64,000 bases of DNA, from IMG/VR virus record IMGVR_UViG_3300045999_008996, positions 158,564-222,563 of that record. One strand, 5' to 3'. Positions within the stretch are counted from its first letter, which is position 1. Each line of letters starts with the position of its first letter. Shown one piece after another: positions 1 to 64,000 of this stretch. The notes under the pieces were generated by a model. That model was given only the letters and a program-made list of their open reading frames with translations. It was not told the DNA's origin and did no database searches. Position numbers and translations under genes: made by a program.

Positions 1-241
1 CTACTTGTTCTTTTTGAGTTCCTTTTTTGCGTGGATGCTTTTTAAGAAACTCTTGTGCTTGGGATGCTTTTTTTCGTTTTTGAGAAGCACTTCTAAACCT
101 TTCTAGGTTCGCATCAATATCTCTATTAAATTTGTTTACCCTTTCTTCATAATCATCTTGTTTTTTAAAACCACCCAAACCCTCATTCATAACAACTTCC
201 ATATATGCTTCTTGAAGACTACGAAAATTTTGTGCGTCCAT
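1..241 (-). CDS. Hypothetical late protein, 5' part only (MDAQNFRSLQEAYMEVVMNEG...), possibly an internal head protein
   Basis: ATG at 241, frame open to the window edge; TATAAATA late promoter at 261-268. Confidence 0.7.
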   Translation of the reverse strand, partial: MDAQNFRSLQEAYMEVVMNEGLGGFKKQDDYEERVNKFNRDIDANLERFRSASQKRKKASQAQEFLKKHPRKKGTQKEQV

Positions 242-260
242 TCTACTAATACTTTTTAGA

Positions 261-282
261 TATTTATATTTTTTCATAAATA
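261..282. promoter_or_regulatory. Divergent T4-type late promoters (TATAAATA on -, CATAAATA on +)
   Basis: tatttata 261-268 and cataaata 275-282 lie between divergent gene sets; gp55 is encoded in the window. Confidence 0.6.
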
Positions 283-307
283 TCATTGTATCATTTGGGA
301 CAGTGCA

Positions 308-421
308 GTGGCAAAGTCTGCAAACAAAGGCAAGAAGGGTTCCGCTGGCGGTAAGCAATCTAAACAAAATCAAGGTAATGCGACTGCGAAAAAGGCAAAG
401 AACGGCGGCAAGAAGAAGTGA
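308..421 (+). CDS. Small Lys/Gly-rich basic peptide MAKSANKGKKGSAGGKQSKQNQGNATAKKAKNGGKKK (37 aa)
   Basis: GTG 308 to TGA 421, directly followed by the next ORF; more plausible than track ORF 303..488. Confidence 0.6.
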   Translation: MAKSANKGKKGSAGGKQSKQNQGNATAKKAKNGGKKK

Positions 422-424
422 TAT

Positions 425-616
425 ATGCCACGCGAATGGAATACTCCCAAGCGTGAGCGATGGAACGCACCAATACATAATATTCTAAAAGCAATTGATA
501 ATCACACTCAAGAATACTTCAAGAGTGGTGATGTTTGGCATCTAGAAAAAGCAGATATGTTAAGGAAATATCTTCACGAACTTAAGACCTGGATACATAA
601 ACAAGAAGGAAGATGA
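425..616 (+). CDS. Hypothetical cyanophage protein
   Basis: ORF track; overlaps next ORF by ATGA. Confidence 0.7.
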   Translation: MPREWNTPKRERWNAPIHNILKAIDNHTQEYFKSGDVWHLEKADMLRKYLHELKTWIHKQEGR

Positions 617-732
617 ATGAAATAGTTTGGTCAGTGAATATTATGCTCGCTATTGGAATGATTGGAGTTGCTTGGATAATTTATAAAATTTTACTTTTTG
701 CAAATCAAGAAAATGAAAGCGATCATAGTTGA
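613..732 (+). CDS. Small single-TM protein (MNEIVWSVNIMLAIGMIGVAWIIYKILLFANQENESDHS)
   Basis: Manual translation; ATGA coupling with upstream ORF. Confidence 0.55.
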   Translation: MNEIVWSVNIMLAIGMIGVAWIIYKILLFANQENESDHS

Positions 733-868
733 GTTTTTAATTCTTGCTCGTCTTTTAACTCATGATTGGATAATGCTTGAGAATAGAAGACCTATTCCTA
801 AAAGACAACCACCAGAAATAATTCGTTTTATTCGTAGACCTGCTAAAAGAGGTAGAAAACTAAAATGA
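713..868 (+). CDS. Small basic protein (MKAIIVEFLILARLL...RRPAKRGRKLK)
   Basis: Manual translation; ATGA overlap with ORF at 865. Confidence 0.5.
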   Translation: MKAIIVEFLILARLLTHDWIMLENRRPIPKRQPPEIIRFIRRPAKRGRKLK

Positions 869-1125
869 AAAATATCAGTTCATTCACAGCAATTAGGTTA
901 ATAATTCTTGGATGGTCTGCTACTTTATTGACACTAAACTATATGGATTACTTAAAAAAAATGGATGCTACTTTCATAGCATCCGTATTTACTTCTGCAC
1001 TAGCAACTTTTGGAGTTGATGCAGCTAACAAAAAATCAAAGACCAGCCTTGATAAATCTGTAGATTGTGATGCCTGCAGATCCAAGAGTAGCAAAGAGAG
1101 CACCCAAACTACTGAAGAAACCTGA
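865..1125 (+). CDS. Two-TM membrane protein, holin candidate
   Basis: Two hydrophobic segments and a charged tail; near the endolysin. Confidence 0.55.
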   Translation: MKNISSFTAIRLIILGWSATLLTLNYMDYLKKMDATFIASVFTSALATFGVDAANKKSKTSLDKSVDCDACRSKSSKESTQTTEET

Positions 1126-1815
1126 TATCTTTTCTTCCAAAGGTTTTCTTTCTACGTGAAATAACTCTCTATTATCATATATCCATTGCCACATAGATAT
1201 TCTCATATCTTCTGGAACTAATGGATCAATCCAGGAACTAATTTCACTTTCTCTATCTCCAACAAGGATTCCGCTTTTATTGTAAGTGCGTATTCTTGTA
1301 ATATTGTATTCACCAGTATAATCTACTTGTTTGTCAGCAATTTCATCAGCAACCTAAAAGTCAATATCTGCTTGAACACGCTCATAATGAGTTTTCATAA
1401 AAGTAACATCCAATTCAACATCACCGTTTTCTGGTCTATAAGGATGTGAAACACCATTCACACAAACTTCAAGTGTTCCTGGATGTAGTTTATTTTGAGT
1501 TGGGAATACTTGGCAGATTAATGGTTTAGGAATCAACCAGGATGTTTTCGTTAAAGCAAAGTATGGAATTCCAATAGAGAGAGTAATTGGTATTCCAAAA
1601 GCAAGTATTCTTTTTCGGTGACTGTTAATTATCGTCTGGGCAGCTTCACCAAGATCTTTTGTTCTAGCAGCGTGGATTACCAAAAGATTACGAAACGATT
1701 GTAGTCTTTTACGAAATCCAAGTTCATATTGCGATTCTTCAGCAACAAGTATCATATTATCCAGCTTCTGTAACAAGACCACATGATCTGTGTTGTTACA
1801 TTGCTCGGCGGGCAT
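1036..1815 (-). pseudogene. Membrane protein gene of 259 codons interrupted by an in-frame TAG at 1354-1356
   Basis: After ...QADIDF-TAG the same frame stays open for 105 codons (VADEIADKQVDY...GITIYRFIKAGL) to TGA 1036-1038. Confidence 0.6.
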
Positions 1816-1859
1816 TTATTTAATACTAGACGATATGACTATTTATTGATTGTAACAAA

Positions 1860-2318
1860 TTATGAAAACCAAAGTTTACCTTCTGCAACTCTTCTTCTCT
1901 TCAATCCCGCTTCCACACTTGTTCCTGGGTTATGATAAAGATATAAAGCATCAGGTACCTTAGTCCATTCTTTATTTTTAAGAACTCTGGTTATGGTATT
2001 AAAATTGGAAGACCCGTAAAAACCAGCACCAAGATTATAAGCAAAAGAAAGAAGTGCTCCTTTTTGATTTTCATTCATTTCACTCCAGTAAGGTATTCTT
2101 TGTAGTGATGGCAAAAATCTATTCTTTAAATCAAATTCAAGTAGAGTGTCTGCATACTTTTGAGTAATCACTCTACCTATTTTGAAGGGTGTCCCATCAA
2201 AGTCTTTAGTGCTTCCCCAACCAATTGTAATCGGCGGTCCTTTTGTTAAAGGATCTGGATAAGCATTTAAATGACATCCTTCAAACTCTTTGATTAAATT
2301 AATGCCAACCAACGGCAC
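1860..2318 (-). CDS. GH24 phage lysozyme domain, probably the -1 frame extension of the upstream ORF
   Basis: IKEFEGCHLNAYPDP...TIGWG catalytic motif; GLKRRRVAE C-terminus. Confidence 0.9.
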   Translation of the reverse strand: MPLVGINLIKEFEGCHLNAYPDPLTKGPPITIGWGSTKDFDGTPFKIGRVITQKYADTLLEFDLKNRFLPSLQRIPYWSEMNENQKGALLSFAYNLGAGFYGSSNFNTITRVLKNKEWTKVPDALYLYHNPGTSVEAGLKRRRVAEGKLWFS

Positions 2319-2350
2319 TTCATTGGCATTATTAATGTTAGTTGGCGCTT

Positions 2351-3046
2351 CTACTTTTTTGCATCAAAAATACGACCCCAACCAGTCTTATCTCTTCCTT
2401 TTTCTAACCAACGATAAGTAAGGTCTGACTTTTTATAGACTGAACCTTTACCATTCGTAACTGGTCCAGTGTAACCATCGTTTAGAGAACCATAAGGATC
2501 GTTAACAACGTAGTCCTCACCTTTCTTTCCAATCACTACAACCATGTGCCCGCCAGTAGGATTAGATAAAGAGCCGCGGTGCAGGATACCAATAACGACA
2601 GGTCTCCCAGCAGATAACTCACGATCAAGATCAACAAACCCAAGATTGTAACTAAAGCGTGACTTAATTCCATAATTTTCCAGAACTTTTGTCTGGACGG
2701 TGTGATCAGTTGAATCACCAATCGCAAAAACTTTTTGGACATAGGCATCATCGCCTTTTGCTCCTTGAAGCGTACCTGGTTTGAAATACTCTAGGCACAT
2801 CGCACAAGCAGATGAGTTGCAAGTTCTTTGTGCATCTCTATAATTATCTGTTTGTGGATAAAAAGGAACAGGAAGAACTCCAGGAACAGTTGGTTTTGTT
2901 CTATAAATTCTAACCCAATTAGAAGTGTCTTCAAGCAAATCTGGGTTCTTACTTACAAGATCAACCTCAAATTGTTCTACAGCAGCAACATGCTTTGGAT
3001 TGTTCTCATCATAATGTTTAAAAAAGTTATGAAGATCTACTCTCAT
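2351..3046 (-). CDS. Endolysin N-terminal part with C39-like (papain-fold) peptidase domain
   Basis: VPFYPQ...TCNSSACAM, GGHMVVVIG, VNDPYG motifs; late-type AATAAATA upstream. Confidence 0.8.
   Translation of the reverse strand: MRVDLHNFFKHYDENNPKHVAAVEQFEVDLVSKNPDLLEDTSNWVRIYRTKPTVPGVLPVPFYPQTDNYRDAQRTCNSSACAMCLEYFKPGTLQGAKGDDAYVQKVFAIGDSTDHTVQTKVLENYGIKSRFSYNLGFVDLDRELSAGRPVVIGILHRGSLSNPTGGHMVVVIGKKGEDYVVNDPYGSLNDGYTGPVTNGKGSVYKKSDLTYRWLEKGRDKTGWGRIFDAKK
2354..2360 (-). other. Candidate -1 ribosomal frameshift heptamer A AAA AAG
   Basis: GCA AAA AAG TAG; the -1 frame reads KVEAPTNINNANEVPLVG into the lysozyme. Confidence 0.7.
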
Positions 3047-3076
3047 TGTCTCTATTAATTAGATATTTTATTTATT

Positions 3077-3102
3077 AAAAAAGCGTCCTTTCGGACGCTT
3101 TT
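3077..3102 (-). terminator. Intrinsic terminator after peroxiredoxin
   Basis: AAAAGCGTCC-GAAA-GGACGCTTTTTT. Confidence 0.8.
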
Positions 3103-3110
3103 GAGTATCT

Positions 3111-3638
3111 TCAAACAGTTGCAGTTTCTCGAACTGTAGATTTTACATAATCCAGAACATTCTCTGGAGTAGTTGCTTCGTAAGGGTCACTGTCTGCATT
3201 GTCTCGCTGACCTGCCTCAACGAATAGTTTTTCGATGATTCCGTTATCCACGACTGCAGCATAACGCCAAGAGCGGTCGCCGAAACCAAGGTTAGACTTA
3301 TTGACGAGCATACCCATAGAGCGTGTGAAGTAAGCATTTCCGTCTGGGATAAGTTTTACGTTCTTGATGTTCTGATCTTGTCCCCAAGCATTCATTACAA
3401 ACCCATCATTAACAGAGATGCAGTAAATAGCGTCGATGCCACTACCAATAAAGTCTTCGTATTTCTCTTCGAATCCAGGAAGCTGATAGGAACTGCAAGT
3501 AGGAGTGAAAGCACCAGGCAGACTAAACAAGACCACACGCTTTCCATCGAAAAGTTCTGCAGTTGTGCAATTTACAAACTCTCCATTCTCGCGGAATACA
3601 AATTCAACTTGAGGAACTTGGTATTGTTCTTTACGCAT
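3111..3638 (-). CDS. Peroxiredoxin (type II / Prx5 family)
   Basis: VVLFSLPGAFTPTCS, SVNDGFVMNAW, RSWRYA motifs; GGAGG SD before MRKEQ. Confidence 0.9.
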   Translation of the reverse strand: MRKEQYQVPQVEFVFRENGEFVNCTTAELFDGKRVVLFSLPGAFTPTCSSYQLPGFEEKYEDFIGSGIDAIYCISVNDGFVMNAWGQDQNIKNVKLIPDGNAYFTRSMGMLVNKSNLGFGDRSWRYAAVVDNGIIEKLFVEAGQRDNADSDPYEATTPENVLDYVKSTVRETATV

Positions 3639-3687
3639 TTTAACCTCCATAGTATTTTCTTTTTTCTTAAAAATATTAAACATTAAT

Positions 3688-3795
3688 TCACCAGATTCCT
3701 GGAATGATTTGTCCAGTAAGGGCATAAGAACCCATTGCGGCAACAATACCAATCATTGCTGCCCAACCATTAATACGTTCTGCGCGTTCGTTCAT
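3688..3795 (-). CDS. hli: High-light inducible protein (35 aa)
   Basis: MNERAERINGWAAMIGIVAAMGSYALTGQIIPGIW with AExxNGxxAMxG and TGQIIPG motifs; GGAG SD; absent from ORF track. Confidence 0.9.
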   Translation of the reverse strand: MNERAERINGWAAMIGIVAAMGSYALTGQIIPGIW

Positions 3796-3807
3796 TGTTT
3801 TTCTCCT

Positions 3808-3993
3808 TTAGTTTACTTTAGAATAGATAGAAGTTTCACCATAATCACGGTGAATTTTGTAACCAACAACTGCACCCTTAGTATTCATAAGTGCAGGCAT
3901 AAAGACAATTGTGAAGAATACTGCTGGTGCTCCAATAAACAGAGCAGCAACAATCACATAATAAGTCAGCAGTTCAATTAGAGAGTGTTCCAT
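3808..3993 (-). CDS. Small membrane protein
   Basis: MEHSLIELLTYYVIVAALFIGAP..., hydrophobic. Confidence 0.65.
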   Translation of the reverse strand: MEHSLIELLTYYVIVAALFIGAPAVFFTIVFMPALMNTKGAVVGYKIHRDYGETSIYSKVN

Positions 3994-4252
3994 TATAAGG
4001 GTGTTGTTGTTTGAGTTCAGGATTTGGTTGTGAAGGAACAACTGGGTTCCTTGATTTGTTTTTAATTACGATGAAAGCATCGTTTTGATAAGATACAGTT
4101 CCAAATGGTTTTGCCCATTTTGGGTTTGCGTTTGGACTAGTAGCAGTTCCTGTGACTGCTACTCCACCAATTTCAACTGAGATGTCATCATCTTTATCCC
4201 ATCCAAGTGTTTGAAGTGCAATTGCAAATTGCCCTAGCATATCAGCACTCAT
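3974..4252 (-). CDS. Hypothetical cyanophage protein
   Basis: ORF track; tightly packed operon. Confidence 0.7.
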   Translation of the reverse strand: MSADMLGQFAIALQTLGWDKDDDISVEIGGVAVTGTATSPNANPKWAKPFGTVSYQNDAFIVIKNKSRNPVVPSQPNPELKQQHPYNGTLSN

Positions 4253-4683
4253 CAGAATGCCTTTCCGAGAACATCACGAACTTCTGTTACAGAGTCATAA
4301 TTATCTCCAGCAACAGAGATGATTGCTTGAGTATCACGGCACCAGACAAGCACTTTCATATTACCAACTGTTGCCCATTGTGAATTACTATTGCTATCAG
4401 ACATATCACGAGCACCAAGTTCAAAAAACTTAGAGCGAGCAGTATTCCGACAAGCAATGTTATTTGGAGTGGAACGAACACCAAGAGACATTGAAGGGGG
4501 AGTAGATCCTCCAGAACTAAGAGCACCAAACGTAGCAGCAGTGCGACCACCAACTTCAGATTTAACTGGTGCAGATGCCATTACAACTGGTTTTGGTGAA
4601 GTAACTTCTTCAGCAAGAATTGGAGCACAAAAAGGAGTAACAGGAATTGCTACGGCAGCAGCAAGAAGAATATTATTAATCAT
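4252..4683 (-). CDS. Secreted/periplasmic hypothetical protein
   Basis: Signal-peptide-like [15 protein letters not shown]...; coupled to petF stop. Confidence 0.65.
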   Translation of the reverse strand: MINNILLAAAVAIPVTPFCAPILAEEVTSPKPVVMASAPVKSEVGGRTAATFGALSSGGSTPPSMSLGVRSTPNNIACRNTARSKFFELGARDMSDSNSNSQWATVGNMKVLVWCRDTQAIISVAGDNYDSVTEVRDVLGKAF

Positions 4684-4976
4684 CACAGATTCTCTTCCTG
4701 TTCGGCGAGAATTACACAATCACTTGTGGGATAAGCAACGCAAGTGAGAACCCAACCTTCTGCTTGTTGGTCATCATCAAGAAACGATTGTTCTTCGTTG
4801 TCAACTGTGCCGCTAATGAGTTTCCCAGCACAGGCAGAGCAAGCACCTGCCTTACATGATGAAGGGAGGTCAACACCTGCCTCTTCTGCTGCTTCAAGGA
4901 TATATTGGTCATCAGCACATTGGATAGTAGTTTCAGTGCCATCAGGAGATTGGAGAGTGACGTTAAAAGTAGCCAT
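4683..4976 (-). CDS. petF: Plant-type [2Fe-2S] ferredoxin
   Basis: [13 protein letters not shown]...VLTCVAYP. Confidence 0.95.
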
Positions 4977-5062
4977 TAGTAAGTCTCACAAAGTTTTTCT
5001 ACGGATGCTGCCAACAGAACGAAGAAGGCAACGGATGTCATTGTAAACAAGAGTGAAGTCAT
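4976..5062 (-). CDS. 28-aa hydrophobic peptide ([28 protein letters not shown])
   Basis: Manual translation; TAATG overlap with petF. Confidence 0.5.
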
Positions 5063-5071
5063 TGTCAAGTC

Positions 5072-5281
5072 TCAAATTACTCCAAAGAAGAGGTGCCCAG
5101 TGAGAGCATAAGAAATAAAACCAGCAATAATCCCGAGCATTGCAGTGCGTCCATTCATTTTCTCCGCTTTTTCTGCATAGGGTTCGATGCCATAACGCTC
5201 AAGGTCTTCCTTGGTCATATACATCGCGGGTTCTTTGGCAAACATATTCATTTGCCCAAATTCGTTTTTTGTTACAGTCAT
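5072..5281 (-). CDS. hli: High-light inducible protein, long form
   Basis: NMFAKEP...AEKMNGRTAMLG. Confidence 0.9.
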   Translation of the reverse strand: MTVTKNEFGQMNMFAKEPAMYMTKEDLERYGIEPYAEKAEKMNGRTAMLGIIAGFISYALTGHLFFGVI

Positions 5282-5282
5282 T

Positions 5283-5361
5283 GTTACATTCATTAAGAAT
5301 TGTTACACAATTATATAGGAAAAATAAAGGGATGTCAAGCACCCCCTGTATCATATGATAC
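5283..5361 (-). promoter_or_regulatory. Consensus sigma70 promoter with HLR1 (RpaB)-like repeats and an NtcA box
   Basis: TTGACA(5333-5338)-17-TATAAT(5310-5315); GTTACATT/ATTAAGAA/GTTACACA 5283-5309; GTA-N8-TAC palindrome 5348-5361. Confidence 0.65.
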
Positions 5362-5376
5362 TTATTTTGTTAAGGT

Positions 5377-6339
5377 TTACTGACCAATACGGTTCACAGC
5401 AATCCTTGCACGGTTCAAAATAGAACCAGACAGAGGAACATAACCCAAATCATCAGCAATACTTTGTGCCTTAGAGCTCAGAGCATAGTTCAGAGCAGCA
5501 CGAATATTACTTGTCTTTGCACCATTACCAGTGCGATATGCAAGAACCCAAGTCAGAGTAGAAATAGGATATGCATTTGCACCAGCAGGATTTGGGTTTT
5601 CGCCAGCAAGGTTTGCGTCCAGTTTGATGTTGTTCAGAGCAGCGGCACCAGTTGCAGCGGTGGGAAGAACAAACTTACCTGCCTTGTTTTGAATTGCTGC
5701 TGCTTGAATGCGATTTGCTTTTACAAATCCAGTGTTCACATAACCGATAGAACCAGGGGTCTGACGGATGCGACCAGAAACACCTTCATTACCCTTTGCA
5801 CCAACACCAGTAGGCCATTTAACTGCCTTACCTACACCTGGACCCCATCCACCAAAAGCAGCAAGAGAGTTAGTGAATGCATAAGTGGTTCCAGAACCAT
5901 CAGAACGATACACAGGAGTGATAGGACCAGCAGAACAACCAAGTGCTTTCCAATCCCTAATACGACCAGCAAAAATATCTACAGTCTGCTTCTGGGTGAG
6001 TTTCAGATTGCATCCTTTCTTGTTATAAGCAACAGCAATCGTTCCACCAACCATAGGAATCTGAACGACACCACGCTTTACTTTGGCGACATCTGCTGCG
6101 GAGATTGGTTCGTCACTTGCTCCAAAGTCAATTGTGCCCGCAATGAATTGACGAACACCAGCACCAGAACCAACGGACTGATAATTAACCCTACTCCCAG
6201 AAGTTCGTGCATAATCTTGGAACCATCGTTGATAAATGGGTGCGGGGAAGGTGGCACCAGCACTGTTCAGAGCAGGTCCAGCGAAAGCAGCAACAGGAGC
6301 AGCAACCAGACCAACAGCAATAAAGTTTTTGAGTTTCAT
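5377..6339 (-). CDS. pstS: Phosphate ABC transporter substrate-binding protein
   Basis: AGATFPAP, GSGAG, DFGASD, RSDGSGTT motifs. Confidence 0.95.
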   Translation of the reverse strand: MKLKNFIAVGLVAAPVAAFAGPALNSAGATFPAPIYQRWFQDYARTSGSRVNYQSVGSGAGVRQFIAGTIDFGASDEPISAADVAKVKRGVVQIPMVGGTIAVAYNKKGCNLKLTQKQTVDIFAGRIRDWKALGCSAGPITPVYRSDGSGTTYAFTNSLAAFGGWGPGVGKAVKWPTGVGAKGNEGVSGRIRQTPGSIGYVNTGFVKANRIQAAAIQNKAGKFVLPTAATGAAALNNIKLDANLAGENPNPAGANAYPISTLTWVLAYRTGNGAKTSNIRAALNYALSSKAQSIADDLGYVPLSGSILNRARIAVNRIGQ

Positions 6340-6380
6340 AAAAAGTGAATAACTTCGTAAGTAATAATACTAGAAGACAA

Positions 6381-6409
6381 TCTTAAAGTCCACTAAGATT
6401 TGGTTAAGG
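6381..6409 (-). promoter_or_regulatory. Pho box-like repeats upstream of pstS
   Basis: CTTAACCA-aat-CTTAGTGG-ac-TTTAAGAT then TAGTAT -10; no TTGACA. Confidence 0.55.
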
Positions 6410-6424
6410 TTTTCATTACCTAAC

Positions 6425-6452
6425 AAAAAAGTCACCCCATTTGGAGTGACCT
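6425..6452 (-). terminator. Terminator between porin and pstS
   Basis: GTCACTCCA-AA-TGGGGTGAC-TTTTTT. Confidence 0.7.
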
Positions 6453-6474
6453 AACTCAACTTATGAGTGGATTA

Positions 6475-7938
6475 TCAGAACTTGAAGGTAGTCTGGATTA
6501 CACCACCCCAGTTAGAGGAGTTATTAGCAAGACGTTGGTTATCGCTACCATAGATAATAGCGGGAGTAACGCTGATGTTATCAGACACTTGATACTTGTA
6601 GAAGATTTCAAGCATCGTGGACTTCTCAAGGTTTTTGCCAGTAGGTGCTTGACCGATAGCAACACCAGCAGAGTTACCATCAACAAACACATCGTCCCAG
6701 GTCAGACCAGCAAACCAAGATTGACTGTTAGTGGCATCACTTTGAGTGCCACTAACAGTATTCCAACCATAACCGCCAGAGATAGAGGGAACCCAACCAG
6801 ATTGAGTAGGTTGCCAATATGCGTTTACAGCGTAACCATTGGAGGTTTGACCAGGAACCAGAGTGCCAGAAGCACCGTTCAATCCGTTGTAGATGCGAAC
6901 ACGAGTACCTTCAGTGCCATAACGATAACCGAAAGCAGCACCCCAGTTAGTACCACGATATCCAATTTGTGCCAGGGTGTTGAGAGCACCAGACTTATCA
7001 AACTCACCAGTTGCACTATCAGCACCATTCTGTGCCACATAGTTTACACCAGCAACCAGACCTTTAGTTCCATACTGAACACCGAAACCGGAACCAGTTG
7101 CTTTATTATAAACACCTGGAGCACCTGCTACTTGGAAGAAGTCAAGAATGTTTGACTTATATGCAGTAGGAATCCAAGAGATTTCAGTATTACGAACAAG
7201 AGCACCAGCAGTCAGAGTAGTGCTGCCATTGAATACGGGGAACTGATAATAGAGACGATCAATAACTACGTTATTACCAACTTCACTAGTGGTATTATCT
7301 GCTTTATCTAGTTTAAAGATTGAAGAACTAGAACCAAAAGGATCTCCACTGAAGTTAGAAGAACGCAGACGAGTACGAAGCAGATCCTGACCAGTGAATG
7401 AAGTGTCCAGATTCAAACGCAGATCATAGTTGAATGCAGTATGAGTTACATCACCACCTTTGGTCTGGTAGTCATCAACACCACCAAGAACGAAAGATGC
7501 TTCACCTCGAAGTTTTGTAGTGGTGGAAAACTGATGTGCTTCAAGAGCAGTAACCTGTGCTTCCAGTTTGTCTACGCGACCACGAAGAACAGCAAGTTCT
7601 TGAGCAAACTCTGCTTGAAGACGCTTGAGTTCATCAGTAACCTCAGTCACACGATCGAGACAAGCATTCAAAAGTGCTGCTGCCTCGTATCGGGTCATTG
7701 CACGACCACCACCAAAGGTTCCATTGGGATATCCAGCAACGCAACCATAACGCTCTACAAGGTTGCTGAGTGCCTGATATGCCCAATCGGTAGGGCGAAC
7801 ATCAGAAAATTGAGTGACGCTTGTGACCTGTTCCGAAGAATATTGGTTGACTCCATTCATATCAAGATCTGCTGCAATCGCAGCAGGAGCAACCATTCCC
7901 AGAGCAACAGGTGCAAGCATCAGTTGTTTGAGTTTCAT
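6475..7938 (-). CDS. Cyanobacterial outer-membrane porin (Som/OprB type, with SLH domain)
   Basis: FSDVRPTDWAYQAL SLH motif, FSTTTKLRGE, coiled coil, C-terminal TTFKF. Confidence 0.92.
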   Translation of the reverse strand: MKLKQLMLAPVALGMVAPAAIAADLDMNGVNQYSSEQVTSVTQFSDVRPTDWAYQALSNLVERYGCVAGYPNGTFGGGRAMTRYEAAALLNACLDRVTEVTDELKRLQAEFAQELAVLRGRVDKLEAQVTALEAHQFSTTTKLRGEASFVLGGVDDYQTKGGDVTHTAFNYDLRLNLDTSFTGQDLLRTRLRSSNFSGDPFGSSSSIFKLDKADNTTSEVGNNVVIDRLYYQFPVFNGSTTLTAGALVRNTEISWIPTAYKSNILDFFQVAGAPGVYNKATGSGFGVQYGTKGLVAGVNYVAQNGADSATGEFDKSGALNTLAQIGYRGTNWGAAFGYRYGTEGTRVRIYNGLNGASGTLVPGQTSNGYAVNAYWQPTQSGWVPSISGGYGWNTVSGTQSDATNSQSWFAGLTWDDVFVDGNSAGVAIGQAPTGKNLEKSTMLEIFYKYQVSDNISVTPAIIYGSDNQRLANNSSNWGGVIQTTFKF

Positions 7939-8007
7939 AAAAGTGTTTTAGTACTAAACGACATTTAGATTGTTAAGAATTACTACAGAATTCTTAAGTA
8001 CTTATTT

Positions 8008-8036
8008 AGTGTAGCAGTAAATTCTAGAGGTGTCAA
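8008..8036 (-). promoter_or_regulatory. sigma70 promoter of the porin
   Basis: TTGACA-17-TACACT; TTAAGAATT/AATTCTTAA inverted repeat just downstream. Confidence 0.6.
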
Positions 8037-8833
8037 GAGGTTTGTTGTGCTGCAGTATTTTCGGTTATCCTACCCAAATAAGGGTTATAATCTGTAATTT
8101 GTTCTGCAGTTAGGTCACTTCCTTGGGTTTTCCAGAAATTGAGTATTCCATCATGACTATTACGGTGAAAAACATCGATGTGTTCCGGATGAATAGTTGA
8201 TCCCAATTCTAATCTGTAAAGTAACAAGGGAGTTGCATAAGTTACACCAGAATTATAGATCAAATCATCAGCAACTGCTCTGGGTTTAACTCCATTATCA
8301 AGTTTATACTTATCACCACGAATATGATTATTAATTAATTTTTGAGCATGATGACGAGTAATTACATAACAGGCAGTGGAAAAATCATTTACGAATCTAT
8401 TATGAATAGGGACTACAATGTCTCCCGTACAAATGATTGCAAGTTGAATTACATCCCAAGCATAAGGAGCACGAGCAATAAAATCTTGCCAGGTAAAATT
8501 CCAATACTTGACTAAATCTAAATTACAATCATCTTCCATGATAATTGCATATGGACTATCAGAGGTTTCCATCCAATACTTAATTGCCTTCAAATGAGAA
8601 GTTGTACATCCAATCTCACCAGAGGTCATCATATCTGGATACTTACCTTTAATGATATCACTCAAATCATCTTCACGACCATCATATGCAGAGATGCGAG
8701 TATAATTTTCTATTTCCCAATACTTAAATTGGTCCTCCATATATTTTTGTCTTTCTGGTTGACCATCAAGATTCAAATAATAAATTGGACCAAAATTTTT
8801 GAGTTTATAAGTAGATTTATTTTTGTCCATCAA
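8033..8833 (-). CDS. Glycosyltransferase family 25
   Basis: YLNLD...R, GEIGCTTSH, IMEDD motifs. Confidence 0.8.
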   Translation of the reverse strand: MMDKNKSTYKLKNFGPIYYLNLDGQPERQKYMEDQFKYWEIENYTRISAYDGREDDLSDIIKGKYPDMMTSGEIGCTTSHLKAIKYWMETSDSPYAIIMEDDCNLDLVKYWNFTWQDFIARAPYAWDVIQLAIICTGDIVVPIHNRFVNDFSTACYVITRHHAQKLINNHIRGDKYKLDNGVKPRAVADDLIYNSGVTYATPLLLYRLELGSTIHPEHIDVFHRNSHDGILNFWKTQGSDLTAEQITDYNPYLGRITENTAAQQTS

Positions 8834-9713
8834 TCCATTCCTTCAAATTTACTTTTGGTTCCCACCCAAATACTTTTTTAATTTTGAAATTATCTGCAAG
8901 AGTAACTTTTGTTTCTCCAATTCTAGGAGGAATGCACTCCACATTATCGGAAATAAATGAAGCAACTTCTTTGATTGAATAATTTTTTCCAGTTCCTACA
9001 TTGTAAACCTGCCCATAATGCACGTCTTTAACATTTGAAGTTGTAACAATAATATTAGCATTTACAACATCACTAACATGAGTAAAATCTCTTCTTTGTT
9101 CCCCTTCTCCTATAATAGTTAATGCTTTTCCATCTCTTCTTTGTCTTAAAAAAATTCCAACTACAGGCGCATATTGTCCTCGAAGAGGTTGATGTTCTCC
9201 ATAAACGTTAAAATATCTAAAGATAATAGTTTTTAATCCATACAAATCATTATACATTTTACAAAGTTTCTCACCACTAACTTTGGAAATAGAGTATGCA
9301 TTTAAACAATCATCTAACTGAGTTTCTACATTTGGAACACTATTCATTCCATAAGCAGAAGATGTTGAAGAGTATATCACGCACTTAACACCTGCCTCCC
9401 TAGAACACTGCAGTACCGTACAAGTGCCCACAGAATTAATGCTTACTGCCTCAATTGGATTCAGGATTGCAGGCTGAATACGTGCCTCTGCTGCAAGGTG
9501 AAACACATAATCTACGCCATCATAAAGAGAGCGTGTGTTTTCATAGTCACGAATATCATACTTATAATTCTGTGCATTATCGTTCCAATAGAACTGATCA
9601 TGGGTGTCAGAAAACTCATTATCAATTACAATGACCTCATGTCCTATACTGATTAATTTATCTACAAGATTTGAACCAATAAATCCTGCTCCGCCAGTTA
9701 CTAAACTTTTCAT
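8817..9713 (-). CDS. NAD-dependent sugar-nucleotide epimerase/dehydratase
   Basis: VTGGAGFIGS, YSISK, RYFNVYG. Confidence 0.9.
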   Translation of the reverse strand: MKSLVTGGAGFIGSNLVDKLISIGHEVIVIDNEFSDTHDQFYWNDNAQNYKYDIRDYENTRSLYDGVDYVFHLAAEARIQPAILNPIEAVSINSVGTCTVLQCSREAGVKCVIYSSTSSAYGMNSVPNVETQLDDCLNAYSISKVSGEKLCKMYNDLYGLKTIIFRYFNVYGEHQPLRGQYAPVVGIFLRQRRDGKALTIIGEGEQRRDFTHVSDVVNANIIVTTSNVKDVHYGQVYNVGTGKNYSIKEVASFISDNVECIPPRIGETKVTLADNFKIKKVFGWEPKVNLKEWIDGQK

Positions 9714-10516
9714 AAAGTATTATTCCTAATAGATTTTATCCACCAACTAACTTTAAGTTTATCCATATTAAAAGTTTTATTAGAAAATTCTTCAAGTTTT
9801 TTATTCAAAAAATCTTCAGTTATTTCTTTAAATGATTTAACTATTACCACAGGAAGATCTGTTAAACATTTACAATGAATAGTGTTTTCTACAATTGGTA
9901 TTATACCATGATACATAGATTCCCACAAACGATGCGTATCAATTCCATTCCCACTTGGGCAAAGAATAAATTTATGATTATCTAACTGCGTTTTATATTC
10001 TTCCAATAATAAGTTTGGATGTTCAACAGAGCACCATTCATTTGTTTGAAAGTAATCATATATCCATTTTCTACATTTAGAATTAGTTTCTATTCTATGA
10101 TTTACATAAAGCAATTTTTTTGGAGATCCACTTTTTATTAACTTATCATATTTTAATGTAATTGGGCAATAATCATTTGCAATACCAATAGGAATAGGAA
10201 TCAAATCATTGTGATCATAATCTACATTTTGAGCATACCATTTTGAGATGCATTTTGGTTTAGTAAAAAATAACTCTTCATCTACCGCATAATCTCCTTC
10301 ATGAGTTATCAACTTTATATCTTTAATGTCATCTTCATCTTTAAGAGTATCAAAAAGTAGAGGAACTAAGTCAATTTTGCAAAAAAGAATATTACCATCA
10401 TCTAGTTCAAAGTTTTCATTCACATAAGTCTTGTGAGTTCCATTTTCAGGAATGGTTTCGGAAAAAATAACATCAGACTGTCTAGCAAAATTATATCCAC
10501 TTAAAAAGTCATTCAT
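9710..10516 (-). CDS. Exostosin-like (GT47) glycosyltransferase
   Basis: HKFILCPSGNGIDTHRLWES. Confidence 0.65.
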   Translation of the reverse strand: MNDFLSGYNFARQSDVIFSETIPENGTHKTYVNENFELDDGNILFCKIDLVPLLFDTLKDEDDIKDIKLITHEGDYAVDEELFFTKPKCISKWYAQNVDYDHNDLIPIPIGIANDYCPITLKYDKLIKSGSPKKLLYVNHRIETNSKCRKWIYDYFQTNEWCSVEHPNLLLEEYKTQLDNHKFILCPSGNGIDTHRLWESMYHGIIPIVENTIHCKCLTDLPVVIVKSFKEITEDFLNKKLEEFSNKTFNMDKLKVSWWIKSIRNNTL

Positions 10517-11166
10517 CGTATTCTTTCTCCCGTTTTTTCTCCACTATAAAGTGGTTCATCATTTTCATTGTATCCTTGTCCAATAAAATGATTTTTATCT
10601 CTAGTTTTCATCATCCAATCTACTTCCAGAAATCCATGAATCATACAATCTTTTTCTGCATCTTTCCATATAATATCTTTTAAGAAAATTTGATCGGACG
10701 TGTAAAAATGATACTTAGCATAATTCTCCATAGTAGAGAGAATAGTATCATCTATCTTACCTTTCATTCCCCACATGCCAGCAAGCATTGGCCAATCATA
10801 ATGTGGGTAATGATCTCTAATAATAGAAAACTTTTTATCGCTTTTTAACCACTCATTGACACATCTTACTTCTCTTTCAGAAAGTCGAGAATCACTGTCT
10901 CTAGACAACACAATATCATCATCATTTTGAAACATAGAATAAAATCTCCAAAATGCCCCAAATATAGACTCATCTTCAACTTGTGCTAATTCAACATTGG
11001 GAAGTTTCAACATATCTTCAACATAATGTGTTGGAACTGTGTCATTAATAAAAATTCTACAAGTCCAATCAGGAAACAATTCTTGTGCTATTTGAGCATT
11101 TTTAATTGCACCAATGGAATACGCGGGATTATTTCCCCACACGCTAATTGATATAATCTTTGCCAT
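10513..11166 (-). CDS. Putative GT-A-fold glycosyltransferase
   Basis: FWRF...SRDSDSR (DxD), MLAGMWG; island context. Confidence 0.5.
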   Translation of the reverse strand: MAKIISISVWGNNPAYSIGAIKNAQIAQELFPDWTCRIFINDTVPTHYVEDMLKLPNVELAQVEDESIFGAFWRFYSMFQNDDDIVLSRDSDSRLSEREVRCVNEWLKSDKKFSIIRDHYPHYDWPMLAGMWGMKGKIDDTILSTMENYAKYHFYTSDQIFLKDIIWKDAEKDCMIHGFLEVDWMMKTRDKNHFIGQGYNENDEPLYSGEKTGERIR

Positions 11167-12545
11167 TATTGAAAATATCCAGATAGTTTTTCTCTATCGT
11201 ATTTACTGCCTTTGATAAGTGCAAATGCAGTTTTCAATTCGTCATCAAGAGTTCTCCAGACTTCTTGCATTTCCTTTCCAGCAACATCCTTATTATAATT
11301 TGTTCCTGGGGGATGATCTATTGTATGATTATAATCACGAATTACTGGACGACCATTAACAAAACAAATGGAAGCAAGAACAAGATCCCAACCCCAACCC
11401 ATTTTGTTATTTGAGAAATCTACATTTTTTGTAGTCATTTCCTGAATAATTTCTTTGCGAATAAACCAAACAGTTTCATCCGTACAAGCGACCATTTTTA
11501 TATTTTCATGATCCGCTTGAATAGAATCAATATCAGTATTTTCGGAAGAATACCAAGTGTAGTCAATATTTGGTGCATAAATTCCTGCATCATAATAATC
11601 AAAATATGTCCTTGCATCTTCTACAAGTTTTTCCCAATTATCATAAGAAACATCTCCCTGAACGTGCATCAGAATATCACCATCAAATAATTCAAGTGCT
11701 TTTCTGAATTGATCACTGAAATATGCATCATCACCAAGATCAACCCAACCATCTCTAGTATTATTGTCATCACTATTGATAACAGTTACTTTATCAAAAA
11801 TCTTAGAAAGAGAATCTTCAACTGCACAAGTTTTATCGAATTGATTATTCCAATTAAAAATAAAAGGTTGAATGTTCATATAATTTAGTTTAATTAAAGA
11901 TTTCAGTTGATCAATTTCTTCTTTGTGTTTTGAATATGGTCTAGGACAGTGTGCATCAATATAAGATATATCTCGCATTGTCCAATAGACTCTATCTAGT
12001 CTATTTTTTGCCATTCCATATTCCCATTCTCTATTATACTTTACTTTATCAAAAGAACAATTATCAATTCTTTCAGTAATGTATAACTCATCTGTATTCC
12101 ATCCCAATCCTAGAGAATTAAGACGTAAAACAAATTCTTCCCAAGTTTCATTTTCATTCTCTAATGCAATGGAAGAAAGAACTTTCCCATATGCAGAAAG
12201 ATAACACATTGGATATCTTTTACCTTCGTGTGCATCAGAAGAATAGATTATAATTTGATTATCAGACTTTGGAAGTTTTGACCAATAATAATTTTGATCA
12301 AATGGAAGCATATCAATATCTGTAGTCAAAACTATTCTATCTGGAAATGATTTTGCTACATATAATCTAACAATTTGAGATTGTAAAGAAGACTCTACTC
12401 CAGGAATAAGTGGAAATTGTTCGGTTCCTATCCGTGCGTAAAATGGTTCGAATCCCAAAGTTTCCCACATTTCGGAAACTAAGGGAGAAAACTCAGAATA
12501 ATCTGGATTACTGTCACTAGAAAATATTGCTATTGGTTTTTGCAT
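11166..12545 (-). CDS. Two-domain putative glycosyltransferase
   Basis: TDIDMLP DxD domain plus a second domain with GWGWD. Confidence 0.5.
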   Translation of the reverse strand: MQKPIAIFSSDSNPDYSEFSPLVSEMWETLGFEPFYARIGTEQFPLIPGVESSLQSQIVRLYVAKSFPDRIVLTTDIDMLPFDQNYYWSKLPKSDNQIIIYSSDAHEGKRYPMCYLSAYGKVLSSIALENENETWEEFVLRLNSLGLGWNTDELYITERIDNCSFDKVKYNREWEYGMAKNRLDRVYWTMRDISYIDAHCPRPYSKHKEEIDQLKSLIKLNYMNIQPFIFNWNNQFDKTCAVEDSLSKIFDKVTVINSDDNNTRDGWVDLGDDAYFSDQFRKALELFDGDILMHVQGDVSYDNWEKLVEDARTYFDYYDAGIYAPNIDYTWYSSENTDIDSIQADHENIKMVACTDETVWFIRKEIIQEMTTKNVDFSNNKMGWGWDLVLASICFVNGRPVIRDYNHTIDHPPGTNYNKDVAGKEMQEVWRTLDDELKTAFALIKGSKYDREKLSGYFQ

Positions 12546-13192
12546 TTTAATTCATGAATACGATATATGGAATTTACATCCCCTTTGTTTAAAATTCGGT
12601 AATGATAATAAGAAATATCCAAATCATCGGATATTTCTCCTGGATTTAGATCAATTCGTTTCGCTGACGGATCAATTTGAACTCCCAAAACTTGAGTTAC
12701 AAATTTTCCTATCATCACATCATCACACCAACCGGGCATTCCATAATTATACAATACCTCTTTATTTTTAACAATTTCTTTTACCAGATCCTTTGAAAGA
12801 AAATATCCACTACCTGAAGCAAAATCTACTCTATTCAATTCTCCGTGACATCCGCAATAAAATTTTTCTAGAGGTTTATCTTCAACAAATTCACTAACAA
12901 GATTCAAATCAAAATATCCTGTTGAATTGCATCTAAAAATATAATCAAAATCTGATTCCAAAAATGTTTCATAAGCAGAGAGAGTTTTATATAGGCAAAT
13001 ATCCAAAGACTCTCTTCTATTTACATAAAAAGAATCGTTTTCGTCCCAAAAAATACTTTCACCACCACCATACATAAAAATTGTCTTTACATTTTCTGGA
13101 GATCTAGAAGCCCAGGTTTCTTTAGCAGCAGTATCTATAGGACCATAATGACCTTCTTTACAAGCAAGAACTAAATTTAAAATACTTTTCAT
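12530..13192 (-). CDS. GT31/Fringe-like glycosyltransferase
   Basis: FASGSGYFLSKDLV...DDVMIG. Confidence 0.55.
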   Translation of the reverse strand: MKSILNLVLACKEGHYGPIDTAAKETWASRSPENVKTIFMYGGGESIFWDENDSFYVNRRESLDICLYKTLSAYETFLESDFDYIFRCNSTGYFDLNLVSEFVEDKPLEKFYCGCHGELNRVDFASGSGYFLSKDLVKEIVKNKEVLYNYGMPGWCDDVMIGKFVTQVLGVQIDPSAKRIDLNPGEISDDLDISYYHYRILNKGDVNSIYRIHELKCKNQ

Positions 13193-13896
13193 CTCGATAA
13201 AAACCTCTTTCTCATATACTCTAAATTATCTGTTTGTATGTCATCCCATTTCATAAGTGCATCACCATCAATACTATTTGAAATATCGATACCTTCGCAT
13301 TTACAAATATAACCAATTACTCTTTCAGAAAATTGTCCATGATTAAATGTTTCGGATTTTATGTTTTCCAATACTTTTTTATTATCTAAAAGTTTTACAA
13401 AATCGTTTGAATATATTCCCATTGTTCCAAATATTGCATAAAAGTCATTAGAAAAATATCCATTAATATCATTATCATAATCAATTTTTTCAAAAATATC
13501 ATTCATCCATTGTATATACTCTTTCTTAATATCAGAATCTACATCATTTAAAGTTTCTAATGGGGAACTAAAATGCATAAAAACTTTAATTCTATCAAGA
13601 GAATCAATAAAACTCTGAATTGATTTTTTTAATGATACGGAGTCATGCATCAAAACATAATATCCTTCATCTGGATATTTTTCGTATGCACATTTCAATG
13701 CTCCAATTAATCTATATGGATTTGATACATCTAGTATTTCTACGTTATTATATTCTTCTATATCTTTATAGTAAGATTTATCATTGGATCCAGAATCAAC
13801 CAAAACAATTTTTTCCGTTGGGTGAATCTGTGTTATCGACTTTATAGAATCTAAAATTGGAGATCGAGAATCGTATTTGCAAGGAATTACAAACAT
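13189..13896 (-). CDS. GT2-like glycosyltransferase
   Basis: FVIP...IVLVDSGS, LMHDS. Confidence 0.55.
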   Translation of the reverse strand: MFVIPCKYDSRSPILDSIKSITQIHPTEKIVLVDSGSNDKSYYKDIEEYNNVEILDVSNPYRLIGALKCAYEKYPDEGYYVLMHDSVSLKKSIQSFIDSLDRIKVFMHFSSPLETLNDVDSDIKKEYIQWMNDIFEKIDYDNDINGYFSNDFYAIFGTMGIYSNDFVKLLDNKKVLENIKSETFNHGQFSERVIGYICKCEGIDISNSIDGDALMKWDDIQTDNLEYMRKRFLSR

Positions 13897-13910
13897 AAAA
13901 ACTTAATATA

Positions 13911-14714
13911 CTAATTTTCATACCAAATAACATTCCAGTTATCTAGTTTTGGTTTTAACAACATATTTAGATATGGATTATTGCAGTCTGGACCATCACA
14001 CTTTCTATGCCATTCGGTTCTTGCATATGCATGAAGATTAATTTTAACATTCTTCATCAGATTTTTTGATTGTAAATGATATACAAAAAGAGCAACCGAA
14101 TTTTCAATTAAATGAACTTCTTTTGCATTCTCAATAACTTTTACTGTATCTACAAAATTTGAAGATAGACGATGCAAATTTACAATAGATTTATTATTAA
14201 CGTATTTTCTGTTTATATTAAATGGATTGTAATCACAAATAGCAGCATAATCAGATTCAAGTTTTAACGAATTAAATAATTCATTTTCATCATCGACCAG
14301 TCGTTCAAAATAAAAATTATCAATTCTCATTGAACGAGGAAATCCCATATGAACGTAAAACTGAGATGCATTATCTGTTATTTTTTGGTCTCCAACATTT
14401 ATGTTAAGTGCTATTCCAATCTTCCTAAGTTTATTATAATAGTTTCTATCATAATTTCCTTCGTGATAATAAAGTTCTCCGACTCTAGTATCAATAATAT
14501 CAAAAGAATCTTCACTTAAGCATCTATCGTGATATTCTATAAATCCCAGAGGAATTACATTTTTATTATCATGAAATAAAGATCGAACAAAAGAAGCGCA
14601 AATATCAGTTACAACATATACCTTATCATATTTTTCCAAAAGGAATCTAATCATTCCATTATTAGAAATATAATCTCCAATAGCATCATAACCAATAAAA
14701 AATATATCTTTCAT
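13911..14714 (-). CDS. Hypothetical protein (possible GT-B sugar transferase)
   Basis: ORF track; IGDY...NGMIR motif; island context. Confidence 0.5.
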   Translation of the reverse strand: MKDIFFIGYDAIGDYISNNGMIRFLLEKYDKVYVVTDICASFVRSLFHDNKNVIPLGFIEYHDRCLSEDSFDIIDTRVGELYYHEGNYDRNYYNKLRKIGIALNINVGDQKITDNASQFYVHMGFPRSMRIDNFYFERLVDDENELFNSLKLESDYAAICDYNPFNINRKYVNNKSIVNLHRLSSNFVDTVKVIENAKEVHLIENSVALFVYHLQSKNLMKNVKINLHAYARTEWHRKCDGPDCNNPYLNMLLKPKLDNWNVIWYEN

Positions 14715-15157
14715 ATAAAAGCGGGATAATCAGTACAAACAGCAAAAGCACCATCAAAACAAGTAGTATCAGTCAATCCAACAATATCATCTTTACCAAT
14801 CAAAGGTATAATAACATTATTATCAATCTTCATAGAAAGATCATGTAACCAAATCTTTCCAGTTGTAGTATAAGTAAAAGGATCGTTGGTATGACAAAAT
14901 GAATGGTATGTCCAGCATTCAACTGCTGCTTCTGAATTTTTACAATGGATCCAAAGATAGTTTCTACGTTTATCTATCCAATTATGATCAATTTTATATT
15001 GTGGTTCATCATGACCTAACCACAATTCCCCATTAATAGATCTAACATCAATTTCTACATCATACCCATTTCCAATGGCACAATCAATATAAGTGGGTCT
15101 ATTTTCTTTATCGGGAACTGGACCACGAATGTTCCCCCTATGAGAAATAATTTTCAC
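14711..15157 (-). CDS. Glycerophosphodiester phosphodiesterase/PLC-like protein
   Basis: ISHRG...EN...DVEIDV...LGHD. Confidence 0.7.
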   Translation of the reverse strand: MKIISHRGNIRGPVPDKENRPTYIDCAIGNGYDVEIDVRSINGELWLGHDEPQYKIDHNWIDKRRNYLWIHCKNSEAAVECWTYHSFCHTNDPFTYTTTGKIWLHDLSMKIDNNVIIPLIGKDDIVGLTDTTCFDGAFAVCTDYPAFI

Positions 15158-15465
15158 AGTTCTTCAATCCTCAATGCTTTATCTTCTATAAACAAATCGT
15201 AAAATGGTTTATCGACTTTTAGTTCATGATATTTTGCTCCCCATTCAGCAAGTTGATTACGTGTCAAATCTTTCCAATCAATTTGCTTTCTGGATCCACG
15301 AGCAGTCCAATAAACTATTGTGTGACCTTCATCATATAGTTTATTGATTTTTTCTATATTTTCTACTATAGGTTTTGCTTTTGTATAATCATGGGTTGTT
15401 CCAAAGTCAACAGAAGTTTCCCGATGACAAATGGTTTCATCAATATCAACATAAATGACTTTCAT
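15154..15465 (-). CDS. Small HAD-family (capsule biosynthesis-type) phosphatase
   Basis: VDIDETIC, WTARG, KP..DLFIEDK. Confidence 0.8.
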   Translation of the reverse strand: MKVIYVDIDETICHRETSVDFGTTHDYTKAKPIVENIEKINKLYDEGHTIVYWTARGSRKQIDWKDLTRNQLAEWGAKYHELKVDKPFYDLFIEDKALRIEEL

Positions 15466-16127
15466 TGATACATATTTCTCCTGTAGTTTTCATTTGGGCA
15501 AGTATCAACATCAGCAACTTCTTGTTTGGTAAGGAACTTAACTCCACCTAGAAGTTTTGCTCCAACAAAAATATCAGCAGATTTTTCACACATTAATGTT
15601 GCGGCGGCACAATCTTTTTTAGATGCAGATGCTGTGATTATACCATGGTTTTGTAGAAGTATCAACTTAGGAAAAAATCCTTCACAATCGATAAATCTAG
15701 AAACATGTTCCTCAACTAATTTTAAAATTGCTTCTCCCGGAGGAGCATAAGGAATGACACAAGATTTGGTCCCGTTTCTAACAATTTGATCAGGAAACCA
15801 TCTATTATTTGCAAATTGATATAATTGATTTGAACAAAGAATCTTTGTAGTATTAGGTGGATGTGTATGAGCAATAAAATTTATTTCTGGGTAAGTTCTC
15901 ATAATCCAAGCGTGAAAAGAAGTTTCAATGCTTGGTTTTTTTTGTAAAAGTTCTATTTGAACTCCACGAATATTACACAAAGTCAAGTCTTCTTCTGATA
16001 AAGTATGAAGACTTGTTCCACTTGCTTTAATTACAAAAGTATTTTCACTTTTTCGCATTGAAACATTTCCTTCACCGCAAATAGTATAATCACTAATTTC
16101 GTGTGCTAAATCTAGTATTTCAGACAT
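15462..16127 (-). CDS. Class II aldolase/adducin-family protein
   Basis: GNVS, PSIETSFH, HTHP, LQNHG. Confidence 0.85.
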   Translation of the reverse strand: MSEILDLAHEISDYTICGEGNVSMRKSENTFVIKASGTSLHTLSEEDLTLCNIRGVQIELLQKKPSIETSFHAWIMRTYPEINFIAHTHPPNTTKILCSNQLYQFANNRWFPDQIVRNGTKSCVIPYAPPGEAILKLVEEHVSRFIDCEGFFPKLILLQNHGIITASASKKDCAAATLMCEKSADIFVGAKLLGGVKFLTKQEVADVDTCPNENYRRNMYQ

Positions 16128-17223
16128 CTTTAATAAAAGTTTCTATGGTATTTAGATTTACTCTCCAAGGTGAATTTAAACCACCAGAAATAGAAAGAGC
16201 ACCATCACTATCAATAGTTTCTTCAATTTTTTCAACAAACTCAGTATCATTAAAATGATGAAGTTGAGTGTGCATCATCGAATACTCAAAGCGAGTATTA
16301 ACATCAAAGAACAGAGGACTATTAATTGAAATAACTTTTGTTTCTGGTGGAGAAAAAATTACATTACACATACCACCACCAATAGGACCAGCAACATACT
16401 TTGCAGAATTGAAGAGTCCAATCTTTTCTTTCATCGTCATATTTTCACAAAAGACTTCTTCATATCCTAAAGACTTGAAGAGTTCTGCTACTTCATCTTC
16501 ATTCACACAACGACGACGTTCTGTGTAATTAGTGCCGATGTTTTCGAAGTTATTATGCAACCAAGTTCTACGTGAAATATAAATTTTTTCTGGTCCTTTA
16601 TACTCTCCTTTCATACGGTTGATAATATCAAATACTCCTGAGTGTGGTGGAGTGTTTGATAGTCCATTGTGAGTCAAAGAAGACCCAACTACAACTGTGT
16701 TGTATAAGGTATCGGGATTCAAGAATATAACATCTTTCTTTCTTATTCCCAGAAGTTCTAGACATTCCCAAACAAATGGATATAAATCGTCTTTTCCCTC
16801 TGGGGGACTTATAAGAAGTTTTAGTTCTGGATGAATCTGCTTCTCATTAAAATATGAATAAAGATAAGGTAACGTATCGTATATAAAGTGGAAATAATTT
16901 GCAGTATTATAAACAAAATAAAATACTGGAAGAGAGCAAAAATTTTTAAAGTAAAATGGATGATTTATTTCATATGCCATTGTCTCTTCATAAACTGTGC
17001 CACGACCAAGAGACATAAACATCTCTTTTGTTGGAAGAATCAATTTATGAGTTTGATGTGAATAAATCAGTGGTTGTGGATAATGTTTTGACAATCCAGT
17101 AAATTGGCAGGAAAAGAAATATGCAACTTCAATATCCCTACCATTTTCATCTTTTTCTTTTATCAGTCTAGTTCTTCCAGAATTCCAATATTCAATTGGT
17201 AAAATAGTCTTTTGAATACTCAT
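16120..17223 (-). CDS. Glycosyltransferase family 61 (DUF563)
   Basis: NYFHF, KIYISR, R..VNEDEV, GP.GGGMCN. Confidence 0.75.
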   Translation of the reverse strand: MSIQKTILPIEYWNSGRTRLIKEKDENGRDIEVAYFFSCQFTGLSKHYPQPLIYSHQTHKLILPTKEMFMSLGRGTVYEETMAYEINHPFYFKNFCSLPVFYFVYNTANYFHFIYDTLPYLYSYFNEKQIHPELKLLISPPEGKDDLYPFVWECLELLGIRKKDVIFLNPDTLYNTVVVGSSLTHNGLSNTPPHSGVFDIINRMKGEYKGPEKIYISRRTWLHNNFENIGTNYTERRRCVNEDEVAELFKSLGYEEVFCENMTMKEKIGLFNSAKYVAGPIGGGMCNVIFSPPETKVISINSPLFFDVNTRFEYSMMHTQLHHFNDTEFVEKIEETIDSDGALSISGGLNSPWRVNLNTIETFIKDV

Positions 17224-18754
17224 AAGGATGCCAATCAACTTTATCAAAAAATCTTTGCCAATATTCGTAAGTCTTTAAATCGTTAGGAGTTCCCCAACAA
17301 ATGTATTCATCAACGGTAAAGTTTTTAACTTTATATCCCATTTCAATAGCAGAATTGATTAGATTATCTACGTAATATTCACCATTTGTTTTGGTATTAG
17401 TAAAATAAAGATTCTTTAGAGGTTCAATAAATTTCTCTTTATTTCTAAAGAACATTGTTCCAACAATGGCATTTCCTTTAAGAGGATCATCTCCTTTAAA
17501 TTCTTTTACATTTACTTTCGTAATGTTATCATCACCATCAATATCTAACCAAGAATACATATTCGGATTATGCTTACTAGCATAATTTCTGGTATAACTC
17601 CAAACTATAATATCATTAGATTCGTCATTTACCAAATCAACAAATTCATATGGATCATAAAAAACTCCATTATCGCAGGCGGAAATTAAAACTGCAAGTT
17701 TGGGATCAACATTTTCCAAAATCTTTTCGCAAGTGCAAGCTTGACCTTGAAGAACATTATCGATCCAAACTATTTCACCATTTAAATCAACAAACTCTTG
17801 ATGATCTTTTAAACATCCATATATTACTTTATCTGTTCTTGGTAAGCATCTTACTGCTTGATCTACCATTCTTTTTTCATTAATAGGAATAAAAGGTTTT
17901 GGTAAATCATATCCTTCAGACTTAAATCTACTTCCTTCTCCAGCCATTGGAAGCACTGTTACAGAATCGACTAAAACTGCTTTTGGTATTTGGAATAATG
18001 ATTTAATATTATATGAAGACCATTTTCTATAAAAGTCTAAATCGGAAGGTGTTCCCCACTGCAGCATATGAGGAACTTCAAAAACAAAAGAATTTAATTC
18101 ATCTTCATTCAATAAATTGTAAATTAAACTCACATAATATTCACCATTAATATTAACATCTTCATCCATTAACTGCTGGAAGTATTTTTTAACATAATAA
18201 CCTTTTCTAAAATAATAAGTTCCAGTAGATGCAAATTCAGACATTTTATTGTCTGTAAATGGTTGCTTTTCTCTGATTTCTAATATTCTATTATTATCTT
18301 CTACTTTACAGAATGCATAATTATCGCTACCCAGCATATGTGGATGGAATCCAGTATAACAAACCACTGCTCCATCACACCGAGTATCATTTACAAACTG
18401 TTCAAATTCATTGTAATTCCAATACATTGAAAAATCACAGTAATTTACTATGACTTGCTCGTCATCTTTGATGATATCAAAAATCTTTGATACTGTATAA
18501 ACTGGACCCAACTTATGAGATGGTATGCTTAAAATAGTCTTATTTTCAACTAAGTCATTCAAAACTTCTTGAATATTTGTAGTTTTAGAATGAATATCAT
18601 TTACTATAAAAATAAATTCAGAATCTTTTGGAAAAAGATCTACAATATGCTTTATTACAGTTTTTCCATCTACTTCAATTAAGTATTTTGGTTCATCATA
18701 TCCAGCAGCAGAAAACCTGCTGCTCATACCAGACATTGGAATTATAATTTTCAT
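17192..18754 (-). CDS. Tandem-domain sugar-phosphate nucleotidyltransferase
   Basis: Two PMxGxxSRF...PK motifs, each with NGEYY and WGTP.DL. Confidence 0.8.
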   Translation of the reverse strand: MKIIIPMSGMSSRFSAAGYDEPKYLIEVDGKTVIKHIVDLFPKDSEFIFIVNDIHSKTTNIQEVLNDLVENKTILSIPSHKLGPVYTVSKIFDIIKDDEQVIVNYCDFSMYWNYNEFEQFVNDTRCDGAVVCYTGFHPHMLGSDNYAFCKVEDNNRILEIREKQPFTDNKMSEFASTGTYYFRKGYYVKKYFQQLMDEDVNINGEYYVSLIYNLLNEDELNSFVFEVPHMLQWGTPSDLDFYRKWSSYNIKSLFQIPKAVLVDSVTVLPMAGEGSRFKSEGYDLPKPFIPINEKRMVDQAVRCLPRTDKVIYGCLKDHQEFVDLNGEIVWIDNVLQGQACTCEKILENVDPKLAVLISACDNGVFYDPYEFVDLVNDESNDIIVWSYTRNYASKHNPNMYSWLDIDGDDNITKVNVKEFKGDDPLKGNAIVGTMFFRNKEKFIEPLKNLYFTNTKTNGEYYVDNLINSAIEMGYKVKNFTVDEYICWGTPNDLKTYEYWQRFFDKVDWHPYEYSKDYFTN

Positions 18755-18778
18755 ATATTCTTCAGTATTGAATTATAT

Positions 18779-19822
18779 TTATTTTTTCAATTGAGAGTTA
18801 ATCCAATTATATGTTTTTTCAATACCTTCTTCTAAAGTCATACTGTAGTCCCAACCAAGTTTTTCGCGAATTAGATCATTATTTGAATTGCGACCACGAA
18901 CACCAAGAGGACCGTCAATATGATTCTTTTCTACTACTTTATTAGCAACTCTAGCAGCAGTATCAACAAGTTGATTGATTGTAACCATTTCTTCTGATCC
19001 AATATTAACTGGACCCATGAAATCACTATTCATCATTCTGCGGGTTGCTTCAATGCATTCATCAATATACAGGAAAGAACGAGTCTGTAAACCGTCTCCC
19101 CACACATCAATGGTTCCACCTTCCTCTGGAAGGTAGGCAACTTTACGGCAGATTGCTGCAGGAGATTTTTCCCTTCCTCCTTCCCAGGTTCCTTCAGGTC
19201 CAAAGATATTATGATACCTAGCAACCCTGACAGGAATACCGTAGTTCCTATGATAAGCGAAGTAAAGACGCTCTGAGAAGAGTTTTTCCCAACCATATTC
19301 TGAGTCTGGGTTTGCTGGATATGCGGACTCTTCACGACAATCAGGATTGTCTGGATCTAATTGATTATGCTCTGGATACATGCAGGCAGATCCAGAGTAG
19401 AAAATCTTAGTTTTGTTTACTTCTTTGAAATCATTCAGTTGTCTTTGTGCTTCAAGAACATTCAAATTGATTGTTGCAGAGTTGTGCATGATATCAGCAT
19501 CGTTCTCACCAGTGAAAACGAATCCCGCACCACCCATATCAGCAGCAAACTGATAAATTTCGTCAAAGGTTTCAATGTACCTACTAGGAACAAAATTATA
19601 AAAATTTCTATAAGGACCTTTATATTGAAGAACTCTCTCTACAAAATTTAAGTCTCGCAGATCTCCAATAACAAATTCATGTGCTTCGCTTTCAGAATAT
19701 TCTGGTAGTTTAAGGTCTACACCACGTACCCAATAACCTTCAGATCGTAGTCTTTTTACCATGTGACTTCCAATGAAACCACCAGCACCAAGAACAAGTG
19801 CTGTTTTCTTATATTCACTCAT
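18779..19822 (-). CDS. NAD-dependent epimerase, GDP-mannose 3,5-epimerase-like (WcaG family)
   Basis: GAGGFIGSH, AADMGGAGF, YGWEK, GGREKSPAAICRK. Confidence 0.88.
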   Translation of the reverse strand: MSEYKKTALVLGAGGFIGSHMVKRLRSEGYWVRGVDLKLPEYSESEAHEFVIGDLRDLNFVERVLQYKGPYRNFYNFVPSRYIETFDEIYQFAADMGGAGFVFTGENDADIMHNSATINLNVLEAQRQLNDFKEVNKTKIFYSGSACMYPEHNQLDPDNPDCREESAYPANPDSEYGWEKLFSERLYFAYHRNYGIPVRVARYHNIFGPEGTWEGGREKSPAAICRKVAYLPEEGGTIDVWGDGLQTRSFLYIDECIEATRRMMNSDFMGPVNIGSEEMVTINQLVDTAARVANKVVEKNHIDGPLGVRGRNSNNDLIREKLGWDYSMTLEEGIEKTYNWINSQLKK

Positions 19823-19848
19823 AAACGAATAAATTACTCCTAGTATAT

Positions 19849-19884
19849 ATTATACAAAAAAAGGAGGTTGTTGTCAACCTCCTC
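19849..19884 (-). terminator. Intrinsic terminator overlapping a sigma70 promoter for the sugar island
   Basis: GGAGGTTG-ACAA-CAACCTCC-T7, containing TTGACA-17-TATAAT. Confidence 0.75.
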
Positions 19885-19892
19885 AAGTTATT

Positions 19893-19996
19893 CAGGCTCG
19901 CCACCAATTCTTTGACTGGAAATTGGAAACCAGGCGGGAGAGAGTCCCATCCGCACCAGCAAGAATTTTTATTGTGCCTTATCTTGCGGGCACCAG
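19893..19996 (-). ncRNA. wcaG-like structured RNA (two pseudoknots, UGGYG repeats)
   Basis: GTGCC/GGCAC with GCAAGA/TCTTGC; CTGG/CCAG with CCAATT/AATTGG; TGGTG and TGGCG; upstream of a WcaG-family gene. Confidence 0.7.
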
Positions 19997-20532
19997 GAAG
20001 ACCATTTTTTAGATTTGCTATAAATTCTATTAGCAACTTCCATTTTAGTCATATTATAGTGTTCCATAATAGATTGGATACCAACATACTCTTTACCATC
20101 AACTATAAAAATTTTTTTTGAGGGTTTAACAAAATTTAAAATTCTTTTATTTCTTTCTTCTTCAGAAAGAGAATCCCAATGCTTTTTTACAGAGTGTTTG
20201 ATATTATCTTTATGTTCTTCAGTAATGACTTGTAAAGGTCTAACTTTTTTTAGTTTTTTGCTAATTTTTAGTTTATGTTCTTCACTTAATGGAGTTCTTC
20301 CTTTACTTCCACCACTTTTTCTGTTTAAAAGATTATCTAATATTGATATTAGATATTTTTCGTGTTTTAATGCATCCTCTTCAGAAAGGTTTTTCTTCAA
20401 AAATAATATTTTATCTTTGGTGGGTCTTGGAACATTATGATTTTTATGAAATGCTCTACGACCAGTTCCCTTTCCTATGTAATATGGTGTTCCATTTTCA
20501 CGAAGATATGCATATGTGTAATAGGTCTTCAT
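19969..20532 (-). mobile_element. GIY-YIG homing endonuclease with NUMOD3-like repeats
   Basis: YTYAY...YYIGKG, SEEHKLKIS; AT-rich; own TATAAATA at 20557-20564. Confidence 0.85.
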
Positions 20533-20566
20533 ATAAATTTTACTATTACATAGTATTATTTATATG

Positions 20567-20862
20567 AATGGCTCCACCACTTAGTTTTGAGAAACTAAGA
20601 AAAGTTGGGTTAACTTTGATATCTCGGTAATACCAAAGAAAGCACATAAGAATAGTACATCCCAAAGTTTAAGTTTAATAGCAAAGGGAACTGTGAGTAA
20701 TCCTCCAACAACCTTTATCATCAAACCGTATTTAAATTCTCCCCATAACATAGTTTGATAACCAATTATGAGGAGAATGTTTCCAATCCACCGAAGTAAA
20801 TCAGATTTAGACATAAGGGGTTTTGCTCCCGACCAGTGCTTTTTAAGTCTCTCCGTGACTAT
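20567..20862 (-). ncRNA. Upstream half of the structured RNA array (overlaps a 77-aa ORF)
   Basis: TGGTC and TGGTG units, a cUUCGg hairpin, a 13-bp + 8-bp pseudoknot, CTTAGT/ACTAAG pairing. Confidence 0.45.
20581..20814 (-). CDS. Small multi-TM membrane protein
   Basis: Hydrophobic 77-aa ORF. Confidence 0.6.
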   Translation of the reverse strand: MSKSDLLRWIGNILLIIGYQTMLWGEFKYGLMIKVVGGLLTVPFAIKLKLWDVLFLCAFFGITEISKLTQLFLVSQN

Positions 20863-21111
20863 TTACTCACCATCGTCTCTCACATAACAAGGAACACGAT
20901 CTGGATCTAACCATTTCGCATACTCAATATCCTCCATTGCAGTAGAACATTGTAGCACATTATCAAAAAGATAAATGTCATTCCAGCGTTTTGTATACTC
21001 GTTTTGCTTTTGCATACGGTAATCGGGTTTGCCGTTAATCTCAAGGATACCAACTTCTACGAAACGGTATCCTTCACGTTCCAAAAGAACTTTAGGAAGT
21101 CGTGTCATCAC
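20863..21111 (-). CDS. Hypothetical cyanophage protein
   Basis: ORF track. Confidence 0.7.
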   Translation of the reverse strand: MMTRLPKVLLEREGYRFVEVGILEINGKPDYRMQKQNEYTKRWNDIYLFDNVLQCSTAMEDIEYAKWLDPDRVPCYVRDDGE

Positions 21112-21323
21112 GCCACTTCAACGGATTCAAGATCTGCAAGGACATACTCCATAAGCATTTCATAATCATCAAGAGGATCACCAGAGAATACTACACCTTC
21201 ATTCTCATAGAAACGACGAACCTTTTTGTAGAGTTTCGGATTCTTTACATCAAGGTAGAAGTCACCGTTTGCTGCACCGCGAAGGGTTTGAACGTCTTTC
21301 TTGAATTTTGCTGTGAGAGTCAT
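21108..21323 (-). CDS. Hypothetical cyanophage protein
   Basis: ORF track; sigma70 promoter upstream. Confidence 0.7.
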   Translation of the reverse strand: MTLTAKFKKDVQTLRGAANGDFYLDVKNPKLYKKVRRFYENEGVVFSGDPLDDYEMLMEYVLADLESVEVA

Positions 21324-21376
21324 TGTTTTGAATGTTGACCTTAGTATTATAAGGGTTTGACAGGTAATCTGTCAAG

Positions 21377-21449
21377 TGCTCCTTGCGTGGATCGAACACG
21401 CCTCAGGCGAATTATGAGTTCGCTGCATTCACCAGATTGCTAAAGGAGC
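21377..21449 (-). tRNA. tRNA-Met or Ile2 (CAT)
   Basis: Cloverleaf; GCGAA-CTCATAA-TTCGC. Confidence 0.85.
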
Positions 21450-21453
21450 AAGG

Positions 21454-21541
21454 TACGAGTGGGTGGATTCGAACCACCTCAAAGCCGCTAATCTGGCGGA
21501 AAGGCGTTATAAGTGCCCTCTGACTACCAAGTCTCACTCGC
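21454..21541 (-). tRNA. Atypical 88-nt tRNA, anticodon TAT (Ile), long variable arm, 4-nt D loop
   Basis: GCGAGTG/CACTCGT acceptor; GACT-TGGT-AGTC; loop CTTATAA; GGTGG-TTCGAAT-CCACC. Confidence 0.7.
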
Positions 21542-21579
21542 TTGAACCAGGTCTATTATAGAGGACCTGGAACTCTATG

Positions 21580-21810
21580 TCAAGAACCTTCTTCGTGGTC
21601 AGTGTGTATTCGTATCATATCATCATCCACTTTAGATTCTACTGCAAACTTTATAGTTTCGTTATATGGAACAATCACTGCGTTTCTTTCTCCATCAGTA
21701 ATAATAAATGATTCGCCGTTCTCTACTCTTTGTATTAGATTGTCAAAATCTACTTGAAACTCTTGAACTGTAAATTTTTGGAGATCTGAAAGTTCTGGAT
21801 ACATTTTCAT
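21580..21810 (-). CDS. Phd/YefM antitoxin-like protein
   Basis: FTVQEFQVDFDNLIQRVENGESFIITDGERNAVIVP matches the Phd N-terminal pattern. Confidence 0.6.
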   Translation of the reverse strand: MKMYPELSDLQKFTVQEFQVDFDNLIQRVENGESFIITDGERNAVIVPYNETIKFAVESKVDDDMIRIHTDHEEGS

Positions 21811-21826
21811 AAAGTGAAGTTTATGA

Positions 21827-21898
21827 TCGGGGTGAGAGGGATCGAACCTCTGTCTTCTTGCTCCCAAAGCAAGCCGTCTACCGCTGACTTACACCCCG
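21827..21898 (-). tRNA. tRNA-Pro (TGG)
   Basis: CTTGC-TTTGGGA-GCAAG. Confidence 0.9.
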
Positions 21899-22015
21899 TT
21901 ATTTGTTTCTGTGTATAAACATAATACCAGCAAATGGTACGATTGTCAACCCACATCCACAAAGAAAAAGAAAGAAGGGACTTGCTGCTAATGTTTCAAC
22001 AAGATGAAAAATCAT
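21899..22015 (-). CDS. 38-aa membrane peptide containing the tRNA-Pro promoter
   Basis: MIFHLVETLAASPFFLFLCGCGLTIVPFAGIMFIHRNK; internal TTGACA-17-TATTAT. Confidence 0.5.
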   Translation of the reverse strand: MIFHLVETLAASPFFLFLCGCGLTIVPFAGIMFIHRNK

Positions 22016-22239
22016 CTTCCCCTCCAGTTCTTGTATTCATAATACATGTATTGGTCGGTTTCGTCAAGCCCCTGTAAAGGAGCATGAACGTCCCAGTGTG
22101 ACCATTCAATACAGAACTGTTTAATATGTATATCATTAACAGCAGTCTTTACTCCATACATTCTAGAAAATGAAGACATTGCAAAATGATATTTTTGTCT
22201 AATGTGCGGTTCCATTTCCCTTATATTCTTTGGAGTCAT
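22012..22239 (-). CDS. Hypothetical protein
   Basis: ORF track; true start may be downstream (MEPH). Confidence 0.6.
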   Translation of the reverse strand: MTPKNIREMEPHIRQKYHFAMSSFSRMYGVKTAVNDIHIKQFCIEWSHWDVHAPLQGLDETDQYMYYEYKNWRGR

Positions 22240-22318
22240 AGTATCCTCCTCTTGTTCCGAAATAGAGTGTTGTTAAAACAAACGGAATAGAAATGAAAAT
22301 AAGTGCTTTACCTAACAT
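22199..22318 (-). CDS. ndhP: NDH-1 complex subunit NdhP homolog (39 aa)
   Basis: MLGKALIFISIPFVLTTLYFGTRGGYYDSKEYKGNGTAH: TM helix plus FGTRxGxYDxxxYxGNGxAH; absent from ORF track. Confidence 0.8.
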   Translation of the reverse strand: MLGKALIFISIPFVLTTLYFGTRGGYYDSKEYKGNGTAH

Positions 22319-23330
22319 GATGTCCCCCAAACATATAACGCATTCCGTTTAGGATTTTTGCTCCGAATGATCCGAGATTGCGTGAGTTAAATCTTTCAAA
22401 TAGTGCTGTAGTAATAACAGGAGCGGGAACCCCCAGGTCCACAGCGGCAGAAACAGTCCAACGACCCTCACCACTATCGGATACTCCTCCAGAGAACTGT
22501 TTAAGGCTACCATCCCGGCGTAACACATCAGCAGTAAGATCAAGTAACCAAGACCCAACCACGCTACCGCGACGCCATAACTCAGCAACCTCAGCAACAT
22601 CAATATCATAACAATAGGATTCGGGGTCTGCCATAGGGGCGACTTCTGCATCTCCTTCTCTAACATATTTGGCACCCACATTAGCGTTCTTCAGAATGTT
22701 GAAACCTTCTGCATATGCTTGCATTATTCCATACTCAATACCGTTGTGAACCATCTTCACAAAATGTCCTGCACCTGGACCACCACAATGCAACCAACCA
22801 AACTCAGCAGAAGTTACATCCGAGTCATACTGAGTCCTGGGGGCAGCGTTGATTCCTGGAGCGAGGGCATCAAAAATGCTTGCACAAGTGGCGACCGCAG
22901 TATTTCCGCCACCAACCATAAGACAGTATCCACGATCCAAACCATAAACACCGCCGCTAGTACCACAATCAATATATTGGATACCAAGTTTTGCAAGACG
23001 CTCTGCTCTCTTCCGACTGTCTTTAAAATTGCTATTGCCATGATCAATAATAATATCTCCCTCACCACAATATCGTAGTAACTCATTGATTGTTTCCTCT
23101 ACAGTTTCTGCTGGCACAACCATTTGAAATATTCCTGGATTGCCATTACCTTTTACTACTTGAACAAGGCTTTGTATAGTAGTCGTAACACCATTAACAT
23201 ATCCGTTTTCATATGCTTCTTGAGCCTTTTCATAGTTCCTTCGGTAACCCCAAACCTCAATACCCGCTTTCATCATGCGGCGAGACATTCCTTCACCCAT
23301 TCTTCCCAAACCAATTAATCCTACTTTCAT
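22308..23330 (-). CDS. gnd: 6-phosphogluconate dehydrogenase (short form)
   Basis: GLIGLGRMG, DCGTSGG, GHFVKMVHNGIEY, DSGEGRW, FGGH. Confidence 0.95.
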   Translation of the reverse strand: MKVGLIGLGRMGEGMSRRMMKAGIEVWGYRRNYEKAQEAYENGYVNGVTTTIQSLVQVVKGNGNPGIFQMVVPAETVEETINELLRYCGEGDIIIDHGNSNFKDSRKRAERLAKLGIQYIDCGTSGGVYGLDRGYCLMVGGGNTAVATCASIFDALAPGINAAPRTQYDSDVTSAEFGWLHCGGPGAGHFVKMVHNGIEYGIMQAYAEGFNILKNANVGAKYVREGDAEVAPMADPESYCYDIDVAEVAELWRRGSVVGSWLLDLTADVLRRDGSLKQFSGGVSDSGEGRWTVSAAVDLGVPAPVITTALFERFNSRNLGSFGAKILNGMRYMFGGHHVR

Positions 23331-23422
23331 AAAACCTCCGGATATGCGTGTGTAAGTCCCCAATGTATAAAAAGTCCAATAGACGAAAAAAGAAGAATTG
23401 TAGATATTATTGTTTTAATCAT
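23327..23422 (-). CDS. 31-aa membrane peptide
   Basis: MIKTIISTILLFSSIGLFIHWGLTHAYPEVL; ATGA overlap with gnd. Confidence 0.5.
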   Translation of the reverse strand: MIKTIISTILLFSSIGLFIHWGLTHAYPEVL

Positions 23423-23528
23423 CTTCTTCATCTTCGTAAGCAGATGGTTCTTCAAAGAGTTCTTCCATTTTTTGTTGAAGAACTCTTTTGTTTAGTTTTT
23501 GCAAATCTTCTTCTGTGATTGTTACCAT
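23415..23528 (-). CDS. 37-aa acidic peptide
   Basis: MVTITEEDLQKLNKRVLQQKMEELFEEPSAYEDEEDD. Confidence 0.5.
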   Translation of the reverse strand: MVTITEEDLQKLNKRVLQQKMEELFEEPSAYEDEEDD

Positions 23529-23731
23529 TAGTTTAAAGTAATTTTAAGAAATGGAAGTAACGGGGGAATAACTCCAACTAATCTCAAAAGTCCCTCAGCA
23601 AATAAAGCAAGAACCACCCAACCGACGCACATACTAATGATAGAAGCATTACGGTTGTGTCTTCGGATAGCAGCATCAATCATCTCCTGAACTTCAGAAC
23701 GTGTGATAAATTCTTCTTGTTCGTGCATCAT
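23528..23731 (-). CDS. Small membrane protein
   Basis: ORF track. Confidence 0.7.
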   Translation of the reverse strand: MMHEQEEFITRSEVQEMIDAAIRRHNRNASIISMCVGWVVLALFAEGLLRLVGVIPPLLPFLKITLN

Positions 23732-23877
23732 TTTTCATCGCCAAGAAATTTTGCAAGAGGGTCTCTTCGGGTTTTTACGATTTCAACTGCTCTTTTGTAG
23801 AACATATTATCCATGTTCCCAGAAGATTCAAAAGTTGCTTTGATCTTCACCCAATTATCGTAGGTGTGTTGATCCAT
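23728..23877 (-). CDS. 49-aa hypothetical protein
   Basis: MDQHTYDNWVKIKATFESSG...; manual translation. Confidence 0.55.
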   Translation of the reverse strand: MDQHTYDNWVKIKATFESSGNMDNMFYKRAVEIVKTRRDPLAKFLGDEK

Positions 23878-23992
23878 CGGTTCGTCCCCGTGATACTACT
23901 ATATACTAATCACAGGTATTTCGATGTCAACTTTTTGTGTTCATATCGTAACACTGTTGAAAAAATTATTAAATTTGTAACTATTCTTAAAA

Positions 23993-24078
23993 CGGAAGCG
24001 GTAGGATTTGAACCCACGAACGCTATTAACGTTGGTTGTTTTCAAGACAACTGCCATAAACCACTCGGCCACGCTTCC
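23993..24078 (-). tRNA. tRNA-Ser (TGA)
   Basis: Type II cloverleaf; GTTGT-CTTGAAA-ACAAC. Confidence 0.9.
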
Positions 24079-24088
24079 AGTAGAAGGT

Positions 24089-24340
24089 TCAACGAACCTC
24101 AAAATCCAATCGTTTTACTTTACGTTGGCGTCTTGCTTCTTGAAAAGCAAGATCTTGCGAAGAAAGAACATTTGATTTTTGTTCTTTCTGGATAGAGTTT
24201 AACATAACAATGCGAGATAAGTCAAGTGCTGATATCTTATCTCCACGAATTGTTGCCATATTAGGACAACCACAGGTCACCGTTTTTGAATGATGTCCTG
24301 TTATTTCCTTATTACAATCTTTGCATCTTATTGAAATCAT
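24089..24340 (-). CDS. Small Zn-finger protein
   Basis: CKDC...CGC. Confidence 0.7.
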   Translation of the reverse strand: MISIRCKDCNKEITGHHSKTVTCGCPNMATIRGDKISALDLSRIVMLNSIQKEQKSNVLSSQDLAFQEARRQRKVKRLDFEVR

Positions 24341-24355
24341 GATTCTTCATCCTAT

Positions 24356-24790
24356 TCATTGCAGGTGTGCTCTTAACTGCCAAACAAACTTACCATGAGA
24401 TTCCATTAAATCTTGAACTAAATTTGCTGTAGCATATGACTTTTGATTTTCAGATTCTTCCGAAATCTCTACCATTAAATCACAAAACTTGGTATTGTTA
24501 TCAAGAAGCTCTTGAAGCATTTCTTTTGCTCCAGTTGAACTTGCTGCCTCTTTGATTTGAGTTACCTCAAGCATTCTAGAAAGAGAACTGAGAGGTTTTA
24601 CATTCAAATAACGCATATGTTCCGAAAGACGATCAATCTCTTCAAACATAGTTTCATACTGACCGCCAAAGAGTTGATGAAGTTGAGTGAAGTCTTCACC
24701 TACAACATTCCAATGAAATGCCCAAGTTTTATGGAATAAAACAAAAAGCGATGACTGTGCATCACTCAAGAGTTTATAAAGTTTTTCCAT
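24356..24790 (-). CDS. dps: Dps (DNA-protecting mini-ferritin)
   Basis: FHWNVVGEDFTQLH.LF...IDRLSE; start MEKLY. Confidence 0.85.
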   Translation of the reverse strand: MEKLYKLLSDAQSSLFVLFHKTWAFHWNVVGEDFTQLHQLFGGQYETMFEEIDRLSEHMRYLNVKPLSSLSRMLEVTQIKEAASSTGAKEMLQELLDNNTKFCDLMVEISEESENQKSYATANLVQDLMESHGKFVWQLRAHLQ

Positions 24791-24818
24791 TATACTCTTT
24801 TTATTTTTATTTATCAAG

Positions 24819-24891
24819 TGGGCAAAGAGGGATTCGAACCCCCGACATCCTCCGTGTAAAGGAGACGCTACTACCGCTGAGCTATTTGCCC
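24819..24891 (-). tRNA. tRNA-Val (TAC)
   Basis: Cloverleaf, loop TTTACAC. Confidence 0.9.
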
Positions 24892-24966
24892 TGGCTCCAC
24901 AACCTGGATTCGAACCAGGGACCAAGTGATTAACAGTCACCGACTCTACCGCTGAGCTATTGTGGA
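24892..24966 (-). tRNA. tRNA-Asn (GTT), CCA encoded
   Basis: Loop CTGTTAA. Confidence 0.9.
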
Positions 24967-24970
24967 ATGA

Positions 24971-25041
24971 AGGAAGTTACTGGACTTACACCAGTTACGA
25001 GGGCATTGTCTGCTTGTCTTGATTCTTTGACTTAACTTCCT
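24971..25041 (-). ncRNA. Degenerate tRNA-like element (intact acceptor and T stems, no canonical anticodon arm)
   Basis: AGGAAGTT/AACTTCCT; ACTGG-TGTAAGT-CCAGT; GCA-GACAA-TGC. Confidence 0.55.
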
Positions 25042-25080
25042 TTGGCGTCTTTCTATGCTATCTGCATAACGACTACCAAG

Positions 25081-25152
25081 AGCGAAAGACGAGATTCGAA
25101 CTCGCAACAACCTGCTTGGAAGGCAGGGACTCTACCGTTGAGTTACTTTCGC
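25081..25152 (-). tRNA. tRNA-Gly (TCC)
   Basis: Loop CTTCCAA. Confidence 0.9.
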
Positions 25153-25191
25153 AATGAGACAATCATAAACTATTTTAGTTTGATTGTCAAG

Positions 25192-25273
25192 TGTCGATGA
25201 GAGGACTTGAACCTCCACAGATTAATCTACTGGAACCTAAACCCAGCGCGTCTACCAATTCCGCCACATCGAC
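25192..25273 (-). tRNA. tRNA-Leu (TAG)
   Basis: Type II; loop TTTAGGT. Confidence 0.9.
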
Positions 25274-25277
25274 TTGA

Positions 25278-25324
25278 TGGAGTAAGTATGATATACCTCA
25301 TAAGGATATAACAGTGACTTACCC
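25278..25324 (-). ncRNA. 47-nt armless tRNA-like hairpin with CUUAUGA loop
   Basis: GGGTAAGT/ACTTACTC outer stem, TATATC/GGTATA inner stem, ends ...CTCCA. Confidence 0.45.
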
Positions 25325-25367
25325 TCTATCATTTTATATATTAACAGACTCAAAAGAATCTGTCAAG

Positions 25368-25440
25368 CGTCCTTTGAGAGATTCGAACTCCCGCACATAG
25401 GTTCGTAGCCTACTGCTCTATTCCACTGAGCTAAAAGGAC
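25368..25440 (-). tRNA. tRNA-Arg (ACG)
   Basis: Loop CTACGAA. Confidence 0.9.
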
Positions 25441-25443
25441 AAG

Positions 25444-25515
25444 TTCTGAGGGTAGGATTCGAACCCACGAATGGCGGGACCAAAACCCGCTGCCTTACCG
25501 CTTGGCGACCTCAGA
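25444..25515 (-). tRNA. tRNA-Gln (TTG)
   Basis: Loop TTTTGGT. Confidence 0.9.
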
Positions 25516-25587
25516 AGCCCTCAATTGGATTTGAACCAACGACCTACTCATTACTAGTGAGTTGCTCTACCACTGAGCTATAAGGGC
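25516..25587 (-). tRNA. tRNA-Thr (AGT)
   Basis: ACTCA-CTAGTAA-TGAGT. Confidence 0.85.
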
Positions 25588-25589
25588 GG

Positions 25590-25660
25590 GGTGCCGTGAG
25601 GGAATCGAACCCTCATATAGAGAACCACAATCTCCTGTCTTACCATTAGACTAACGACAC
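25590..25660 (-). tRNA. tRNA-His (GTG); G-1 not encoded
   Basis: Loop TTGTGGT; C73; position -1 is T. Confidence 0.85.
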
Positions 25661-25661
25661 A

Positions 25662-25735
25662 AGGCAGTAGATAGATTTGAACTATCGACCATAGGCATAT
25701 GAGACCCGTGCTCTGCCAGACTGAGCTATACTGCC
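25662..25735 (-). tRNA. tRNA-Met or Ile2 (CAT)
   Basis: Loop CTCATAT. Confidence 0.8.
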
Positions 25736-25737
25736 AA

Positions 25738-25826
25738 CGGAAGTGGTTGGATTCGAACCAACGGATGCCTATAAAGACATCGGCGGATTAGCAATCCACT
25801 GCATTAGACCTCTCTGCCACACTTCC
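25738..25826 (-). tRNA. tRNA-Ser (GCT)
   Basis: Type II; loop TTGCTAA. Confidence 0.9.
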
Positions 25827-25828
25827 AA

Positions 25829-25902
25829 TAGGAATGGTGAGATTCGAACTCACGACCACACGATTATCAGTCGTGTACTCTAACCAACTGAGCTACATTC
25901 CT
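25829..25902 (-). tRNA. tRNA-Ile (GAT)
   Basis: Loop CTGATAA. Confidence 0.9.
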
Positions 25903-25903
25903 G

Positions 25904-25978
25904 TGGTATTCCTAACGGGATTCGAACCCGTGCTGCCACCTTGAAAGGGTGGTGACCTAACCGCTAGTCGATAGGAAC
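25904..25978 (-). tRNA. tRNA-Glu (TTC), CCA encoded
   Basis: Loop CTTTCAA. Confidence 0.9.
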
Positions 25979-25982
25979 TTAA

Positions 25983-26025
25983 TGCTGACGGCATTCTGGA
26001 TTATCAGCTCCAGCGCAAATCAGCA
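25983..26025 (-). ncRNA. 43-nt armless tRNA-like hairpin with GCUGAUAA loop
   Basis: TGCTGAT/GTCAGCA outer stem, CTGGA/TCCAG inner stem. Confidence 0.45.
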
Positions 26026-26026
26026 A

Positions 26027-26098
26027 CGACTCTAACGGGATTTGAACCCGTGATACTACCGTGACAGGGTAGCGTGATAACCGCTTCACTATAGAGTC
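26027..26098 (-). tRNA. tRNA-Asp (GTC)
   Basis: Loop CTGTCAC. Confidence 0.9.
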
Positions 26099-26102
26099 AA
26101 GG

Positions 26103-26184
26103 TGGGAGGAGCAGGATTCGAACCTGCGAAGGTAGAACCGTCTGATTTACAGTCAGATTCCTTTAGCCACTCGGAAATCCTCCC
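26103..26184 (-). tRNA. tRNA-Tyr (GTA)
   Basis: Loop CTGTAAA; variable arm. Confidence 0.9.
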
Positions 26185-26187
26185 AGA

Positions 26188-26260
26188 TGGGTATGGTCGG
26201 GTTCGAACCGACGACTTACAGGTTAAAAGCCCGCTACTCTACCAACTGAGTTACATACCC
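26188..26260 (-). tRNA. tRNA-Lys (TTT)
   Basis: Loop CTTTTAA. Confidence 0.9.
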
Positions 26261-26312
26261 TTAGAATTAAATTGTCAAGGTTCGGGGTGTGGTCTCTCTC
26301 GACCACTTGATT

Positions 26313-26366
26313 AGAATACCACCTTTTGGACTCTGGGGGGAGATTGGTGGACACTTAGGAAACTGG
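26313..26366 (-). promoter_or_regulatory. Phage promoter motif, copy 1 (upstream of the tRNA array)
   Basis: CCAGTT-N4-AAGTGTCCAC-N28-TATTCT. Confidence 0.55.
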
Positions 26367-26376
26367 TCCAAGCAAC

Positions 26377-26410
26377 AAAAAAGGGGAGGAAACTTTTGGT
26401 TTCTCTCCCC
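26377..26410 (-). terminator. Intrinsic terminator
   Basis: GGGGAG-AGAAAC...GTTTC-CTCCCC-TTTTTT. Confidence 0.75.
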
Positions 26411-26435
26411 TCTATTTGCTTTTATGGATTGCATA

Positions 26436-26552
26436 TTACATATGTCTTTCCATTTCAGCAAACAGGGGATTACCCTCAATATGCCAATCACGGCAATCGA
26501 GAGTACTAATCTGTTTGGTGGTGATTTGGAAAGACATTGTTTTCGACCTAAG
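26436..26552 (-). ncRNA. Late-promoter fold-back RNA containing a 33-codon ORF (26436-26537)
   Basis: TATAAATA 26559-26566; ATGTCTTTCCA/TGGAAAGACAT and CAAACAG/CTGTTTG stems; terminator downstream. Confidence 0.55.
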
Positions 26553-26589
26553 TGTTTTTATTTATAAGACTTTTATTTAAAAAGTCTAA

Positions 26590-26663
26590 CGGGTTAGGAG
26601 GGACTCGAACCCCCGACCAATTCATTAGAAGTGAATTGCTCTATCCATCTGAGCTACTAACCC
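26590..26663 (-). tRNA. tRNA-Arg (TCT)
   Basis: Loop CTTCTAA. Confidence 0.9.
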
Positions 26664-26665
26664 AA

Positions 26666-26747
26666 GAGACCTCTCTGTTTGTGCTTCTATGAGAGGCATG
26701 AGAGGGGTGAGACTTATATGAGGTTTGGACCCTCACTGCTCATATGA
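26666..26747 (-). ncRNA. Pseudoknotted leader RNA 5' of tRNA-Arg
   Basis: ATATGAG/CTCATAT with GTGAG/CTCAC; CCTCTC/GAGAGG; TTGACA-17-TACAAT at 26750-26778. Confidence 0.45.
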
Positions 26748-26755
26748 TTATTGTA

Positions 26756-27166
26756 CTACTCCTTTTTACAGGTGTCAAGCCATGGTGAACAGAGTCTCAT
26801 TTCTCCTCCAAGTTTCTTACACTCTTCAGTATAACACTTAGAAGTATCTAGAGGCCTCTCTATCAACCTCGACAAAGGTATTCTACTGTTGTTCGAAGCC
26901 CCTGTCAAGCGTTCATACTCACGAATAGCCTTATCAACATCCCTCTCAACTCTCCTACCCACCACAGCAGGGTCCTGGAGCAGCACGTCGTTGATTACGG
27001 TGCCTGGGAACAGAGTCCTCTGAACCTCGTCTAAGAGGTCCCAGAGGCGCTCCTGGGGCGCTCCAGTGCATTGGGAGAGGGTCGCTACGATACCGCTGAG
27101 TATGGCGCTTATAAGGATTATCTGCTTCTTGTTCGGTCTCTTCTTTCCGAAGTTAAAATTGAACAT
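26756..27166 (-). CDS. Hypothetical membrane-anchored protein
   Basis: N-terminal TM followed by SQC; Cys-rich C-terminus. Confidence 0.7.
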   Translation of the reverse strand: MFNFNFGKKRPNKKQIILISAILSGIVATLSQCTGAPQERLWDLLDEVQRTLFPGTVINDVLLQDPAVVGRRVERDVDKAIREYERLTGASNNSRIPLSRLIERPLDTSKCYTEECKKLGGEMRLCSPWLDTCKKE

Positions 27167-27221
27167 AAAAAAAGAGGAGTAGCAACCGCTCTCCTCTATT
27201 TAGTATTAAACTTTTAGATCA

Positions 27222-27584
27222 TTATACCCGCGAGTAACAAATCCTAGCAACACCTTGACTGGGTGAAGCAATAGTAGAGAATGCACCGTAAGACAAGTCA
27301 AGGTCTCTACCCGCGATATAAGGACCGCGATCATTAACACGTACAATTACCGATTTACCATTGGATTGATTTGTAACTCTCAGCCTTGTTCCAAATGGCA
27401 ACCATTTATGTGCTACAGAATTAGAATAAGCATTGTATCTTTCGCCATTGGCAGTTGTCTGCCCGTGATATCCATCACCAACTCCATAATGTGATGCGAG
27501 GGAACATCCGCTCGCTGCCTTTGCTTGTAGGGGTGCTAATCCTGCAGTGACAATGGCAAAAATTGAAAGTGTTTTAAAAAGCAT
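27222..27584 (-). CDS. rlpA: RlpA-like double-psi beta-barrel lytic transglycosylase
   Basis: TANGERYN, AHKWLPFGT, VRVNDRGPY, DLS; signal peptide. Confidence 0.88.
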   Translation of the reverse strand: MLFKTLSIFAIVTAGLAPLQAKAASGCSLASHYGVGDGYHGQTTANGERYNAYSNSVAHKWLPFGTRLRVTNQSNGKSVIVRVNDRGPYIAGRDLDLSYGAFSTIASPSQGVARICYSRV

Positions 27585-27593
27585 TAAATTTAA

Positions 27594-27660
27594 CAGAACT
27601 CTACATCCGTATAGAAAGGGGGTACACCCTTTTCTCAAAGGGCACTTTCCACGGCTCTAA
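27594..27660 (-). promoter_or_regulatory. Structured 5' leader of rlpA
   Basis: CCGT/ACGG, GGAAAG/CTTTCT, CCCTTT-GAGA-AAAGGG (GNRA tetraloop). Confidence 0.45.
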
Positions 27661-27751
27661 ATCAAAATCAAAGTCTCATAATAAAAAACCCTGCTCATAA
27701 CAGGGATTTTTACATAATAAGTTAATATTTAGAATTTGTCAAGAGTTTGGT

Positions 27752-27970
27752 TTACCGAACATCAACTTCTTGTTCATCAGTCCAGTCTTCATCTTCCAAA
27801 CAAAGATAATCCAATTCTTGAGTTCCTTCTGGAATATTAATCCACTCATCAAACTCTGCAAGAAGTGCCTGAGCATTCTTATGACGGTCTGCTTCGTGAA
27901 GGAGTTCAATTTTGTTAATTGCCCATTCACGAACAAACGCTACAGGTTCGCTTTCAATCTGAGTTTCCAT
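27752..27970 (-). CDS. Hypothetical acidic protein
   Basis: METQIESEPVAFVREWA... Confidence 0.65.
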   Translation of the reverse strand: METQIESEPVAFVREWAINKIELLHEADRHKNAQALLAEFDEWINIPEGTQELDYLCLEDEDWTDEQEVDVR

Positions 27971-28397
27971 AGTAATCTTTTCGGAAGTACCTGTTGAGGA
28001 TGTTGCTATTGTAGTAGGCAGGTGTTCCGTTGTCAAGTGATTCTGTGAGGACATTGTGTGCGAAGAGTTGTCGGGTTTCTTCGAAGTTAGTTTTGCCCTT
28101 TGTTTTATGTAATGATAAAATAGTGCGCGTAAAATTCTCCCTACCATACTTTTTTATGTCCTCCTTGAGTTCTGGGCATGATCCATAGTAATTCTTCCAG
28201 TCAGATTCTGCCTTAACTTTTCGAGACTTTCCTCTCGGAGTGCGGAAACTCCAGAAATATTTTCTACCAATATAGTCGCGATTAGTTGTGTTGCAATGAA
28301 TATGATATACAAAACCATAATAATCCAGAATATCACTTGAACCAAATTCTTTTCCATTGTAGGTCCAAGGATTTTCATAGTCAATATCTGTACTCAT
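27954..28397 (-). CDS. GIY-YIG family nuclease (short, nrdB-adjacent)
   Basis: GFVY...YIGRK, YYGS, YYNSNI. Confidence 0.75.
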   Translation of the reverse strand: MSTDIDYENPWTYNGKEFGSSDILDYYGFVYHIHCNTTNRDYIGRKYFWSFRTPRGKSRKVKAESDWKNYYGSCPELKEDIKKYGRENFTRTILSLHKTKGKTNFEETRQLFAHNVLTESLDNGTPAYYNSNILNRYFRKDYYGNSD

Positions 28398-28542
28398 CAA
28401 TAATATCAAGAACTTCGTTCAGATATTTATGAGCGAGTCCTTTCATATCCATTTCTGGTCTAATATGATCTTTGTGCAATTTATCTTTTAATTTTAAAAC
28501 ACGAACTTTAATTTCATCTTTAGTCAGTTGATTTTTGGACAT
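28381..28542 (-). CDS. 53-aa hypothetical protein
   Basis: MSKNQLTKDEIKVRVLKLK...; manual translation. Confidence 0.55.
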   Translation of the reverse strand: MSKNQLTKDEIKVRVLKLKDKLHKDHIRPEMDMKGLAHKYLNEVLDIIDEYRY

Positions 28543-28572
28543 AAAAAAGAGGAGTGTGACCTCCTCTATCTA

Positions 28573-28719
28573 TCAGATATCATTTAACCATTCTTTGCAA
28601 TAGTCATAATCACCAAACATAAACTCATCACATTCTGCTGCTTCTCGGTATGCGTTTAGGATTTCCTGTTCGCACCATTCATCATAATTGGAATCCTGCG
28701 AAAGTATTTTTGGTAACAT
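28573..28719 (-). CDS. 48-aa acidic protein overlapping the nrdB 3' end
   Basis: MLPKILSQDSNYDEWCEQEILNAYREAAECDEFMFGDYDYCKEWLNDI. Confidence 0.5.
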   Translation of the reverse strand: MLPKILSQDSNYDEWCEQEILNAYREAAECDEFMFGDYDYCKEWLNDI

Positions 28720-29872
28720 CTTGTTTGATTCCCCCAACTACATAACTTTCGACTTCCGTTTCTTGTGGGGCTACTTGGAGACCTTTAGAGGAAATCCAGT
28801 GTTGAGTCCATGGAAGAGGATTATTGTTTGCTGAAATATCGTATTGTGGTTTAAGACCGATTGCTTTTAATCTACGATTTGCAATCCATTCAACATACTG
28901 CTGAAGAAGTTTATCATTTAGCCCAATCATGCTTCCATCTTTGAACAGATAATCTGCCCATTTCTTTTCTTCATTTACTGCACGATCAAACATCTTATAG
29001 ACCCATTCTTCCTCTTCTTTAGCAATCTGCTTCATTTCAGGATCATCACCTTCCCTCCATTTATTCAGAATATTCTGAGTAAGTGCTAGGTGCTGGTTTT
29101 CGTCTCTTGCAATGAGACTAATGATTTTAGCGGATCCTTCCATAAGCTTAAGTTCACCAAAGGCGAAACTACAAGCAAAACTAACGTAAAAGCGAATACC
29201 TTCAAGAATATTAACGTTTGCGACTGCTCTGTACAGTTTTCGTTTAACGTCATTAATTGATTCCTTTGCGTATGATACTCCTTCAAGATTGTGCATCCAG
29301 GCATCGGATACACCATATTGTTGTGCGGATTGAATGAAGTCATCATAAGACTCTGTAACGCTCTTAGCACGTTCCAGAATACGCTCATCTCCAATGATAG
29401 TATCAAAGACCTCAGAAGGGTCTGGATAAATGTTTTTAATGATGTAAGTGTAAGAGCGTGAGTGAATCATTTCCATAAATCCCCACACTTCCATACACGC
29501 TTCCAATTCAGGAAGTGAGCAGTATGGAATAAATGCCATTCCAGGTCCACGCCCCTGAACAGAATCGAGCATAATCTGATACTTCAGATTAGAAGTGTAG
29601 ATATGCTTCTGCTCAGGGCGTAAAGTTTGATAATCTCCACGATCCTTCTGGAGAGACACCTCTTCGGGTCTCCAGAAGTATCCTAATTGTTGAGTAGTCA
29701 GTTTATCGAAGATTGGATATTTGTATGAATCATATCTCTGAACTCCAAGAGGTTTTCCAAAAAACATAGGTTGTTTCTTGGTATCAACCTTTTCAGTATT
29801 AAAAACGGTCATTCCTTTAATATTTGTCTGTGGTTCTTCGGTTGAAGAAATTTTAAACTGCACAGGATTCAC
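28682..29872 (-). CDS. nrdB: Ribonucleotide reductase class Ia beta subunit
   Basis: FWRPEEV, EMIHSRSY, ILEGIRFY, RDENQH. Confidence 0.97.
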   Translation of the reverse strand: MNPVQFKISSTEEPQTNIKGMTVFNTEKVDTKKQPMFFGKPLGVQRYDSYKYPIFDKLTTQQLGYFWRPEEVSLQKDRGDYQTLRPEQKHIYTSNLKYQIMLDSVQGRGPGMAFIPYCSLPELEACMEVWGFMEMIHSRSYTYIIKNIYPDPSEVFDTIIGDERILERAKSVTESYDDFIQSAQQYGVSDAWMHNLEGVSYAKESINDVKRKLYRAVANVNILEGIRFYVSFACSFAFGELKLMEGSAKIISLIARDENQHLALTQNILNKWREGDDPEMKQIAKEEEEWVYKMFDRAVNEEKKWADYLFKDGSMIGLNDKLLQQYVEWIANRRLKAIGLKPQYDISANNNPLPWTQHWISSKGLQVAPQETEVESYVVGGIKQDVTKNTFAGFQL

Positions 29873-32150
29873 ACTCTCCCTCCTCTACTGAACTTAACTC
29901 ACTTAGCAAATCTTGAAGATTGGGTTTTTCTTCTACTACCTCATCAGTCTTAATATCATAAGTGTTTTGGTAATAAGAAGTCTTCCACCCGTACTTGTAT
30001 GTAGTCAAAAAGTCATTTGCCATCACCGACACAGGAACTTCATTATCTTGGTAATTTTCTGGATTATAGGACCAGTTTCCAGAAATTGCTTGATCAAAGA
30101 ATTTTTGCATCACAGCAACAACATTAATATAACCATTGTTACTAGGCATATCCCAAAGAAGCGTATAATTGTTCTTGAGAGAATGGTACTGAGGAACAAT
30201 CTGCTTAAGAGGTCCTTTCTTTGATTTTTTAATGGACAAGAATCCGCGAGGAGGTTCGATTCCGTTAGTGGCGTTTGACACAACGGAACTGCTCTCCGAT
30301 GGCATCTGTGCGGACAGTGTTGAGTGCCGGAGACCGTGCTCCAGGATGGATGCTCTAAGTTCTTCCCAATCATGCTGATAAGAAATGGATGAAATTTCGT
30401 CTACATCTTTTTTATAAGTATCTATTGGAAGAATGCCATCTGCATACTTAGTGCGCCCAAAATATTCACAATATCCCTTTTCTTTAGCAAGTTGATTGGA
30501 TGCCTTGAGAAGATAATATTGAAATGATTCAGAAAGTCCATGAACAGCATCCCATGCCTCTTGAGAGTCATAGTTAAACCCAAGTTTTGCCAAATAGTGG
30601 GCAAGTCCAATATAACCAATACCAAGGGAACGACGTGCCTTGGTGGCGATTTCTGCTGCCGCTACGGGATACTTTTGATAGTCAATCAACTCATCAAGTC
30701 CGCGAACTGAAAGGTCACAAAGTTCTTCAAGTTCTTCATCAGACTTTACCTTTCCAACATTAATAGCAGAGAGAATACACAACGCAATCTCACCACTCGT
30801 GTCATCAATATGCTGAATAGGATAAGTTGGTAGAGTGATTTCCTGACAAAGGTTACTCATCTCAACCTTATCTTTAAAAGATGAGTGTGAGTTACAGTGG
30901 TCAATATTCATAATATAGATGCGACCCGTTTCCGCACGTTCCTTGAGAAGGTTAAGAATGAGTTCTTGTGCTTTAATAGTTTTTTTCGGAATATCAGGAT
31001 TGTTTTCATAACCAATATAGAGAGAGTCAAACTCAATTGTTCCGAAAGAATCATAAAGTCCAGGGACATCATGCGGAGAGAAAAGCGTGATCTCATCATC
31101 TTGAATGAACCTTTCATAGAAGATTTTGCTGATTTGAATGCTATAATCAAGTTTTCGAACACGATTGTCCTCCGTACCCTTATTGTTTTTAAGAACAAGA
31201 ATATCTTCTATTTCTTGGTGCCAGATGGGGAAGTGGACTGTCGCGGATCCACCTCGTATGCCATTTTGCGTGCAACATCTGACAGTTGCTTCAAACTTCT
31301 TGAGAAATGGTACAACACCCGTGTGTTGAACTTCTCCACCTCTGATTTTGCTGTTGATGCCACGGATTCGACCAGCGTTGATGCCGATTCCCGCCCTCTG
31401 TGCAACGTATCGACCAATAGCCATATCAGAGCTAAAGATAGAATCGAGGGTGTCATCAACATCAACAAGAACACAACTAGCAAATTGTCTAAGTGGTGTT
31501 CGCACTCCTGCCATAATGGGAGTTGGGATGTTGATTTTGTGCTTTGAGATTGCGTCATAATACCTCTTGACATATGACATTCTAGTTTCTTTGGGGTACT
31601 CTGCGAAGATAGTCAGAGCAATCATCATATACATGAACTGTGGAGTTTCATATACTCCACCAGAACTACGATCTTGAACAAGATACTTATCAACTACCTG
31701 TCGAAGACCTGCATAGGTAAATAGAAAATCGCGATCATGATCAATAAATGAATTAGCACGTCCAATCTCTTCTTGAGAATACTTTGTGTAGATCTCATTA
31801 TCGTAAACTTCATCAGACACGCAATTAATAATATGCTGCTCAAGAGTAGGAAGTTCTTTCATTTTTCCATAAAGTTGTTTCCTTACTGCAAAAAGAAGAA
31901 GACGTGCAGCAACAAACTGATAGTTTGGATGATCCAAATCAATCAAATCACTAGCACTACGAATTAAAATTTCTTGAATTTCTGCCGTAGTAATACCATC
32001 ATAAAATTGAATACCAGACTTCATCTCAACTTGACTCGCAGATACTCCTGCAAGACCCCTACACGCTTCTTCAACCATTAAGTGCATCTTATCGAGATCA
32101 ATGCTCTCAATAGATCCATTCCTCTTTTGAACTTTTAGACCGTTGCTCAT
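29853..32150 (-). CDS. nrdA: Ribonucleotide reductase class Ia alpha subunit with ATP cone
   Basis: SNLCQEI, PTPIMAG, KTSYY, C-terminal CESC. Confidence 0.97.
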   Translation of the reverse strand: MSNGLKVQKRNGSIESIDLDKMHLMVEEACRGLAGVSASQVEMKSGIQFYDGITTAEIQEILIRSASDLIDLDHPNYQFVAARLLLFAVRKQLYGKMKELPTLEQHIINCVSDEVYDNEIYTKYSQEEIGRANSFIDHDRDFLFTYAGLRQVVDKYLVQDRSSGGVYETPQFMYMMIALTIFAEYPKETRMSYVKRYYDAISKHKINIPTPIMAGVRTPLRQFASCVLVDVDDTLDSIFSSDMAIGRYVAQRAGIGINAGRIRGINSKIRGGEVQHTGVVPFLKKFEATVRCCTQNGIRGGSATVHFPIWHQEIEDILVLKNNKGTEDNRVRKLDYSIQISKIFYERFIQDDEITLFSPHDVPGLYDSFGTIEFDSLYIGYENNPDIPKKTIKAQELILNLLKERAETGRIYIMNIDHCNSHSSFKDKVEMSNLCQEITLPTYPIQHIDDTSGEIALCILSAINVGKVKSDEELEELCDLSVRGLDELIDYQKYPVAAAEIATKARRSLGIGYIGLAHYLAKLGFNYDSQEAWDAVHGLSESFQYYLLKASNQLAKEKGYCEYFGRTKYADGILPIDTYKKDVDEISSISYQHDWEELRASILEHGLRHSTLSAQMPSESSSVVSNATNGIEPPRGFLSIKKSKKGPLKQIVPQYHSLKNNYTLLWDMPSNNGYINVVAVMQKFFDQAISGNWSYNPENYQDNEVPVSVMANDFLTTYKYGWKTSYYQNTYDIKTDEVVEEKPNLQDLLSELSSVEEGECESCAV

Positions 32151-33115
32151 ATTTTCTTCCAAGTAGTAAATTTAAGTTTTGCTTCTAATCCGGAGTAAGT
32201 ATTTAATTCTATCACATTTTGAATATCAAGTCCAGATAAAATCATATCGTTAATATCCTTTTCAGATATTGTAGAAGGCCAGATTACAACTTGTTCACCT
32301 TCATCAATACGCTTTGAGATTCGATTAACGATTTCTGCATTACGTGGTTCGTTATCATAAATCCAAACACGCCTGAAAATATTCCACTTATCAAGATCAC
32401 CATCAGCTCCACAAAGAGCAATCGCGTTGCGAATGAAAGTTGAGTCGAAGGGACCTTCCGTGATGTAGACAGTTTCAGTTTTTTGGACTTCATCAAGACC
32501 ATAGATTTTTGGTGCGTCATCATTAAGCATTACAGTGATGTATTTTACCTTGCTGGGACCAAGTGCTCTACCTTGAAATCCGACTAAAGTATTTTGATAA
32601 AACAAAGGAATAATAATCCTTGATTCATCTTTATCTGCACTGTCGAATGTTTGGTGAAGAGAGTTAGTCCACTCCTTAAATTTTTCGGCGTAATAATAGT
32701 TATCTGGATTTAATTTTCTACTTTCCAAATACTTTTTTGCATCAATATTTGCGGATGCTTTTGGTAGGTCTAACTTAGGTTTGAATTTTGGCGCTTCAAA
32801 ATGAAACTTTGGTTCTTCTACAGTAAAAGATTTTCCAGTGTGTCCTTCTTTAAACTTTTCAAACGTGTATTGTTTATAAACTACAGGATCTATTTGTTTT
32901 AAAAAATTATTGAAAGAAATATTTACGCCACAGTTATGGCACTTAAAATTTGTATTATTTTTTACTTGATACAAATATCCTCTTGCCTTGTTTTTATTTT
33001 TTTGAGAATCTCCACAAATCGGACAACGAAAATTATAAAGATTGTGTTTTACTTTCTTAAATTTTTGAAACCGCGTAGATATCAAATTGATGTACTTCAC
33101 ATCAACAAAATCCAT
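32147..33115 (-). CDS. gp61: DNA primase (gp61)
   Basis: CPICGDS...CHNC Zn finger; EGPFDS TOPRIM; KDINDM. Confidence 0.93.
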   Translation of the reverse strand: MDFVDVKYINLISTRFQKFKKVKHNLYNFRCPICGDSQKNKNKARGYLYQVKNNTNFKCHNCGVNISFNNFLKQIDPVVYKQYTFEKFKEGHTGKSFTVEEPKFHFEAPKFKPKLDLPKASANIDAKKYLESRKLNPDNYYYAEKFKEWTNSLHQTFDSADKDESRIIIPLFYQNTLVGFQGRALGPSKVKYITVMLNDDAPKIYGLDEVQKTETVYITEGPFDSTFIRNAIALCGADGDLDKWNIFRRVWIYDNEPRNAEIVNRISKRIDEGEQVVIWPSTISEKDINDMILSGLDIQNVIELNTYSGLEAKLKFTTWKKI

Positions 33116-33150
33116 AACCAATCTTTAATGGGTGACCTTATTCTACCAGA

Positions 33151-33258
33151 CTATCTGGTCTTGTCAAGACACAAAACAGTTATGAGACCTGTCCACTTTA
33201 TAACTGAATTTGTAATCTTTTGGAGTGAATAAATGTTTGTTTTATTTTTAGTTTTCAT
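33151..33258 (-). CDS. 35-aa peptide
   Basis: Manual translation; 3' end contains the primase -35 element. Confidence 0.4.
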   Translation of the reverse strand: MKTKNKTNIYSLQKITNSVIKWTGLITVLCLDKTR

Positions 33259-33280
33259 TGGCAATATCGCCAACACTTGA

Positions 33281-33691
33281 TTATTTAGTTTTAACTTGTA
33301 CTTGTTGAGAATCTGGCGTTAAAAGATCTACAACTACATGAGATTGTGATAATCCAAAGGATATTACAGCAAAAACTCCTATAATTATCCAACGAAATTT
33401 TACAACTTCTTCCAGTTTACTTTCTACTTTTTCTATTCTTTCTGTTACTGCATCGTGTTGATCTTTATTTTCTAATTTTAATTCTTCAATCAATCTACCA
33501 ATATAATCGTCTGCCTTATGGCACTGATCTATTTTTTCTTCATGAACGGCAAGCATTTTGCTGATATTCTGACTGGTCTTGCCCATAATCTGAATTGCTT
33601 CATCAATCTTTCTCATCATAATTTCATACGATGAAAGTCTTTCTTCTAAAACAGCAATTTTAGTATCTGCAGAAGTATTTGAATTAAACAT
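33281..33691 (-). CDS. Coiled-coil protein with C-terminal TM
   Basis: Heptad pattern; WIIIGVFAVISFGL. Confidence 0.7.
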   Translation of the reverse strand: MFNSNTSADTKIAVLEERLSSYEIMMRKIDEAIQIMGKTSQNISKMLAVHEEKIDQCHKADDYIGRLIEELKLENKDQHDAVTERIEKVESKLEEVVKFRWIIIGVFAVISFGLSQSHVVVDLLTPDSQQVQVKTK

Positions 33692-33756
33692 CTCTTTTCG
33701 TGAGTTATTATTTCTTATACTACCGAAACAAATAACTCAAGTAGTTTTATTATTAT

Positions 33757-33969
33757 TTATTTCATCCACCTTTTACGAGAACCAGGTGGAAGTTTGATTT
33801 GTGGACCTCTTCTTCTTTCAAATCTCATCACAGGACTAAACCCAGCAGGACCTTCTTTTCCCGTTGGATCAGTTTCACTTCCAACACCTCCTCCCTTACC
33901 AGGAAGATTTGCGGTCATCATTTCTTCTCTAATTATAGAGATAATCCAATCAAGTTTCTTCTTTTCCAT
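33757..33969 (-). CDS. Hypothetical protein
   Basis: ORF track. Confidence 0.6.
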   Translation of the reverse strand: MEKKKLDWIISIIREEMMTANLPGKGGGVGSETDPTGKEGPAGFSPVMRFERRRGPQIKLPPGSRKRWMK

Positions 33970-34342
33970 TATAGATTTTGTTGAGTTCTGCTAAACAATA
34001 AAGATCAACTTGAATATCATGAATACCGGATTTTGGATATTCAGGTAGTCTATTTAAAAAAATAATAAAAGATTTTAAAGAAGACCACAGATCCTTTTCA
34101 ATTTTAAAAAAAAGCATTGGAGTTGTTGCCTCACCAAAAATATTATAAAGAATGATAAAGTGATTTAAGAGAAGATGAGTTTTAAGTTCACCTTCTCTTT
34201 TATATCTTTTCAACAACCTCTTAATATACTTAAAGTGATTTAAGTCTTTTTCAAAGTCCTCTTTAGTAACTGCTTGAGGATTTTCATAATTTTTAATAGC
34301 AAAGAGAAGAAAATTATCTTCATTCAATTCATTAAAAATCAT
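33950..34342 (-). CDS. Conserved T4-like phage hypothetical protein
   Basis: NFLLFAIKNYENP...KYIKRLL...LNH. Confidence 0.75.
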   Translation of the reverse strand: MIFNELNEDNFLLFAIKNYENPQAVTKEDFEKDLNHFKYIKRLLKRYKREGELKTHLLLNHFIILYNIFGEATTPMLFFKIEKDLWSSLKSFIIFLNRLPEYPKSGIHDIQVDLYCLAELNKIYNGKEET

Positions 34343-34349
34343 ATATCAA

Positions 34350-35108
34350 TCAAACAGGGGTTGGATAAAGAATTCCATCAGTGCCTGTAGTGATACCAGA
34401 CATTGCAACAAGAGTTTCGGTTTTAACTCTGAAGTTGCCCTGACAGTCTATGTATGTTGTAACACCAACCCAACCTTGATGAGCAAACCCACTATAAGCA
34501 GCAGGAACAGAATCAGTAGAAATTCCATAAACTTGCTTATCGTACCCGTCAACATATCTCCTAAATGTTAAAATATCTCCAGTTGCGATTCCAGCAGAGA
34601 TAGTAGAACCGAGAGTAATATTTACAGTGCCAACAGTAGAAATGACAAGATTATTTCCATTATTTACCACAAAATCTCCATCAATCAATCCACTTGGAGG
34701 AACGACTGGAATAATGCTTGTACCAATATTAGCATTGGTGGTTGCAGTTCCTGTAATAGTTAGAGTTGTTATTGATGGAGCAGAATCGTTAGCGTTGCTG
34801 TAAGAACTATCAAGAACAGTATACTTTGGAAGTTCGCTGATATAAAACGCCGTTGATGCGATTGCAGCACCACTTAATCCAGCAGTTGAAGCGATTGAAA
34901 GAGAAGTTGTGCTAGCAATACCAACAATTACAGCGTCTCCAAAATAGGTTCCACCACCACCACGAATACCAAATCTAATCACATCTCCAGTCGCTGCTGC
35001 ACCAACTTGTCCAAAAGTTGTGCCAGAACCAACCACTTCAAGAGTGGTGTAATTTAAAGTTACTGTGCCTCCAGAACCTTTGTTGTCATTATTTCCCCAG
35101 AGTGCCAT
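34350..35108 (-). CDS. Virion structural (fibre/decoration-like) protein
   Basis: MALWG..., G/T/S-rich, HQGWVG...ETLVAM; TATAAATA at 35141-35148. Confidence 0.7.
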   Translation of the reverse strand: MALWGNNDNKGSGGTVTLNYTTLEVVGSGTTFGQVGAAATGDVIRFGIRGGGGTYFGDAVIVGIASTTSLSIASTAGLSGAAIASTAFYISELPKYTVLDSSYSNANDSAPSITTLTITGTATTNANIGTSIIPVVPPSGLIDGDFVVNNGNNLVISTVGTVNITLGSTISAGIATGDILTFRRYVDGYDKQVYGISTDSVPAAYSGFAHQGWVGVTTYIDCQGNFRVKTETLVAMSGITTGTDGILYPTPV

Positions 35109-35195
35109 GTTCTTTTCCGTAAAAGTTATTTGCTAGAAATTATTTATAAAAAATAGAGACCTCATTTTGAGGTCTCTATTAAGTTTTAAGTTATC

Positions 35196-35381
35196 TCAAG
35201 GAGTAGGATCAACTGCTCCTTTTTTCTTTAAATGTGATTGAACTTGAAGAAGAACAAATGAAACAAGTCCATTTGACTTTAACTTATTATTTGCCCCCAA
35301 AAACTCAGAGACAATAAGCAAAATGGTAGCAATAGCAGCTTCATTAGCTTTAGCCCAAGCTAGGATTACTGCGAGAGACAT
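35196..35381 (-). CDS. Small membrane protein
   Basis: ORF track; terminator downstream. Confidence 0.6.
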   Translation of the reverse strand: MSLAVILAWAKANEAAIATILLIVSEFLGANNKLKSNGLVSFVLLQVQSHLKKKGAVDPTP

Positions 35382-35421
35382 AATAACCTCCTATAAAGAG
35401 TATCCTAACCTATTTAGGAAA

Positions 35422-36909
35422 TTATACAGTAACGTCAGTATCAGTTCCTTTAGGAGCAGATCTAAGTGCTTGAAGTTTTCTATTTAAGATTTGAACTTCT
35501 TGCTGTCTTTGACGATCTTTTTGCTGTGCGATTTTCTTTTGTGCTTGATCAGGTTTTTCCTGGGTCTTTGGTTGAATTTCCATTGCCTGTTCGGCAATTT
35601 TCTTTGCCATTTTGGTAGCAGTGGCATACATCACTTCTTTACCACGACCAGGATATCTCTTTTCAAAGTCTGCTACCTTATCCTTCATTGACTTTACAAG
35701 TCTTTCTTTTTCTTTAGTTTCAGAACGAGTTAATGTCTTTTCGTCAATTTGAACTTGCTCACTTCTTACACTTGCGAGAAGATCATCTAATTTGGACTTT
35801 CTCTTTTTTGTAGGTGCCTTAGTAGTTCCACCACTTACTTTAGTAGTCTTTGCTTTTGCTTTTGGTTTTGCTTTTGGTTTTGTTGGAGTTGTTGCACTAC
35901 CTTCCCAAGGATCAGAAGGTTTTTCTGCTTTGGGTTTTGGTTTTGGTTTCTGAGGAACTGTTGAACTTCCTTTCCATGGATCAGAAGGTTTTTCTGCTTT
36001 CTTTTTAGTAGGTCCAGTATAAGAACCACTGCTTACTCTTTCTTTAGTTCCTGCACCTGCACCACGATAAACTGATGCAGATCTTGTTTTAGTATGTGCC
36101 GCACTCGGTTTTGAATCACCACCTTCCATTTTACGAGCAACACCTAATGCACCTTTAGCAACTTTTCTTGCTCCCGTTGCAACTGCTTGCTTTGCTGCTT
36201 TCTTAGCACCACGAACTTTACTAGAAAGTTTTTGTCTTGCAAGTCTTCCAACTGCTGCAACTAAATTACCTCTTTTCTTTTGTCCTGTAGGAGTATCATG
36301 TCCAAAAGTTACTTTTGCTTCAGTAAGTGCAAACTCAAGTGCTTCTTCAATATCATCCTCATCATAACCTTCATCAAGGAGTTCATCATAAACACTTTCA
36401 ACAATATAATCAACTTCATCAACTTCTACCATTTCAAGCAGAGTTCCGCCCAGGTTTTCTACCGCTTCACCAATATTAGGATTGATTTTGATTTTATTTT
36501 TTACTGCTTTTTCAGTAATCTTTTCATCACCTTTATCTTTAGAAACAACTTCTAAAATCTCAGAAAGATCTTCTCTCCAATTTGAATATCCTTCCTTTAC
36601 ACTCTTCTTTGCAATCGCAGCACCACGAACTTTTCTACGATTTAGAAGATACTTATCAGTCTTATCGTGATCACCGTCATTATCAATATCTTTATCCTCT
36701 TTACCTACAGGATCAAGTGCTTCTTTAATCTTATTCTTTTCTCTCATTGCTTTTGCTTTTGCAAGTGCTCTTTCTCTAGCAGCATCTCTTTCTGCTTTTG
36801 GAATTGCAGTTACAGCACCAAGTCTTTCTGCTGGTTTTCCAGGAACTGCTGATTCAGCAACCTGTTCCAAATACACTCTAGAAATATCATTCAGAGGATT
36901 AATAGACAT
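35422..36909 (-). CDS. Late, low-complexity probable internal head protein
   Basis: TATAAATA 36944-36951; many I/L-x-E sites; DIDNDGD motif; Lys-rich blocks. Confidence 0.65.
   Translation of the reverse strand: MSINPLNDISRVYLEQVAESAVPGKPAERLGAVTAIPKAERDAARERALAKAKAMREKNKIKEALDPVGKEDKDIDNDGDHDKTDKYLLNRRKVRGAAIAKKSVKEGYSNWREDLSEILEVVSKDKGDEKITEKAVKNKIKINPNIGEAVENLGGTLLEMVEVDEVDYIVESVYDELLDEGYDEDDIEEALEFALTEAKVTFGHDTPTGQKKRGNLVAAVGRLARQKLSSKVRGAKKAAKQAVATGARKVAKGALGVARKMEGGDSKPSAAHTKTRSASVYRGAGAGTKERVSSGSYTGPTKKKAEKPSDPWKGSSTVPQKPKPKPKAEKPSDPWEGSATTPTKPKAKPKAKAKTTKVSGGTTKAPTKKRKSKLDDLLASVRSEQVQIDEKTLTRSETKEKERLVKSMKDKVADFEKRYPGRGKEVMYATATKMAKKIAEQAMEIQPKTQEKPDQAQKKIAQQKDRQRQQEVQILNRKLQALRSAPKGTDTDVTV
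35909..36000. repeat. 23-bp direct repeat (codes part of KAEKPSDPW x2)
   Basis: ggatcagaaggtttttctgcttt at 35909 and 35978. Confidence 0.8.
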
Positions 36910-36914
36910 CTTAA

Positions 36915-38207
36915 TTAAGCGCGTACTTTTTGTTTCTTATACTTATTTATAAATTTGTCTAAGAACGAGGATCCACCTGCTTGAAGATTTTCTTTTCCTA
37001 AAGATGAACCAGGAGTTTGTTTGAGTGCATACTTCAAATATCCAGTTGTTCCAAAAAGAGTATTTGGTTTTCCTGGTTCTCTATACATTCTATCCATTTT
37101 AACTTCAGTATATTCCATTACATCTTTAATCCAAGACTTAAACATATATCCTTCTTCAGTCACGCAGATTAAGTGGTTAGTTCCCCTACGCATTACTTCA
37201 CCAATCAAACCAGTGTTTAGATTTTGAACCTTATCTCCGATTCTAAAAATTTTTCCTCTCACATAATTCTCACGAAGATTTCTCATATCATACTTTGGAG
37301 CAATCTCCCATAATGCATAACTTTCTTTCTTTACCTTTGATTTCTTGACTTGCATTCCTTGACGAACTGCATTGAAGAGTGCTTGAGTATCAGCATCATT
37401 CAATGTCTTTGGTGTTCCTCTACGGAAAGAATCGAAATCATTATCCATTACTGCTTTTCTCATCTTGGATGCAGACATTCCTTCTACACCTTCAGCATCT
37501 GCATCTCTTACGCCAGCAGATATAACACGAATCAAATCAAAGTTGTATAGTTCTCCATTATACTTTTGTGCAAGATTTTCAAACTCTGCTTGACGATCAG
37601 AACCAACGACAATGTTTACATTATTATAACCATCCTCATTTGCAGTCACTAAGACGTTAAAAATGGTTTTCATCTCTTCATCATTAATAATGTTCTCCTC
37701 AAACTCGGGGAACATTTTCTTCATATAAGAAACTTTAGTATTAGGGTCTAAAGGATTTTTCTTTGGATCTTGAGACCTTGAAGGGTAAATCTTAATATCT
37801 CCACCAGCAGAAATTCTCTTCGCTGACTTGAGAAGTTTATCGTGTCCTACTGTTGGTGGATTGAAGCGACCAAAAACAACAGTGAGTGGTGGTAGTTCCT
37901 CTGCGGGTTGCTCTTCAGGTGCTTGTCTTGGTGCTGCTTGAGGTTGTGGAGCAGGGGCAGGTGCTGCTTGAGTTGGTTGTGTGGTTGGTGCAGCACCAGC
38001 AGGTTGTCTTCCTGCAGCAGGTTCTTCTGCACCTTTTGGTTGACGACCATCAATATACTTCAGTTTTCCCTTTTCGGTTCTCGCAACAACTTTACCCGAA
38101 CGGTCCAACCATCCACCGTGACCATCCCCAGTGTATCCAAGTTTTTTCGCTTGCATTGCTGCTTGCGATTCTTTTGCTTCAGTTAGAAAATTGAGAAAAC
38201 TTTTCAT
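36915..38207 (-). CDS. Cytidylyltransferase-superfamily (HIGH) nucleotidyltransferase
   Basis: FGRFNPPTVGH, VVGSDR, MSASKMR; Pro/Ala/Gln linker. Confidence 0.8.
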   Translation of the reverse strand: MKSFLNFLTEAKESQAAMQAKKLGYTGDGHGGWLDRSGKVVARTEKGKLKYIDGRQPKGAEEPAAGRQPAGAAPTTQPTQAAPAPAPQPQAAPRQAPEEQPAEELPPLTVVFGRFNPPTVGHDKLLKSAKRISAGGDIKIYPSRSQDPKKNPLDPNTKVSYMKKMFPEFEENIINDEEMKTIFNVLVTANEDGYNNVNIVVGSDRQAEFENLAQKYNGELYNFDLIRVISAGVRDADAEGVEGMSASKMRKAVMDNDFDSFRRGTPKTLNDADTQALFNAVRQGMQVKKSKVKKESYALWEIAPKYDMRNLRENYVRGKIFRIGDKVQNLNTGLIGEVMRRGTNHLICVTEEGYMFKSWIKDVMEYTEVKMDRMYREPGKPNTLFGTTGYLKYALKQTPGSSLGKENLQAGGSSFLDKFINKYKKQKVRA

Positions 38208-38230
38208 ATTTTGTGTTGATATACTTATAT

Positions 38231-39379
38231 TTATTTCTTCTTATAATCGCACATAATATGCGATGGATAAACTTTTCCTGCTTTATTTCTAAAATTGAAC
38301 TGAAAATTATATAGAGATGATGCACAATCTACAATAACTTTTTTACCAGTTCCTGTTGTTCCTCCATAATAAGCAGTAATTCTTCCCATTAAGTTTGTTG
38401 ATTTATTTAGATAATTATCATCAACTTCGTATATATCTACCTTTCCTGCGCCTTTACCGTGAACCATTACATAACCATATCCCATCATCTGTCTCAGTAA
38501 CTTAGTCATTGCATTCTTATCACATGTATTAGTAACATCTTGCTGGTAATTTTCAATTTTACCAGAATGTGGGTAGTTATTAAATGTGCTACAGAATGAT
38601 GTTTCGTCTAAACCAAATACTTCTAAAATATTTTTAGCAGTTTCATTAAGATTATAATCATTAACAGATTTTTCTGTAAAAATGCTTTGTATTCCAATAT
38701 TAGCAAAAGCAAGAGTGCTTTGAAATTTTAAAGAAAGATATACTTCTTTATTACCAAATTTAAGAGTAATATCTGTAACAGTGGATCCAATATTTTCTTG
38801 TCCCGTTCCTATTGACAAATTTCTTTTTGAAACCTTTAGTGGTCTTTTTTGATTTAATTCACCCACAGCAATAACTTCTTTTAAAGGTGCTTTATGTTTT
38901 TTTCCTAGATCTTCAACGATCTGTTTTGCCTGAGTATGATATTTTCCTTTCTTTCCCTCACAGTTTAAAATGTTGACCAAAGACTCATAAAACTCTCTTT
39001 CAAAGACTAATCCAAGATTTTCTTTTTTTCCTGATCCAGCACCTTGACCGCCAAATTCTCCAGTTTTTTCTAAATCATTAATCTTTACAGTAGTAATTCT
39101 TCCAGTATTTTCATACTTACCAGTTAATTCAATTGATGACTTCGTTCCTTTTGTAGACGCTGCTTCTTCTACTCTGGAAATTATTTCCTTTACAAGATTT
39201 TTTTCTTTAGTCTCATATGCATATTGCTTTCCATTTATATCCAAAATGAGAGCAACTGGCAAAAAAATTCCTTCCTTTGTTAGGAATTTATTTTCTTTTC
39301 CTTCTAAACCAAGAAACTTTTTTACAAAAGTATCATAGTTGCCTCTTTTTAAAAGGTCCTCTTTTTTTAAGAGTGCCAT
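38231..39379 (-). CDS. Putative PD-(D/E)xK nuclease-like protein
   Basis: FERE...TDITL...LSLK; TATAAATA 39401-39408. Confidence 0.5.
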   Translation of the reverse strand: MALLKKEDLLKRGNYDTFVKKFLGLEGKENKFLTKEGIFLPVALILDINGKQYAYETKEKNLVKEIISRVEEAASTKGTKSSIELTGKYENTGRITTVKINDLEKTGEFGGQGAGSGKKENLGLVFEREFYESLVNILNCEGKKGKYHTQAKQIVEDLGKKHKAPLKEVIAVGELNQKRPLKVSKRNLSIGTGQENIGSTVTDITLKFGNKEVYLSLKFQSTLAFANIGIQSIFTEKSVNDYNLNETAKNILEVFGLDETSFCSTFNNYPHSGKIENYQQDVTNTCDKNAMTKLLRQMMGYGYVMVHGKGAGKVDIYEVDDNYLNKSTNLMGRITAYYGGTTGTGKKVIVDCASSLYNFQFNFRNKAGKVYPSHIMCDYKKK

Positions 39380-39409
39380 CTATACATATACTGTTTTATG
39401 TATTTATAA

Positions 39410-39481
39410 TGGAGTGTAAGGAAATCGAATCCTTATTGCTGGAATGCAAATCCAGAGTAATAACCGTTATACGAACACCCC
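39410..39481 (-). tRNA. tRNA-Ala (TGC)
   Basis: G3:U70; loop TTTGCAT. Confidence 0.88.
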
Positions 39482-39543
39482 AAGTTTAGATATTATAAAA
39501 CCCCTCAACTAAAAAGTCAAGGGGTTAGAGCAACCTTCCGTGG

Positions 39544-39729
39544 TTATTTATCAACTACTTGACTGATTGCATCATCAAGTTGAACAATAACTCCACGAAT
39601 ATCAGAAACCCGAGGAGGAACACTTACTTCATCATAAGTATATCCTTTTTGGGCATCGAACAAAACCTGACGAACTGCTGCTGCTGCATGAACACTCATT
39701 TTAATTGTTACTTGTTTTTCTTTACTCAT
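39544..39729 (-). CDS. Hypothetical protein
   Basis: GGAGG SD; ORF track. Confidence 0.7.
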   Translation of the reverse strand: MSKEKQVTIKMSVHAAAAVRQVLFDAQKGYTYDEVSVPPRVSDIRGVIVQLDDAISQVVDK

Positions 39730-39754
39730 AGTACCTCCAGTTTTTGTTTTATTA

Positions 39755-40306
39755 TTATATCATATTTTCTTTATTCCATCTACCTCTTCCCTTCCTTTCT
39801 CTATCAACACTATTATCTTTAGGAGTTCCTAACCACAGATTATTCAAATAGTTTATTTGAGGATAAGATAAAGTTTCCTCTTTATGAAGGACATATAAAC
39901 CTTCCTTCCAAGGTAAAAAATTTTTTCCAACTAAAGTAGAAACTCTCTGTGTTGTTCCATTAATTTTTACATTCCAATAATAGTCACAAGTAGAATTTTT
40001 TACTAACGAAGGTTTCAAAAACATCCAAAAAACATTACTCCATATTCTTCCTTTAGTAGTAACAAAGTAATTGGAAAAATTTTTTAATTGTTTTGCTTCT
40101 TCTCCATCATCCAAATACTTTATCCATTCATAAGGAAAGTATCTAACCATTATTTGAATATAAGTTTCTTCATATCCTCTTGGTTTAAGAAACTTTCCGT
40201 TTCCTTTCATACTCCATATCCTTCCTAAGTTGGAAACATATATCCAATCTTTTAGATTAGATTGTTTCCACTCTTCATTGGGAGTATCTGGTAGAGTATT
40301 AATCAT
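39755..40306 (-). mobile_element. HNH homing endonuclease with two NUMOD4-like motifs
   Basis: YVSNLGRIWS, YFVTTKGRIWS; VLH...N...NL..GT..DN. Confidence 0.75.
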
Positions 40307-40315
40307 TATTTTGAG

Positions 40316-40720
40316 TTAAATATCTCCAGATTTTCTATTTTCAGAACGCTCAATACTAAATGCACCTTCAGGATAACGAGCATTCAGTTTCTCAAAGTTC
40401 ATTTGAATAACTTCTTCAAGAGAAATATCTAGTCCAATACATGCTTGAGAAATATACCACATAATATCTCCAAGTTCTCGCTTCAGGTGAAACAGATTTT
40501 CTTGGTTGACTGGTTTACCTTGAAAGACAATCTTCTTTACAATTTCAGTAAACTCACCTGCTTCAGCAGACATTCCTACAGCAGCAGTTAGCATTCGCTC
40601 GGTAGGAAAATTCTGTTCTCGCAGTTCCATAAGACTGTTGATAAAAGAAACATGGTCTTTACTTGGATTAGAGGTAGTGGTATTAACGAACTCCACGTAC
40701 TTATTAAGATCAATAGTCAT
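40316..40720 (-). CDS. mazG: MazG nucleotide pyrophosphohydrolase
   Basis: EAGEF...KRELGDIMWY. Confidence 0.9.
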   Translation of the reverse strand: MTIDLNKYVEFVNTTTSNPSKDHVSFINSLMELREQNFPTERMLTAAVGMSAEAGEFTEIVKKIVFQGKPVNQENLFHLKRELGDIMWYISQACIGLDISLEEVIQMNFEKLNARYPEGAFSIERSENRKSGDI

Positions 40721-40793
40721 ATTAGAATTTAAATCCTCTGAGTATTTTTAGTGTTTTTTTAATTATACTTCTTTTTTTTCTATAGTCAAGTAT

Positions 40794-41345
40794 TTAATTT
40801 ACGTTATAAATCCAACAATCATTTCTATTCTCTCCGATTTGAATTTCAGAAAGAACTTCATTTACTGCTTCATTAACTGGAGAACTAGAAATATCATGTC
40901 CTGCTAAAACCCCACCAGTTTTCACTTTAGGCAACCATGCTTGTATATCACTTTTGACATTTTCATATTCGTGACCAGCATCAATAAAAACAAAATCAAG
41001 ACTAGCATCTTCAAATGTATCTGCTGCTTCAGTCGAAGTCATTTTTAATACTTTATAGTATTTTTCAACTGGTTTCATGTTAGAAATAAATGTCTCATAA
41101 AGTTGAGGAAGATCTTCATAACCTTTATGTTCAACACTTCCCAAAAAATGATCCACACAAAAGAATTCAATATCCTTTTGCGAGTTTGCAATTTCTACAC
41201 ACATATATGATGATGATTTTCCTTTCCAAGAACCAACCTCTACAAATTTACTTCCAGATGGAAATTTTTCTACCATTGACTTATATAAATCTGGATATGT
41301 AAACCAATCTTGTCCAAATTCTTTATTTTGATAAATGTGTTCCAT
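40794..41345 (-). CDS. Class I SAM-dependent methyltransferase (Methyltransf_24-like)
   Basis: VEVGSWKGKS, FIDAGHEY, GGVLAGHD. Confidence 0.85.
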   Translation of the reverse strand: MEHIYQNKEFGQDWFTYPDLYKSMVEKFPSGSKFVEVGSWKGKSSSYMCVEIANSQKDIEFFCVDHFLGSVEHKGYEDLPQLYETFISNMKPVEKYYKVLKMTSTEAADTFEDASLDFVFIDAGHEYENVKSDIQAWLPKVKTGGVLAGHDISSSPVNEAVNEVLSEIQIGENRNDCWIYNVN

Positions 41346-42721
41346 TAAAATTTAAATCCTTCAAATGTTTTCTTTGGTTTCTTTTCTTCATAATTATACT
41401 CCTCATCCTTTCCGTTGTCAAGGATATCATTCTGAGCAGATTGTTCGCAGTCATAAAGACGCATTTTTGCACGATCAATACCAATCACAAAACGCTTATG
41501 AATGGTTGGATCATTATATCGGTTCTTAAGTTGTTTTACAAGAATCTGTCCAAGACCTTCTAAGTCTTCTGTAGAAATCAATGCAAACATTAGGTCAGCA
41601 GTTGCAGGAAGACCGAATGATTCCGAAGTATCAGTCAGTTCAACATCAGAAGAACCATAACCACTACGAGTAGTCTGCGTTGCACTGACGATGGGAACAT
41701 TGAATTCTACAGCAAGACCACGAAGTTCTTCTGCGATTGCTTTTACAAAAGTATAAGAGTTGATATTGCTATTACCTTTATACCTAGAAGAAGAACAGAT
41801 ATTTAGATAGTCAATAAAAATGATATCTGGACGGAATGACTTCTTTAGTGCAAGTTCATTTAGAAGGGATTTGAAATGTCCAGAGTGTGCAGACGCAGTT
41901 GGATACTCTTTGATAATTAGAGTTCCTTGAGTTTTCTTTGCTAGGTTTGTAACCTTGTTCTCAAACATTTGCTTAGGAAGGTTTACAATATCTTGAATAG
42001 GAACATTCAGTAAGTTTGCGTCAATTCTTTCAGCAATGCGTTCTTCTGCCATTTCCAACGTAATGTACAGAACGTTCCTCCCTTGGAGCAAGACGGAGCT
42101 AGCCACATGGCACATGAATAGAGATTTCCCGACACCCGTACCAGCAAGAGCGATGTTAAGAGTTTTGTTAGGGAGACCACCTTTCGTGATTTTGTTAAAG
42201 TATTCAAGATCAAATTCAATTTTATCCTCCTTTTTGTGATACGATTCGTAACGTTGTTCATAATCCTGAAGATAATCATGCCCAACATGATTATCAAAAC
42301 TTACAGCAAGAGCATCAGAAAGAATAGAAGGAATACTGTCGCGATTCTTCTTTTCATCATTTCCATCTGCAATATGAATAGACTCCATAAGTGCCAAATA
42401 AATAGCACGATCGCGACACCACTTTTCAGTTGTATCAACTAACCAATTAAACTCTGCAGAAACATCCTCAAGGCAAGAGATAATTTGAACTATTTCTTTA
42501 AATGATTGTTCATTAATATCATTTCTTTTTTCAATCTCAATACATAAAACCTCTTTCGTTGCTGGTTGATTATATTCTTGAACAAAAGAAAGTATTTCTT
42601 CAAATACAATTTTTTGATTTTGGTCTTCAAAGTATTCGGATTTGATAAATGGTATTACTTTTCGAATATATTGTTCATTGTGTAAAAGGTTTCTAAGAAC
42701 TAGAAACTCAACTTTCTCCAT
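41345..42721 (-). CDS. gp41: Replicative DNA helicase (gp41)
   Basis: [18 protein letters not shown]. Confidence 0.95.
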
Positions 42722-43715
42722 AACTAAATTCCTTGCGTGCGATTTCGTCCAACTGTTGCATTACTTCTTCAGTAAAATATTCCTCAGGATTAGCAAGAAT
42801 CTGTTTTGCATAGATTTTCTTGCCGTCCATTTCATAGCGTCCCGCTACATTCTTCCAGAGTCCACCAATCTCACCAAGTTCCAGAAGACCATAGTAACGA
42901 TCAAGACCGCGCTCATCATAATACAGACGGACTTCAACATCCTTGTTCTCCTTACTCAAACGCGACTTAGCAGTCTTAGCTTTGATAATATTTCCGACCA
43001 CTTCCGTTCCGTCCTTTTCTTTCTTTTTGCTGAGATAAATGATTGAAGACGCTGCGTACTTGAGTCCGCTGCCTCCACCCATTTCCTTAGTTGGTACGTA
43101 AGATCCGATAACGTCATAAGTATGATTGGTTACTATCATTGGAATGTTTGCTTGACCAAGTTTCAAGGTAAGCATACGGAATGCACCTTTAATCAGTTGC
43201 GATTTGGTCATATCGCGAACTTCTTTATCGTTCAAAGCATCATTGATCTCTTTACTGGTGGAAAGCATACCTAAAGAGTCTAGCACAAACATGCAAGGAT
43301 TGCGCTCTCCTTCGGGTTTTTTCATATAAAGGTCTACTGCCTTGAGTGCCTTTCCGCGAAACTCTTCAACAGTAACAACATTAACAACCACCAAACGAGA
43401 AGTATCAATTCCACGAGATTCTAGAAGAGATTTAGTGATAGCAGCTTCAGTATCAAAGTAGAGACAATACCCATCGGTATTATTATCAAGGAAATTCTTA
43501 ACCACAGCGAGAGAAAAGAAAGTCTTTCCAGTACTAGACTCTCCAGCAATAGCAGTAATCTTATTCCCAGATACACCGCCAAATATACTACCTGAAACCA
43601 GTGCATTAAAAATGTACGAACCTGTGTCAACATAAGTTTCACTTTCGTCAATGTCGGAAGCAAGTTGAGTATACTCGCCACCAATTTCCTTTACAATATC
43701 TTTTAAAAAATCCAT
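42708..43715 (-). CDS. uvsX: RecA-like recombinase
   Basis: [19 protein letters not shown]. Confidence 0.95.
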
Positions 43716-43719
43716 TTTA

Positions 43720-44256
43720 TCAACCAATATCAATTTTCCAGTTTTTTACATCAGTATCACTCTGACGTGTAATGCTAAGTGAAGTTCCATCATCAAAAGC
43801 ATCTAATACTCCAATACCATTGTTCTCATAAACTGAGTATTCTTGGTAATAGTCATCATCACTTTTTTGAATAGAGACCCAAGGACATCCAACAGTTGGA
43901 TTAATAAAGCAAAGAAGAAGTGCTTTTCCAATAGAATCACCGTGAGAAGTAACTCTTTGAATACGGACATATACGTCCATACCATTTACCCAATTGCTAA
44001 TTCCATCAACAATATCAGAAACAATATCCATACTAATACCACCAACAGTAGTACTTCCAGATACCTCAGGGAATGGACTCATAATATTTGTATTTTTATC
44101 AATATACTGAATCACTTTAGTTTCTGGACTAGGAGTTGCCATCTTAATTTGGTAGAAAACATCGTCCCCCCATCCATCACTGTTCCTGACCATAACGTCA
44201 GTATCTTTACGCATCCATGCTGTCAGTTTATTAAACATTAAAATGATTTTTTTCAT
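43720..44256 (-). CDS. Hypothetical protein between gp43 and uvsX
   Basis: ORF track; coupled to gp43 stop. Confidence 0.65.
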
Positions 44257-46757
44257 TATTCAAAAAAAGAATCAAGGTTTACTGTTTTTTCTACACTCCA
44301 CCCAATAGCATCAAGAATAATCTTGAGTGGTTCTAGAAATGCCTTTTCGAATTGTAGGTCATAATCAATGTATCTGTCAAGGTTAAGTTCCTTAGGAAAC
44401 TCTTGAATAAATGAAATAATATTCTCATGAATACTATTTGGTTTCTTTAAATAAATGAACTTAATCTTTTCTCCATTTTGAATAAGAGAATACTTGTTAG
44501 TCAATTTATTTTGTTTAATATAATGATTAAACAGAAGTGCTCCACGAACATGGATAGGAGTTTTTGGCGCATAAATGTTTGAAGAAGAGGAATACTTCTG
44601 AACATCAGAAGCTGACCTTGGAAAAGAGATAGATTCTGGAGGAAGTGTCTTAAATTCACGACGACATTTATCAATAAACTCAATCACCTCATCTTCAGTT
44701 CCGCTCATCATCAACTTGAGAGCATCCTTAATCATCTTGCGACAAGGAGCAGGAGTAGAAGATTTAACTGCTTCAATACCCATCATCTTTAGTTTAGGTT
44801 CTTCATAGCGAACACCTTCACTGTCCCATACATTTAAGATATAACGCTTCTTAGCAGTCCAGATTCCACGGTCAGCGATGTTTTCACGCTTCATCTGCAT
44901 CTTCTGGTCATATGCATTCACATAATCCGCCAGTTCTTGGTAGCAACCTTCAATATATTTTTCAAGTTCCACCTTACAGACCTTATCAAGGAACGAAACA
45001 ATGCTTTCAGTAGTTTTCTCTCTTCCTTTGAATATAGTTTGAACCAAAGGGCCCATATTAAGATAAATGGAGTCAGTATCTGAAGCAATAACATAATCAA
45101 CATCCTGTGTCTTAAGAAGTTTATTGATATAGTTATTCATTTTACCTTCAATCCACCGAATTGCAACCTGTCCACTTAATGTAATTGCTTCAGCATTTTC
45201 AAGTTTGTAATAACGGAAATACTGATTACCAATCGCACCATAAGCAGAGTTCAGAGAAATCTTCTTTGCCATTTGAATGTTATTGCATCGAGCAATCTCT
45301 TTTACAAGTTCTTTATTCTTTGTTTTCTCATACTCTTTCTTTGCTTCAATCATTTTCTTTTTGAAAATGACACGATCCTGATACATTTTATCCATTAGTT
45401 CAGGAAGAAATCCACGAACGTCTTTGCGGAACATTGCACCATTTGCACATACTGCGTAGTCCTTATACATTTCAAATGTAATTTCTTTGTTCAAAATCTT
45501 ATCGACTGTGACTGTTGGATGCCTTTCATCAACAAGAGTTTCTGGACTTACATTGAATTGCATAATCAGGTGTGGATACAGACTATTCAAGTCAAAGTTA
45601 ACAACCCAATCATACATTCCTGGTTTTGGTTCTTTTACATATGCACCTGCATACTTTTCATTTTTTTGAGTTTTACTTCTTGGAGGAATGACAATGTTTC
45701 TTTTCTTCAAATAGTTGTAGATAATATTGTCCCACATTCGAACTTGATAGAAAACGTCAGCATAATTTACTTTTGCGTCATATGCCATCGTGAGTGCAAG
45801 TTCAATCAACTTCATCTTGTCTTCCAAACGGTCAACAAGTTCTACGTCAACGATGTTGTACTCAATAAACTTTTGCCATCCTTGAGTGTAAAAATCTTTA
45901 AAGGTATCAAACTCAGAGTGATCAAGTTTTTTCTGCCCAAGTTCAACTTCAGCAATATAATCAAGACGATATGATTCTTGTGCCTTATAAGTAAATTTCT
46001 TATAAAGGTCAAGATAGTCAAGTTGAGTCATTCCACCAACATCAAATGTCGTGTGCTTACGTCCATTGATATAGATTTCTCCTTCTGTGACAAGTCCCCA
46101 GTTAGAGAAACGCTTCATTAATTTCTCGCCAAGAACACGATTCAGTCTCTTACAGATATAAGGAATATCGTACAACTGAATATTCCAACCAGTTACCACA
46201 TCAGGAACATCAACCATCCAATAATTGATAAAACTGTTTAGAAGTTCATATTCACTTGGACAGTAATAATAGGTCACATTACTTTGCTTATTATTAAATG
46301 GTTTGACTCCCCAAGTAATAATCTTTTTAGTTGTATAGTCCTGAATTGTAATTGCAAGAATTTCTTCAGAACAAGATTCAACATCAGGGAATCCTTGTTC
46401 CGATGCAACCTCAATGTCCAGAGTTACAAGTTTAATTTTACTAATATCAAACTTGATTTCATCCTCCGGATATTTTTCTGAAATGTATTGATAGATATAT
46501 CGATCGTTTCCATAAATCTCAAATCCATCAATCTCATCGTACTTTTTGTAGAACTCACGACAATCCTTAACGGTTCCTGGATTGATTGGTTCTACTGCTT
46601 CACCACTTAATGTTCTATACTTAGAATCCTTTTTAGTTTTTACATAAAGTGTTGGGAAAAACTCATCTCTTGTTTCAAACCTTTTACCATTTTCTACTCC
46701 ACGAACTAAAAACTGATTTCCAATCAACTGAACATTAGTATAAAAGCTTTGCATCAT
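44256..46757 (-). CDS. gp43: DNA polymerase B (gp43)
   Basis: DIEV exonuclease, DLNSLYP, KISLNSAYG, DTDS. Confidence 0.97.
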   Translation of the reverse strand: MMQSFYTNVQLIGNQFLVRGVENGKRFETRDEFFPTLYVKTKKDSKYRTLSGEAVEPINPGTVKDCREFYKKYDEIDGFEIYGNDRYIYQYISEKYPEDEIKFDISKIKLVTLDIEVASEQGFPDVESCSEEILAITIQDYTTKKIITWGVKPFNNKQSNVTYYYCPSEYELLNSFINYWMVDVPDVVTGWNIQLYDIPYICKRLNRVLGEKLMKRFSNWGLVTEGEIYINGRKHTTFDVGGMTQLDYLDLYKKFTYKAQESYRLDYIAEVELGQKKLDHSEFDTFKDFYTQGWQKFIEYNIVDVELVDRLEDKMKLIELALTMAYDAKVNYADVFYQVRMWDNIIYNYLKKRNIVIPPRSKTQKNEKYAGAYVKEPKPGMYDWVVNFDLNSLYPHLIMQFNVSPETLVDERHPTVTVDKILNKEITFEMYKDYAVCANGAMFRKDVRGFLPELMDKMYQDRVIFKKKMIEAKKEYEKTKNKELVKEIARCNNIQMAKKISLNSAYGAIGNQYFRYYKLENAEAITLSGQVAIRWIEGKMNNYINKLLKTQDVDYVIASDTDSIYLNMGPLVQTIFKGREKTTESIVSFLDKVCKVELEKYIEGCYQELADYVNAYDQKMQMKRENIADRGIWTAKKRYILNVWDSEGVRYEEPKLKMMGIEAVKSSTPAPCRKMIKDALKLMMSGTEDEVIEFIDKCRREFKTLPPESISFPRSASDVQKYSSSSNIYAPKTPIHVRGALLFNHYIKQNKLTNKYSLIQNGEKIKFIYLKKPNSIHENIISFIQEFPKELNLDRYIDYDLQFEKAFLEPLKIILDAIGWSVEKTVNLDSFFE

Positions 46758-47005
46758 TCTTTAATCAGGTCTTCGTATTTTTCAAGTAGTGTTGGAGTTG
46801 GATCAACAAGAGTAAGAATTTTATCTGAACTCATCATAAATGTAGATTGCTTCGTATATCCACAAAGAAATGGTTCTAAAGTTTGATCACTTTTTACAAC
46901 AAAGGGTTTTGTAAGTTTACAGTCAGGTTCTCCAAGATCCGAAGTAACTTCTTCAATTTTACTAATCAAAATAACATTGTTTATTAGTGCTAATACTTTG
47001 GTCAT
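46754..47005 (-). CDS. Hypothetical protein
   Basis: ORF track. Confidence 0.7.
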   Translation of the reverse strand: MTKVLALINNVILISKIEEVTSDLGEPDCKLTKPFVVKSDQTLEPFLCGYTKQSTFMMSSDKILTLVDPTPTLLEKYEDLIKE

Positions 47006-47102
47006 TTGAATCTCATACCTCTCAATATTCTACCAATAAAAAAAGGAGGAGTCAACCTGGATTTTGCCAGGTGCTCCTCGCGCCGACGATATTCAATACT
47101 AT

Positions 47103-47285
47103 TTATTCTCCGCCGTTCCCCCCACCATTACCACCGTCACCATCTCCATTTCCACCAGCACTTGAACGACTTCTTACAGGAACTGCTTTTCCTTTTGGAA
47201 TGTTTTTTTGCTTTCCTCCAGAATAAACAAGGTGAGGAACTGCATTCTTATATGCGATTGTTTTGAACTCGTCGAAAGATTTCAT
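47103..47285 (-). CDS. Small protein with Gly-rich tail
   Basis: MKSFDEF...; CTAAATA upstream. Confidence 0.6.
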   Translation of the reverse strand: MKSFDEFKTIAYKNAVPHLVYSGGKQKNIPKGKAVPVRSRSSAGGNGDGDGGNGGGNGGE

Positions 47286-47299
47286 TTTTTTATTTTTAT

Positions 47300-47734
47300 T
47301 TAGAGATAATCCTTTCGCGCATGATGTTCTGGGACAATTTTACCAAGTTTAATGGTTAACAGTCCATCCTCAAATACAACTTCTCGTACTTCCGTGTCAT
47401 CGGATAGTGTCCATGCTCTCTTGAAAGATCGTTGAGCCAGTCCCTTATGGACGTAGTTTGTATCAGATTCCCTATCCTCCTTTTGCCCTTCAACAAAAAG
47501 TTTTCCATACTCCGTGTATACATGCACTTCCTCCTTCTTAAATCCAGCGAGTGCAAGTTCGAGTCGTGATTCTACGTTACTGACTTGAACAAGGTTATAT
47601 GGTGGATAATTAGAAGTTGTTTCGTGAAGATTAAACAGACGATCAAAATATTCATCCATCCCAATACTATTGCGATTAATCCTTTCCAATAGAGCAGGAA
47701 GATCCGACGCAGTATAACGCATAAGGTTAGTCAT
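47300..47734 (-). CDS. hsp20: Small heat-shock protein
   Basis: YPPYN, ALAGF, HKGLAQRSF, DGLL. Confidence 0.93.
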   Translation of the reverse strand: MTNLMRYTASDLPALLERINRNSIGMDEYFDRLFNLHETTSNYPPYNLVQVSNVESRLELALAGFKKEEVHVYTEYGKLFVEGQKEDRESDTNYVHKGLAQRSFKRAWTLSDDTEVREVVFEDGLLTIKLGKIVPEHHARKDYL

Positions 47735-47790
47735 TATGGTAGCTCCTTTTTAAAGCGAGTTTGTGTTTTGTGGACCCTTTCGGCATCCAT
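47735..47790 (-). promoter_or_regulatory. ROSE-like RNA thermometer in the hsp20 5' UTR
   Basis: CUCGCUU pairs with AAGGAG SD with a bulged G; upstream GAAA hairpin. Confidence 0.6.
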
Positions 47791-47894
47791 TATTAATTAT
47801 ACAAGAAACGAAAAAAAGAGGTATCGGCAAAACCGAACCTCTTTTTAGGGTGTTCCGACTTTTGTAGAGTGCCGCACGAATGGCACACCACTAT

Positions 47895-48332
47895 TTATTC
47901 GGTTTCCTGACCCTTTCCCTTCTTACCAATATTATACTTCTGCTCCAAAATCCAATCACCCTTGTCCTTATATGCGAGGACTTTAATTTGATTAAGTGGG
48001 GCAATGTCAGAAACTGAATCCTCTTTTACAACAGTAATCAGTCCCCAGTCAGCAAGAAGGCGGGCAATGCGATTACGTCTCTGAACATCATTCACCGTAA
48101 GGTTAGCGTGTTTACCGTCTAGAGCAAACAGTTCCTTAAAGTGAACAATGTAATATCTACCTTGCTTATGCAAAATATGGCAAGATTGATAGAGTTTTTT
48201 CTCCTTTCTTGATGCAACTCCGATGCGTGTCAAAGTCTCACGAACTTTCAAAAAGTCATCTGGTTCATTAAGAATGACCTCCACCATTTGGTCTTGAGAC
48301 CAATTTACTGTAGGTTCTACCGTAGTAGTCAT
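47895..48332 (-). CDS. regA: Translational repressor RegA
   Basis: DDFLKVRETLTRIGVAS, CHILHKQG. Confidence 0.95.
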   Translation of the reverse strand: MTTTVEPTVNWSQDQMVEVILNEPDDFLKVRETLTRIGVASRKEKKLYQSCHILHKQGRYYIVHFKELFALDGKHANLTVNDVQRRNRIARLLADWGLITVVKEDSVSDIAPLNQIKVLAYKDKGDWILEQKYNIGKKGKGQETE

Positions 48333-48712
48333 TTTGATCCTCCAATATCAAGTCGTTTTTTAATAAAGTTAATTTGTTCTTTTGTCAGGATTTTCAGTGC
48401 TTGGGATGCTTTCTCATTACTATAACCATAGTATGATTTAACACACTCTAAGTCTGTAACCTTATCCTTTCGGAGCCAGGGAGAAAATCTCTTCTTTTTC
48501 CTTAGACTATTTAGATAAAACAAATATTGCATATCTTTATCAAGTTGATGGTGCATATTCATTTCATTTGCAAAAAGAATGCAATCAATATGACCTGATA
48601 AACATCTATTGATAACAAAAGGTGCATATTCCTTAATACAATATTCATCCTCTTGAATTAAATTTTCTTTCGTAAAATTTATCGAGTTTAACCAATCTTT
48701 AAGTTCCATCAT
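48329..48712 (-). CDS. gp62: Clamp loader small subunit (gp62)
   Basis: PFVINRCLS...ANEMN, RFSPW. Confidence 0.9.
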   Translation of the reverse strand: MMELKDWLNSINFTKENLIQEDEYCIKEYAPFVINRCLSGHIDCILFANEMNMHHQLDKDMQYLFYLNSLRKKKRFSPWLRKDKVTDLECVKSYYGYSNEKASQALKILTKEQINFIKKRLDIGGSK

Positions 48713-49830
48713 CTGATAATTTTAATTTCCTCATCATCTGTCCAGAGTTCAACCTTTGTTCTGAATCTATTTTCTTCTTTTAGTTTTTCGTATCTCTTTG
48801 TTGCTTTCTTCTTCCACCAAGAGATAATATTTTCCAAATAAAATTTATCCCAGTTCTGACCACGAACTAGTTCTTTTTGCTCCCCAAGAATTACTTCACG
48901 AACATTGGAGTATCCATATTCAGAAATGTAAAATCTCTTCTTTTGAGTAAGATTAAATGCAGAATTGATGACAGTATTAAACTCATCAAGTTTTTGTTTG
49001 TCTTGGAGTGAGTTTTTAATTATGGAGATCATTTTAGTCTGTCGCTTCATCTTTTTTGATGATGCCTTATTATCGGTCAAAGGAGTATTATTGTTCAGAT
49101 AAGTAAACCTATCGTGCAATCTGTGAAACACATCATCGTGAAGAAGAGGTAAGAACTTACTCTCAGTCAAACCTTTATATCGCATAAAAGGTTTTAGACC
49201 ATCATATTGAGATGCGTCTGTAGTTGAACCATAAAGAGAAGTTGTTTCAAAAAGAGCAATGTCTTTTTCAAAAACTTTGTTAAGTGTTTCTCTTGCATAA
49301 TGAGAGCAACAAAGTAGTGCCAAAAGTTTACCACCAAGGTAATTATATCCAAATGGTTGTGACGGAACAATCACGAAACCCATAGCTGCGTGACGATTAA
49401 AGATAGAAAGATTAGGGGGTTTACCTAACCACTCATTTCTTGGTTTTGAATTAATAGTTGGAGAACCAAATCGAATAAATCCAATTACCTTACTAGTATT
49501 CCTTTCAAAAACCATCCAACGGAGTTCTCTACCAGGAATATTTGATTCATTGTTATGAGAAGACACAACTCTCAAAAGAGTGTTGTAGTGTTCTTGAGGT
49601 AGTGCTTGCTGGAAACGATCACCAACAAACTTAATATCAAACTCCATATCTTCTGGATGAATATCTTCATTAAAGAACTCATCGTGCAATGGAGCAAGTG
49701 TATTAGAACTCTTGATTACTTCTTTCTTCACAAAACGCAAATAATCTTCAATATTTCCCATCTGAGAAAAATACTTAATAAATTCATCTGCTGCCCATTG
49801 AGCGTCTTGTTCTGAAATAATCATCATCAA
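48709..49830 (-). CDS. DUF4338 (DruA-like) domain protein
   Basis: PGREL, GSP...RNEWLG, PFGYNYLGGKLLAL, ETTSLYG. Confidence 0.65.
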   Translation of the reverse strand: MMMIISEQDAQWAADEFIKYFSQMGNIEDYLRFVKKEVIKSSNTLAPLHDEFFNEDIHPEDMEFDIKFVGDRFQQALPQEHYNTLLRVVSSHNNESNIPGRELRWMVFERNTSKVIGFIRFGSPTINSKPRNEWLGKPPNLSIFNRHAAMGFVIVPSQPFGYNYLGGKLLALLCCSHYARETLNKVFEKDIALFETTSLYGSTTDASQYDGLKPFMRYKGLTESKFLPLLHDDVFHRLHDRFTYLNNNTPLTDNKASSKKMKRQTKMISIIKNSLQDKQKLDEFNTVINSAFNLTQKKRFYISEYGYSNVREVILGEQKELVRGQNWDKFYLENIISWWKKKATKRYEKLKEENRFRTKVELWTDDEEIKIIR

Positions 49831-50114
49831 ACAATTAACTTTTTAGATGGTTTTTGAATTACCGAAAACATTTGTTCATATTGTTCCACAATTTGTTCTT
49901 GCGTATCGGCAACATACACTACATAACTTGTTTTGACCTTAATTTCCTCATTCTTATCTTTCAAAAGTGGAGACCAAGGAGCAAATCCAAGTTGTCCATT
50001 ACCGGAAGGAATAGCAACAATTGGATTAGTAATAACAATAAAAGCATCAGCATCCTCAATAAGGTCTGCAATGACATCTTCACCAGACCACATACGAATT
50101 AGTTTTACATTCAT
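49827..50114 (-). CDS. Conserved hypothetical (Sm-like) protein
   Basis: KLIRMWSGEDVIA. Confidence 0.7.
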   Translation of the reverse strand: MNVKLIRMWSGEDVIADLIEDADAFIVITNPIVAIPSGNGQLGFAPWSPLLKDKNEEIKVKTSYVVYVADTQEQIVEQYEQMFSVIQKPSKKLIV

Positions 50115-50125
50115 TTTTTTCTCCT

Positions 50126-51070
50126 TTATTTAAATTCACACTCACACATAATTTCAGTTAGTGCTGCTAAGAGATTAATTTCTTGGTCAGCCACGAACGC
50201 ACATTGGTATTGATACTTAGCAATAACAAGAACGGCAGCAGGGATAGACTGGGGTGAAAGACAATCAAAAGTGGCGTCATAAATCCTGCGAAGTAGACTA
50301 GAAGCATCGTTGTCCAGGTTGGAGACCACCCACTTACGAACCTCTGTAAAGTTCTTGTCTTTGAGGTTTTTGATAAGTTCATTTACAGAGATGTCTGAGA
50401 AAGATGCAAGAATGCCCGAGTCAATTTTTCCTCCTGTAGAGTATCTTTGGCATTCGTTGAGAACCCTACGAAAATCTGGGAAGTGCTTTGTAACAAGTTC
50501 CGCAACGACTTTTTGATCATATTCAATTTTTTCCGAATCCAAAATTGATTGAAGTCGTTGAAAGAAACTACCTGCAAGTTGAACTCTTTGCTTCCCTTTG
50601 ATGGTGAAGTCGATGACGGCACATCGGGAGTGAAGAGGTTCAATAATCTTGTTTTTGTAGTTGCAGGTGAAGATGAATCGGCAGTTGTTATAAAATGCCT
50701 CAATATTCGCCCGTAGTAGGAGTTGTACATCATTACCGGTATTGTCTGCTTCGTCAATGATGATGACTTTATGTTTAGAAGATCCCGTAAGTGAGACGGT
50801 CGAAGCGAAGTTCTTTGCTTGGTTTCGTACAGTATCCAAGAAACGCCCTTCGTCGGATCCATTGATGACATAATAATCTGCTCCCAATTCATTGCACAAT
50901 GCTTTTGCGATTGTAGTTTTACCAATACCAGGAGGTCCTGCAAGAAGAAGATTCGGAATCTCTCCCTTCTCAACAAACTCCTTAAATGTTTTTTTAGTTT
51001 CATCAGGAAGAATACAGTCATCAATTACTTGAGGCCTGTACTTTTCCACAAAAAGAAATTCACTTGTCAT
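50126..51070 (-). CDS. gp44: Clamp loader large subunit (gp44)
   Basis: EKYRP, GPPGIGKT, IIDEAD, SRC. Confidence 0.95.
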   Translation of the reverse strand: MTSEFLFVEKYRPQVIDDCILPDETKKTFKEFVEKGEIPNLLLAGPPGIGKTTIAKALCNELGADYYVINGSDEGRFLDTVRNQAKNFASTVSLTGSSKHKVIIIDEADNTGNDVQLLLRANIEAFYNNCRFIFTCNYKNKIIEPLHSRCAVIDFTIKGKQRVQLAGSFFQRLQSILDSEKIEYDQKVVAELVTKHFPDFRRVLNECQRYSTGGKIDSGILASFSDISVNELIKNLKDKNFTEVRKWVVSNLDNDASSLLRRIYDATFDCLSPQSIPAAVLVIAKYQYQCAFVADQEINLLAALTEIMCECEFK

Positions 51071-51072
51071 AA

Positions 51073-51588
51073 TCAAATCCAATCGGGTTTTCTTTCGGGC
51101 ATACGAAGATAGTTATCGGAAACCCAAGGTTTGGATGCGATGTATCTTTTGTATGCTTCAAATGTGTCAATAGTGTCGTCAAACTTCCATTCCTCAGGCA
51201 TAGCACGAGCAAATGGTGTCACCTCTGTAATTTTGCCCTTTGGAAACAAGTAATATGCATCCACAAGAGTTTTATAACAGGAGTGAGTTTTATTATACCG
51301 CAGGTAGTATTCATCAGACAAGTTCAATCCCCATTTGATTAACCAGTAGGCATTATGGATACTTTCCATTGCCCACTTGGTGCAGGGATGATTGCGGAAT
51401 GCTCCTTTCTCGGTCTTGTAGGGGGTTCCATCTGCCTTGGGAAGGGTTCCATACCCATACCCCCACTTCTGCGATGCCACGATAGAGAGCATCTGACAGC
51501 ACTCCAGGGGCATCTTAACGATGTGTTTATCGGGGAGGCACACCGCACTCTCGGCAGGCCAAGGAGAGGTAACAAAGATGTTCATCAA
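51073..51588 (-). CDS. Pyrimidine-dimer glycosylase (DenV)-like protein
   Basis: MNIF...DKHIVKMPLE..QMLS, NHPCTKW. Confidence 0.7.
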   Translation of the reverse strand: MMNIFVTSPWPAESAVCLPDKHIVKMPLECCQMLSIVASQKWGYGYGTLPKADGTPYKTEKGAFRNHPCTKWAMESIHNAYWLIKWGLNLSDEYYLRYNKTHSCYKTLVDAYYLFPKGKITEVTPFARAMPEEWKFDDTIDTFEAYKRYIASKPWVSDNYLRMPERKPDWI

Positions 51589-52250
51589 CCAAAAGTAGAA
51601 TCAGGTTCCAGAGCAATATAGTAAGTCACATCAAACCCAGTATTTTTAAAGCGTGACAAAAGTTTAGAAGAAATTACTACCTCATAAGAACCAGGAATAA
51701 TCTTGATGTTCTCCACCTTAAAGTTGAAAGTAAATACTTCATCGGTTTCACCAACAACAACAGAGAAGTCATTAGATGTATCGTTCTTCTTATCACGAAC
51801 AACCAATTTCACCACACCTGCTTCACCAACCACAGACAAGTCAGGAAGTTGATACACAGCAGCAGCTTTAAGGAGTTTATCAAGTTCCTTGGTATCAAGA
51901 ATGAAACAAACATCTTCAGAAGGAAGTGAAATAGATTTGTCCGGAGGGGTAACAATTACATTAGGATCTGCAAAGAAATATTTTGAGCGAGAACGACCTT
52001 CTTTGATTACAACATAACCATCGTTTTGGAAATCAAGTTCAGCGTTCTGATGAAGGTTAAGACCATTCAAGAACTGGTTCAAATCATAGATACCAAAATC
52101 CTTAGGAAGTTCTTCTTCAATTGTTGCTTCTGCCAATATATTTTTCATAACGCTAATTGTCCGCAAAGAACTACCTTCTTTAAACAAGATTGACTGATTA
52201 ATAGAAGAGAAGTTTTTGAGAAGCGTAAGAGTTTTATCAGAGAGTTTCAT
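51585..52250 (-). CDS. gp45: Sliding clamp (gp45)
   Basis: LKNFSSINQS, FGIYDLNQFL, YYIALE. Confidence 0.95.
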   Translation of the reverse strand: MKLSDKTLTLLKNFSSINQSILFKEGSSLRTISVMKNILAEATIEEELPKDFGIYDLNQFLNGLNLHQNAELDFQNDGYVVIKEGRSRSKYFFADPNVIVTPPDKSISLPSEDVCFILDTKELDKLLKAAAVYQLPDLSVVGEAGVVKLVVRDKKNDTSNDFSVVVGETDEVFTFNFKVENIKIIPGSYEVVISSKLLSRFKNTGFDVTYYIALEPDSTFG

Positions 52251-52255
52251 AATAA

Positions 52256-52612
52256 TCAGCGAGAGAATTCAGTAAGACCGTTATCTTTGCGGGTGTAGTG
52301 TCCGTCAAAGTGAAGAAGGAGCATAGCATAGTGAATTACTTTGAGCAAATCACGCTTGTTGCGTCCATCCTTGTCACCATAGCGACTTCCATACTTTAGA
52401 ATATTTGCTTGACAGAAACCAGGAGCAAGGTCCTTTGCTGCCATCAAATCAATCGTTTGAATGTCACTATATTCTTCATTGTGACCACAATAGTGACTTC
52501 CATAAGTTCCAGTCACATAATCTTCAACATCTTTGAGAATTTTGTCTTCGTTGTATTTCCAAAAATGAGTTTTGTTGTCTGTCATAGTAATAGTAAAAGT
52601 TGAATCAATCAT
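52256..52612 (-). CDS. DUF3310-like protein
   Basis: HY...NILKY..RYG.K...DLLKVIHY; start uncertain. Confidence 0.65.
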   Translation of the reverse strand: MIDSTFTITMTDNKTHFWKYNEDKILKDVEDYVTGTYGSHYCGHNEEYSDIQTIDLMAAKDLAPGFCQANILKYGSRYGDKDGRNKRDLLKVIHYAMLLLHFDGHYTRKDNGLTEFSR

Positions 52613-52650
52613 AAAAAGAGGGAAGGCACTTTTTACCTTCACCAATTATA

Positions 52651-53754
52651 TCAAACAGACTGATATGTGTCAATGGACTCTTCGGTAGGCATTTTGAAAT
52701 CAGCGTCTACCTTGTCATAAAGTTCAAGGAATGCTTGCTTGGTTTCGTCGTCGAAACGATTCACGCACACTTGGATTGCCTTTGCTTTATCTTGGAAGAT
52801 GCTGTAGGCACGGATGATGTGAACCAGACGGCGAGTGCTGATGATCTCCTCAATGCCACCATCGTAGAAGGTCTTACGGATGATGTCTGCCCAGTCCACC
52901 AGGCGCTTGCAGAAGTCACGGTCTTCTACACCAAGGTCCAGAGCGGTGCCTTCCAGAATCTTCTGCTCTGTGCTGGGAGCAGGGTAGGATTGCTCAAAGG
53001 TCACTGGGAAGCGTTCCAGGAATGCCTCGTTCAGCACATTGGTTCCAATGAAGCGTCCGTCATCAGAACCCTTTCCCTTAGTGTTTGCGGTGGCAATCAC
53101 ATTGAAACCAGCGGCAGGTTTCACCCAGCGACCAATCTTTTTCAGAAAGACACCCTTTCCTTCAAGGATAGATTGGAGACACAGAATCTTGTTGGAAGCA
53201 AGGTCAATTTCGTCAAGAAGAAGGATTGCTCCTCGCTCCAGTGCCTCAATGACGGGACCATTGTGCCAAGCAGTGTTGCCATCAACAAGGCGGAAACCAC
53301 CAATCAAATCATCCTCATCAGTTTCAATTGTAATGTTTACACGAATCAGTTCACGCTTAAGTTGAGCACACGCTTGCTCAACAGAAAACGTTTTACCATT
53401 GCCCGACAGACCCGTAATGAACGTAGGATAAAAAAGACTGGACTTGATAATTTTGTAAATATCACTAAAATTACCAAACTTGACGAAGGTATCATCTTTA
53501 TCAGGAATAAGATTTTGCTCTACAGGAGGAACCACAGAAGGTGCTTGGAAAGTACGTTCGATTTCTTCTACTTTTTGCTGTGTTACTTCAAGGTTCCATT
53601 TACCGCGACCAACTTTGAATTGATCAAGTTTTTTAGTTACAGTTTGATAGTTAGCATCGTTCAGATTACACCAGGCACGAATATCGGCACCAGTGATGGT
53701 GTTCCCATACAGGTTCTGGAGAGAAGTGCGGATGTAGTCGGAGGAGAGTGCCAT
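52651..53754 (-). CDS. cobS: MoxR-like AAA+ ATPase (cyanophage CobS)
   Basis: GLSGNGKT, LLDEID, ATANTKG, NEAFLERF. Confidence 0.9.
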   Translation of the reverse strand: MALSSDYIRTSLQNLYGNTITGADIRAWCNLNDANYQTVTKKLDQFKVGRGKWNLEVTQQKVEEIERTFQAPSVVPPVEQNLIPDKDDTFVKFGNFSDIYKIIKSSLFYPTFITGLSGNGKTFSVEQACAQLKRELIRVNITIETDEDDLIGGFRLVDGNTAWHNGPVIEALERGAILLLDEIDLASNKILCLQSILEGKGVFLKKIGRWVKPAAGFNVIATANTKGKGSDDGRFIGTNVLNEAFLERFPVTFEQSYPAPSTEQKILEGTALDLGVEDRDFCKRLVDWADIIRKTFYDGGIEEIISTRRLVHIIRAYSIFQDKAKAIQVCVNRFDDETKQAFLELYDKVDADFKMPTEESIDTYQSV

Positions 53755-53779
53755 TCGTTTGCTTTGTTTCAACCTAGTC

Positions 53780-53834
53780 ATTATAGACCAAAAAAGGGTC
53801 CTCCTGGGACCCCTGTGGTCAGTTTGCCAACTGG
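53780..53834 (-). promoter_or_regulatory. Phage promoter motif, copy 2
   Basis: CCAGTT-N4-AACTGACCAC-N29-TATAAT. Confidence 0.55.
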
Positions 53835-54004
53835 TTCCTGAGTTCTTTCAGATACTCTTCACTTGCAATGTGACCCGTATAACCTGGATAATATTTTTTT
53901 ACTAGTGTGGGAATACCCATAGCAGTTGTGCTGCTATTGCACTTAATCCATACTTCTTTGGTATCATATTTTACTACGTGCTCAAATGGAAATTTAGTCT
54001 TCAT
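53819..54004 (-). CDS. Hypothetical protein
   Basis: ORF track. Confidence 0.65.
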   Translation of the reverse strand: MKTKFPFEHVVKYDTKEVWIKCNSSTTAMGIPTLVKKYYPGYTGHIASEEYLKELRNQLAN

Positions 54005-56187
54005 GCTACCAAAGAAATAAATTCTCCTAATACTTTTTTATTTAGTTTTTTGGTTTTAAGAGACTTTACAAATGCGGACTTGATTTGAGACTTGGTTGCA
54101 CAATCAGCAACTTCAAACTCTGTATCCTGAGAAAGTGCAGTTGCAGACATTCCAAAGTATGCATCATAACCAGACTTGGTGATAGTAAAACTCTTTACTT
54201 TCTTCCAATCACTTTGAATTTTTTCGTACTCTTTGTCTAGTTGAGAGTGATACATCTGAACAAATCGACTAAAGTTGCGACTTTCAAGAACACGAATACC
54301 AATAAAGTTCATAGAAGAAAACTTATCCTTCAAGTTCCTAAGAAGAACATCGGTAAACTCGTGATATCCATATCCAATTTGATAGGTAGTTCCAAGTTTA
54401 CGGTCACGAAGAAATGTGCTCATAGGATTAATGTATCCAGTCCCAATAAATGGTTTCTTTTCCCACTGACGTTTGACTTCTTTATGGTGAACAAGTTGAT
54501 TTGCTTCACCATCGGTAAGTACAATACATTGAACTTTTTGCAGTTTGTTTTCCTTCTGAAACTTAGGAAGAATTTGATGAAGAGTGATTAATGCTTCATT
54601 CAAAGGAGTTCCTGAAAGAGCAAGACGATTTGAATACGTGTAAGGAGAACTGTAAGTCCTACCAAAACAATAAGCAAGACGCCAAATGTTAAGCATTTGA
54701 TGTTCAAGAATACTACCTGAAACTTTACTAGTAAGAATATTCATCATAGCAAAAGTTTCATCAACAACTAAAAGTCCTTCTTTCTTTTGATAGTGTGGAG
54801 TGCGGTCAGCAGCAAGATAACGATCATTCTCATAGTCATATTCACCACGCCTCCATTCATTAGTGAACGCATAAACCTCAAAGGGAATGGATACTTTTTT
54901 ACAAAACCAAACAATATTGAAGAGTTGCTTGCAAGTGTCGAGCATCACATCACACATAGAACCACTCCAGTCAAGAACAAATACCAGACCATGATTCTTA
55001 CCATCAGGAATCACAGAGACTTTTTTAAACAAGTCCTCATTATACTTGTAGGTATGAAGACGAGTAGTATCAAGAACTCCTGTACGAGCAGTAGAAGCAC
55101 GAGCATATTGATCTGCTGCCTTGCGGCATTCAAACTCTTTTACAAGATAGTTAACTTCTTTTTGGGCAGAAGTCTTAAACTTCTTGAAATCAATATCAGA
55201 CTCTTTGTAAAGATTTACAGGAATATAATTTTGCATCTCAGCGTGTTCATTATGAATTTTTTGTTGATGTGCAAAGGAATCATCAATATCTTTGTGAACA
55301 TCGGAGTTCTTGCCAATAATAGTGTCAAGATTTACTTGAGGGACTTCAACATAAACATTATCATATCCATCGTTCCCAACAAGATTGCGAATTTTATCTT
55401 CCAAAGATTCTGCAGTGCGAACTTCGGGTTCTTCTTTTTCTTCAGAAGATTTTACAGGAGTTTCATCACCTTGAGCAGTTCCACCATAGGACTCTTCAGA
55501 CTGTTTTTCGGAGGAGTTATCACTTTCACCTTCTTGCTCAGAAGAGGAGTCATTACTCTCCACATAATCGCTTGCAGGAGACTGTGAATTTCCTTGAGTC
55601 TCGTGAGAGTCAAAGTCAGCAACTTTCTGTTGTTGCTCCTTTTCTTTCTTGCAATATTTGTAAAGTTCTTCAGCAGCAATTAGTGCATCTGCAAAACTTT
55701 CACATGCACCAATTAAATTGATAATTTCTTGTTCTTCAGGTTTAAAATCTAGAGTAATGAAATTACCAATCTTGAAGTAAAGGTTTGCACGGTCAGCAAG
55801 GTTGAATTTAGAAATATCCTCATCTTCAAGTTGAAAAAAGTCTTCTTCATTCAGTTCTTTATAACCATTGAAGAAAGTCTTAGCAAGTCCAGCATACTTA
55901 CGCTTCATCAGTTTCTCAATGCGAGCATCCTCAACAACATTCACAAACTGTTGAGGAACCTTTGCAGTCTCGGTCCAATCTTCATCAGGAGTGAAGAGTG
56001 CATGTCCTACTTCATGACCCACCAAAAGGTCATACACAAGTCCACTCGCTTTTTCCCACAAGGGTAGAGTCAGGACACGAGTATGGACGTTAAAACAAGC
56101 AGTAGAGACCTTCTTGTGCTCCACCACAAGATCTTCAGTGGCAAGAAGTTTGGCAAGTTGAGATTTGATTTCGTGAGAGACTGCCAT
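54001..56187 (-). CDS. Metallopeptidase-vWA (CobT-like) partner of CobS
   Basis: HEVGH, NVVEDARIE, LDWSGSM MIDAS, LTDGE. Confidence 0.85.
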   Translation of the reverse strand: MAVSHEIKSQLAKLLATEDLVVEHKKVSTACFNVHTRVLTLPLWEKASGLVYDLLVGHEVGHALFTPDEDWTETAKVPQQFVNVVEDARIEKLMKRKYAGLAKTFFNGYKELNEEDFFQLEDEDISKFNLADRANLYFKIGNFITLDFKPEEQEIINLIGACESFADALIAAEELYKYCKKEKEQQQKVADFDSHETQGNSQSPASDYVESNDSSSEQEGESDNSSEKQSEESYGGTAQGDETPVKSSEEKEEPEVRTAESLEDKIRNLVGNDGYDNVYVEVPQVNLDTIIGKNSDVHKDIDDSFAHQQKIHNEHAEMQNYIPVNLYKESDIDFKKFKTSAQKEVNYLVKEFECRKAADQYARASTARTGVLDTTRLHTYKYNEDLFKKVSVIPDGKNHGLVFVLDWSGSMCDVMLDTCKQLFNIVWFCKKVSIPFEVYAFTNEWRRGEYDYENDRYLAADRTPHYQKKEGLLVVDETFAMMNILTSKVSGSILEHQMLNIWRLAYCFGRTYSSPYTYSNRLALSGTPLNEALITLHQILPKFQKENKLQKVQCIVLTDGEANQLVHHKEVKRQWEKKPFIGTGYINPMSTFLRDRKLGTTYQIGYGYHEFTDVLLRNLKDKFSSMNFIGIRVLESRNFSRFVQMYHSQLDKEYEKIQSDWKKVKSFTITKSGYDAYFGMSATALSQDTEFEVADCATKSQIKSAFVKSLKTKKLNKKVLGEFISLVA

Positions 56188-56356
56188 TGGATTTGTTTCG
56201 TATGGAACCACTATAAAACGAAAGGTCGCCTTTTGGGCGACCCATGTGACGCTTTTTGAACTGGGCGAGTCGTGCTTTTGCTTGCCTCAGTGCTTGCGGT
56301 TTAAGTTTTCGTTTCTGTTCTTTCTTGGAATGGTGCTTCCAGTTTGGTACTTGCAT
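56135..56356 (-). CDS. Small basic hypothetical protein
   Basis: PNWKHHSKKEQKRKLKPQALR. Confidence 0.55.
   Translation of the reverse strand: MQVPNWKHHSKKEQKRKLKPQALRQAKARLAQFKKRHMGRPKGDLSFYSGSIRNKSNGSLSRNQISTCQTSCH
56210..56264 (-). promoter_or_regulatory. Phage promoter motif, copy 3
   Basis: CCAGTT-N4-AAGCGTCACA-N29-TATAGT. Confidence 0.5.
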
Positions 56357-56370
56357 TGTTCTTGAGTGAT

Positions 56371-58083
56371 TCAGACCACCATATACGAAAAACCTTTGAC
56401 TTTCTCAAACTTTATGACACTTTCAAATTTGTCCTCCATACCAGTCTTATGGGATATAACAAAAATATTTGCATCTTTGATTACATAACGAATGATTTTA
56501 AGAAACTCTTCGGTCCCAGTAGAATCCAAAGAACTATCAAAAATTTCATCAAGAATCATTAAGTTAGTATTCACTGAGTTTTTCATTCTTGCAACTTCTC
56601 TCCAAGTAAAAAGAAGTGCTAGGTCAATTCTCTGTTTTTCTCCCTCACTGAAAGAGGCATAAGAGAAATCTTCGTGAATAGGTGACTGGACGGTTTCATT
56701 AAATTCCTCATCAAGAGTAAAGTTAATATAGAAGTCCATCATTTGCAGATAACGATTAACCTGCTGATTGATGAGCGGCAAATACTTCTTAATGATTTTG
56801 GATTTTACTCCACCGTCTTTGAGCAAACTATACGAAAAATCGTAGTAGTTGATTGTGTCTTTTTTAGAAGCGAGTTCGTCGTATGTAGTTTTTAAGTTGT
56901 CTCTGAAGGATTCTAACTTCTCATGTTCAGAATTTCGGTTTGCAAGGTTCTCGGTAAGAACTTGAATTTCATGTTCAAGATTTCGGATTTGTCTTTGTAA
57001 TCCGTTAATCTTAATATTGTTTTGAGAAATGCCATTCGTTAATTTTGAAATCTCCTTCGACAGAGTATTGAATTGACGCTCTCGCTCCTCTTCCTCTTTA
57101 ATTGCCTCCTCTAGTTCTTTATAACCAGATTGCAACTCTTTTGCTTTATTTTGAGCGTCGTTAATTTTATTTATTCTAAACTCTTCACCAATAGATTGTG
57201 TACAAGTCGGGCAAACCGTATTCTCAGTGAAAAACTTATGTTCTTTAGTAATAGTGGATACTTTTTGAGAAATCTTACCTTTTAAGTTTCCAAGTTTACG
57301 AAGTTTCTCCGCATATCCAACCAACTTATCTTGCTCTCGGATATACTCATAAAGAGGTTCTTCTAAAGAAGTATTATCTTCCATCAAATGGTCAACTTCC
57401 TCAGTCAAAGACATAATAGAAACATTCTTATCATCAATATTTTTTTTTCCCCTATTTTCAAGTTCTTCAATGAACTCTTCTTGCATCTTAACTTTATCAA
57501 GAAGCGATTCTTTCTTCAACTCATAAACTTTAATTTCTTCTTTTGTTTGACGAATCTTCTCTTTGATTACCATATTCATTGAAGAAAAAATCTTAATATC
57601 AAGAAGATCTTCAATCACTTCTCTGCGGTGAGCAGCAGAAAGTTGCATAAAAGGAACAAAAGTACTAGAACCCAAAATTACAATTTGAGTGAACGACTTG
57701 TAGTTCATCTTAAGAACATTTTGCTCTAACCACTTCTGCTGATCCAAAGCAGCAGAAGATTGATCTAGAGCAGTATCATTTCTCCAGATCTCAAAGAGTG
57801 TTGGTTTAATTCCTCTTATAACTTTCCATTCAGTATTTCCAATTGAAAATTCCACTTCAACTTTACAATCCTTTTCATTTACAGAATTGACTAATTGTGG
57901 TTTATTAATCTTACGAAATGGTTTTCCAAACAAAGCAAATGTAAGTGCATCCAGAACGGTGCTTTTTCCTGCTCCATTTGTACCTACAATAAGATTAGTT
58001 TTATTTTTTGTGAAATCAACTTCAGTGTACTGTGTTCCTGTACTTAGAAAGTTTTTCCAACGAATAGTCTTAAATAAAATCAT
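56371..58083 (-). CDS. gp46: Rad50/SbcC-like recombination ATPase (gp46)
   Basis: GTNGAGKS, CPTC hook, FSEGEK, LDE. Confidence 0.95.
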   Translation of the reverse strand: MILFKTIRWKNFLSTGTQYTEVDFTKNKTNLIVGTNGAGKSTVLDALTFALFGKPFRKINKPQLVNSVNEKDCKVEVEFSIGNTEWKVIRGIKPTLFEIWRNDTALDQSSAALDQQKWLEQNVLKMNYKSFTQIVILGSSTFVPFMQLSAAHRREVIEDLLDIKIFSSMNMVIKEKIRQTKEEIKVYELKKESLLDKVKMQEEFIEELENRGKKNIDDKNVSIMSLTEEVDHLMEDNTSLEEPLYEYIREQDKLVGYAEKLRKLGNLKGKISQKVSTITKEHKFFTENTVCPTCTQSIGEEFRINKINDAQNKAKELQSGYKELEEAIKEEEERERQFNTLSKEISKLTNGISQNNIKINGLQRQIRNLEHEIQVLTENLANRNSEHEKLESFRDNLKTTYDELASKKDTINYYDFSYSLLKDGGVKSKIIKKYLPLINQQVNRYLQMMDFYINFTLDEEFNETVQSPIHEDFSYASFSEGEKQRIDLALLFTWREVARMKNSVNTNLMILDEIFDSSLDSTGTEEFLKIIRYVIKDANIFVISHKTGMEDKFESVIKFEKVKGFSYMVV

Positions 58084-58342
58084 GTTCAGTGTTTGGAGGA
58101 ATTACAATATCATCAGGAGTAATAACAGTATATTGATATCCATGCATTTCGCAAGTTTTTATCATTACTTCATCTTCGATTTCAATCACATGCATCTCAG
58201 GATATCCATCATCTTCTAACATCATAGCATACCGAACAGCATCATCCTCTTCTTGAAAGAGATATAAAATGTGCTCTCCTTCATCATCAATTACTGAATA
58301 TGCTCCTTCAGTTTCTCTACCATTGATTGTTAGAATGAACAT
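58070..58342 (-). CDS. Acidic hypothetical protein
   Basis: LFQEEDDAVRYAMML. Confidence 0.7.
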   Translation of the reverse strand: MFILTINGRETEGAYSVIDDEGEHILYLFQEEDDAVRYAMMLEDDGYPEMHVIEIEDEVMIKTCEMHGYQYTVITPDDIVIPPNTEHDFI

Positions 58343-59383
58343 TTAAACTAATTCACATGCTTCTTGATAAATTTCTTGCATCATTTTTTGAATGGTAGAT
58401 TTATCAAGATTGATTTCTGCCTCCTCAATATATCTATTCAAGATAGATATAGTATCTTCGCTTTCAAATGCTTCAAACTCTTCAGGTTCTTGAATATCAA
58501 AGTTCTCAATGATTTTAAGTTCTGCAATACTAGAAGCATAAAGTTTATCAATAAATTTTTCAAACTTTTTGGTATCTGATTTCTTGCGAACAACAACCTT
58601 TACAATCTTATTCTCATATTCGCGAGTATCAAATGTTTGATAGTTGGTATCCTCATAGTAAATATTATAAAACATTTTATAAGGATTATTGACTGGAGTA
58701 TGTTCTAATGTTTCCGTATCAAAGATAGTAAAACCGCGAGTATCATTTACATCGGTCCAGTAAATCTCATAAGGATTTCCTAAGTAGAAGACTGTTCCAT
58801 TAGTCGATCGAGTGTGATAGTGTCCCGAGAAGACACGTTCGAACTTCTCAAATAACTTGCTTTCCAAACCATGCTCCATGACGATTTGGCGATTAACTCT
58901 AAATCCTTGGAGTTCAAGGTGCCCCATCGCACATGGGCAAGTTGTCTTTTTAATAAGTTTGAGAGTGCTTTCCTCATTTTCTTGATTAATCCATGGAATA
59001 AAAAGAGTTGGTAGTTGCCCCAACATCACTTCAGTCGGTTCTGAATATACAGTCACATTATCATACTCACGCAGAAGCAAATCAACTGCATTTACATTAT
59101 TAGTGTTCTTGTAATACGCAGTATGATTTCCTACGATTGTATGGACCTCGACTCCCATTTCCTGAAGACGATCATAATAATTATTTTTAGCCCAAGATAA
59201 AGCAGAGAAATCAATTCCTTTACGACTATCAAAAGTATCTCCCATGTCTATAACGGTAGTAATCCCATGCTCTTCGAGTGTTGGGAAAAATACGTCATTA
59301 TAAAATTTTAGGAAATAGTCATGAAAGAGTTTGGAATTCTTTCTTGCCCCAAAGTGTTGGTCAGTAATAATTGCTACTTTCAT
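58343..59383 (-). CDS. gp47: Mre11/SbcD-like nuclease (gp47)
   Basis: DQHFG, GDTFD, GNH, GHYH. Confidence 0.95.
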   Translation of the reverse strand: MKVAIITDQHFGARKNSKLFHDYFLKFYNDVFFPTLEEHGITTVIDMGDTFDSRKGIDFSALSWAKNNYYDRLQEMGVEVHTIVGNHTAYYKNTNNVNAVDLLLREYDNVTVYSEPTEVMLGQLPTLFIPWINQENEESTLKLIKKTTCPCAMGHLELQGFRVNRQIVMEHGLESKLFEKFERVFSGHYHTRSTNGTVFYLGNPYEIYWTDVNDTRGFTIFDTETLEHTPVNNPYKMFYNIYYEDTNYQTFDTREYENKIVKVVVRKKSDTKKFEKFIDKLYASSIAELKIIENFDIQEPEEFEAFESEDTISILNRYIEEAEINLDKSTIQKMMQEIYQEACELV

Positions 59384-59881
59384 TCAATACCGCAGTTTGC
59401 TGTGAACTCCGTCCTTGATAGAATTATAGTCGGAATAGTTCCCGCCGTCAACTGAATTATCGTCTGCAAACACTTCAGAATATCCAGAACGCTCAAGAAT
59501 TTTATTTTTAATTTCCAATTGACGCTTTTCTCTTTGAATACGACGAAGGAAAGCATAGTGAATGATTTGAGTGAAATAAGCAAAAGGATTTTGAGACTTC
59601 TCGGGATTGAAGTTGTGAATATACTGAACACAATTTTCAATACCGTCAGAAATCATATCTTCCTTAAACATGTAGTTCACGAAGTTTGGTTTAAAGGAGA
59701 GATGGTTTGCAATCTTCAGAAAACACTCTCCAATGTAGCGAGGAATAGGAGGTTTTGGTTTTCCTTGAATCTGTGCAATTTCTTTATCTTCACGATACTT
59801 AATAAGTGCAGCAAGAAACTCCTTGTTATTAACGTAATGCTCTGACCTCTTTCTTTTGGTCATAACTGCTGTGGTAATCAT
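59384..59881 (-). CDS. gp55: Late transcription sigma factor (gp55)
   Basis: HYVNNKEF, MISDGIE, NPFAYFTQ. Confidence 0.95.
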   Translation of the reverse strand: MITTAVMTKRKRSEHYVNNKEFLAALIKYREDKEIAQIQGKPKPPIPRYIGECFLKIANHLSFKPNFVNYMFKEDMISDGIENCVQYIHNFNPEKSQNPFAYFTQIIHYAFLRRIQREKRQLEIKNKILERSGYSEVFADDNSVDGGNYSDYNSIKDGVHSKLRY

Positions 59882-59986
59882 AAGTTTTTATCATTATTAT
59901 GTATAGATTATACCACTTATGCAAATGCTTGACAAGGTGTTCAAAAGTTGATACAATTACCTTTGTGGAGGTTGATAAGATTAACT

Positions 59987-60382
59987 TTAGCTATTTTTAT
60001 AAAGCTTCTCTAAGAGCTCTTTAGCATCATTGACATTAGCAATATATCCCATTCTACGATTCAACTTCGGTTCATTATTCTTTTCTCTACTTGATTGTCT
60101 GACATAAGACTGGTACATCATAATCATTTCAACATCAGAAGATTCGGAAAGAGTTATAACATCTTCAAGGTTAATAATAAACATATCTTCTGTAGTTGTT
60201 TTTAACCAGGGTTCTAATTTATATCCAATAATTCCTGTTCTGCTCTTAATTTCATTTACAGTAATTGGATTAGAGATAATTAAAATAGTCCTATCCTCTT
60301 CTTCAGAAGCTGCTACCTTAGCAAAGATCTCTTCACCTGTTTTTAATTTAAGAGTGCAGTAAAAATCTTCTTCAATTCCCAT
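59987..60382 (-). CDS. Conserved hypothetical protein
   Basis: LKLKTGEEIFA; lies between uvsW and gp55. Confidence 0.7.
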   Translation of the reverse strand: MGIEEDFYCTLKLKTGEEIFAKVAASEEEDRTILIISNPITVNEIKSRTGIIGYKLEPWLKTTTEDMFIINLEDVITLSESSDVEMIMMYQSYVRQSSREKNNEPKLNRRMGYIANVNDAKELLEKLYKNS

Positions 60383-61844
60383 TTTTCTTTAGTTGTATAG
60401 TGATTATTTCATAGTTGAAGTTTTCTTCATTATAAATTTTGATCCTTTCTATTAAGTGATTTAGGGTATAATTTTTTCTTGAATTATAAGTACAATCATC
60501 AGCGATGTCATAAAGAACTGCTTTTACTTTATTTTTTCCTTTTCTGAGTACTCTTCCGATTGATTGAAGATTTCTAATTCTTGATTTGCTAGGAGAAGCA
60601 AAAATAACATTATGGAGATTTTTAATATTAACTCCAGTAGAAAAAGTTCCATAGGAAGCAACAATTATTGCGTTGTTTTCCCTTTCAGTAATTTCTCTAA
60701 CTAACTCCCTTTCTTCAGTATCAACTCCACCATGAATAAAAAATACTTTTCTATCACCTCGCTTAGTATTATTTATCTTTTCATAAAGTATTGCTCCATG
60801 CGCTTCTACTCTTGAAAATAAAACAAGAGTATTCCCTTTTAAATCTAGAGAAAGATTTGTAATAAATTTATTTCTTTGTTCTTGGGAAATTAAATATTGA
60901 ATTTCATCTTCGTAAGTTTCAAACTTTTGTGGTTGATGTTTAAGTACAAGACAGCGAATATCTAACTGTGAAATATGTCCTTGTTCCATCAACTCATAAG
61001 TTCTAGTAACCTTATATGAAGGACCAAACAATCCTTCAAGAACCCACTTATGAGTTTGAGTTCCATCTAAAGTTCCAGTAAATCCAAAACGATACTTTGC
61101 ATGATGAAGTTTGGTCATAATATCAATAAGAGACTTGCTTTTAAACAAGTGTGCTTCATCTCCTATAACTACTTGGTAATCTTCAAAAAATGAACGTTCT
61201 AGTTTATAAACAGATTGCCAAGTTGTAATCGTAACTGAATGTTCATTTGTTTTTTCTCTACCTGAATAAATTCTGTGACAATATGACTCAGCATCCCAAC
61301 CGTAATCCTGGAAATCCTTGTGCATCTGCTCTACGAGAGATGTCGTTGGAACAACTAGAAGAATTTTTTGACCTCTATCCACATAATACCGCACGAGTGC
61401 GTAAATCATCAGACTTTTTCCTGACGCAGTGGGACTTATCAGCATCTTTCGATTATGCCGTAAAGCATCATATACTCCCTCTATTTGATACTGACGTGGA
61501 GAATGAGAACAAATAGATGACATATAATCCTTCACACCTTCGAAGGATATTGCCTCATTTACTTCAAAAGGTAGTCCATAAAATTTATTTTCTTTAAACT
61601 CATAAGTATAATTATGAAGTTTTAGTTTGTCGATAACTTTATCCAACAAACCCGCATAAATTTCGCCAGTATGTGAACTTAACAGACGAATTTTTCCGTC
61701 CCAATGTCTGCTTCTATACTGGGACATAAATTTTGCAGATTCAACCTCAAATGTAAAGTATGGTTGAAGTTCGTATAAAATATGAGGTTCACAATGTAGT
61801 TTTATGTAAACCTCATTCTTCTTTTCAATAACTACGTCACTCAT
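60372..61844 (-). CDS. uvsW: SF2 helicase UvsW
   Basis: PTASGKS, DEAH, QSIGRVLR. Confidence 0.95.
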   Translation of the reverse strand: MSDVVIEKKNEVYIKLHCEPHILYELQPYFTFEVESAKFMSQYRSRHWDGKIRLLSSHTGEIYAGLLDKVIDKLKLHNYTYEFKENKFYGLPFEVNEAISFEGVKDYMSSICSHSPRQYQIEGVYDALRHNRKMLISPTASGKSLMIYALVRYYVDRGQKILLVVPTTSLVEQMHKDFQDYGWDAESYCHRIYSGREKTNEHSVTITTWQSVYKLERSFFEDYQVVIGDEAHLFKSKSLIDIMTKLHHAKYRFGFTGTLDGTQTHKWVLEGLFGPSYKVTRTYELMEQGHISQLDIRCLVLKHQPQKFETYEDEIQYLISQEQRNKFITNLSLDLKGNTLVLFSRVEAHGAILYEKINNTKRGDRKVFFIHGGVDTEERELVREITERENNAIIVASYGTFSTGVNIKNLHNVIFASPSKSRIRNLQSIGRVLRKGKNKVKAVLYDIADDCTYNSRKNYTLNHLIERIKIYNEENFNYEIITIQLKKNGN

Positions 61845-61871
61845 AGCATCATAATTGCTATGAATATTTAT

Positions 61872-62309
61872 TTACCCTAGACCAGACTGAAAACGTAAAA
61901 AGTCTATTGAATTTTTAATTTGGTAAGTTCTATTTGAAATCATTTTAAGAATACTATCAATATAACTCAACATAGTTTCGTAGTATTCTATTTTTAAACT
62001 AACTTGAGACAGATTTTCATCCGAATCTAAGTATCCTTGAAGAGTTTCTTTATCGCGAATCTTTTTTGGAAAAGGATTTTCTAAGTAAACTTCTGGGTCT
62101 GCTTTTCCTGTAAAGTATTCATATCTTTCATGCCTTATTTTTTTCTTCTGTTGTTCTGCTCTCTTTTTTAATAAGTTGATGGTATTATAAAGATCAAAAT
62201 ACTTTGAATGTAGAATTGGAATATTTAAAGATTCTGTGTGTAAATTATCGATGTCTATCTTCGAATCTTGCTCCCACATTTTTTGGATTGTATCCAAATC
62301 AATACTCAT
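61872..62309 (-). CDS. uvsY: Recombination mediator UvsY
   Basis: IP.LHSKY, YFTGKA, QIKN. Confidence 0.88.
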   Translation of the reverse strand: MSIDLDTIQKMWEQDSKIDIDNLHTESLNIPILHSKYFDLYNTINLLKKRAEQQKKKIRHERYEYFTGKADPEVYLENPFPKKIRDKETLQGYLDSDENLSQVSLKIEYYETMLSYIDSILKMISNRTYQIKNSIDFLRFQSGLG

Positions 62310-62854
62310 AGTTTATTTCCTTGCAAATCATAAATGTTGTATATAGTATACTTGAAACTAACGTCTGCCGTAAAGTACTGAATATCTGTATCTGTAGCAT
62401 CAAACGTCATTGTTGATAATGAATATGGAAATAAATCTTGGAATCTTATTTGAAAGTTTGGTATTTGACTACTCGTTAAAACTTGCAATGTTCCATCTGA
62501 GTAAATGTTCTGACTATCTTTTGCATAGTTACCCTGAACTGTTCCAGATTCTTCGAGTTCTGCAAACTGACTTATTTGTTCAGGAAATCCTAATCCACGA
62601 ATCCAGTTTTGTATCTCCATATAGTTTTCAAGATTTTCATCAACTAAAAATCTTAAAGTCAAATCTCCAAATTCAATCATATCACCTGGAGTTGGTAGCA
62701 TTTTGGTGTATGAAGGTTGAACAGTAACTCCAAGATTTAAATCTGGAATATTTGCTTGATTGCAGAAAAAAGCAACTTTAGGAGTTCTTGTTAGAGTAAA
62801 CTTAAATCCTGTTGGAGATAAAAAGTTTCTATTATCTATCTGCCCTCTGGTCAT
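62306..62854 (-). CDS. gp3: Tail completion / sheath stabilizer (gp3)
   Basis: NFLSPTGFKF, FLVDENLENY..I.NW. Confidence 0.88.
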   Translation of the reverse strand: MTRGQIDNRNFLSPTGFKFTLTRTPKVAFFCNQANIPDLNLGVTVQPSYTKMLPTPGDMIEFGDLTLRFLVDENLENYMEIQNWIRGLGFPEQISQFAELEESGTVQGNYAKDSQNIYSDGTLQVLTSSQIPNFQIRFQDLFPYSLSTMTFDATDTDIQYFTADVSFKYTIYNIYDLQGNKL

Positions 62855-62868
62855 GGTTTTTTAAGTAT

Positions 62869-63345
62869 TTAGATAACTCTTTCCCATCTGCTGCCAGGAC
62901 CATTATATTTTAAAGATCTACTTATACTACTCACTAAAACTCCAGTATCTATCTTAGCTTCTTTCATTGATTTATAAATTTTACCAGTTTTTCTATCTTT
63001 AACGGATATTATTCTTGATTGTCTTGTTGCTTCTTTAACGTGCTCTGGGCATCTCTTTCCAAGTGTTCCACCATCTCCACCTAAAGTGGCATTATATTGT
63101 GGTTTTAATTTATCTATCCAATAAATTTCTCTTTCTCCATTATTACTTTCATCAGTTTCTTCTATGATTTGCCATATAAAGTTATCTCTTCCATATTTAC
63201 GTAAAGCATTTGGAAATGGTGCATTAGTATTTTTATTAGTAGCATACCACCAATGTTTATACTCTCTATTTTCAATTGGACCTTTACATCTACCAATATA
63301 AAATTTATTATTAATTTTATTAGTTGATTTGTAAATATAAAACAT
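62869..63345 (-). mobile_element. Free-standing GIY-YIG (Seg-like) homing endonuclease
   Basis: YIYKSTNKINNKFYIG, YN.TLGGDG; TATAAATA 63369-63376. Confidence 0.85.
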
Positions 63346-63376
63346 ATCACTGAGGTTTTTAACTATATTATTTATA

Positions 63377-63404
63377 AAAAAAGAGGACCTTTTTTAGGTC
63401 CTCC
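63377..63404 (-). terminator. Terminator after gp23
   Basis: GAGGACCT-AAAAA-AGGTCCTC-TTTTTT. Confidence 0.8.
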
Positions 63405-63423
63405 GATGAATCTGTTGCAAAAA

Positions 63424-64000
63424 TTACATCAGATTTTTTACAGCAACTCTTCTGTAGTAACGGTTAGAGTTGGTCTTGAGTGCTCCGAGACCCTGAGTAG
63501 TTCCCTCTGCAAATGGGTTTGCAACGAGACCATAACGGGTCTTAAATCCGATCTTGGGCTGGAAGCTGTTCTCACCAACGGCACGAACCATTTGGAGAGG
63601 AACATAAGGACAATAGAAGAGTCCAGCGTCATAAGGTGAAGAACCCTTATAACCAACAACGTAGTACTGATTACCACCTGTTGGAGCAGCATTACCTGAA
63701 GTCAGGTTAGCAGCATATGGGTCAATATAAACGCGGAATTTGCCCATCAGAGTACCAGCAAAGGTGTTGCCGGTGTCGTCTACGGTGAGGTTAGCGTTGA
63801 GTGCTGGGGTGTAATCCAGAACGCCAGCCATGGTTAGAGCGGAAGCAACGTCTGCAGAGCAGAGGATGATGTTGCCCTTTCCACGACGAGTTCTCTGAGC
63901 GATTGCGTTAGCATCACGCTCAATCTGGAACAGAAGACCCTTGAACTTCTCAACTGACCAACGACCGTTGGAGTCAACATCAAGGTCGAATACACCAGCG
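63424..64000 (-). CDS. gp23: Major capsid protein gp23, 3' part
   Basis: DAGLFYCPYVPLQMVRA, FQPKIGFKTRYG; frame continues to the window edge. Confidence 0.97.
   Translation of the reverse strand, partial: AGVFDLDVDSNGRWSVEKFKGLLFQIERDANAIAQRTRRGKGNIILCSADVASALTMAGVLDYTPALNANLTVDDTGNTFAGTLMGKFRVYIDPYAANLTSGNAAPTGGNQYYVVGYKGSSPYDAGLFYCPYVPLQMVRAVGENSFQPKIGFKTRYGLVANPFAEGTTQGLGALKTNSNRYYRRVAVKNLM

What the first reader, a model, noticed from the sequence alone, without database searches (positions are those of the whole stretch)
19969..20577. Homing endonuclease cassette inserted in a hairpin loop of the RNA array with the closing helix intact
Seen: 5' of the cassette is GGAG-CCATT (around 20567-20575), followed within 2 nt by the TATAAATA late promoter and the GIY-YIG ORF. 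3' is AATGG-T-CTTC (around 19997-20006). The two pair across ~560 nt. The ORF's last codons (SWCPQDKAQ) are supplied by the next pseudoknot. Known: endonuclease genes tolerate insertion in peripheral loops of group I introns. Inference: the fold is under selection and the endonuclease sits in, and may mobilise, a non-intron structured RNA.
Basis: partly seen in the sequence, partly recalled or inferred. Interest (0 to 1): 0.68.

Follow-up and report, generated by a model that had tools for sequence, protein, structure and literature searches.

The report
Homing endonuclease gene beside wcaG RNA
A selfish, free-standing GIY-YIG homing endonuclease gene sits at a variable spot just upstream of a known riboswitch-like RNA (wcaG RNA) in a freshwater T4-like cyanophage and brings its own replacement for that RNA's first stem.

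Summary
The sequence strings and coordinates are correct. The "structured RNA" is the Rfam wcaG RNA (RF01761, 19890-19995, minus strand, 83 bits), which lies upstream of a nucleotide-sugar epimerase gene. The 187-aa ORF (19969-20532) folds as a GIY-YIG nuclease joined to an I-TevI-like DNA-binding domain.

Of 76 resolved related phage contigs, 65 are empty alleles, 9 carry small ORFs and 2 carry this gene. Other contigs carry an unrelated HNH endonuclease at the same spot.

In empty alleles a small hairpin (GGAGUCA/UGACCCC) does exist, and the cassette's left boundary falls in its loop. That part of the prediction holds. The hairpin's native 3' arm and the whole first stem (P1) of the wcaG RNA are replaced, so the right boundary lies 41-49 nt further on.

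The proposed helix is -7.3 kcal/mol, no better than 6-28% of random windows, and has a pairing probability of 0.0014 or less.

No intron signature and no RNA-level excision were seen. Verdict: an ordinary seg-like mobile endonuclease. The one interesting detail is a shared 3' module that rebuilds P1.

The parts
20581..20814 (-). Conserved 77-aa membrane-protein gene that forms the left flank of the variable spot
   Evidence: ORF. It matches phrog_2318 at E 4e-20. 329 relatives were found in IMG/VR.
20580..20599 (-). Hairpin (CUUAGUUU/AAACUAAG) over the stop codon of the 77-aa gene, followed by near-invariant GUGGUGGAG. It resembles the last stem and tail of a wcaG RNA.
   Evidence: 8 pairs, 99.7% paired in 39 distinct empty alleles, and 2 pairs show changes on both sides. 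In L017, Rfam wcaG aligns it to stem P3 plus tail at 22.1 bits, E 0.045, below the cut-off.
20567..20575 (-). GGAG(C)CA is the 5' half of the small hairpin of empty alleles, and homology to empty alleles ends at 20572-20569.
   Evidence: A DNA joint at 20572 appears in runs X2 and X3.
19959..20571 (-). The 613-nt segment that replaces 41-49 nt of the empty allele. It holds the promoter motif, the endonuclease gene and a variant P1 stem.
   Evidence: Joint 19958/20572 skipping 613 nt in DNA runs X2 and X3. Allele lengths. The segment is 98-100% identical between genomes whose flanks are 70-95% identical.
20557..20564 (-). TATAAATA, a T4-type late-promoter-like motif 25 nt upstream of the ATG
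   Evidence: All 7 copies in the window lie on the coding strand, although the total count is not above chance. The HNH alleles carry the same motif ahead of their ORF.
19969..20532 (-). Free-standing GIY-YIG homing endonuclease gene, 187 aa
   Evidence: Model pLDDT 83.6. GIY-YIG domains Z 8.3 and 7.0 over residues 1-72, and I-TevI DNA-binding domain Z 6.7 over residues 139-184. Homologues carry NUMOD3, PF07460. Invariant residues include Y7, Y17, Y18, G20, R26 and E58. Pfam itself gives no hit.
19997..20006 (-). It consists of the Lys-Trp codons of the endonuclease plus the start of the tail shared with the HNH alleles.
   Evidence: Sequences in register. Duplex statistics.
19890..19995 (-). 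wcaG RNA (Rfam RF01761). Its P1 stem here is a variant (GCAAGA 19987-19982 with UUCUUGC 19965-19959) that contains the endonuclease's stop codon.
   Evidence: 83.1 bits against a cut-off of 42. Empty alleles score 104.9 bits with the usual P1. It is the only copy in the genome.
19861..19884 (-). Intrinsic-terminator-like hairpin plus T-run just after the wcaG RNA. It overlaps a perfect TTGACA-17-TATAAT promoter-like site (19877-19849).
   Evidence: The arrangement is present in 47 of 52 distinct relatives.
18779..19822 (-). Nucleotide-sugar epimerase gene (wcaG-like) that forms the right flank
   Evidence: Pfam Epimerase at E 4e-36 and GDP_Man_Dehyd at E 6e-27.

Best explanation
This is a free-standing, seg-like GIY-YIG homing endonuclease gene with its own late-type promoter motif. 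It occupies a polymorphic intergenic spot between a conserved 77-aa membrane-protein gene and the wcaG RNA and epimerase gene of a freshwater T4-like cyanophage.

The cassette replaces 41-49 nt of the empty allele. The replaced piece runs from the loop of a small conserved hairpin through the first stem (P1) of the wcaG RNA. The cassette's 3' end supplies a different, still pairing, P1, and the endonuclease's last nine codons and stop codon lie inside it.

Inferred mechanism: during co-infection the enzyme cuts endonuclease-free genomes near this spot. Repair from the endonuclease-bearing genome then copies the gene and its flanking variant P1 (intronless homing with co-conversion). The altered sequence protects the carrier from its own enzyme while the RNA still folds.

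The long-range pairing of GGAGCCAUU with AAUGG-U-CUUC is a coincidence of junction sequences and is not a selected helix.
For: Shown:
- Fold and architecture of the protein and NUMOD3 in its homologues.
- A homologue sits between the DNA polymerase and uvsX genes in phage S-B68, a typical free-standing context.
- Of 76 resolved relatives, 65 are empty, 9 carry small ORFs and 2 carry this gene.
- Filled and empty forms co-occur in the same DNA runs, with the joint at 19958/20572.
- The cassette is 98-100% identical between genomes whose flanks are 70-95% identical.
- The variant P1 occurs in 10 contigs and the window. All but one carry the GIY-YIG or an HNH (PF01844, 28.6 bits) endonuclease gene ending in the same SWCPQDKAQ tail.
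- The tail's protein sequence is not conserved: an early stop after WCP in L014 and L072, and Cys to Arg or Ser in L097 and L098. The stem still pairs.
- The wcaG model still scores 83 bits.
- The helix statistics do not exceed chance.

Inferred: endonuclease activity, the position of the cleavage site, and immunity through the variant P1.
Against: No cleavage or homing has been demonstrated.

Pfam GIY-YIG models do not hit the protein. The Foldseek E-values are weak (best 0.054), so the family assignment rests on the Z-scores, the motif and the domain order.

Presence/absence polymorphism and a highly conserved cassette could also arise from ordinary recombination in a hyperplastic region.

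However, GGAGCCA also occurs in endonuclease-free alleles L064, L068 and L070.
Confidence: 0.8

Rival explanations
1. The endonuclease gene sits in the loop of a hairpin of a larger non-intron structured RNA. The closing helix is kept by selection across about 560 nt so that the RNA still folds around the insert, as with endonuclease genes in peripheral loops of group I introns.
For: Empty alleles have a hairpin GGAGUCA/UGACCCC and the left boundary is in its loop. The filled allele can pair GGAGCCAUU with AAUGG-U-CUUC. The upstream hairpin plus GUGGUGGAG resembles a wcaG stem and tail, so the structured region is longer than the Rfam model.
Against: - The native 3' arm and P1 are deleted, so the right boundary is outside the hairpin.
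- The 3' arm is not homologous to the hairpin. Its CTTC part is shared with HNH alleles that keep the full hairpin upstream.
- The helix energy is not exceptional, at 6-28% of random windows, and its pairing probability is <=0.0014.
- The small hairpin itself shows no changes on both sides among the 39 aligned empty alleles.
- A transcript from the cassette's own promoter motif would lack the 5' arm.
- Four different inserts of 230-770 nt are tolerated between the hairpin and the wcaG RNA.
Confidence: 0.05
2. The gene arrived by ordinary illegitimate or homologous recombination in a hyperplastic intergenic island. It is now an inactive or domesticated passenger, and its distribution reflects phage-phage recombination without any homing activity.
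For: The same spot holds unrelated small ORFs of 66-70 aa. One contig (L094) keeps the variant P1 with no intact endonuclease gene. No activity data exist.
Against: The ORF is intact in all seven filled contigs, and the Tyr, Tyr, Arg and Glu positions conserved in the family are kept. The cassette is much more conserved than its flanks. Two unrelated endonuclease families at one spot is the usual signature of a homing site.
Confidence: 0.12
3. The insert is a degenerate intron or other self-excising RNA element that splices out and restores a continuous RNA.
For: The only support is the analogy with endonuclease genes in group I introns.
Against: No Intron_gpI or group II match at Rfam gathering scores in the window, nor at E<=1 in 19000-24500. 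No joint skipping the cassette in the two RNA libraries, while DNA runs hold the empty form as DNA. An RNA-library contig runs unbroken from 19953 to 20815.
Confidence: 0.02

Closest known systems
Phage T4 Seg proteins, especially SegB (a free-standing GIY-YIG homing endonuclease in the tRNA gene cluster; PMC2330249)
   Same: A GIY-YIG nuclease with an I-TevI-like DNA-binding end. It is free-standing between genes of a T4-like phage, next to structured-RNA genes, with its own promoter motif. It shows presence/absence polymorphism between related phages, and co-conversion of flanks is expected.
   Different: Sequence similarity to T4 Seg proteins was not tested here, and Pfam GIY-YIG does not hit the protein. 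Here the ORF's 3' end overlaps and re-supplies a stem of a riboswitch-like RNA. No activity has been shown.
I-TevI (the GIY-YIG endonuclease of the T4 td group I intron)
   Same: Two-domain layout: an N-terminal GIY-YIG domain, a linker, and a C-terminal helix-turn-helix domain (Z 6.7, rmsd 1.2 A over 43 residues to 1i3j).
   Different: It is not inside an intron. It is shorter, at 187 aa.
wcaG RNA motif (Rfam RF01761; Weinberg et al. 2010, PMC2864571)
   Same: A full-length match at 83 bits upstream of an epimerase gene in a T4-like cyanophage, as described for the family.
   Different: P1 is a variant with swapped strands and a long loop holding a stop codon, and this variant is tied to endonuclease cassettes. 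The RNA is followed by a terminator with an embedded promoter-like site, so it may not lie in the epimerase's 5' UTR.
Unrelated homing endonuclease families at one target (for example LAGLIDADG and His-Cys box at a common rDNA site, PMC2602781; T4 mobE, a free-standing HNH, PMC2790892)
   Same: An HNH and a GIY-YIG gene occupy the same spot in related genomes.
   Different: Here the two genes also share the same last nine codons and the downstream stem. This points to one replacing the other, or to both using one pre-existing variant flank.

Membership tests
GIY-YIG homing endonucleases | N-terminal GIY-YIG fold (three-stranded sheet with flanking helices) | tested here: met
   The model (pLDDT 83.6) matches GIY-YIG domains of PD-T4-3 (Z 8.3, rmsd 2.5 A, 70 residues) and UvrC (Z 7.0) over residues 1-72. 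The best Foldseek hit is UvrC GIY-YIG, probability 0.99 but E 0.054.
GIY-YIG homing endonucleases | Conserved Tyr...Tyr-x-Gly, Arg and Glu motif residues | tested here: met
   Y7, Y9, Y17, Y18, G20, R26 and E58 are invariant in 31 homologues. A profile match to the PYYIGKG..R motif of a solved GIY-YIG protein reaches only E 0.08.
GIY-YIG homing endonucleases | Match to curated family profiles (Pfam PF01541 or similar) | tested here: not met
   No Pfam family at E<=0.01, and none of the weak hits at E<=5 is a GIY-YIG family. The PHROG hits are families of unknown function. Homologues carry only NUMOD3.
GIY-YIG homing endonucleases | Site-specific cleavage of the endonuclease-free allele and preferential inheritance | not testable with these tools
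   Indirect evidence only: polymorphism within samples and a cassette more conserved than its flanks.
wcaG RNA (RF01761) | Score above the Rfam gathering cut-off over the full model | tested here: met
   83.1 bits against 42, model positions 1-98.
wcaG RNA (RF01761) | Stems P1, P2 and P3 supported by covariation in relatives | tested here: met
   In 39 empty alleles, 5 of 6 P1 pairs, 1 of 5 P2 pairs and 5 of 6 P3 pairs show changes on both sides. 97.6% of cells are paired, against 36-54% when the partner is slid.
Endonuclease gene within a group I or group II intron | Intron ribozyme core detectable around the ORF | tested here: not met
   No intron family in Rfam scans.
Endonuclease gene within a group I or group II intron | RNA-level excision of the insert | tested here: inconclusive
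   No joint in RNA libraries X15 and X16, but these are assembled contigs of metatranscriptomes and cannot exclude rare forms.
   The left boundary is in the loop. The right boundary is 41-49 nt downstream, at the end of P1.
   6-28% of random windows pair as well. Pairing probability is <=0.0014. There is no compensatory change among the filled alleles.

The most novel reading that the evidence does not exclude
Two unrelated homing endonuclease genes (GIY-YIG and HNH) travel with one shared 3' module. That module rebuilds stem P1 of the wcaG riboswitch-like RNA from a different sequence, with the strands swapped and possibly with an extra GUGCC/GGCAC helix forming a pseudoknot. The module would keep the RNA working while erasing the DNA target, making it a structure-preserving immunity adapter for selfish genes that home into a regulatory RNA gene.
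Probability: 0.25. Interest if true: 0.55.

Novelty: new member of a known kind. Interest (0 to 1): 0.35.

Why it matters
The finding shows that the 5' edge of the wcaG RNA gene is a homing hot spot in freshwater T4-like cyanophages. It also gives a natural series of alleles at that spot: empty, small-ORF, HNH and GIY-YIG.

That series is a ready-made test of which parts of the still uncharacterised wcaG RNA can be changed. P1 can be replaced wholesale, and an upstream hairpin module can be moved 230-770 nt away.

The conserved terminator with an embedded promoter-like site also raises the question of whether the wcaG RNA really acts as a 5'-UTR switch for the epimerase gene.

As a mobile-element story it is an expected variation on the T4 seg and mob genes.

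Tried and rejected
- **Array of wcaG RNAs:** rejected. There is one copy in the 222.5-kb genome. Only a sub-threshold partial module lies upstream.
- **Group I or II intron:** no Rfam match.
- **Pfam, PDB sequence search and PHROGs for naming the ORF:** no useful hit. A profile against PDB gave only E 0.08 to a GIY-YIG protein. The fold comparison was needed.
- **The 77-aa gene in marine phage SynMITS9220M01:** its neighbour is not homologous, so the marine isolates were poor empty alleles. IMG/VR relatives were used instead.
- **Compensatory change GGAGUCA/UGA to GGAGCCA/UGG as evidence for the helix:** rejected. UGG is the endonuclease's Trp codon, and GGAGCCA also occurs in endonuclease-free alleles.
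- **First attempts that failed on my own errors:** an anchor regular expression and one wrong coordinate set.
- **RNA-level excision:** looked for in two metatranscriptome runs and none was seen. The data are contigs only.

Full report
**Where the window comes from**

The window is the last 64 kb of a 222.5-kb IMG/VR virus record with terminal repeats. It is a T4-like cyanophage. Its nearest named relatives are Synechococcus myoviruses of the Kyanoviridae. The public runs that hold this stretch are lake, river and other freshwater metagenomes. All features discussed here are on the minus strand.

**What is at the coordinates**

- GGAGCCATT lies at 20575-20567.
- TATAAATA follows two bases later, at 20564-20557.
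- An ATG at 20532 opens a 187-codon frame that ends at 19969.
- AATGG-T-CTTC lies at 20006-19997.

Upstream is a 77-aa membrane-protein gene (20814-20581, phrog_2318).

Downstream, Rfam finds one family: the wcaG RNA (RF01761) at 19995-19890, at 83.1 bits against a gathering score of 42 and over the full model. It is the only copy in the genome. This motif was described by Weinberg et al. 2010 as a riboswitch candidate of marine metagenomes and T4-like cyanophages, near exopolysaccharide genes (PMC2864571).

A terminator-like hairpin follows at 19884-19861. It overlaps a perfect TTGACA-17-TATAAT site. After that comes a nucleotide-sugar epimerase gene at 19822-18779 (Pfam Epimerase, E 4e-36).

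The last nine codons of the ORF (SWCPQDKAQ) and its stop codon lie in the 5' strand and loop of the RNA's first stem, P1.

**The protein**

Sequence libraries did not name the protein:
- Pfam gives nothing.
- PHROGs gives families of unknown function.
- Sequence search of PDB gives nothing.

Other evidence identifies it:
- Of its 1174 homologues, many carry the NUMOD3 motif of homing endonucleases.
- A profile of 31 homologues touches the PYYIGKG..R motif of a solved GIY-YIG protein, but only at E 0.08.
- An AlphaFold model built on that alignment has a mean pLDDT of 83.6.
- Residues 1-72 of the model match GIY-YIG nuclease domains: PD-T4-3 at Z 8.3 and UvrC at Z 7.0.
- Residues 139-184 match the DNA-binding domain of I-TevI at Z 6.7, rmsd 1.2 A over 43 residues. 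The Foldseek E-values are weak, 0.054 at best.
- The family-conserved residues Y7, Y17, Y18, G20, R26 and E58 are intact.
- A 42%-identical homologue sits between the DNA polymerase and uvsX genes of phage S-B68, a classic free-standing context.

I accept the reading as a GIY-YIG homing endonuclease, with the caveat that curated profiles do not hit it.

**Empty alleles**

Searching IMG/VR with the 77-aa protein gave 329 relatives, and 80 loci were fetched. Of these, 76 could be resolved between the conserved GTGGTGGA and the conserved wcaG core TGGTGCGGATGG:

| Allele type | Loci | Anchor-to-core distance (nt) |
|---|---|---|
| Empty | 65 | 51-59 |
| Small ORF of 66-70 aa | 9 | 285-301 |
| This endonuclease gene (L014, L072) | 2 | 623, same as the window |

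Pattern and protein searches added more contigs:
- Further filled contigs with a 89-90%-identical enzyme (L097, and L098 and its duplicates).
- Four contigs (L086-L089) with an unrelated 144-aa HNH endonuclease at the same spot (Pfam HNH, 28.6 bits). Two of these also carry the small ORF.
- One contig (L094) with a decayed small ORF and no intact endonuclease gene.

**Boundaries**

In empty alleles the sequence reads, in order:
1. A hairpin CUUAGUUU/AAACUAAG over the stop codon of the 77-aa gene.
2. GUGGUG.
3. A small hairpin GGAGUCA, a loop of 3-5 nt, then UGACCCC.
4. UAUGAGUUU.
5. P1 of the wcaG RNA (CUUGCU...AGCAAG).
6. UGGUGCGGAUGGG.

The filled allele is homologous up to GGAG(C)CA and again from TGGTGCGG. 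DNA contigs in runs X2 and X3 place the joint at 20572/19958, skipping 613 nt. Filled and empty forms co-occur in those same runs.

The hairpin's own 3' arm, the spacer and the whole usual P1 (41-49 nt in all) are absent from the filled allele.

Placing all alleles in register at the wcaG core shows a block shared by the GIY-YIG alleles, the HNH alleles and L094. It runs from CTTC(T/C)TGGTGCCC through the variant P1 (GCAAGA...UUCUUGC) to the core.
- The AATGG is the Lys-Trp pair of the GIY-YIG frame.
- In the HNH alleles the complete small hairpin is present upstream of the insert. The tail therefore cannot be that hairpin's 3' arm.

**Is the helix more than chance?**

- The duplex is worth -7.3 kcal/mol.
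- Against every 40-nt window of the same strand, 6.4% pair with the 9-nt arm as well as the real 3' flank does. For a 26-nt 5' flank the figure is 27.5%.
- In a partition-function fold of 20625-19850, the nine pairs have probabilities of 0.0003-0.0014. The 5' arm pairs inside the cassette instead.
- Among the distinct filled alleles, the only change in either arm is AATGG to AGTGG. It is synonymous and gives a G-U pair.
- GGAGCCA, with C in place of the usual U, also occurs in endonuclease-free alleles L064, L068 and L070.
- The small hairpin itself is conserved (92-96% of cells paired) but shows no change on both sides in 39 distinct empty alleles. The upstream hairpin and stems P1, P2 and P3 do show such changes.
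- A transcript started at the cassette's own TATAAATA would not contain the 5' arm.

**Not an intron**

Rfam finds no group I or II intron at gathering scores in the window, nor at E<=1 in 19000-24500. In two metatranscriptome runs no contig joins across the cassette, and one contig runs unbroken from 19953 to 20815. These are assembled contigs and may include DNA, so this is weak negative evidence.

**How it most likely works**

Facts that fit intronless homing as known for the T4 seg and mob genes (PMC2330249, PMC2790892):
- The cassette is 98-100% identical between the window, L014 and L072, while their flanks are 70-95% identical.
- The spot is polymorphic within single samples.
- Two unrelated endonuclease families occupy it.

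In that process the enzyme cuts endonuclease-free genomes near the spot. Repair then copies the gene plus its flanking markers.

The variant P1 is found almost only with an endonuclease gene: 10 of the 11 sequences that carry it, the window included.

Its protein reading is not conserved. There is a stop after WCP in L014 and L072, and Cys becomes Arg or Ser in L097 and L098. The stem still pairs, and the wcaG model still scores 83 bits, against 105 bits in an empty allele.

I infer that this tail is kept for the RNA and, probably, as the sequence difference that protects carriers from cleavage. Activity, cut site and immunity are inferred and have not been shown.

The shared tail also suggests one of two histories. 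Either one endonuclease gene displaced the other, or both entered an L094-like variant flank.

**Verdict**

Its central claim, an intact closing helix under selection with the gene inside the RNA, is not supported.

It is a new member of a known kind. The shared P1-rebuilding tail is the one feature worth a bench test.

Noticed in passing
window 19849-19884 (-); same place in L006-L094: The terminator-like hairpin right after the wcaG RNA carries a -35 box (TTGACA, TTGCAT or TTTACA) in its loop and 3' arm. A TATAAT follows 17 nt later, after the T-run. This holds in 47 of 52 distinct relatives and in marine phage SynMITS9220M01. The wcaG RNA may therefore lie upstream of the epimerase promoter and not in its 5' UTR.
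   Followed up: partly
window 20572-20599 (-); L017 2671-2750: A covarying hairpin over the stop codon of the 77-aa gene, plus GUGGUGGAG, aligns to stem P3 and the tail of the wcaG model. The score is 22 bits, E 0.045, below the cut-off. It may be a relic or a functional half-copy of a second wcaG-like module.
   Followed up: partly
window 19973-19993 (-); L097 2005-2094: In the variant P1, GUGCC can pair with GGCAC around the GCAAGA strand, which would make an H-type pseudoknot with GCAAGA/UCUUGC. L097 has GCGCC/GGCGC, a change on both sides. L098 has GUCCC, which breaks one pair.
   Followed up: partly
L009, L047, L059 (about 2860-3720); L012, L030, L039, L046: In some relatives other genes lie between the wcaG RNA and the epimerase gene. 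L009 has a 247-aa ORF there. L030 has a GDP-mannose-dehydratase-like gene and an aminotransferase-like gene. The RNA is therefore not tied to one downstream gene.
   Followed up: partly
window 26669-26705 (-): Rfam abiF RNA match (41.3 bits, cut-off 37) directly upstream of the tRNA-Arg gene at the head of the tRNA array.
   Followed up: no
window 21376-26664 and 39409-39482 (-): Twenty tRNA genes, most of them in one tight array. There is also a weak tRNA-Sec-like match at 21455-21541 (27 bits, below the cut-off).
   Followed up: no
window, whole: All seven TATAAATA motifs lie on the minus (coding) strand, although their total number is no higher than in shuffles (7 against a mean of 5.4).
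   Followed up: partly
L004 (Prochlorococcus phage P-TIM68) 1674-2075: An annotated HNH endonuclease gene lies two genes upstream of the epimerase gene in this marine phage. No wcaG RNA reaches the Rfam cut-off in that locus, but a manA RNA does, at its 5' end.
   Followed up: no

What the first reader, a model, noticed from the sequence alone, without database searches (positions are those of the whole stretch)
19893..20862. Large multi-pseudoknot RNA array (extended wcaG-like motif) built from pseudoknot + UGGYG + hairpin units
Seen on the minus strand: repeated units that differ in sequence but share architecture. These are CTGG/CCAG with CCAATT/AATTGG then TGGCG; GTGCC/GGCAC with GCAAGA/TCTTGC then TGGTG; GAGA/TCTC with CTTAGT/ACTAAG then TGGTG; and a 5' AGTC/GACT hairpin then TGGTC. 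Known: the cyanophage wcaG RNA motif is described with two UGGYG copies, upstream of sugar-epimerase or hli genes, function unknown. Here there are about four copies over roughly 400 nt. Inference: a multivalent protein-binding RNA rather than a simple leader. Tandem H-type pseudoknots with A-rich loops recall type III antitoxin RNAs (ToxI), so a decoy or anti-defence role is a testable but speculative idea.
Basis: partly seen in the sequence, partly recalled or inferred. Interest (0 to 1): 0.78.

Follow-up and report, generated by a model that had tools for sequence, protein, structure and literature searches.

The report
Extended wcaG pseudoknot RNA, gene-interrupted
This cyanophage carries the known wcaG RNA plus two further modules of the same "knotted hairpin followed by UGGYG" kind, here separated by a small membrane-protein gene and a mobile endonuclease gene. 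About 140 related phage contigs show that wcaG is only the tail end of a variable-length modular RNA whose function, probably a multi-site binding platform, is still untested.

Summary
Units A and B are the Rfam wcaG motif (19890-19995, minus strand, 83 bits). Unit C (20599-20570) and unit D (20860-20817) are conserved modules with compensatory base changes in relatives.

They are not a contiguous ~400-nt array. They span 970 nt and are split by a conserved 77-aa membrane-protein gene and a 187-aa endonuclease-like cassette. The cassette is an insertion: it is present in 6 contigs and absent from about 90 homologous sites.

In relatives without insertions, 2 to 5-6 modules sit head to tail, 50-59 nt apart. 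Single modules also occur alone between tRNA genes.

The array sits at the 3' end of an early operon. It ends at a terminator that carries the next promoter in its stem-loop (a PeSL), so it is not a simple leader of the epimerase gene.

Best reading: a modular phage RNA that displays repeated single-stranded UGGYG sites for an unknown partner. This is a new variant of a known kind and moderately interesting.

The parts
21346..21375 (-). Sigma-70-type promoter (TTGACA-18-TATAAT). It is the likely start of the early transcript that carries all the modules, and it lies directly after tRNA-Met (21376-21449).
   Evidence: 12/12 consensus match; tRNA from ARAGORN. Its use as a promoter is inferred.
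21108..21323 (-). orf71, a conserved small phage protein (phrog_552), first gene of the operon.
   Evidence: PHROG E=4.8e-26; homologs in 63 loci.
20863..21111 (-). orf82, a conserved small phage protein (phrog_481). Its stop codon (20865-20863) directly precedes unit D.
   Evidence: PHROG E=1.5e-41. A homolog lies within 1.5 kb upstream of the wcaG core in 61 of 97 loci. AF2 model pLDDT 84, with no significant fold match.
20817..20860 (-). Unit D, a type II module. It consists of stem AGUC/GACU, loop ACGGAGA, A-rich linker, loop-linker pair C20855:G20839, (C)UGGUC at 20835-20831, then a small GGG/CCC hairpin. The orf77 AUG follows at 20814.
   Evidence: CM R1 scores 54.1 bits, the only hit in 64 kb, although this sequence was in the training set. 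Covariation in A3: stem 99.6% paired with all 4 pairs compensatory; loop-linker pair kept in 60/60.
20581..20814 (-). orf77, a small predicted membrane protein (phrog_2318) embedded between modules D and C. Its stop codon UAA (20583-20581) lies in the 3' arm of the unit C hairpin.
   Evidence: PHROG E=4.2e-20. Homologs occupy the same position in 35 loci.
20570..20599 (-). Unit C: hairpin CUUAGU/ACUAAG followed by UGGUGGAG. In relatives a GAGUCA...UGACCC hairpin follows and then wcaG directly. Here that hairpin is cut off by the endonuclease cassette.
   Evidence: A1 helix 1: 4 of 6 pairs compensatory, 97.9% paired. Weak wcaG hit of 19.1 bits. No pseudoknot support.
19959..20568 (-). Inserted cassette of about 610 nt. 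It contains TATAAATA (20564-20557), the 187-aa endonuclease-like ORF (19969-20532), and its own variant of wcaG hairpin 1 overlapping the ORF's 3' end.
   Evidence: No homolog in 120 other loci. The same cassette sits at the identical site in L203-L207 and L139, in different downstream backgrounds. Metatranscriptome contigs join 19958 to 20597 and 19937 to 20572. Relatives are annotated 'intron-associated endonuclease 1' or 'UvrC', are multi-copy, and stand free between core genes. Pfam and NCBIfam give no hit.
19890..19995 (-). Canonical wcaG RNA (units B and A): pseudoknotted hairpin 1, UGGUG, central hairpin GGGA/UCCC, pseudoknotted hairpin 2, UGGCGAGCCUGA.
   Evidence: RF01761 at 83.1 bits, E=4.9e-14. 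Covariation in A1 helices 3-6. Pseudoknot complementarity exceeds shuffled pairings in 0 of 200 trials for both hairpins.
19849..19884 (-). Composite terminator/promoter (PeSL type). Stem-loop 19884-19861 with TTGACA (19877-19872) in and around the loop, then a T-run, then TATAAT (19854-19849).
   Evidence: Terminator and 12/12 promoter found by scan. Hairpin -15.2 kcal/mol, z=-4.07. The same arrangement follows the array in most relatives: 77 of 91 have a terminator-like hairpin and 57 of 91 also have both promoter hexamers.
18779..19822 (-). NAD-dependent epimerase/dehydratase gene, the 'wcaG' namesake, transcribed from the PeSL promoter.
   Evidence: Pfam PF01370 E=4e-36. A homolog lies within 600 nt downstream in only 24 of 97 loci.

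Best explanation
What it is (high confidence, about 0.85). The region is the 3' part of an early phage operon (promoter 21375-21346, orf71, orf82, ...) that ends at a composite terminator/promoter. This part is built from RNA modules of one family.

Each module is a short H-type pseudoknot or hairpin with an A-rich loop. Its last helix abuts a single-stranded (C)UGGYG, which is usually followed by a small G/C hairpin. Rfam's wcaG is simply the last two modules plus the hairpin between them.

In this phage the chain is D - orf77 - C - endonuclease cassette - wcaG. Genes have been dropped in at the junctions between modules while the modules were kept. The endonuclease cassette even supplies a replacement hairpin 1 whose pseudoknot covaries.

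How it most likely works (inferred, about 0.4). The modules fold independently as the RNA is made, and each presents one UGGYG. Their number (1 to 5-6), order and type vary while the spacing (50-59 nt) and the pentamer stay fixed. This suggests that they act additively as repeated docking sites for one trans-acting partner, most simply an oligomeric RNA-binding protein of phage or host. That makes the RNA a multivalent platform or sponge early in infection.

Arrays that begin 1-7 nt after a tRNA, or end 31-59 nt before one, would be cut out by tRNA processing. The function therefore does not depend on a linked mRNA.

Shown: the structure, modularity, genomic context, insertion polymorphism and restriction to phage-like contigs. 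Inferred: the transcript limits, independent folding, the existence of a partner and the sponge effect.
For: - Rfam wcaG hit of 83 bits.
- Compensatory changes in the unit C hairpin, wcaG hairpins 1 and 2, pseudoknot 2 and the terminator: 95.9% paired against 38-53% for slid controls.
- Type II stem and loop-linker pairs covary.
- Pseudoknot arms of hairpins 1 and 2 beat shuffled pairings in 0 of 200 trials.
- Contiguous arrays of 2 to 5-6 modules occur in relatives.
- UGGYG-to-UGGYG spacing is 50-59 nt in 145 of 187 intervals.
- Modules occur without any Rfam wcaG hit: single ones between tRNAs, or alone before a PeSL.
- 6 of 94 arrays start 1-7 nt after a tRNA, and 11 of 94 are followed by a tRNA.
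- A terminator-like hairpin follows the array in 77 of 91 loci, and both promoter hexamers are also present in 57 of 91.
- The upstream orf82 is conserved in 61 of 97 loci, against the downstream epimerase in 24 of 97.
- The endonuclease cassette is polymorphic, and its hairpin-1 pseudoknot covaries: GUGCC/GGCAC in the window against GCGCC/GGCGC in L205.
- wcaG-containing sequence, including endonuclease-less joins, is present in metatranscriptome assemblies.
- The discoverers themselves noted that the duplicated UGGYG could be a site for a dimeric protein (PMC2864571 supplement).
Against: - No binding partner was found. The adjacent conserved proteins orf82 and orf71 have no recognisable RNA-binding fold or family.
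- Thermodynamic folding of the window's own units is not better than shuffles.
- Unit C lacks a pseudoknot, and in this window it has lost its following hairpin, so not every module is equivalent.
- The RNA-seq evidence comes from assembled contigs without strand information. It sums over relatives and may include DNA, so the transcript ends are not shown.
- Single modules sitting after each small gene or tRNA fit a cis-acting punctuation or stabiliser role just as well.
Confidence: 0.5

Rival explanations
1. Cis-acting punctuation or stabiliser. Each module marks the 3' end of a cistron or tRNA. It would act as a processing site, or as a block to exonucleases, so that the segments of the early transcript get separate lifetimes.
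For: - Modules sit right after stop codons or tRNA 3' ends: orf82 then D, orf77 then C, endonuclease then wcaG.
- Single modules lie between tRNA genes (L165, L174) or alone before a PeSL (L150, L153, Sf-CH5, S-T4).
- Different gene cassettes are always inserted between modules, never within them.
Against: - Two to five modules stand in tandem with no gene between them in most loci. A single end-mark would not need that.
- The transcript already ends in a strong terminator hairpin (z=-4.07).
- The invariant single-stranded UGGYG is not explained by a purely structural block.
Confidence: 0.2
2. Riboswitch or other cis-regulatory leader, as proposed by Weinberg et al. 2010. The structure would sense a metabolite or signal and control read-through of the terminator into the sugar-modification genes.
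For: - The structure is complex, conserved and pseudoknotted.
- A terminator follows it.
- An epimerase or related sugar gene lies downstream in part of the loci, 24 of 97.
- The discoverers rated it a riboswitch candidate (PMC2864571).
Against: - The downstream gene has its own consensus promoter inside the terminator.
- Downstream genes vary and include tRNAs.
- The number and type of modules vary from 1 to 5-6, which is unlike a single aptamer.
- There is no covariation between the array's 3' part and the terminator's 5' arm: 6.90 against 6.79 +/- 0.11, with 45 of 200 shuffles at least as high.
- Arrays can be flanked by tRNAs on both sides (L095).
Confidence: 0.1
3. Capture of RNA 3' ends. 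UGGY, held between two helices, would pair with the NCCA-3' end of tRNAs, as the UGGN bulge of T-box leaders does. The array would then be a multivalent tRNA (or tRNA-fragment) binder encoded next to the phage tRNA cluster.
For: - UGGUG and UGGCG are complementary to CACCA-3' and CGCCA-3', the commonest tRNA ends (established tRNA knowledge).
- The pentamer always directly abuts a helix, which is a stacking platform.
- Arrays lie in tRNA-rich regions and often touch tRNA genes.
Against: - This rests purely on complementarity of 4-5 nt.
- No T-box features and no Rfam T-box signal were found.
- Nothing here tests binding.
- Proximity to tRNAs may only reflect the hyperplastic region.
Confidence: 0.07
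4. Type III antitoxin-like or decoy RNA (ToxI-like).
For: - Tandem pseudoknots with A-rich loops.
- An abiF RNA motif lies elsewhere in the window.
Against: - The units are not near-identical tandem repeats.
- No toxin gene follows. The next gene is an epimerase.
- The array is found only on phage-like contigs, never beside a defence gene in the 140 loci seen.
Confidence: 0.03
5. DNA-level element. The modules would be conserved mainly as homology arms or folded-DNA sites for cassette exchange, like PeSLs or integron attC sites, and the RNA would be incidental.
For: - At least four different cassettes occupy the same inter-module junction: the 68-aa gene, a gene of about 100 aa, the endonuclease and a 256-aa gene.
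- PeSLs are proposed to mediate such shuffling (PMC2839356, PMC4122927).
Against: - Compensatory changes keep the stems and a pseudoknot pair intact. Homology arms would not need that.
- All modules are co-oriented with transcription.
- No recombinase is linked.
- Cassette exchange is more simply a by-product of conserved flanks.
Confidence: 0.05

Closest known systems
wcaG RNA motif (Rfam RF01761; Weinberg et al. 2010, PMC2864571)
   Same: 19890-19995 is a full-length member at 83 bits. It has two UGGYG copies, three hairpins and pseudoknots, occurs in a cyanophage, and has an epimerase gene downstream.
   Different: - The published motif has two UGGYG copies and is described as a 5'-UTR or riboswitch candidate.
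- Here and in relatives it is the terminal part of a chain of 1 to 5-6 modules.
- The chain includes a second module type (4-bp stem, NNGGNNN loop, loop-linker pairs) that the Rfam model does not describe.
- A terminator-plus-promoter follows the chain, and its conserved partner genes lie upstream.
PeSL composite terminator/promoter elements of T4-like phages (Arbiol 2010, PMC2839356; Comeau 2014, PMC4122927)
   Same: The element at 19884-19849 is a stem-loop terminator with an early sigma-70 promoter built into it. It lies at a boundary where gene cassettes come and go.
   Different: PeSLs were described in coliphage, vibriophage and similar T4 relatives as DNA-level shuffling sites. Here a long structured RNA precedes the PeSL, and cassettes are inserted between RNA modules rather than between PeSLs.
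Multi-site sponge RNAs such as CsrB/RsmZ (general knowledge)
   Same: There are many repeats of a short single-stranded motif presented by small structures. Copy number varies and the function would be additive.
   Different: The motif is UGGYG next to a pseudoknot, not GGA in hairpin loops. No CsrA-like partner is known in picocyanobacteria or was found here. This is an analogy of mechanism only.
ToxI and other type III antitoxin RNAs (general knowledge)
   Same: Tandem pseudoknot units with A-rich single strands, followed by a terminator.
   Different: ToxI units are near-identical 36-nt repeats cut by the adjacent toxin. Here the units differ in sequence, are 50-59 nt apart, and no toxin gene is adjacent.
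T4 stable RNAs C and D (species 1 and 2) of the T4 tRNA cluster, and the phage-borne GOLLD/ROOL RNAs near tRNA genes (general knowledge)
   Same: They are phage-encoded structured RNAs of unknown function, co-located with tRNA genes and sometimes flanked by them, so that tRNA processing would release them.
   Different: There is no sequence or structural similarity. Those RNAs are single large folds, not chains of repeated modules.
T-box leader UGGN bulge (general knowledge)
   Same: A conserved UGGN/UGGY single strand lies between helices and is complementary to tRNA NCCA-3'.
   Different: There is no Stem I, no specifier and no antiterminator/terminator switch. The resemblance rests on 4 nt only.

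Membership tests
wcaG RNA (RF01761) | Covariance-model score at or above the curated gathering score (42 bits) | tested here: met
   19890-19995(-) scores 83.1 bits. Unit C alone scores 19.1 bits and unit D gives no hit, so only units A and B are members in the Rfam sense.
wcaG RNA (RF01761) | Two conserved UGGYG copies, each directly 3' of a hairpin | tested here: met
   UGGUG at 19958-19954 and UGGCG at 19903-19899. The feature is stated in the PMC2864571 supplement.
wcaG RNA (RF01761) | Hairpins and pseudoknots supported by covariation | tested here: met
   A1 helices 3-6: 6/6, 1/4, 2/4 and 5/6 pairs have changes on both sides. Pseudoknot arms beat shuffles in 0 of 200 trials.
wcaG RNA (RF01761) | Lies in the 5' UTR of the downstream exopolysaccharide or high-light gene (cis-regulatory) | tested here: not met
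   A terminator (z=-4.07) with an embedded 12/12 promoter separates it from the epimerase gene. The same holds in most relatives. Epimerase is downstream in only 24 of 97 loci. Read-through was not measured.
Extended UGGYG module family (defined here) | Type II module: 4-bp stem, 7-nt loop NNGGNNN, A-rich linker, loop position 2 paired to the base 4 nt before UGG, then (C)UGGUSG | tested here: met
   Unit D at 20860-20828 scores 54.1 bits with CM R1 (it was part of the training set). Covariation is shown.
Type III toxin-antitoxin antitoxin RNA (ToxI-like) | Array of near-identical tandem direct repeats | tested here: not met
   Tandem Repeats Finder and the direct-repeat search find none in 19700-21000.
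Type III toxin-antitoxin antitoxin RNA (ToxI-like) | Toxin endoribonuclease gene immediately downstream of the repeats and terminator | tested here: not met
   The downstream gene is an NAD-dependent epimerase/dehydratase (PF01370, E=4e-36).
Type III toxin-antitoxin antitoxin RNA (ToxI-like) | Processing into unit-length RNAs by the toxin | not testable with these tools
   This needs small-RNA sequencing of infected cells.
PeSL composite terminator/promoter | Stem-loop plus T-run overlapping a sigma-70 early promoter, at the borders of variable genes | tested here: met
   The definition comes from PMC4122927 and PMC2839356.
Free-standing homing endonuclease (GIY-YIG type) | Recognisable GIY-YIG catalytic domain | tested here: inconclusive
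   Pfam, NCBIfam and PDB sequence searches give no significant hit. PHROG families of unknown function match the N-terminus. Relatives are annotated 'intron-associated endonuclease 1' or 'UvrC'. A GIY...YIG-like N-terminus (YAYL...YYIGKG) is seen by eye only.
Free-standing homing endonuclease (GIY-YIG type) | Presence/absence polymorphism at one precise site between conserved sequences, and multiple copies or contexts in phage genomes | tested here: met
   The identical site is occupied in the window, L203-L207 and L139, and is empty in about 90 homologous arrays. There are 6 places in S-SRM01, and a copy between uvsY and a baseplate gene in RN05-S.
T-box riboswitch | Stem I with specifier loop, and an antiterminator/terminator switch | tested here: not met
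   No Rfam T-box signal even at E<=10. No terminator-array covariation.

The most novel reading that the evidence does not exclude
The extended wcaG array would be an autonomous phage non-coding RNA, released by the terminator and by tRNA-processing enzymes. Its repeated, helix-flanked UGGY sites would capture the NCCA-3' ends of tRNAs (T-box-like pairing) or titrate a host RNA-binding protein. It would then be a phage-encoded multivalent trap acting on the host translation or RNA-decay machinery early in infection, and possibly a model for the other unexplained structured RNAs that cluster with phage tRNA genes (manA, abiF, T4 RNAs C/D, ROOL/GOLLD).
Probability: 0.12. Interest if true: 0.85.

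Novelty: new variant of a known kind. Interest (0 to 1): 0.55.

Why it matters
wcaG has been an orphan riboswitch candidate since 2010, with no follow-up in the literature that could be searched here. This analysis changes what should be tested:
- The motif is the end of a modular chain of 1 to 5-6 modules, with a second module type.
- The chain sits at the tail of an early operon or between tRNAs, upstream of a terminator that carries its own promoter.
- Its conserved partners lie upstream.

Experiments should therefore look for a multivalent partner of UGGYG and for a released or 3'-UTR RNA, not for a ligand that controls an epimerase gene.

The analysis also shows structured RNA modules acting as fixed points between which phage gene cassettes are exchanged. 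One of these is a homing-endonuclease-like cassette that rebuilds the module it displaces.

Tried and rejected
- **Programmed stop-codon read-through from orf82 into orf77.** The two are in frame in the window but not in 17 of 20 relatives. Rejected.
- **Antiterminator pairing between the array and the terminator.** No covariation.
No better than shuffled pairings.
- **orf82 as the RNA-binding partner.** The AF2 model is good (pLDDT 84), but Foldseek against PDB and AFDB clusters gives nothing significant (best E about 0.05-0.2, TM below 0.5). The Atlas search finds only unnamed viral clusters. No conclusion.
- **Endonuclease domain assignment.** Pfam, NCBIfam and PDB sequence searches give no hits.
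- **Identity of the phage.** No near-identical record in the phage collection. The sequence occurs in lake, freshwater and river metagenomes.
- **Thermodynamic support for the window's units.** Weak.
- **G:U against A:C counts as a strand test.** 27 against 13, too weak to use.
- **Host copies.** The genome scan found wcaG only on five small MAG contigs that look like mis-binned phage, and none in cyanobacterial genomes.
- **Metatranscriptome depth as evidence for termination.** Depth is high over wcaG and the upstream genes and low over the epimerase gene. It is confounded by summing over relatives at 90% identity or more and by possible DNA, so it counts only as evidence that the region is present in RNA libraries.
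- **Other Rfam families at E<=10 in 19780-20920.** Only noise.
- **A second structure prediction, for the endonuclease.** Not run, because it is peripheral.
Full report
**Observation**

On the minus strand, Rfam's wcaG model (RF01761) matches 19890-19995 with 83.1 bits against a gathering score of 42.
- Hairpin GCAAGA/UCUUGC with loop GGCAC paired to upstream GUGCC, then UGGUG.
- Hairpin CCAAUU/AAUUGG with loop CCAG paired to upstream CUGG, then UGGCG.

The other two units are also present:
- CUUAGU/ACUAAG followed by UGGUGGAG, at 20599-20572.
- AGUC/GACU followed by an A-rich linker and CUGGUCGG, at 20860-20828.

Two ORFs lie between them:
- A 77-aa ORF (20581-20814; phrog_2318, E=4e-20).
- A 187-aa ORF (19969-20532).

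The four units therefore span 970 nt, of which about 800 nt are coding. The bare pattern 'hairpin of at least 6 bp abutting TGGYG' is only moderately enriched in the window: 13 occurrences against 5.1 +/- 1.5 in shuffles. The units do not fold better than shuffled sequence, with z-scores of -1.1, -1.6 and +0.9. The case rests on comparison with relatives.

**Relatives**

An exact-pattern scan of IMG/VR with the wcaG core returned 119 stretches, about 97 of them genuine wcaG loci. A second scan with the unit-D pattern added about 45 more. These give three results.

1. *Unit C is conserved and normally touches wcaG.* In many loci the homolog of the 77-aa gene ends in the unit C hairpin, followed by UGGUGGAGUCA-N-UGACCC and then directly by wcaG hairpin 1. 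In a 24-sequence alignment the unit C hairpin has compensatory changes at 4 of 6 pairs and is 97.9% paired. The whole structure (unit C, wcaG and terminator) is 95.9% paired, against 38-53% when partners are slid by 1-3 columns.

2. *Unit D represents a second module type.* It has a 4-bp stem, a 7-nt loop NNGGNNN, an A-rich linker and (C)UGGUSG.
   - The pattern occurs 154 times on the sense strand and 6 times on the antisense strand of the 98 loci. Nearly all copies lie within about 1 kb upstream of the wcaG core.
   - The stem covaries (AGUC/GACU, AGAC/GUCU, CGUC/GACG, CGUG/CACG, CAUG/CAUG).
   - Loop position 2 pairs with the base four positions before UGG in 41/42 and 60/60 sequences (C:G or U:A).
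   - In the long-linker class, loop position 5 pairs with the neighbouring linker base in 41/42 sequences (A:U, G:C, U:A).
   - This module is therefore also an H-type pseudoknot, with an invariant GG left unpaired.

3. *The pseudoknots of wcaG hairpins 1 and 2 hold up; unit C's does not.* For hairpins 1 and 2, complementarity exceeds shuffled pairings in 0 of 200 trials.

The refutation criterion 'no covariation outside 19893-19960' is therefore not met.

**Architecture of the family**

- Around the wcaG core there are 2 to 5-6 contiguous modules (31, 35, 23, 3 and 1 distinct loci). Examples are L044, L049, L017 and L095.
- Successive UGGYG pentamers are 50-59 nt apart in 145 of 187 intervals.
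- The type II module can replace wcaG hairpin 1 (L067, L095, L006, L054).
- Modules also occur without any Rfam wcaG hit: one module before the terminator in phages Sf-CH5 and S-T4, one module between tRNA genes (L165, L174), one after a tRNA and before a terminator (L150, L153), and two-module arrays lacking the central hairpin (L160, L172, L190).
- The 2010 discovery paper describes two UGGYG copies and suggests a dimeric protein. A note in its alignment file mentions hits that 'trash P1, P2 or P3'. I found no later study of the motif.

**Context**

Directly after the last UGGCG comes a 10-bp stem-loop plus T-run (19884-19854; -15.2 kcal/mol, z=-4.07). It carries TTGACA in and around its loop, with TATAAT 17 nt downstream, a 12/12 sigma-70 promoter. 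This is the composite terminator/promoter (PeSL) described for T4-like phages (PMC2839356, PMC4122927).

Of 91 distinct downstream flanks:
- 77 have a terminator-like hairpin.
- 64 have a -10-like hexamer after it.
- 57 also have a -35-like hexamer in the stem-loop.
- Most of the rest have a hairpin followed by a tRNA gene.

The array's steady neighbours lie upstream. A homolog of orf82 (phrog_481) is within 1.5 kb upstream in 61 of 97 loci, whereas an epimerase homolog is within 600 nt downstream in only 24 of 97.

In the window, a perfect promoter at 21375-21346, right after tRNA-Met, would start a transcript running through orf71, orf82, D, orf77, C, the 187-aa ORF and wcaG to the terminator. 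This transcript is inferred, not shown.

Six of 94 arrays begin 1-7 nt after a tRNA gene, 11 are followed by a tRNA 31-59 nt later, and L095 has tRNAs on both sides. The array's 3' part shows no covariation with the terminator's 5' arm.

wcaG was found only on phage contigs, or on small MAG contigs that look like phage, and in no cyanobacterial genome.

**The insertion**

- *Absent from other arrays.* The 187-aa ORF has no homolog in the other 120 loci then held.
- *Same site in a few close relatives.* A protein scan found it, at 89-99% identity, at exactly the same site in five more contigs (L203-L207), and its 3' end on L139. These differ in hairpin 2, terminator and downstream gene.
- *Distant relatives.* More distant relatives lie in unrelated places. 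One sits between uvsY and a baseplate gene, annotated 'intron-associated endonuclease 1', and S-SRM01 has six copies.
- *RNA joins.* Metatranscriptome contigs of close relatives join 19958 to 20597 and 19937 to 20572, that is, without the cassette.
- *What the cassette replaces.* The cassette (about 20568-19959) replaces the hairpin that normally follows unit C and the ancestral hairpin 1.
- *What the cassette brings.* It brings TATAAATA (the T4 late-promoter consensus, from general knowledge) and a new hairpin 1 that overlaps the ORF's last codons.
- *Covariation.* The pseudoknot of this new hairpin covaries between contigs: GUGCC/GGCAC against GCGCC/GGCGC.
- *Fold not confirmed.* Domain searches did not confirm a GIY-YIG fold, so 'homing endonuclease' rests on behaviour and on annotated relatives.
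- *Other cassettes.* Other cassettes occupy the same junction in other phages: a 68-aa coiled-coil gene (L001), a gene of about 100 aa with an ACACACA leader (L173, L182, L192, L197), and a 256-aa gene (S-T4).

**Interpretation**

What the element is seems secure. It is a modular structured RNA of which Rfam's wcaG is the terminal pair of modules. In this phage it is split by one conserved small gene and one mobile gene.

What it does is inferred. The invariant, helix-abutting, single-stranded UGGYG, the regular spacing and the free variation in module number, type and order argue for additive docking sites for one partner. The tRNA-flanked and single-module cases argue that the function does not depend on a particular downstream gene.

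I favour a multivalent binding platform or sponge for an RNA-binding protein (about 0.4). The rivals are:
- A cis-acting punctuation or stabiliser role (0.2).
- The original riboswitch or leader idea (0.1).
- Capture of tRNA NCCA ends (0.07).
- A DNA-level recombination role (0.05).
- A ToxI-like role (0.03).

The ToxI analogy fails on repeat identity and on the absence of a toxin gene.

**Limits**

- RNA evidence is restricted to assembled contigs from four freshwater and river metatranscriptomes. They carry no strand information, sum over relatives and may include DNA.
- No partner was identified. orf82 has a confident model but no informative fold match.
- The covariation controls do not fully remove phylogenetic signal. 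However, independent combinations of the two type II loop-linker pairs, and many distinct stem variants, argue against inheritance alone.

**Verdict**

This is a new variant of a known kind, with interest 0.55.

Noticed in passing
window 26669-26705 (-): An abiF RNA motif (RF03085, 41.3 bits against a gathering score of 37) lies 6 nt upstream of the first tRNA of a cluster of about 20 tRNAs (23993-26663). wcaG, manA and abiF RNAs also cluster with tRNAs in S-CREM1 (PMC9964418) and in loci L150, L153, L160, L177 and L190.
   Followed up: partly
window 21376-21449 (-): ARAGORN calls a tRNA-Met(CAT) that is missing from the Rfam gathering list. A perfect sigma-70 promoter (21375-21346) starts immediately after it. 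The stretch at about 21455-21545 also looks tRNA-like by eye; compare the 95-nt 'tRNA-Ile' at the same place in SynMITS9220M01.
   Followed up: partly
window 19959-20568 (-); L203-L207, L139: The endonuclease-like cassette sits at the identical inter-module site in several contigs that differ in hairpin 2, terminator and downstream gene. Sequence identity between backgrounds runs through the conserved wcaG core TGGTGCGGATGGGACTCTCTCCCGCCTGGTTTC. That makes the core a plausible homing target.
   Followed up: partly
window 20557-20564 (-): TATAAATA, the T4 late-promoter consensus, lies 25 nt upstream of the endonuclease ATG, inside the inserted DNA. The cassette may bring its own late expression signal.
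   Followed up: no
window 19990-20010 vs 19953-19973: The last codons of the endonuclease ORF contain a 76% copy of 'A-rich loop + 3' arm + UGGUGC' of hairpin 1. On the minus strand these read AAAAAAUGGUCUUCCUGGUGC and AAUAAAAAUUCUUGCUGGUGC. This may be a remnant of a duplicated or displaced module.
   Followed up: no
L001:1862-2201; L173, L182, L192, L197; L003:2465-3280: At least three other gene cassettes occupy the same junction after 'UGGUGGAGUCA..GACCC' in other phages: a 68-aa coiled-coil-like gene, a gene of about 100 aa preceded by an ACACACA-rich leader, and a 256-aa gene. L192 is the closest endonuclease-less relative of the window's D-orf77-C segment.
   Followed up: partly
window 20863-20814 (-): orf82 and orf77 are in the same frame, with a single UAA and no other stop codon between them. 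In 17 of 20 relatives they are not in frame, so this is coincidence rather than programmed read-through.
   Followed up: yes
window, whole: TGGTGGAG occurs 9 times against 1.2 expected. The copy at 48279-48286 was read and is coding; the other sites outside unit C were not read and are only presumed to be coding Gly-Gly (GGT-GGA) context. Only the unit C copy is part of a module.
   Followed up: partly
window 20822-20871 in run X18: A high-depth metatranscriptome contig of a relative has 690 other letters in place of the unit D region, between orf82 and orf77. That junction is variable too.
   Followed up: no

Follow-up and report, generated by a model that had tools for sequence, protein, structure and literature searches.

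A DNA segment of 64,000 nucleotides (referred to here as the window) from a 222,563 bp T4-like cyanomyovirus genome with a G+C content of 36.3% contains an element at positions 21454 to 21541 that resembles a tRNA with a UAU anticodon but does not conform to any standard tRNA class. This raises the questions of whether it is a genuine tRNA and, if so, which amino acid it carries to AUA codons and what purpose is served by its extra hairpin, the loop of which presents GAU, the anticodon of the main isoleucine tRNA. AUA is the one sense codon that bacteria normally read only after an essential base modification, lysidine, which is made by TilS. We find that the element is a real and widely conserved phage tRNA gene, and that it probably enables an AT-rich phage to read the rare AUA codon as isoleucine using a body plan unlike that of any textbook tRNA.

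A non-canonical tRNA(UAU) gene in a cyanomyovirus genome

The gene is 88 nt long and lies on the minus strand, with the 5' end of the RNA at 21541 and the discriminator A73 at 21454. The 5' strand of the acceptor stem (GCGAGUG, 21535–21541) pairs with 21455–21461 (CACUCGU), with a G·U pair at 1-72, and is followed by a single linker A (21534) and a compact D arm (GACU-UGGU-AGUC, 21522–21533) with a 4 bp stem and a 4-nt loop. After a further single A, the anticodon arm (hairpin 1, 21500–21520) has stem strands GAGGGCA and CGCCUUU and the loop CUUAUAA, with the UAU anticodon at 21511–21509; the stem has 7 bp in the family, although in this copy the top pair (31·39) is an A·C mismatch. The extra or 'variable' arm (hairpin 2, CCGC-CAGAUUA-GCGG, 21485–21499) follows, with GAU at 21493–21491, and is separated by a CUUUGA linker (21479–21484) from the T arm (GGUGG-UUCGAAU-CCACC, 21462–21478). 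The minimum-free-energy fold is exactly this five-helix cloverleaf, with an energy of -32.2 kcal/mol, 41% of the ensemble, and a z score of -2.8 against shuffled sequences. Every element listed in the initial annotation, including the one-nucleotide linker, the extended anticodon stem and a promoter of its own, is present, and its observation is therefore confirmed; the only difference in emphasis concerns the A·C mismatch.

A σ70-type promoter (TTGACA-17-TATAAT) matching the consensus at 12 of 12 positions is located at 21555–21583 on the minus strand, its -10 hexamer ending 13 nt before the tRNA 5' end, which leaves a leader of about 7 nt, and the promoter region aligns with that of Synechococcus phage S-SRM01. 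A tRNA(CAU) gene (21376–21449, minus strand) lies 4 nt downstream, probably in the same transcription unit, and is followed by another perfect promoter; it is called by ARAGORN, scores 52.5 bits with the Rfam tRNA model, and directly follows the long-arm tRNA in 37 of 104 loci. ARAGORN finds 20 tRNA genes in the window and 22 in the whole genome, which also includes nrdA/B, gp43, gp41 and UvsW.

ARAGORN, which had been proposed as a test of the initial annotation, does not call the 88-nt gene, and the Rfam tRNA model (RF00005) gives no hit at 21454–21541 even at E ≤ 10. The only Rfam hit, at the gathering threshold or at E ≤ 10, is to tRNA-Sec (RF01852) with 27.2 bits, below its gathering score of 47. 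The mismatch is why ARAGORN misses this copy while calling most relatives tRNA-Ile(tat) of 88–92 nt, and the failures in the window reflect the mismatch and the unusual arms rather than the absence of a cloverleaf. A covariance model of the element (R1) scores it at 108.3 bits, the only such hit in the window. The features expected of a working tRNA are present, namely a 7 bp acceptor stem, a 5 bp T stem with a UUCRANY loop, a 7-nt anticodon loop with U33 and a purine at position 37, and a discriminator followed by CCA, the last being encoded in the subfamilies whose neighboring tRNAs encode it.

Conservation and covariation of the fold

Full-length, unannotated relatives were found by BLAST in Synechococcus phages S-SRM01 and S-SKS1. 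To determine how widespread the element is, we scanned viral contigs with the 16-nt D-arm word GAGACTTGGTAGTCAG, which hit at least 119 contigs. All 119 loci are homologues and share the same architecture, apart from four copies cut by a contig end and two 5'-half fragments (loci L055 and L075). Homolog alignment had been named as a check on the element, and we aligned 59 distinct full-length copies (alignment A1), in which 99.6% of pair cells are paired and 15 of 28 pairs change on both sides. The covariation score is 0.448, compared with 0.125 for shuffled columns (0 of 500 shuffles reach the observed value) and 0.05–0.10 for slid partners. Double changes are seen in the acceptor stem (5 of 7 pairs), the anticodon stem (4 of 7), the extra stem (2 of 5) and the T stem (4 of 5). 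The D stem is invariant in A1, but this word was the search seed; clade members found with a different pattern carry GUGU-UGGU-ACAC, GAAC-AGGU-GUUC or GACU-RGGU-AGUC, which are compensatory variants.

In A1, A8, A21, U33, the UAU anticodon, A37 and A73 are invariant in all 59 copies, as are the three basal G·U, R-U and G·U pairs of the anticodon stem (the middle of which changes from A-U to C-G in a Nostoc copy) and UUGA preceding the T stem, and G1·U72 is present in 56 of 59. The extra-arm loop C-a-G-A-U-u-A, with its closing C-G pair, is invariant or nearly so, in a set that was chosen on the D arm only. A profile search with nhmmer found no additional divergent members in the loci collected, and missed a variant in S-CRM01 that covariance model R1 detects with 47 bits.

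A wider superfamily with the same extra hairpin

The S-CRM01 variant has a normal 7-nt D loop and a 5 bp anticodon stem, but retains the extra arm (GCAC-CCGAUUA-GUGC), UAU, G1·U72 and A73. We scanned viral contigs for the extra-arm loop together with the T loop (GATTAG-N12-13-GTTCRANTCC), which returned about 70 further tRNA(UAU) genes, most with ordinary D arms such as GUUU-AAUGGUA-AAAC. In these, the hairpin (4 bp plus CAGAUUA) is followed by a 5-nt stretch that looks like an ordinary variable loop; 53 of 63 distinct copies have an encoded CCA, and A73 and G1·U72 predominate. Across the superfamily the hairpin has 4–5 bp and the loop C-N-G-A-U-U-A. Herelleviridae phages of Lactobacillus also carry it, annotated as a 91-nt tRNA-Ile in ENFP1 and unannotated in LpeD. 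The 4-nt D loop described as tRNA-Sec-like in the initial annotation is thus a true resemblance but a derived trait of one clade, comprising cyanophages and uncultured aquatic myoviruses distantly related to cyanophages and pelagiphage HTVC008M, whereas the hallmark of the family is the extra hairpin with its GAU loop, which the annotation did not single out.

In cellular assemblies most exact matches to the D-arm word are chance occurrences, and only 4 of 59 have the family architecture. Two of these are phage-like tRNA arrays binned into metagenome-assembled genomes, and two are lone copies in Nostoc genomes, among integrase, excisionase, HNH, ParB, AAA_21/DUF4435 and AbiEi-like genes. Only 2 of 151 Nostocaceae genomes sampled carry the tRNA, indicating that it is a mobile-element gene rather than a core cyanobacterial gene.

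Genomic context and the meaning of AUA

The tRNA lies among other tRNA genes, in arrays of up to 33. In one array (L016) all 27 tRNAs, including this one, end in an encoded CCA, and the array contains one initiator-like CAU tRNA (C1·A72), one elongator-like CAU tRNA, Ile(GAU) and this tRNA, which is therefore the only candidate AUA decoder in a near-complete set. In phage S-SM2, the syntenic position between a phd-like gene and the same tRNA(CAU) is occupied by an ordinary 74-nt tRNA-Ile(UAU) (SSM2_186), also with G1·U72 and A73. Among loci chosen only by nrdA or gp43 homology, eight tRNA(UAU) genes are class I and one is long-armed, and the two forms look interchangeable. The tRNA(CAU) adjacent to the gene in the window may itself be a lysidine-type AUA decoder, as one relative is annotated tRNA-Ile2, which would make the long-arm tRNA partly redundant. 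We examined whether the tRNA(CAU) has conserved C4-G69 and C5-G68 pairs, which are TilS determinants; both are present in the window's copy but are not conserved across the family, and the idea was dropped.

There is a demand for AUA decoding, as ATA occurs at 13.1 per 1000 codons and constitutes 18% of Ile codons in this genome. For cyanophage S-CREM1 the published values are 16.6 per 1000 in the phage and 2.5 per 1000 in its Synechococcus host, which lacks a TAT tRNA (PMC9964418). To ask what ATA means, we aligned ORFs of this genome with ORFs of 283 related loci (2.7 Mb). At columns at least 90% conserved among relatives, ATA occurs at 8 of 322 Ile columns, 6 of 264 Val columns, 4 of 273 Thr columns, 1 of 530 Leu columns and 0 of 287 Ser columns. 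In a per-column control with all 61 sense codons, the consensus at ATA columns is Ile in 55%, followed by Val, Leu and Thr, and ATC gives 58% with the same order. ATA columns thus behave like those of ATC and ATT, with no sign of Leu or Ser recoding.

A probable lysidine-independent AUA-decoding tRNA-Ile

The interpretation offered in the initial annotation, which listed a TilS-independent AUA decoder, a mis-acylated allo-tRNA-like species and a decoy, is partly supported, with the evidence favoring the first. We consider the most plausible explanation to be a functional, lysidine-independent AUA-decoding tRNA-Ile of a conserved phage-borne architecture, with a probability of roughly 0.6. It has a 7/5 acceptor/T-stem branch, a compact D arm, an anticodon arm with the loop Y-U-UAU-A-N, a second hairpin with the loop C-N-GAU-U-A, and a 5–6-nt linker before the T arm. 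The gene, its fold, its conservation, its place in tRNA arrays and the Ile-like behavior of ATA codons are established by the analysis, whereas charging by isoleucyl-tRNA synthetase (IleRS), decoding on the ribosome and any role of the extra arm are inferences. In the proposed mechanism the tRNA would be transcribed from its own early-type σ70 promoter together with the downstream tRNA(CAU), processed like its neighbors, charged with isoleucine by the host IleRS using A73, a weak 1-72 pair and A35, U36 and A37, and would read AUA without lysidine and hence without TilS.

The anticodon UAU with A37 and A73, and the Ile-like ATA profile, are those of an AUA-specific tRNA-Ile, but there are reasons for caution. 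No aminoacylation, modification or tRNA-seq data exist for it, and neither charging nor use by the ribosome was assayed. Expression had been named as a point on which the gene could fail, and the only evidence is from metatranscriptome contigs of relatives, which do not show ends, strand or level and could be carried-over DNA, so that expression is not proven. E. coli IleRS, which has Trp905, a residue conserved in species that have tilS, charges UAU tRNAs poorly, and an unmodified UAU anticodon also reads AUG on E. coli ribosomes (PMC3575796); a Nostoc genome carrying the element has the Trp (C-x-R-C-W) form of IleRS. The 7 bp anticodon stem, the 1-nt acceptor–D linker and the 4-nt D loop remove the canonical 8-14 and 15-48 tertiary pairs, so that normal performance on the ribosome is not guaranteed, and the window's copy has the A·C mismatch at 31·39.

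The closest counterparts are bacterial tRNA-Ile(UAU), such as Mycoplasma mobile tRNAIle2 (PMC3575796), and class-I cyanophage tRNA-Ile(TAT), such as that of S-SM2. These share the UAU anticodon with U33 and A37, A73, and the presumed job of lysidine-independent AUA reading, but are ordinary 72–77-nt class-I tRNAs, whereas this one has a 15-nt extra hairpin with a conserved loop, a 7 bp anticodon stem, a 4-nt D loop and a single-nucleotide acceptor–D linker. We found no description of this architecture in literature searches or in reviews of non-canonical tRNAs, although these covered few subscription journals and are weak evidence of novelty, and some records already label members tRNA-Ile. 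The family is left unannotated in four of the five public isolate genomes inspected, so that phage tRNA censuses and codon-compensation studies undercount AUA decoders. A large and widespread family of phage tRNAs, in cyanophages, uncultured aquatic myoviruses, Lactobacillus phages and Nostoc mobile elements, appears to bypass the lysidine step with a non-standard body plan, showing how viruses re-engineer the translation apparatus.

Possible roles of the extra arm

A tentative refinement of this explanation, which we regard as possible but not likely, is that the molecule has two anticodon-type arms, with hairpin 1 decoding AUA and hairpin 2 being a relocated or duplicated tRNA-Ile(GAU) anticodon arm. 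In this view, and as our preferred guess for the arm, it would present a GAU anticodon mimic that helps a Trp-type IleRS accept a tRNA whose U34 is a poor identity element; alternatively, it could be a second stacking partner for the D stem. GAU is invariant in the three central positions of the loop in A1, and hairpin 2 is followed by 5–6 nt and then the T stem, the spacing of an ordinary anticodon arm and variable loop. A few class-I phage tRNAs (L377:12129-12203, L410:1946-2021 and L368, designated by locus) have CCGAUUA as their only anticodon loop, those detected by ARAGORN being called Ile(gat), and global alignment of these with extra-arm tRNA(UAU) genes places a single gap of about 20 nt over the UAU hairpin and aligns the GAU hairpins, although this alignment is partly driven by the shared motif. 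Other extra-armed phage tRNAs in these loci (Asn, Trp, Cys, Thr, Pro, Glu and Arg) carry plain tetraloops such as GNRA or UUCG, and the conserved 7-nt loop is therefore special to this family. Trp-type IleRS also discriminates against U34 (PMC3575796), and the Nostoc host enzyme has Trp at that position. However, the geometry was not examined, and in a class-II-like fold a 4 bp arm at the core would not reach the IleRS anticodon pocket. The loop also lacks U33 and A37 (position '33' is A or C and position '37' is U), and t6A37 is a positive IleRS determinant in E. coli. Class-I tRNA(UAU) without the arm is commoner among close relatives, so the arm is not required, and the GAU match was noticed after the fact. 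If the hairpin does prove to be a synthetase handle, it would be a natural example of separating tRNA identity from decoding, functions normally read from one loop, with a bearing on tRNA evolution and use in orthogonal-tRNA engineering; the family also offers a direct test of how IleRS copes with a U34 anticodon.

The main alternative, although an unlikely one, is an anti-defense or decoy role, in which the RNA or its GAU hairpin exists mainly to resist or titrate a host tRNA-targeting nuclease or toxin. Phage tRNAs are reported to evade tRNA-cleaving defenses through anticodon-loop changes (PMC10264068, PMC11555353), and hairpin 2 looks like a tRNA-Ile(GAU) loop altered at positions 33 and 37, although here the decoding loop itself is canonical and the oddity is an added arm and a reduced D arm. 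A Phd-like antitoxin gene lies just upstream in S-SM2 and S-SKS1, and the Nostoc copies lie among AAA_21/DUF4435 and AbiEi-like genes. A decoy cannot be excluded for the extra arm, but nothing tested here requires it, and we identified no nuclease specific for tRNA-Ile(GAU). The invariant UAU/U33/A37 loop, A73, the encoded CCA and the position as sole AUA-decoder candidate in near-complete arrays are what a translating tRNA needs and a decoy does not.

Charging by LeuRS or SerRS through the long arm and A73, with partial recoding of AUA, is very unlikely, and the allo-tRNA-like option is not supported. A73 is the Leu discriminator, LeuRS and SerRS ignore anticodons, and phage tRNA-Leu(UAA) genes share G1·U72, A73 and even identical acceptor stems with some members. 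Nonetheless, ATA is almost absent from conserved Leu and Ser columns, the absence of G73 argues against Ser, and the D loop lacks the A14/R15 core that E. coli LeuRS reads. As in class II tRNAs (Ser, Leu and bacterial Tyr), there is a five-helix cloverleaf with a 7/5 branch and a base-paired, covarying arm between the anticodon and T arms, but the arm is short (4–5 bp), its loop is conserved in sequence, and its flanks are 0–4 nt and 5–6 nt, the latter compared with 1–2 nt before a class II T stem; on the arm alone, class II membership, which asks for a base-paired variable arm of more than 10 nt between positions 44 and 48 with short flanks, is left undecided, whereas the anticodon belongs to a class-I family and ATA is not used at Leu or Ser columns. 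The 4-nt D loop (UGGU), long extra arm and extended anticodon stem are shared with tRNA-Sec and allo-tRNAs, and allo-tRNAs often carry UAU. The element does not fit tRNA-Sec, which has an 8/5 branch in bacteria, a 6 bp D stem, a UCA anticodon and G73, nor the allo-tRNA definition of a 12 bp acceptor branch split 8/4 or 9/3 (PMC5389517), as both the 7 bp acceptor and 5 bp T stems are supported by compensatory changes and A8 faces C such that an eighth pair cannot form; it also occurs in phage tRNA arrays rather than acidobacterial or toxin-antitoxin contexts.

Excision of the extra segment to give a normal 70-odd-nt tRNA, or decay to a pseudogene, both raised in advance as grounds on which the initial reading would fall, can be all but dismissed in spite of the anticodon-stem mismatch and the half copies elsewhere (L055, L075 and L123:697-747), because both hairpins covary and their loops are conserved over dozens of lineages, river and freshwater metatranscriptome contigs from four studies carry the region in relatives unspliced with no joint inside 21454–21541, and no bulge-helix-bulge or group-I features are present.

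We also considered pairing of the extra-arm loop with the T loop, but this was rejected by inspection because T-loop variants do not covary with it. Lastly, we tested whether phages swap tRNA bodies, such that a long-arm UAU tRNA is paired with a short UAA tRNA and the reverse, and this was rejected, as the long-arm UAU co-occurs with long UAA in 30 loci and with short UAA in 19.

Neighbouring genes and promoters

A tRNA(CAU) gene is located 4 nt downstream of the candidate tRNA (window positions 21376-21449, minus strand) and has an unusual D arm (GCAA-UCUGGUGA-AUGC). This gene directly follows the long-arm tRNA in 37 of 104 loci, and its relatives are annotated variously as tRNA-Met, tRNA-Ile2 or tRNA-OTHER. 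It was not listed when the whole window was searched with Rfam, but it scores 52.5 bits when the search is run locally. Three σ70 consensus promoters, matching 11–12 of 12 positions, lie within 600 bp (21346-21375, 21555-21583 and 21921-21949, all on the minus strand), and each is positioned in front of a tRNA or a small ORF; in comparison, shuffled sequence gives 1.5 promoter-like sites of any quality in this stretch. The tRNA region is flanked by a wcaG RNA (19890-19995, minus strand; 83 bits) and an abiF RNA (26669-26705, minus strand; 41 bits), both of which have been reported in other cyanophages. Related river-water contigs from two metatranscriptome runs (X1 and X2) have the tRNA-Pro gene region (21822-21898) replaced by 81 unrelated letters, although the flanks remain 90–95% identical.

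HNH endonuclease genes and half copies of the tRNA

HNH endonuclease genes lie next to family members in S-CRM01, S-SRM01, LpeD and the Nostoc element (at L123:61-609, L002:830-1249, L451:529-659 and L332:779-1225, where L numbers designate individual loci). Half copies of the tRNA also occur, with 5' halves fused to other sequence in loci L055 and L075, and a 3' half at L123:697-747. This suggests that these are scars of homing or recombination at this gene.

Other unusual phage tRNAs

Genes for 'tRNA-Leu(UAA)' of class-I size (73–78 nt) and lacking a long variable arm were observed in the phage's own genome, outside the window (C1:129620-129694), and at locus L003 (901-977). These have G1·U72 and A73, and their acceptor stem, GCCCGUG, is identical to that of some long-arm UAU members. 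Bacterial tRNA-Leu is normally class II, and both long and short UAA forms occur among relatives. A further set of class-I phage tRNAs, at L377:12129-12203, L410:1946-2021 and L368 (about 2270-2345, minus strand), has the anticodon loop CCGAUUA, that is, GAU with C33 and U37; a pyrimidine other than U at position 33 together with a pyrimidine at position 37 is very unusual for a decoding tRNA. In addition, other phage tRNAs of normally class-I isoacceptors (Asn, Trp, Cys, Thr, Pro, Glu and Arg) carry extra arms capped by tetraloops and are 82–94 nt long (L377:11402-11495, L373:5801-5889, L400:307-394, L037:4532-4622, and at loci L442 and L417). Long extra arms seem to be a broader habit of these uncultured phage tRNA arrays.

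ATA at Val- and Thr-conserved columns

In the genome-wide comparison of codon columns, ATA is somewhat over-represented relative to the commoner Ile codons at strictly Val-conserved columns (6, against 4 for ATT) and at strictly Thr-conserved columns (4, with no ATT or ATC among the listed codons). This may simply reflect GTA→ATA and ACA→ATA transitions in an AT-rich genome, and the numbers are small.
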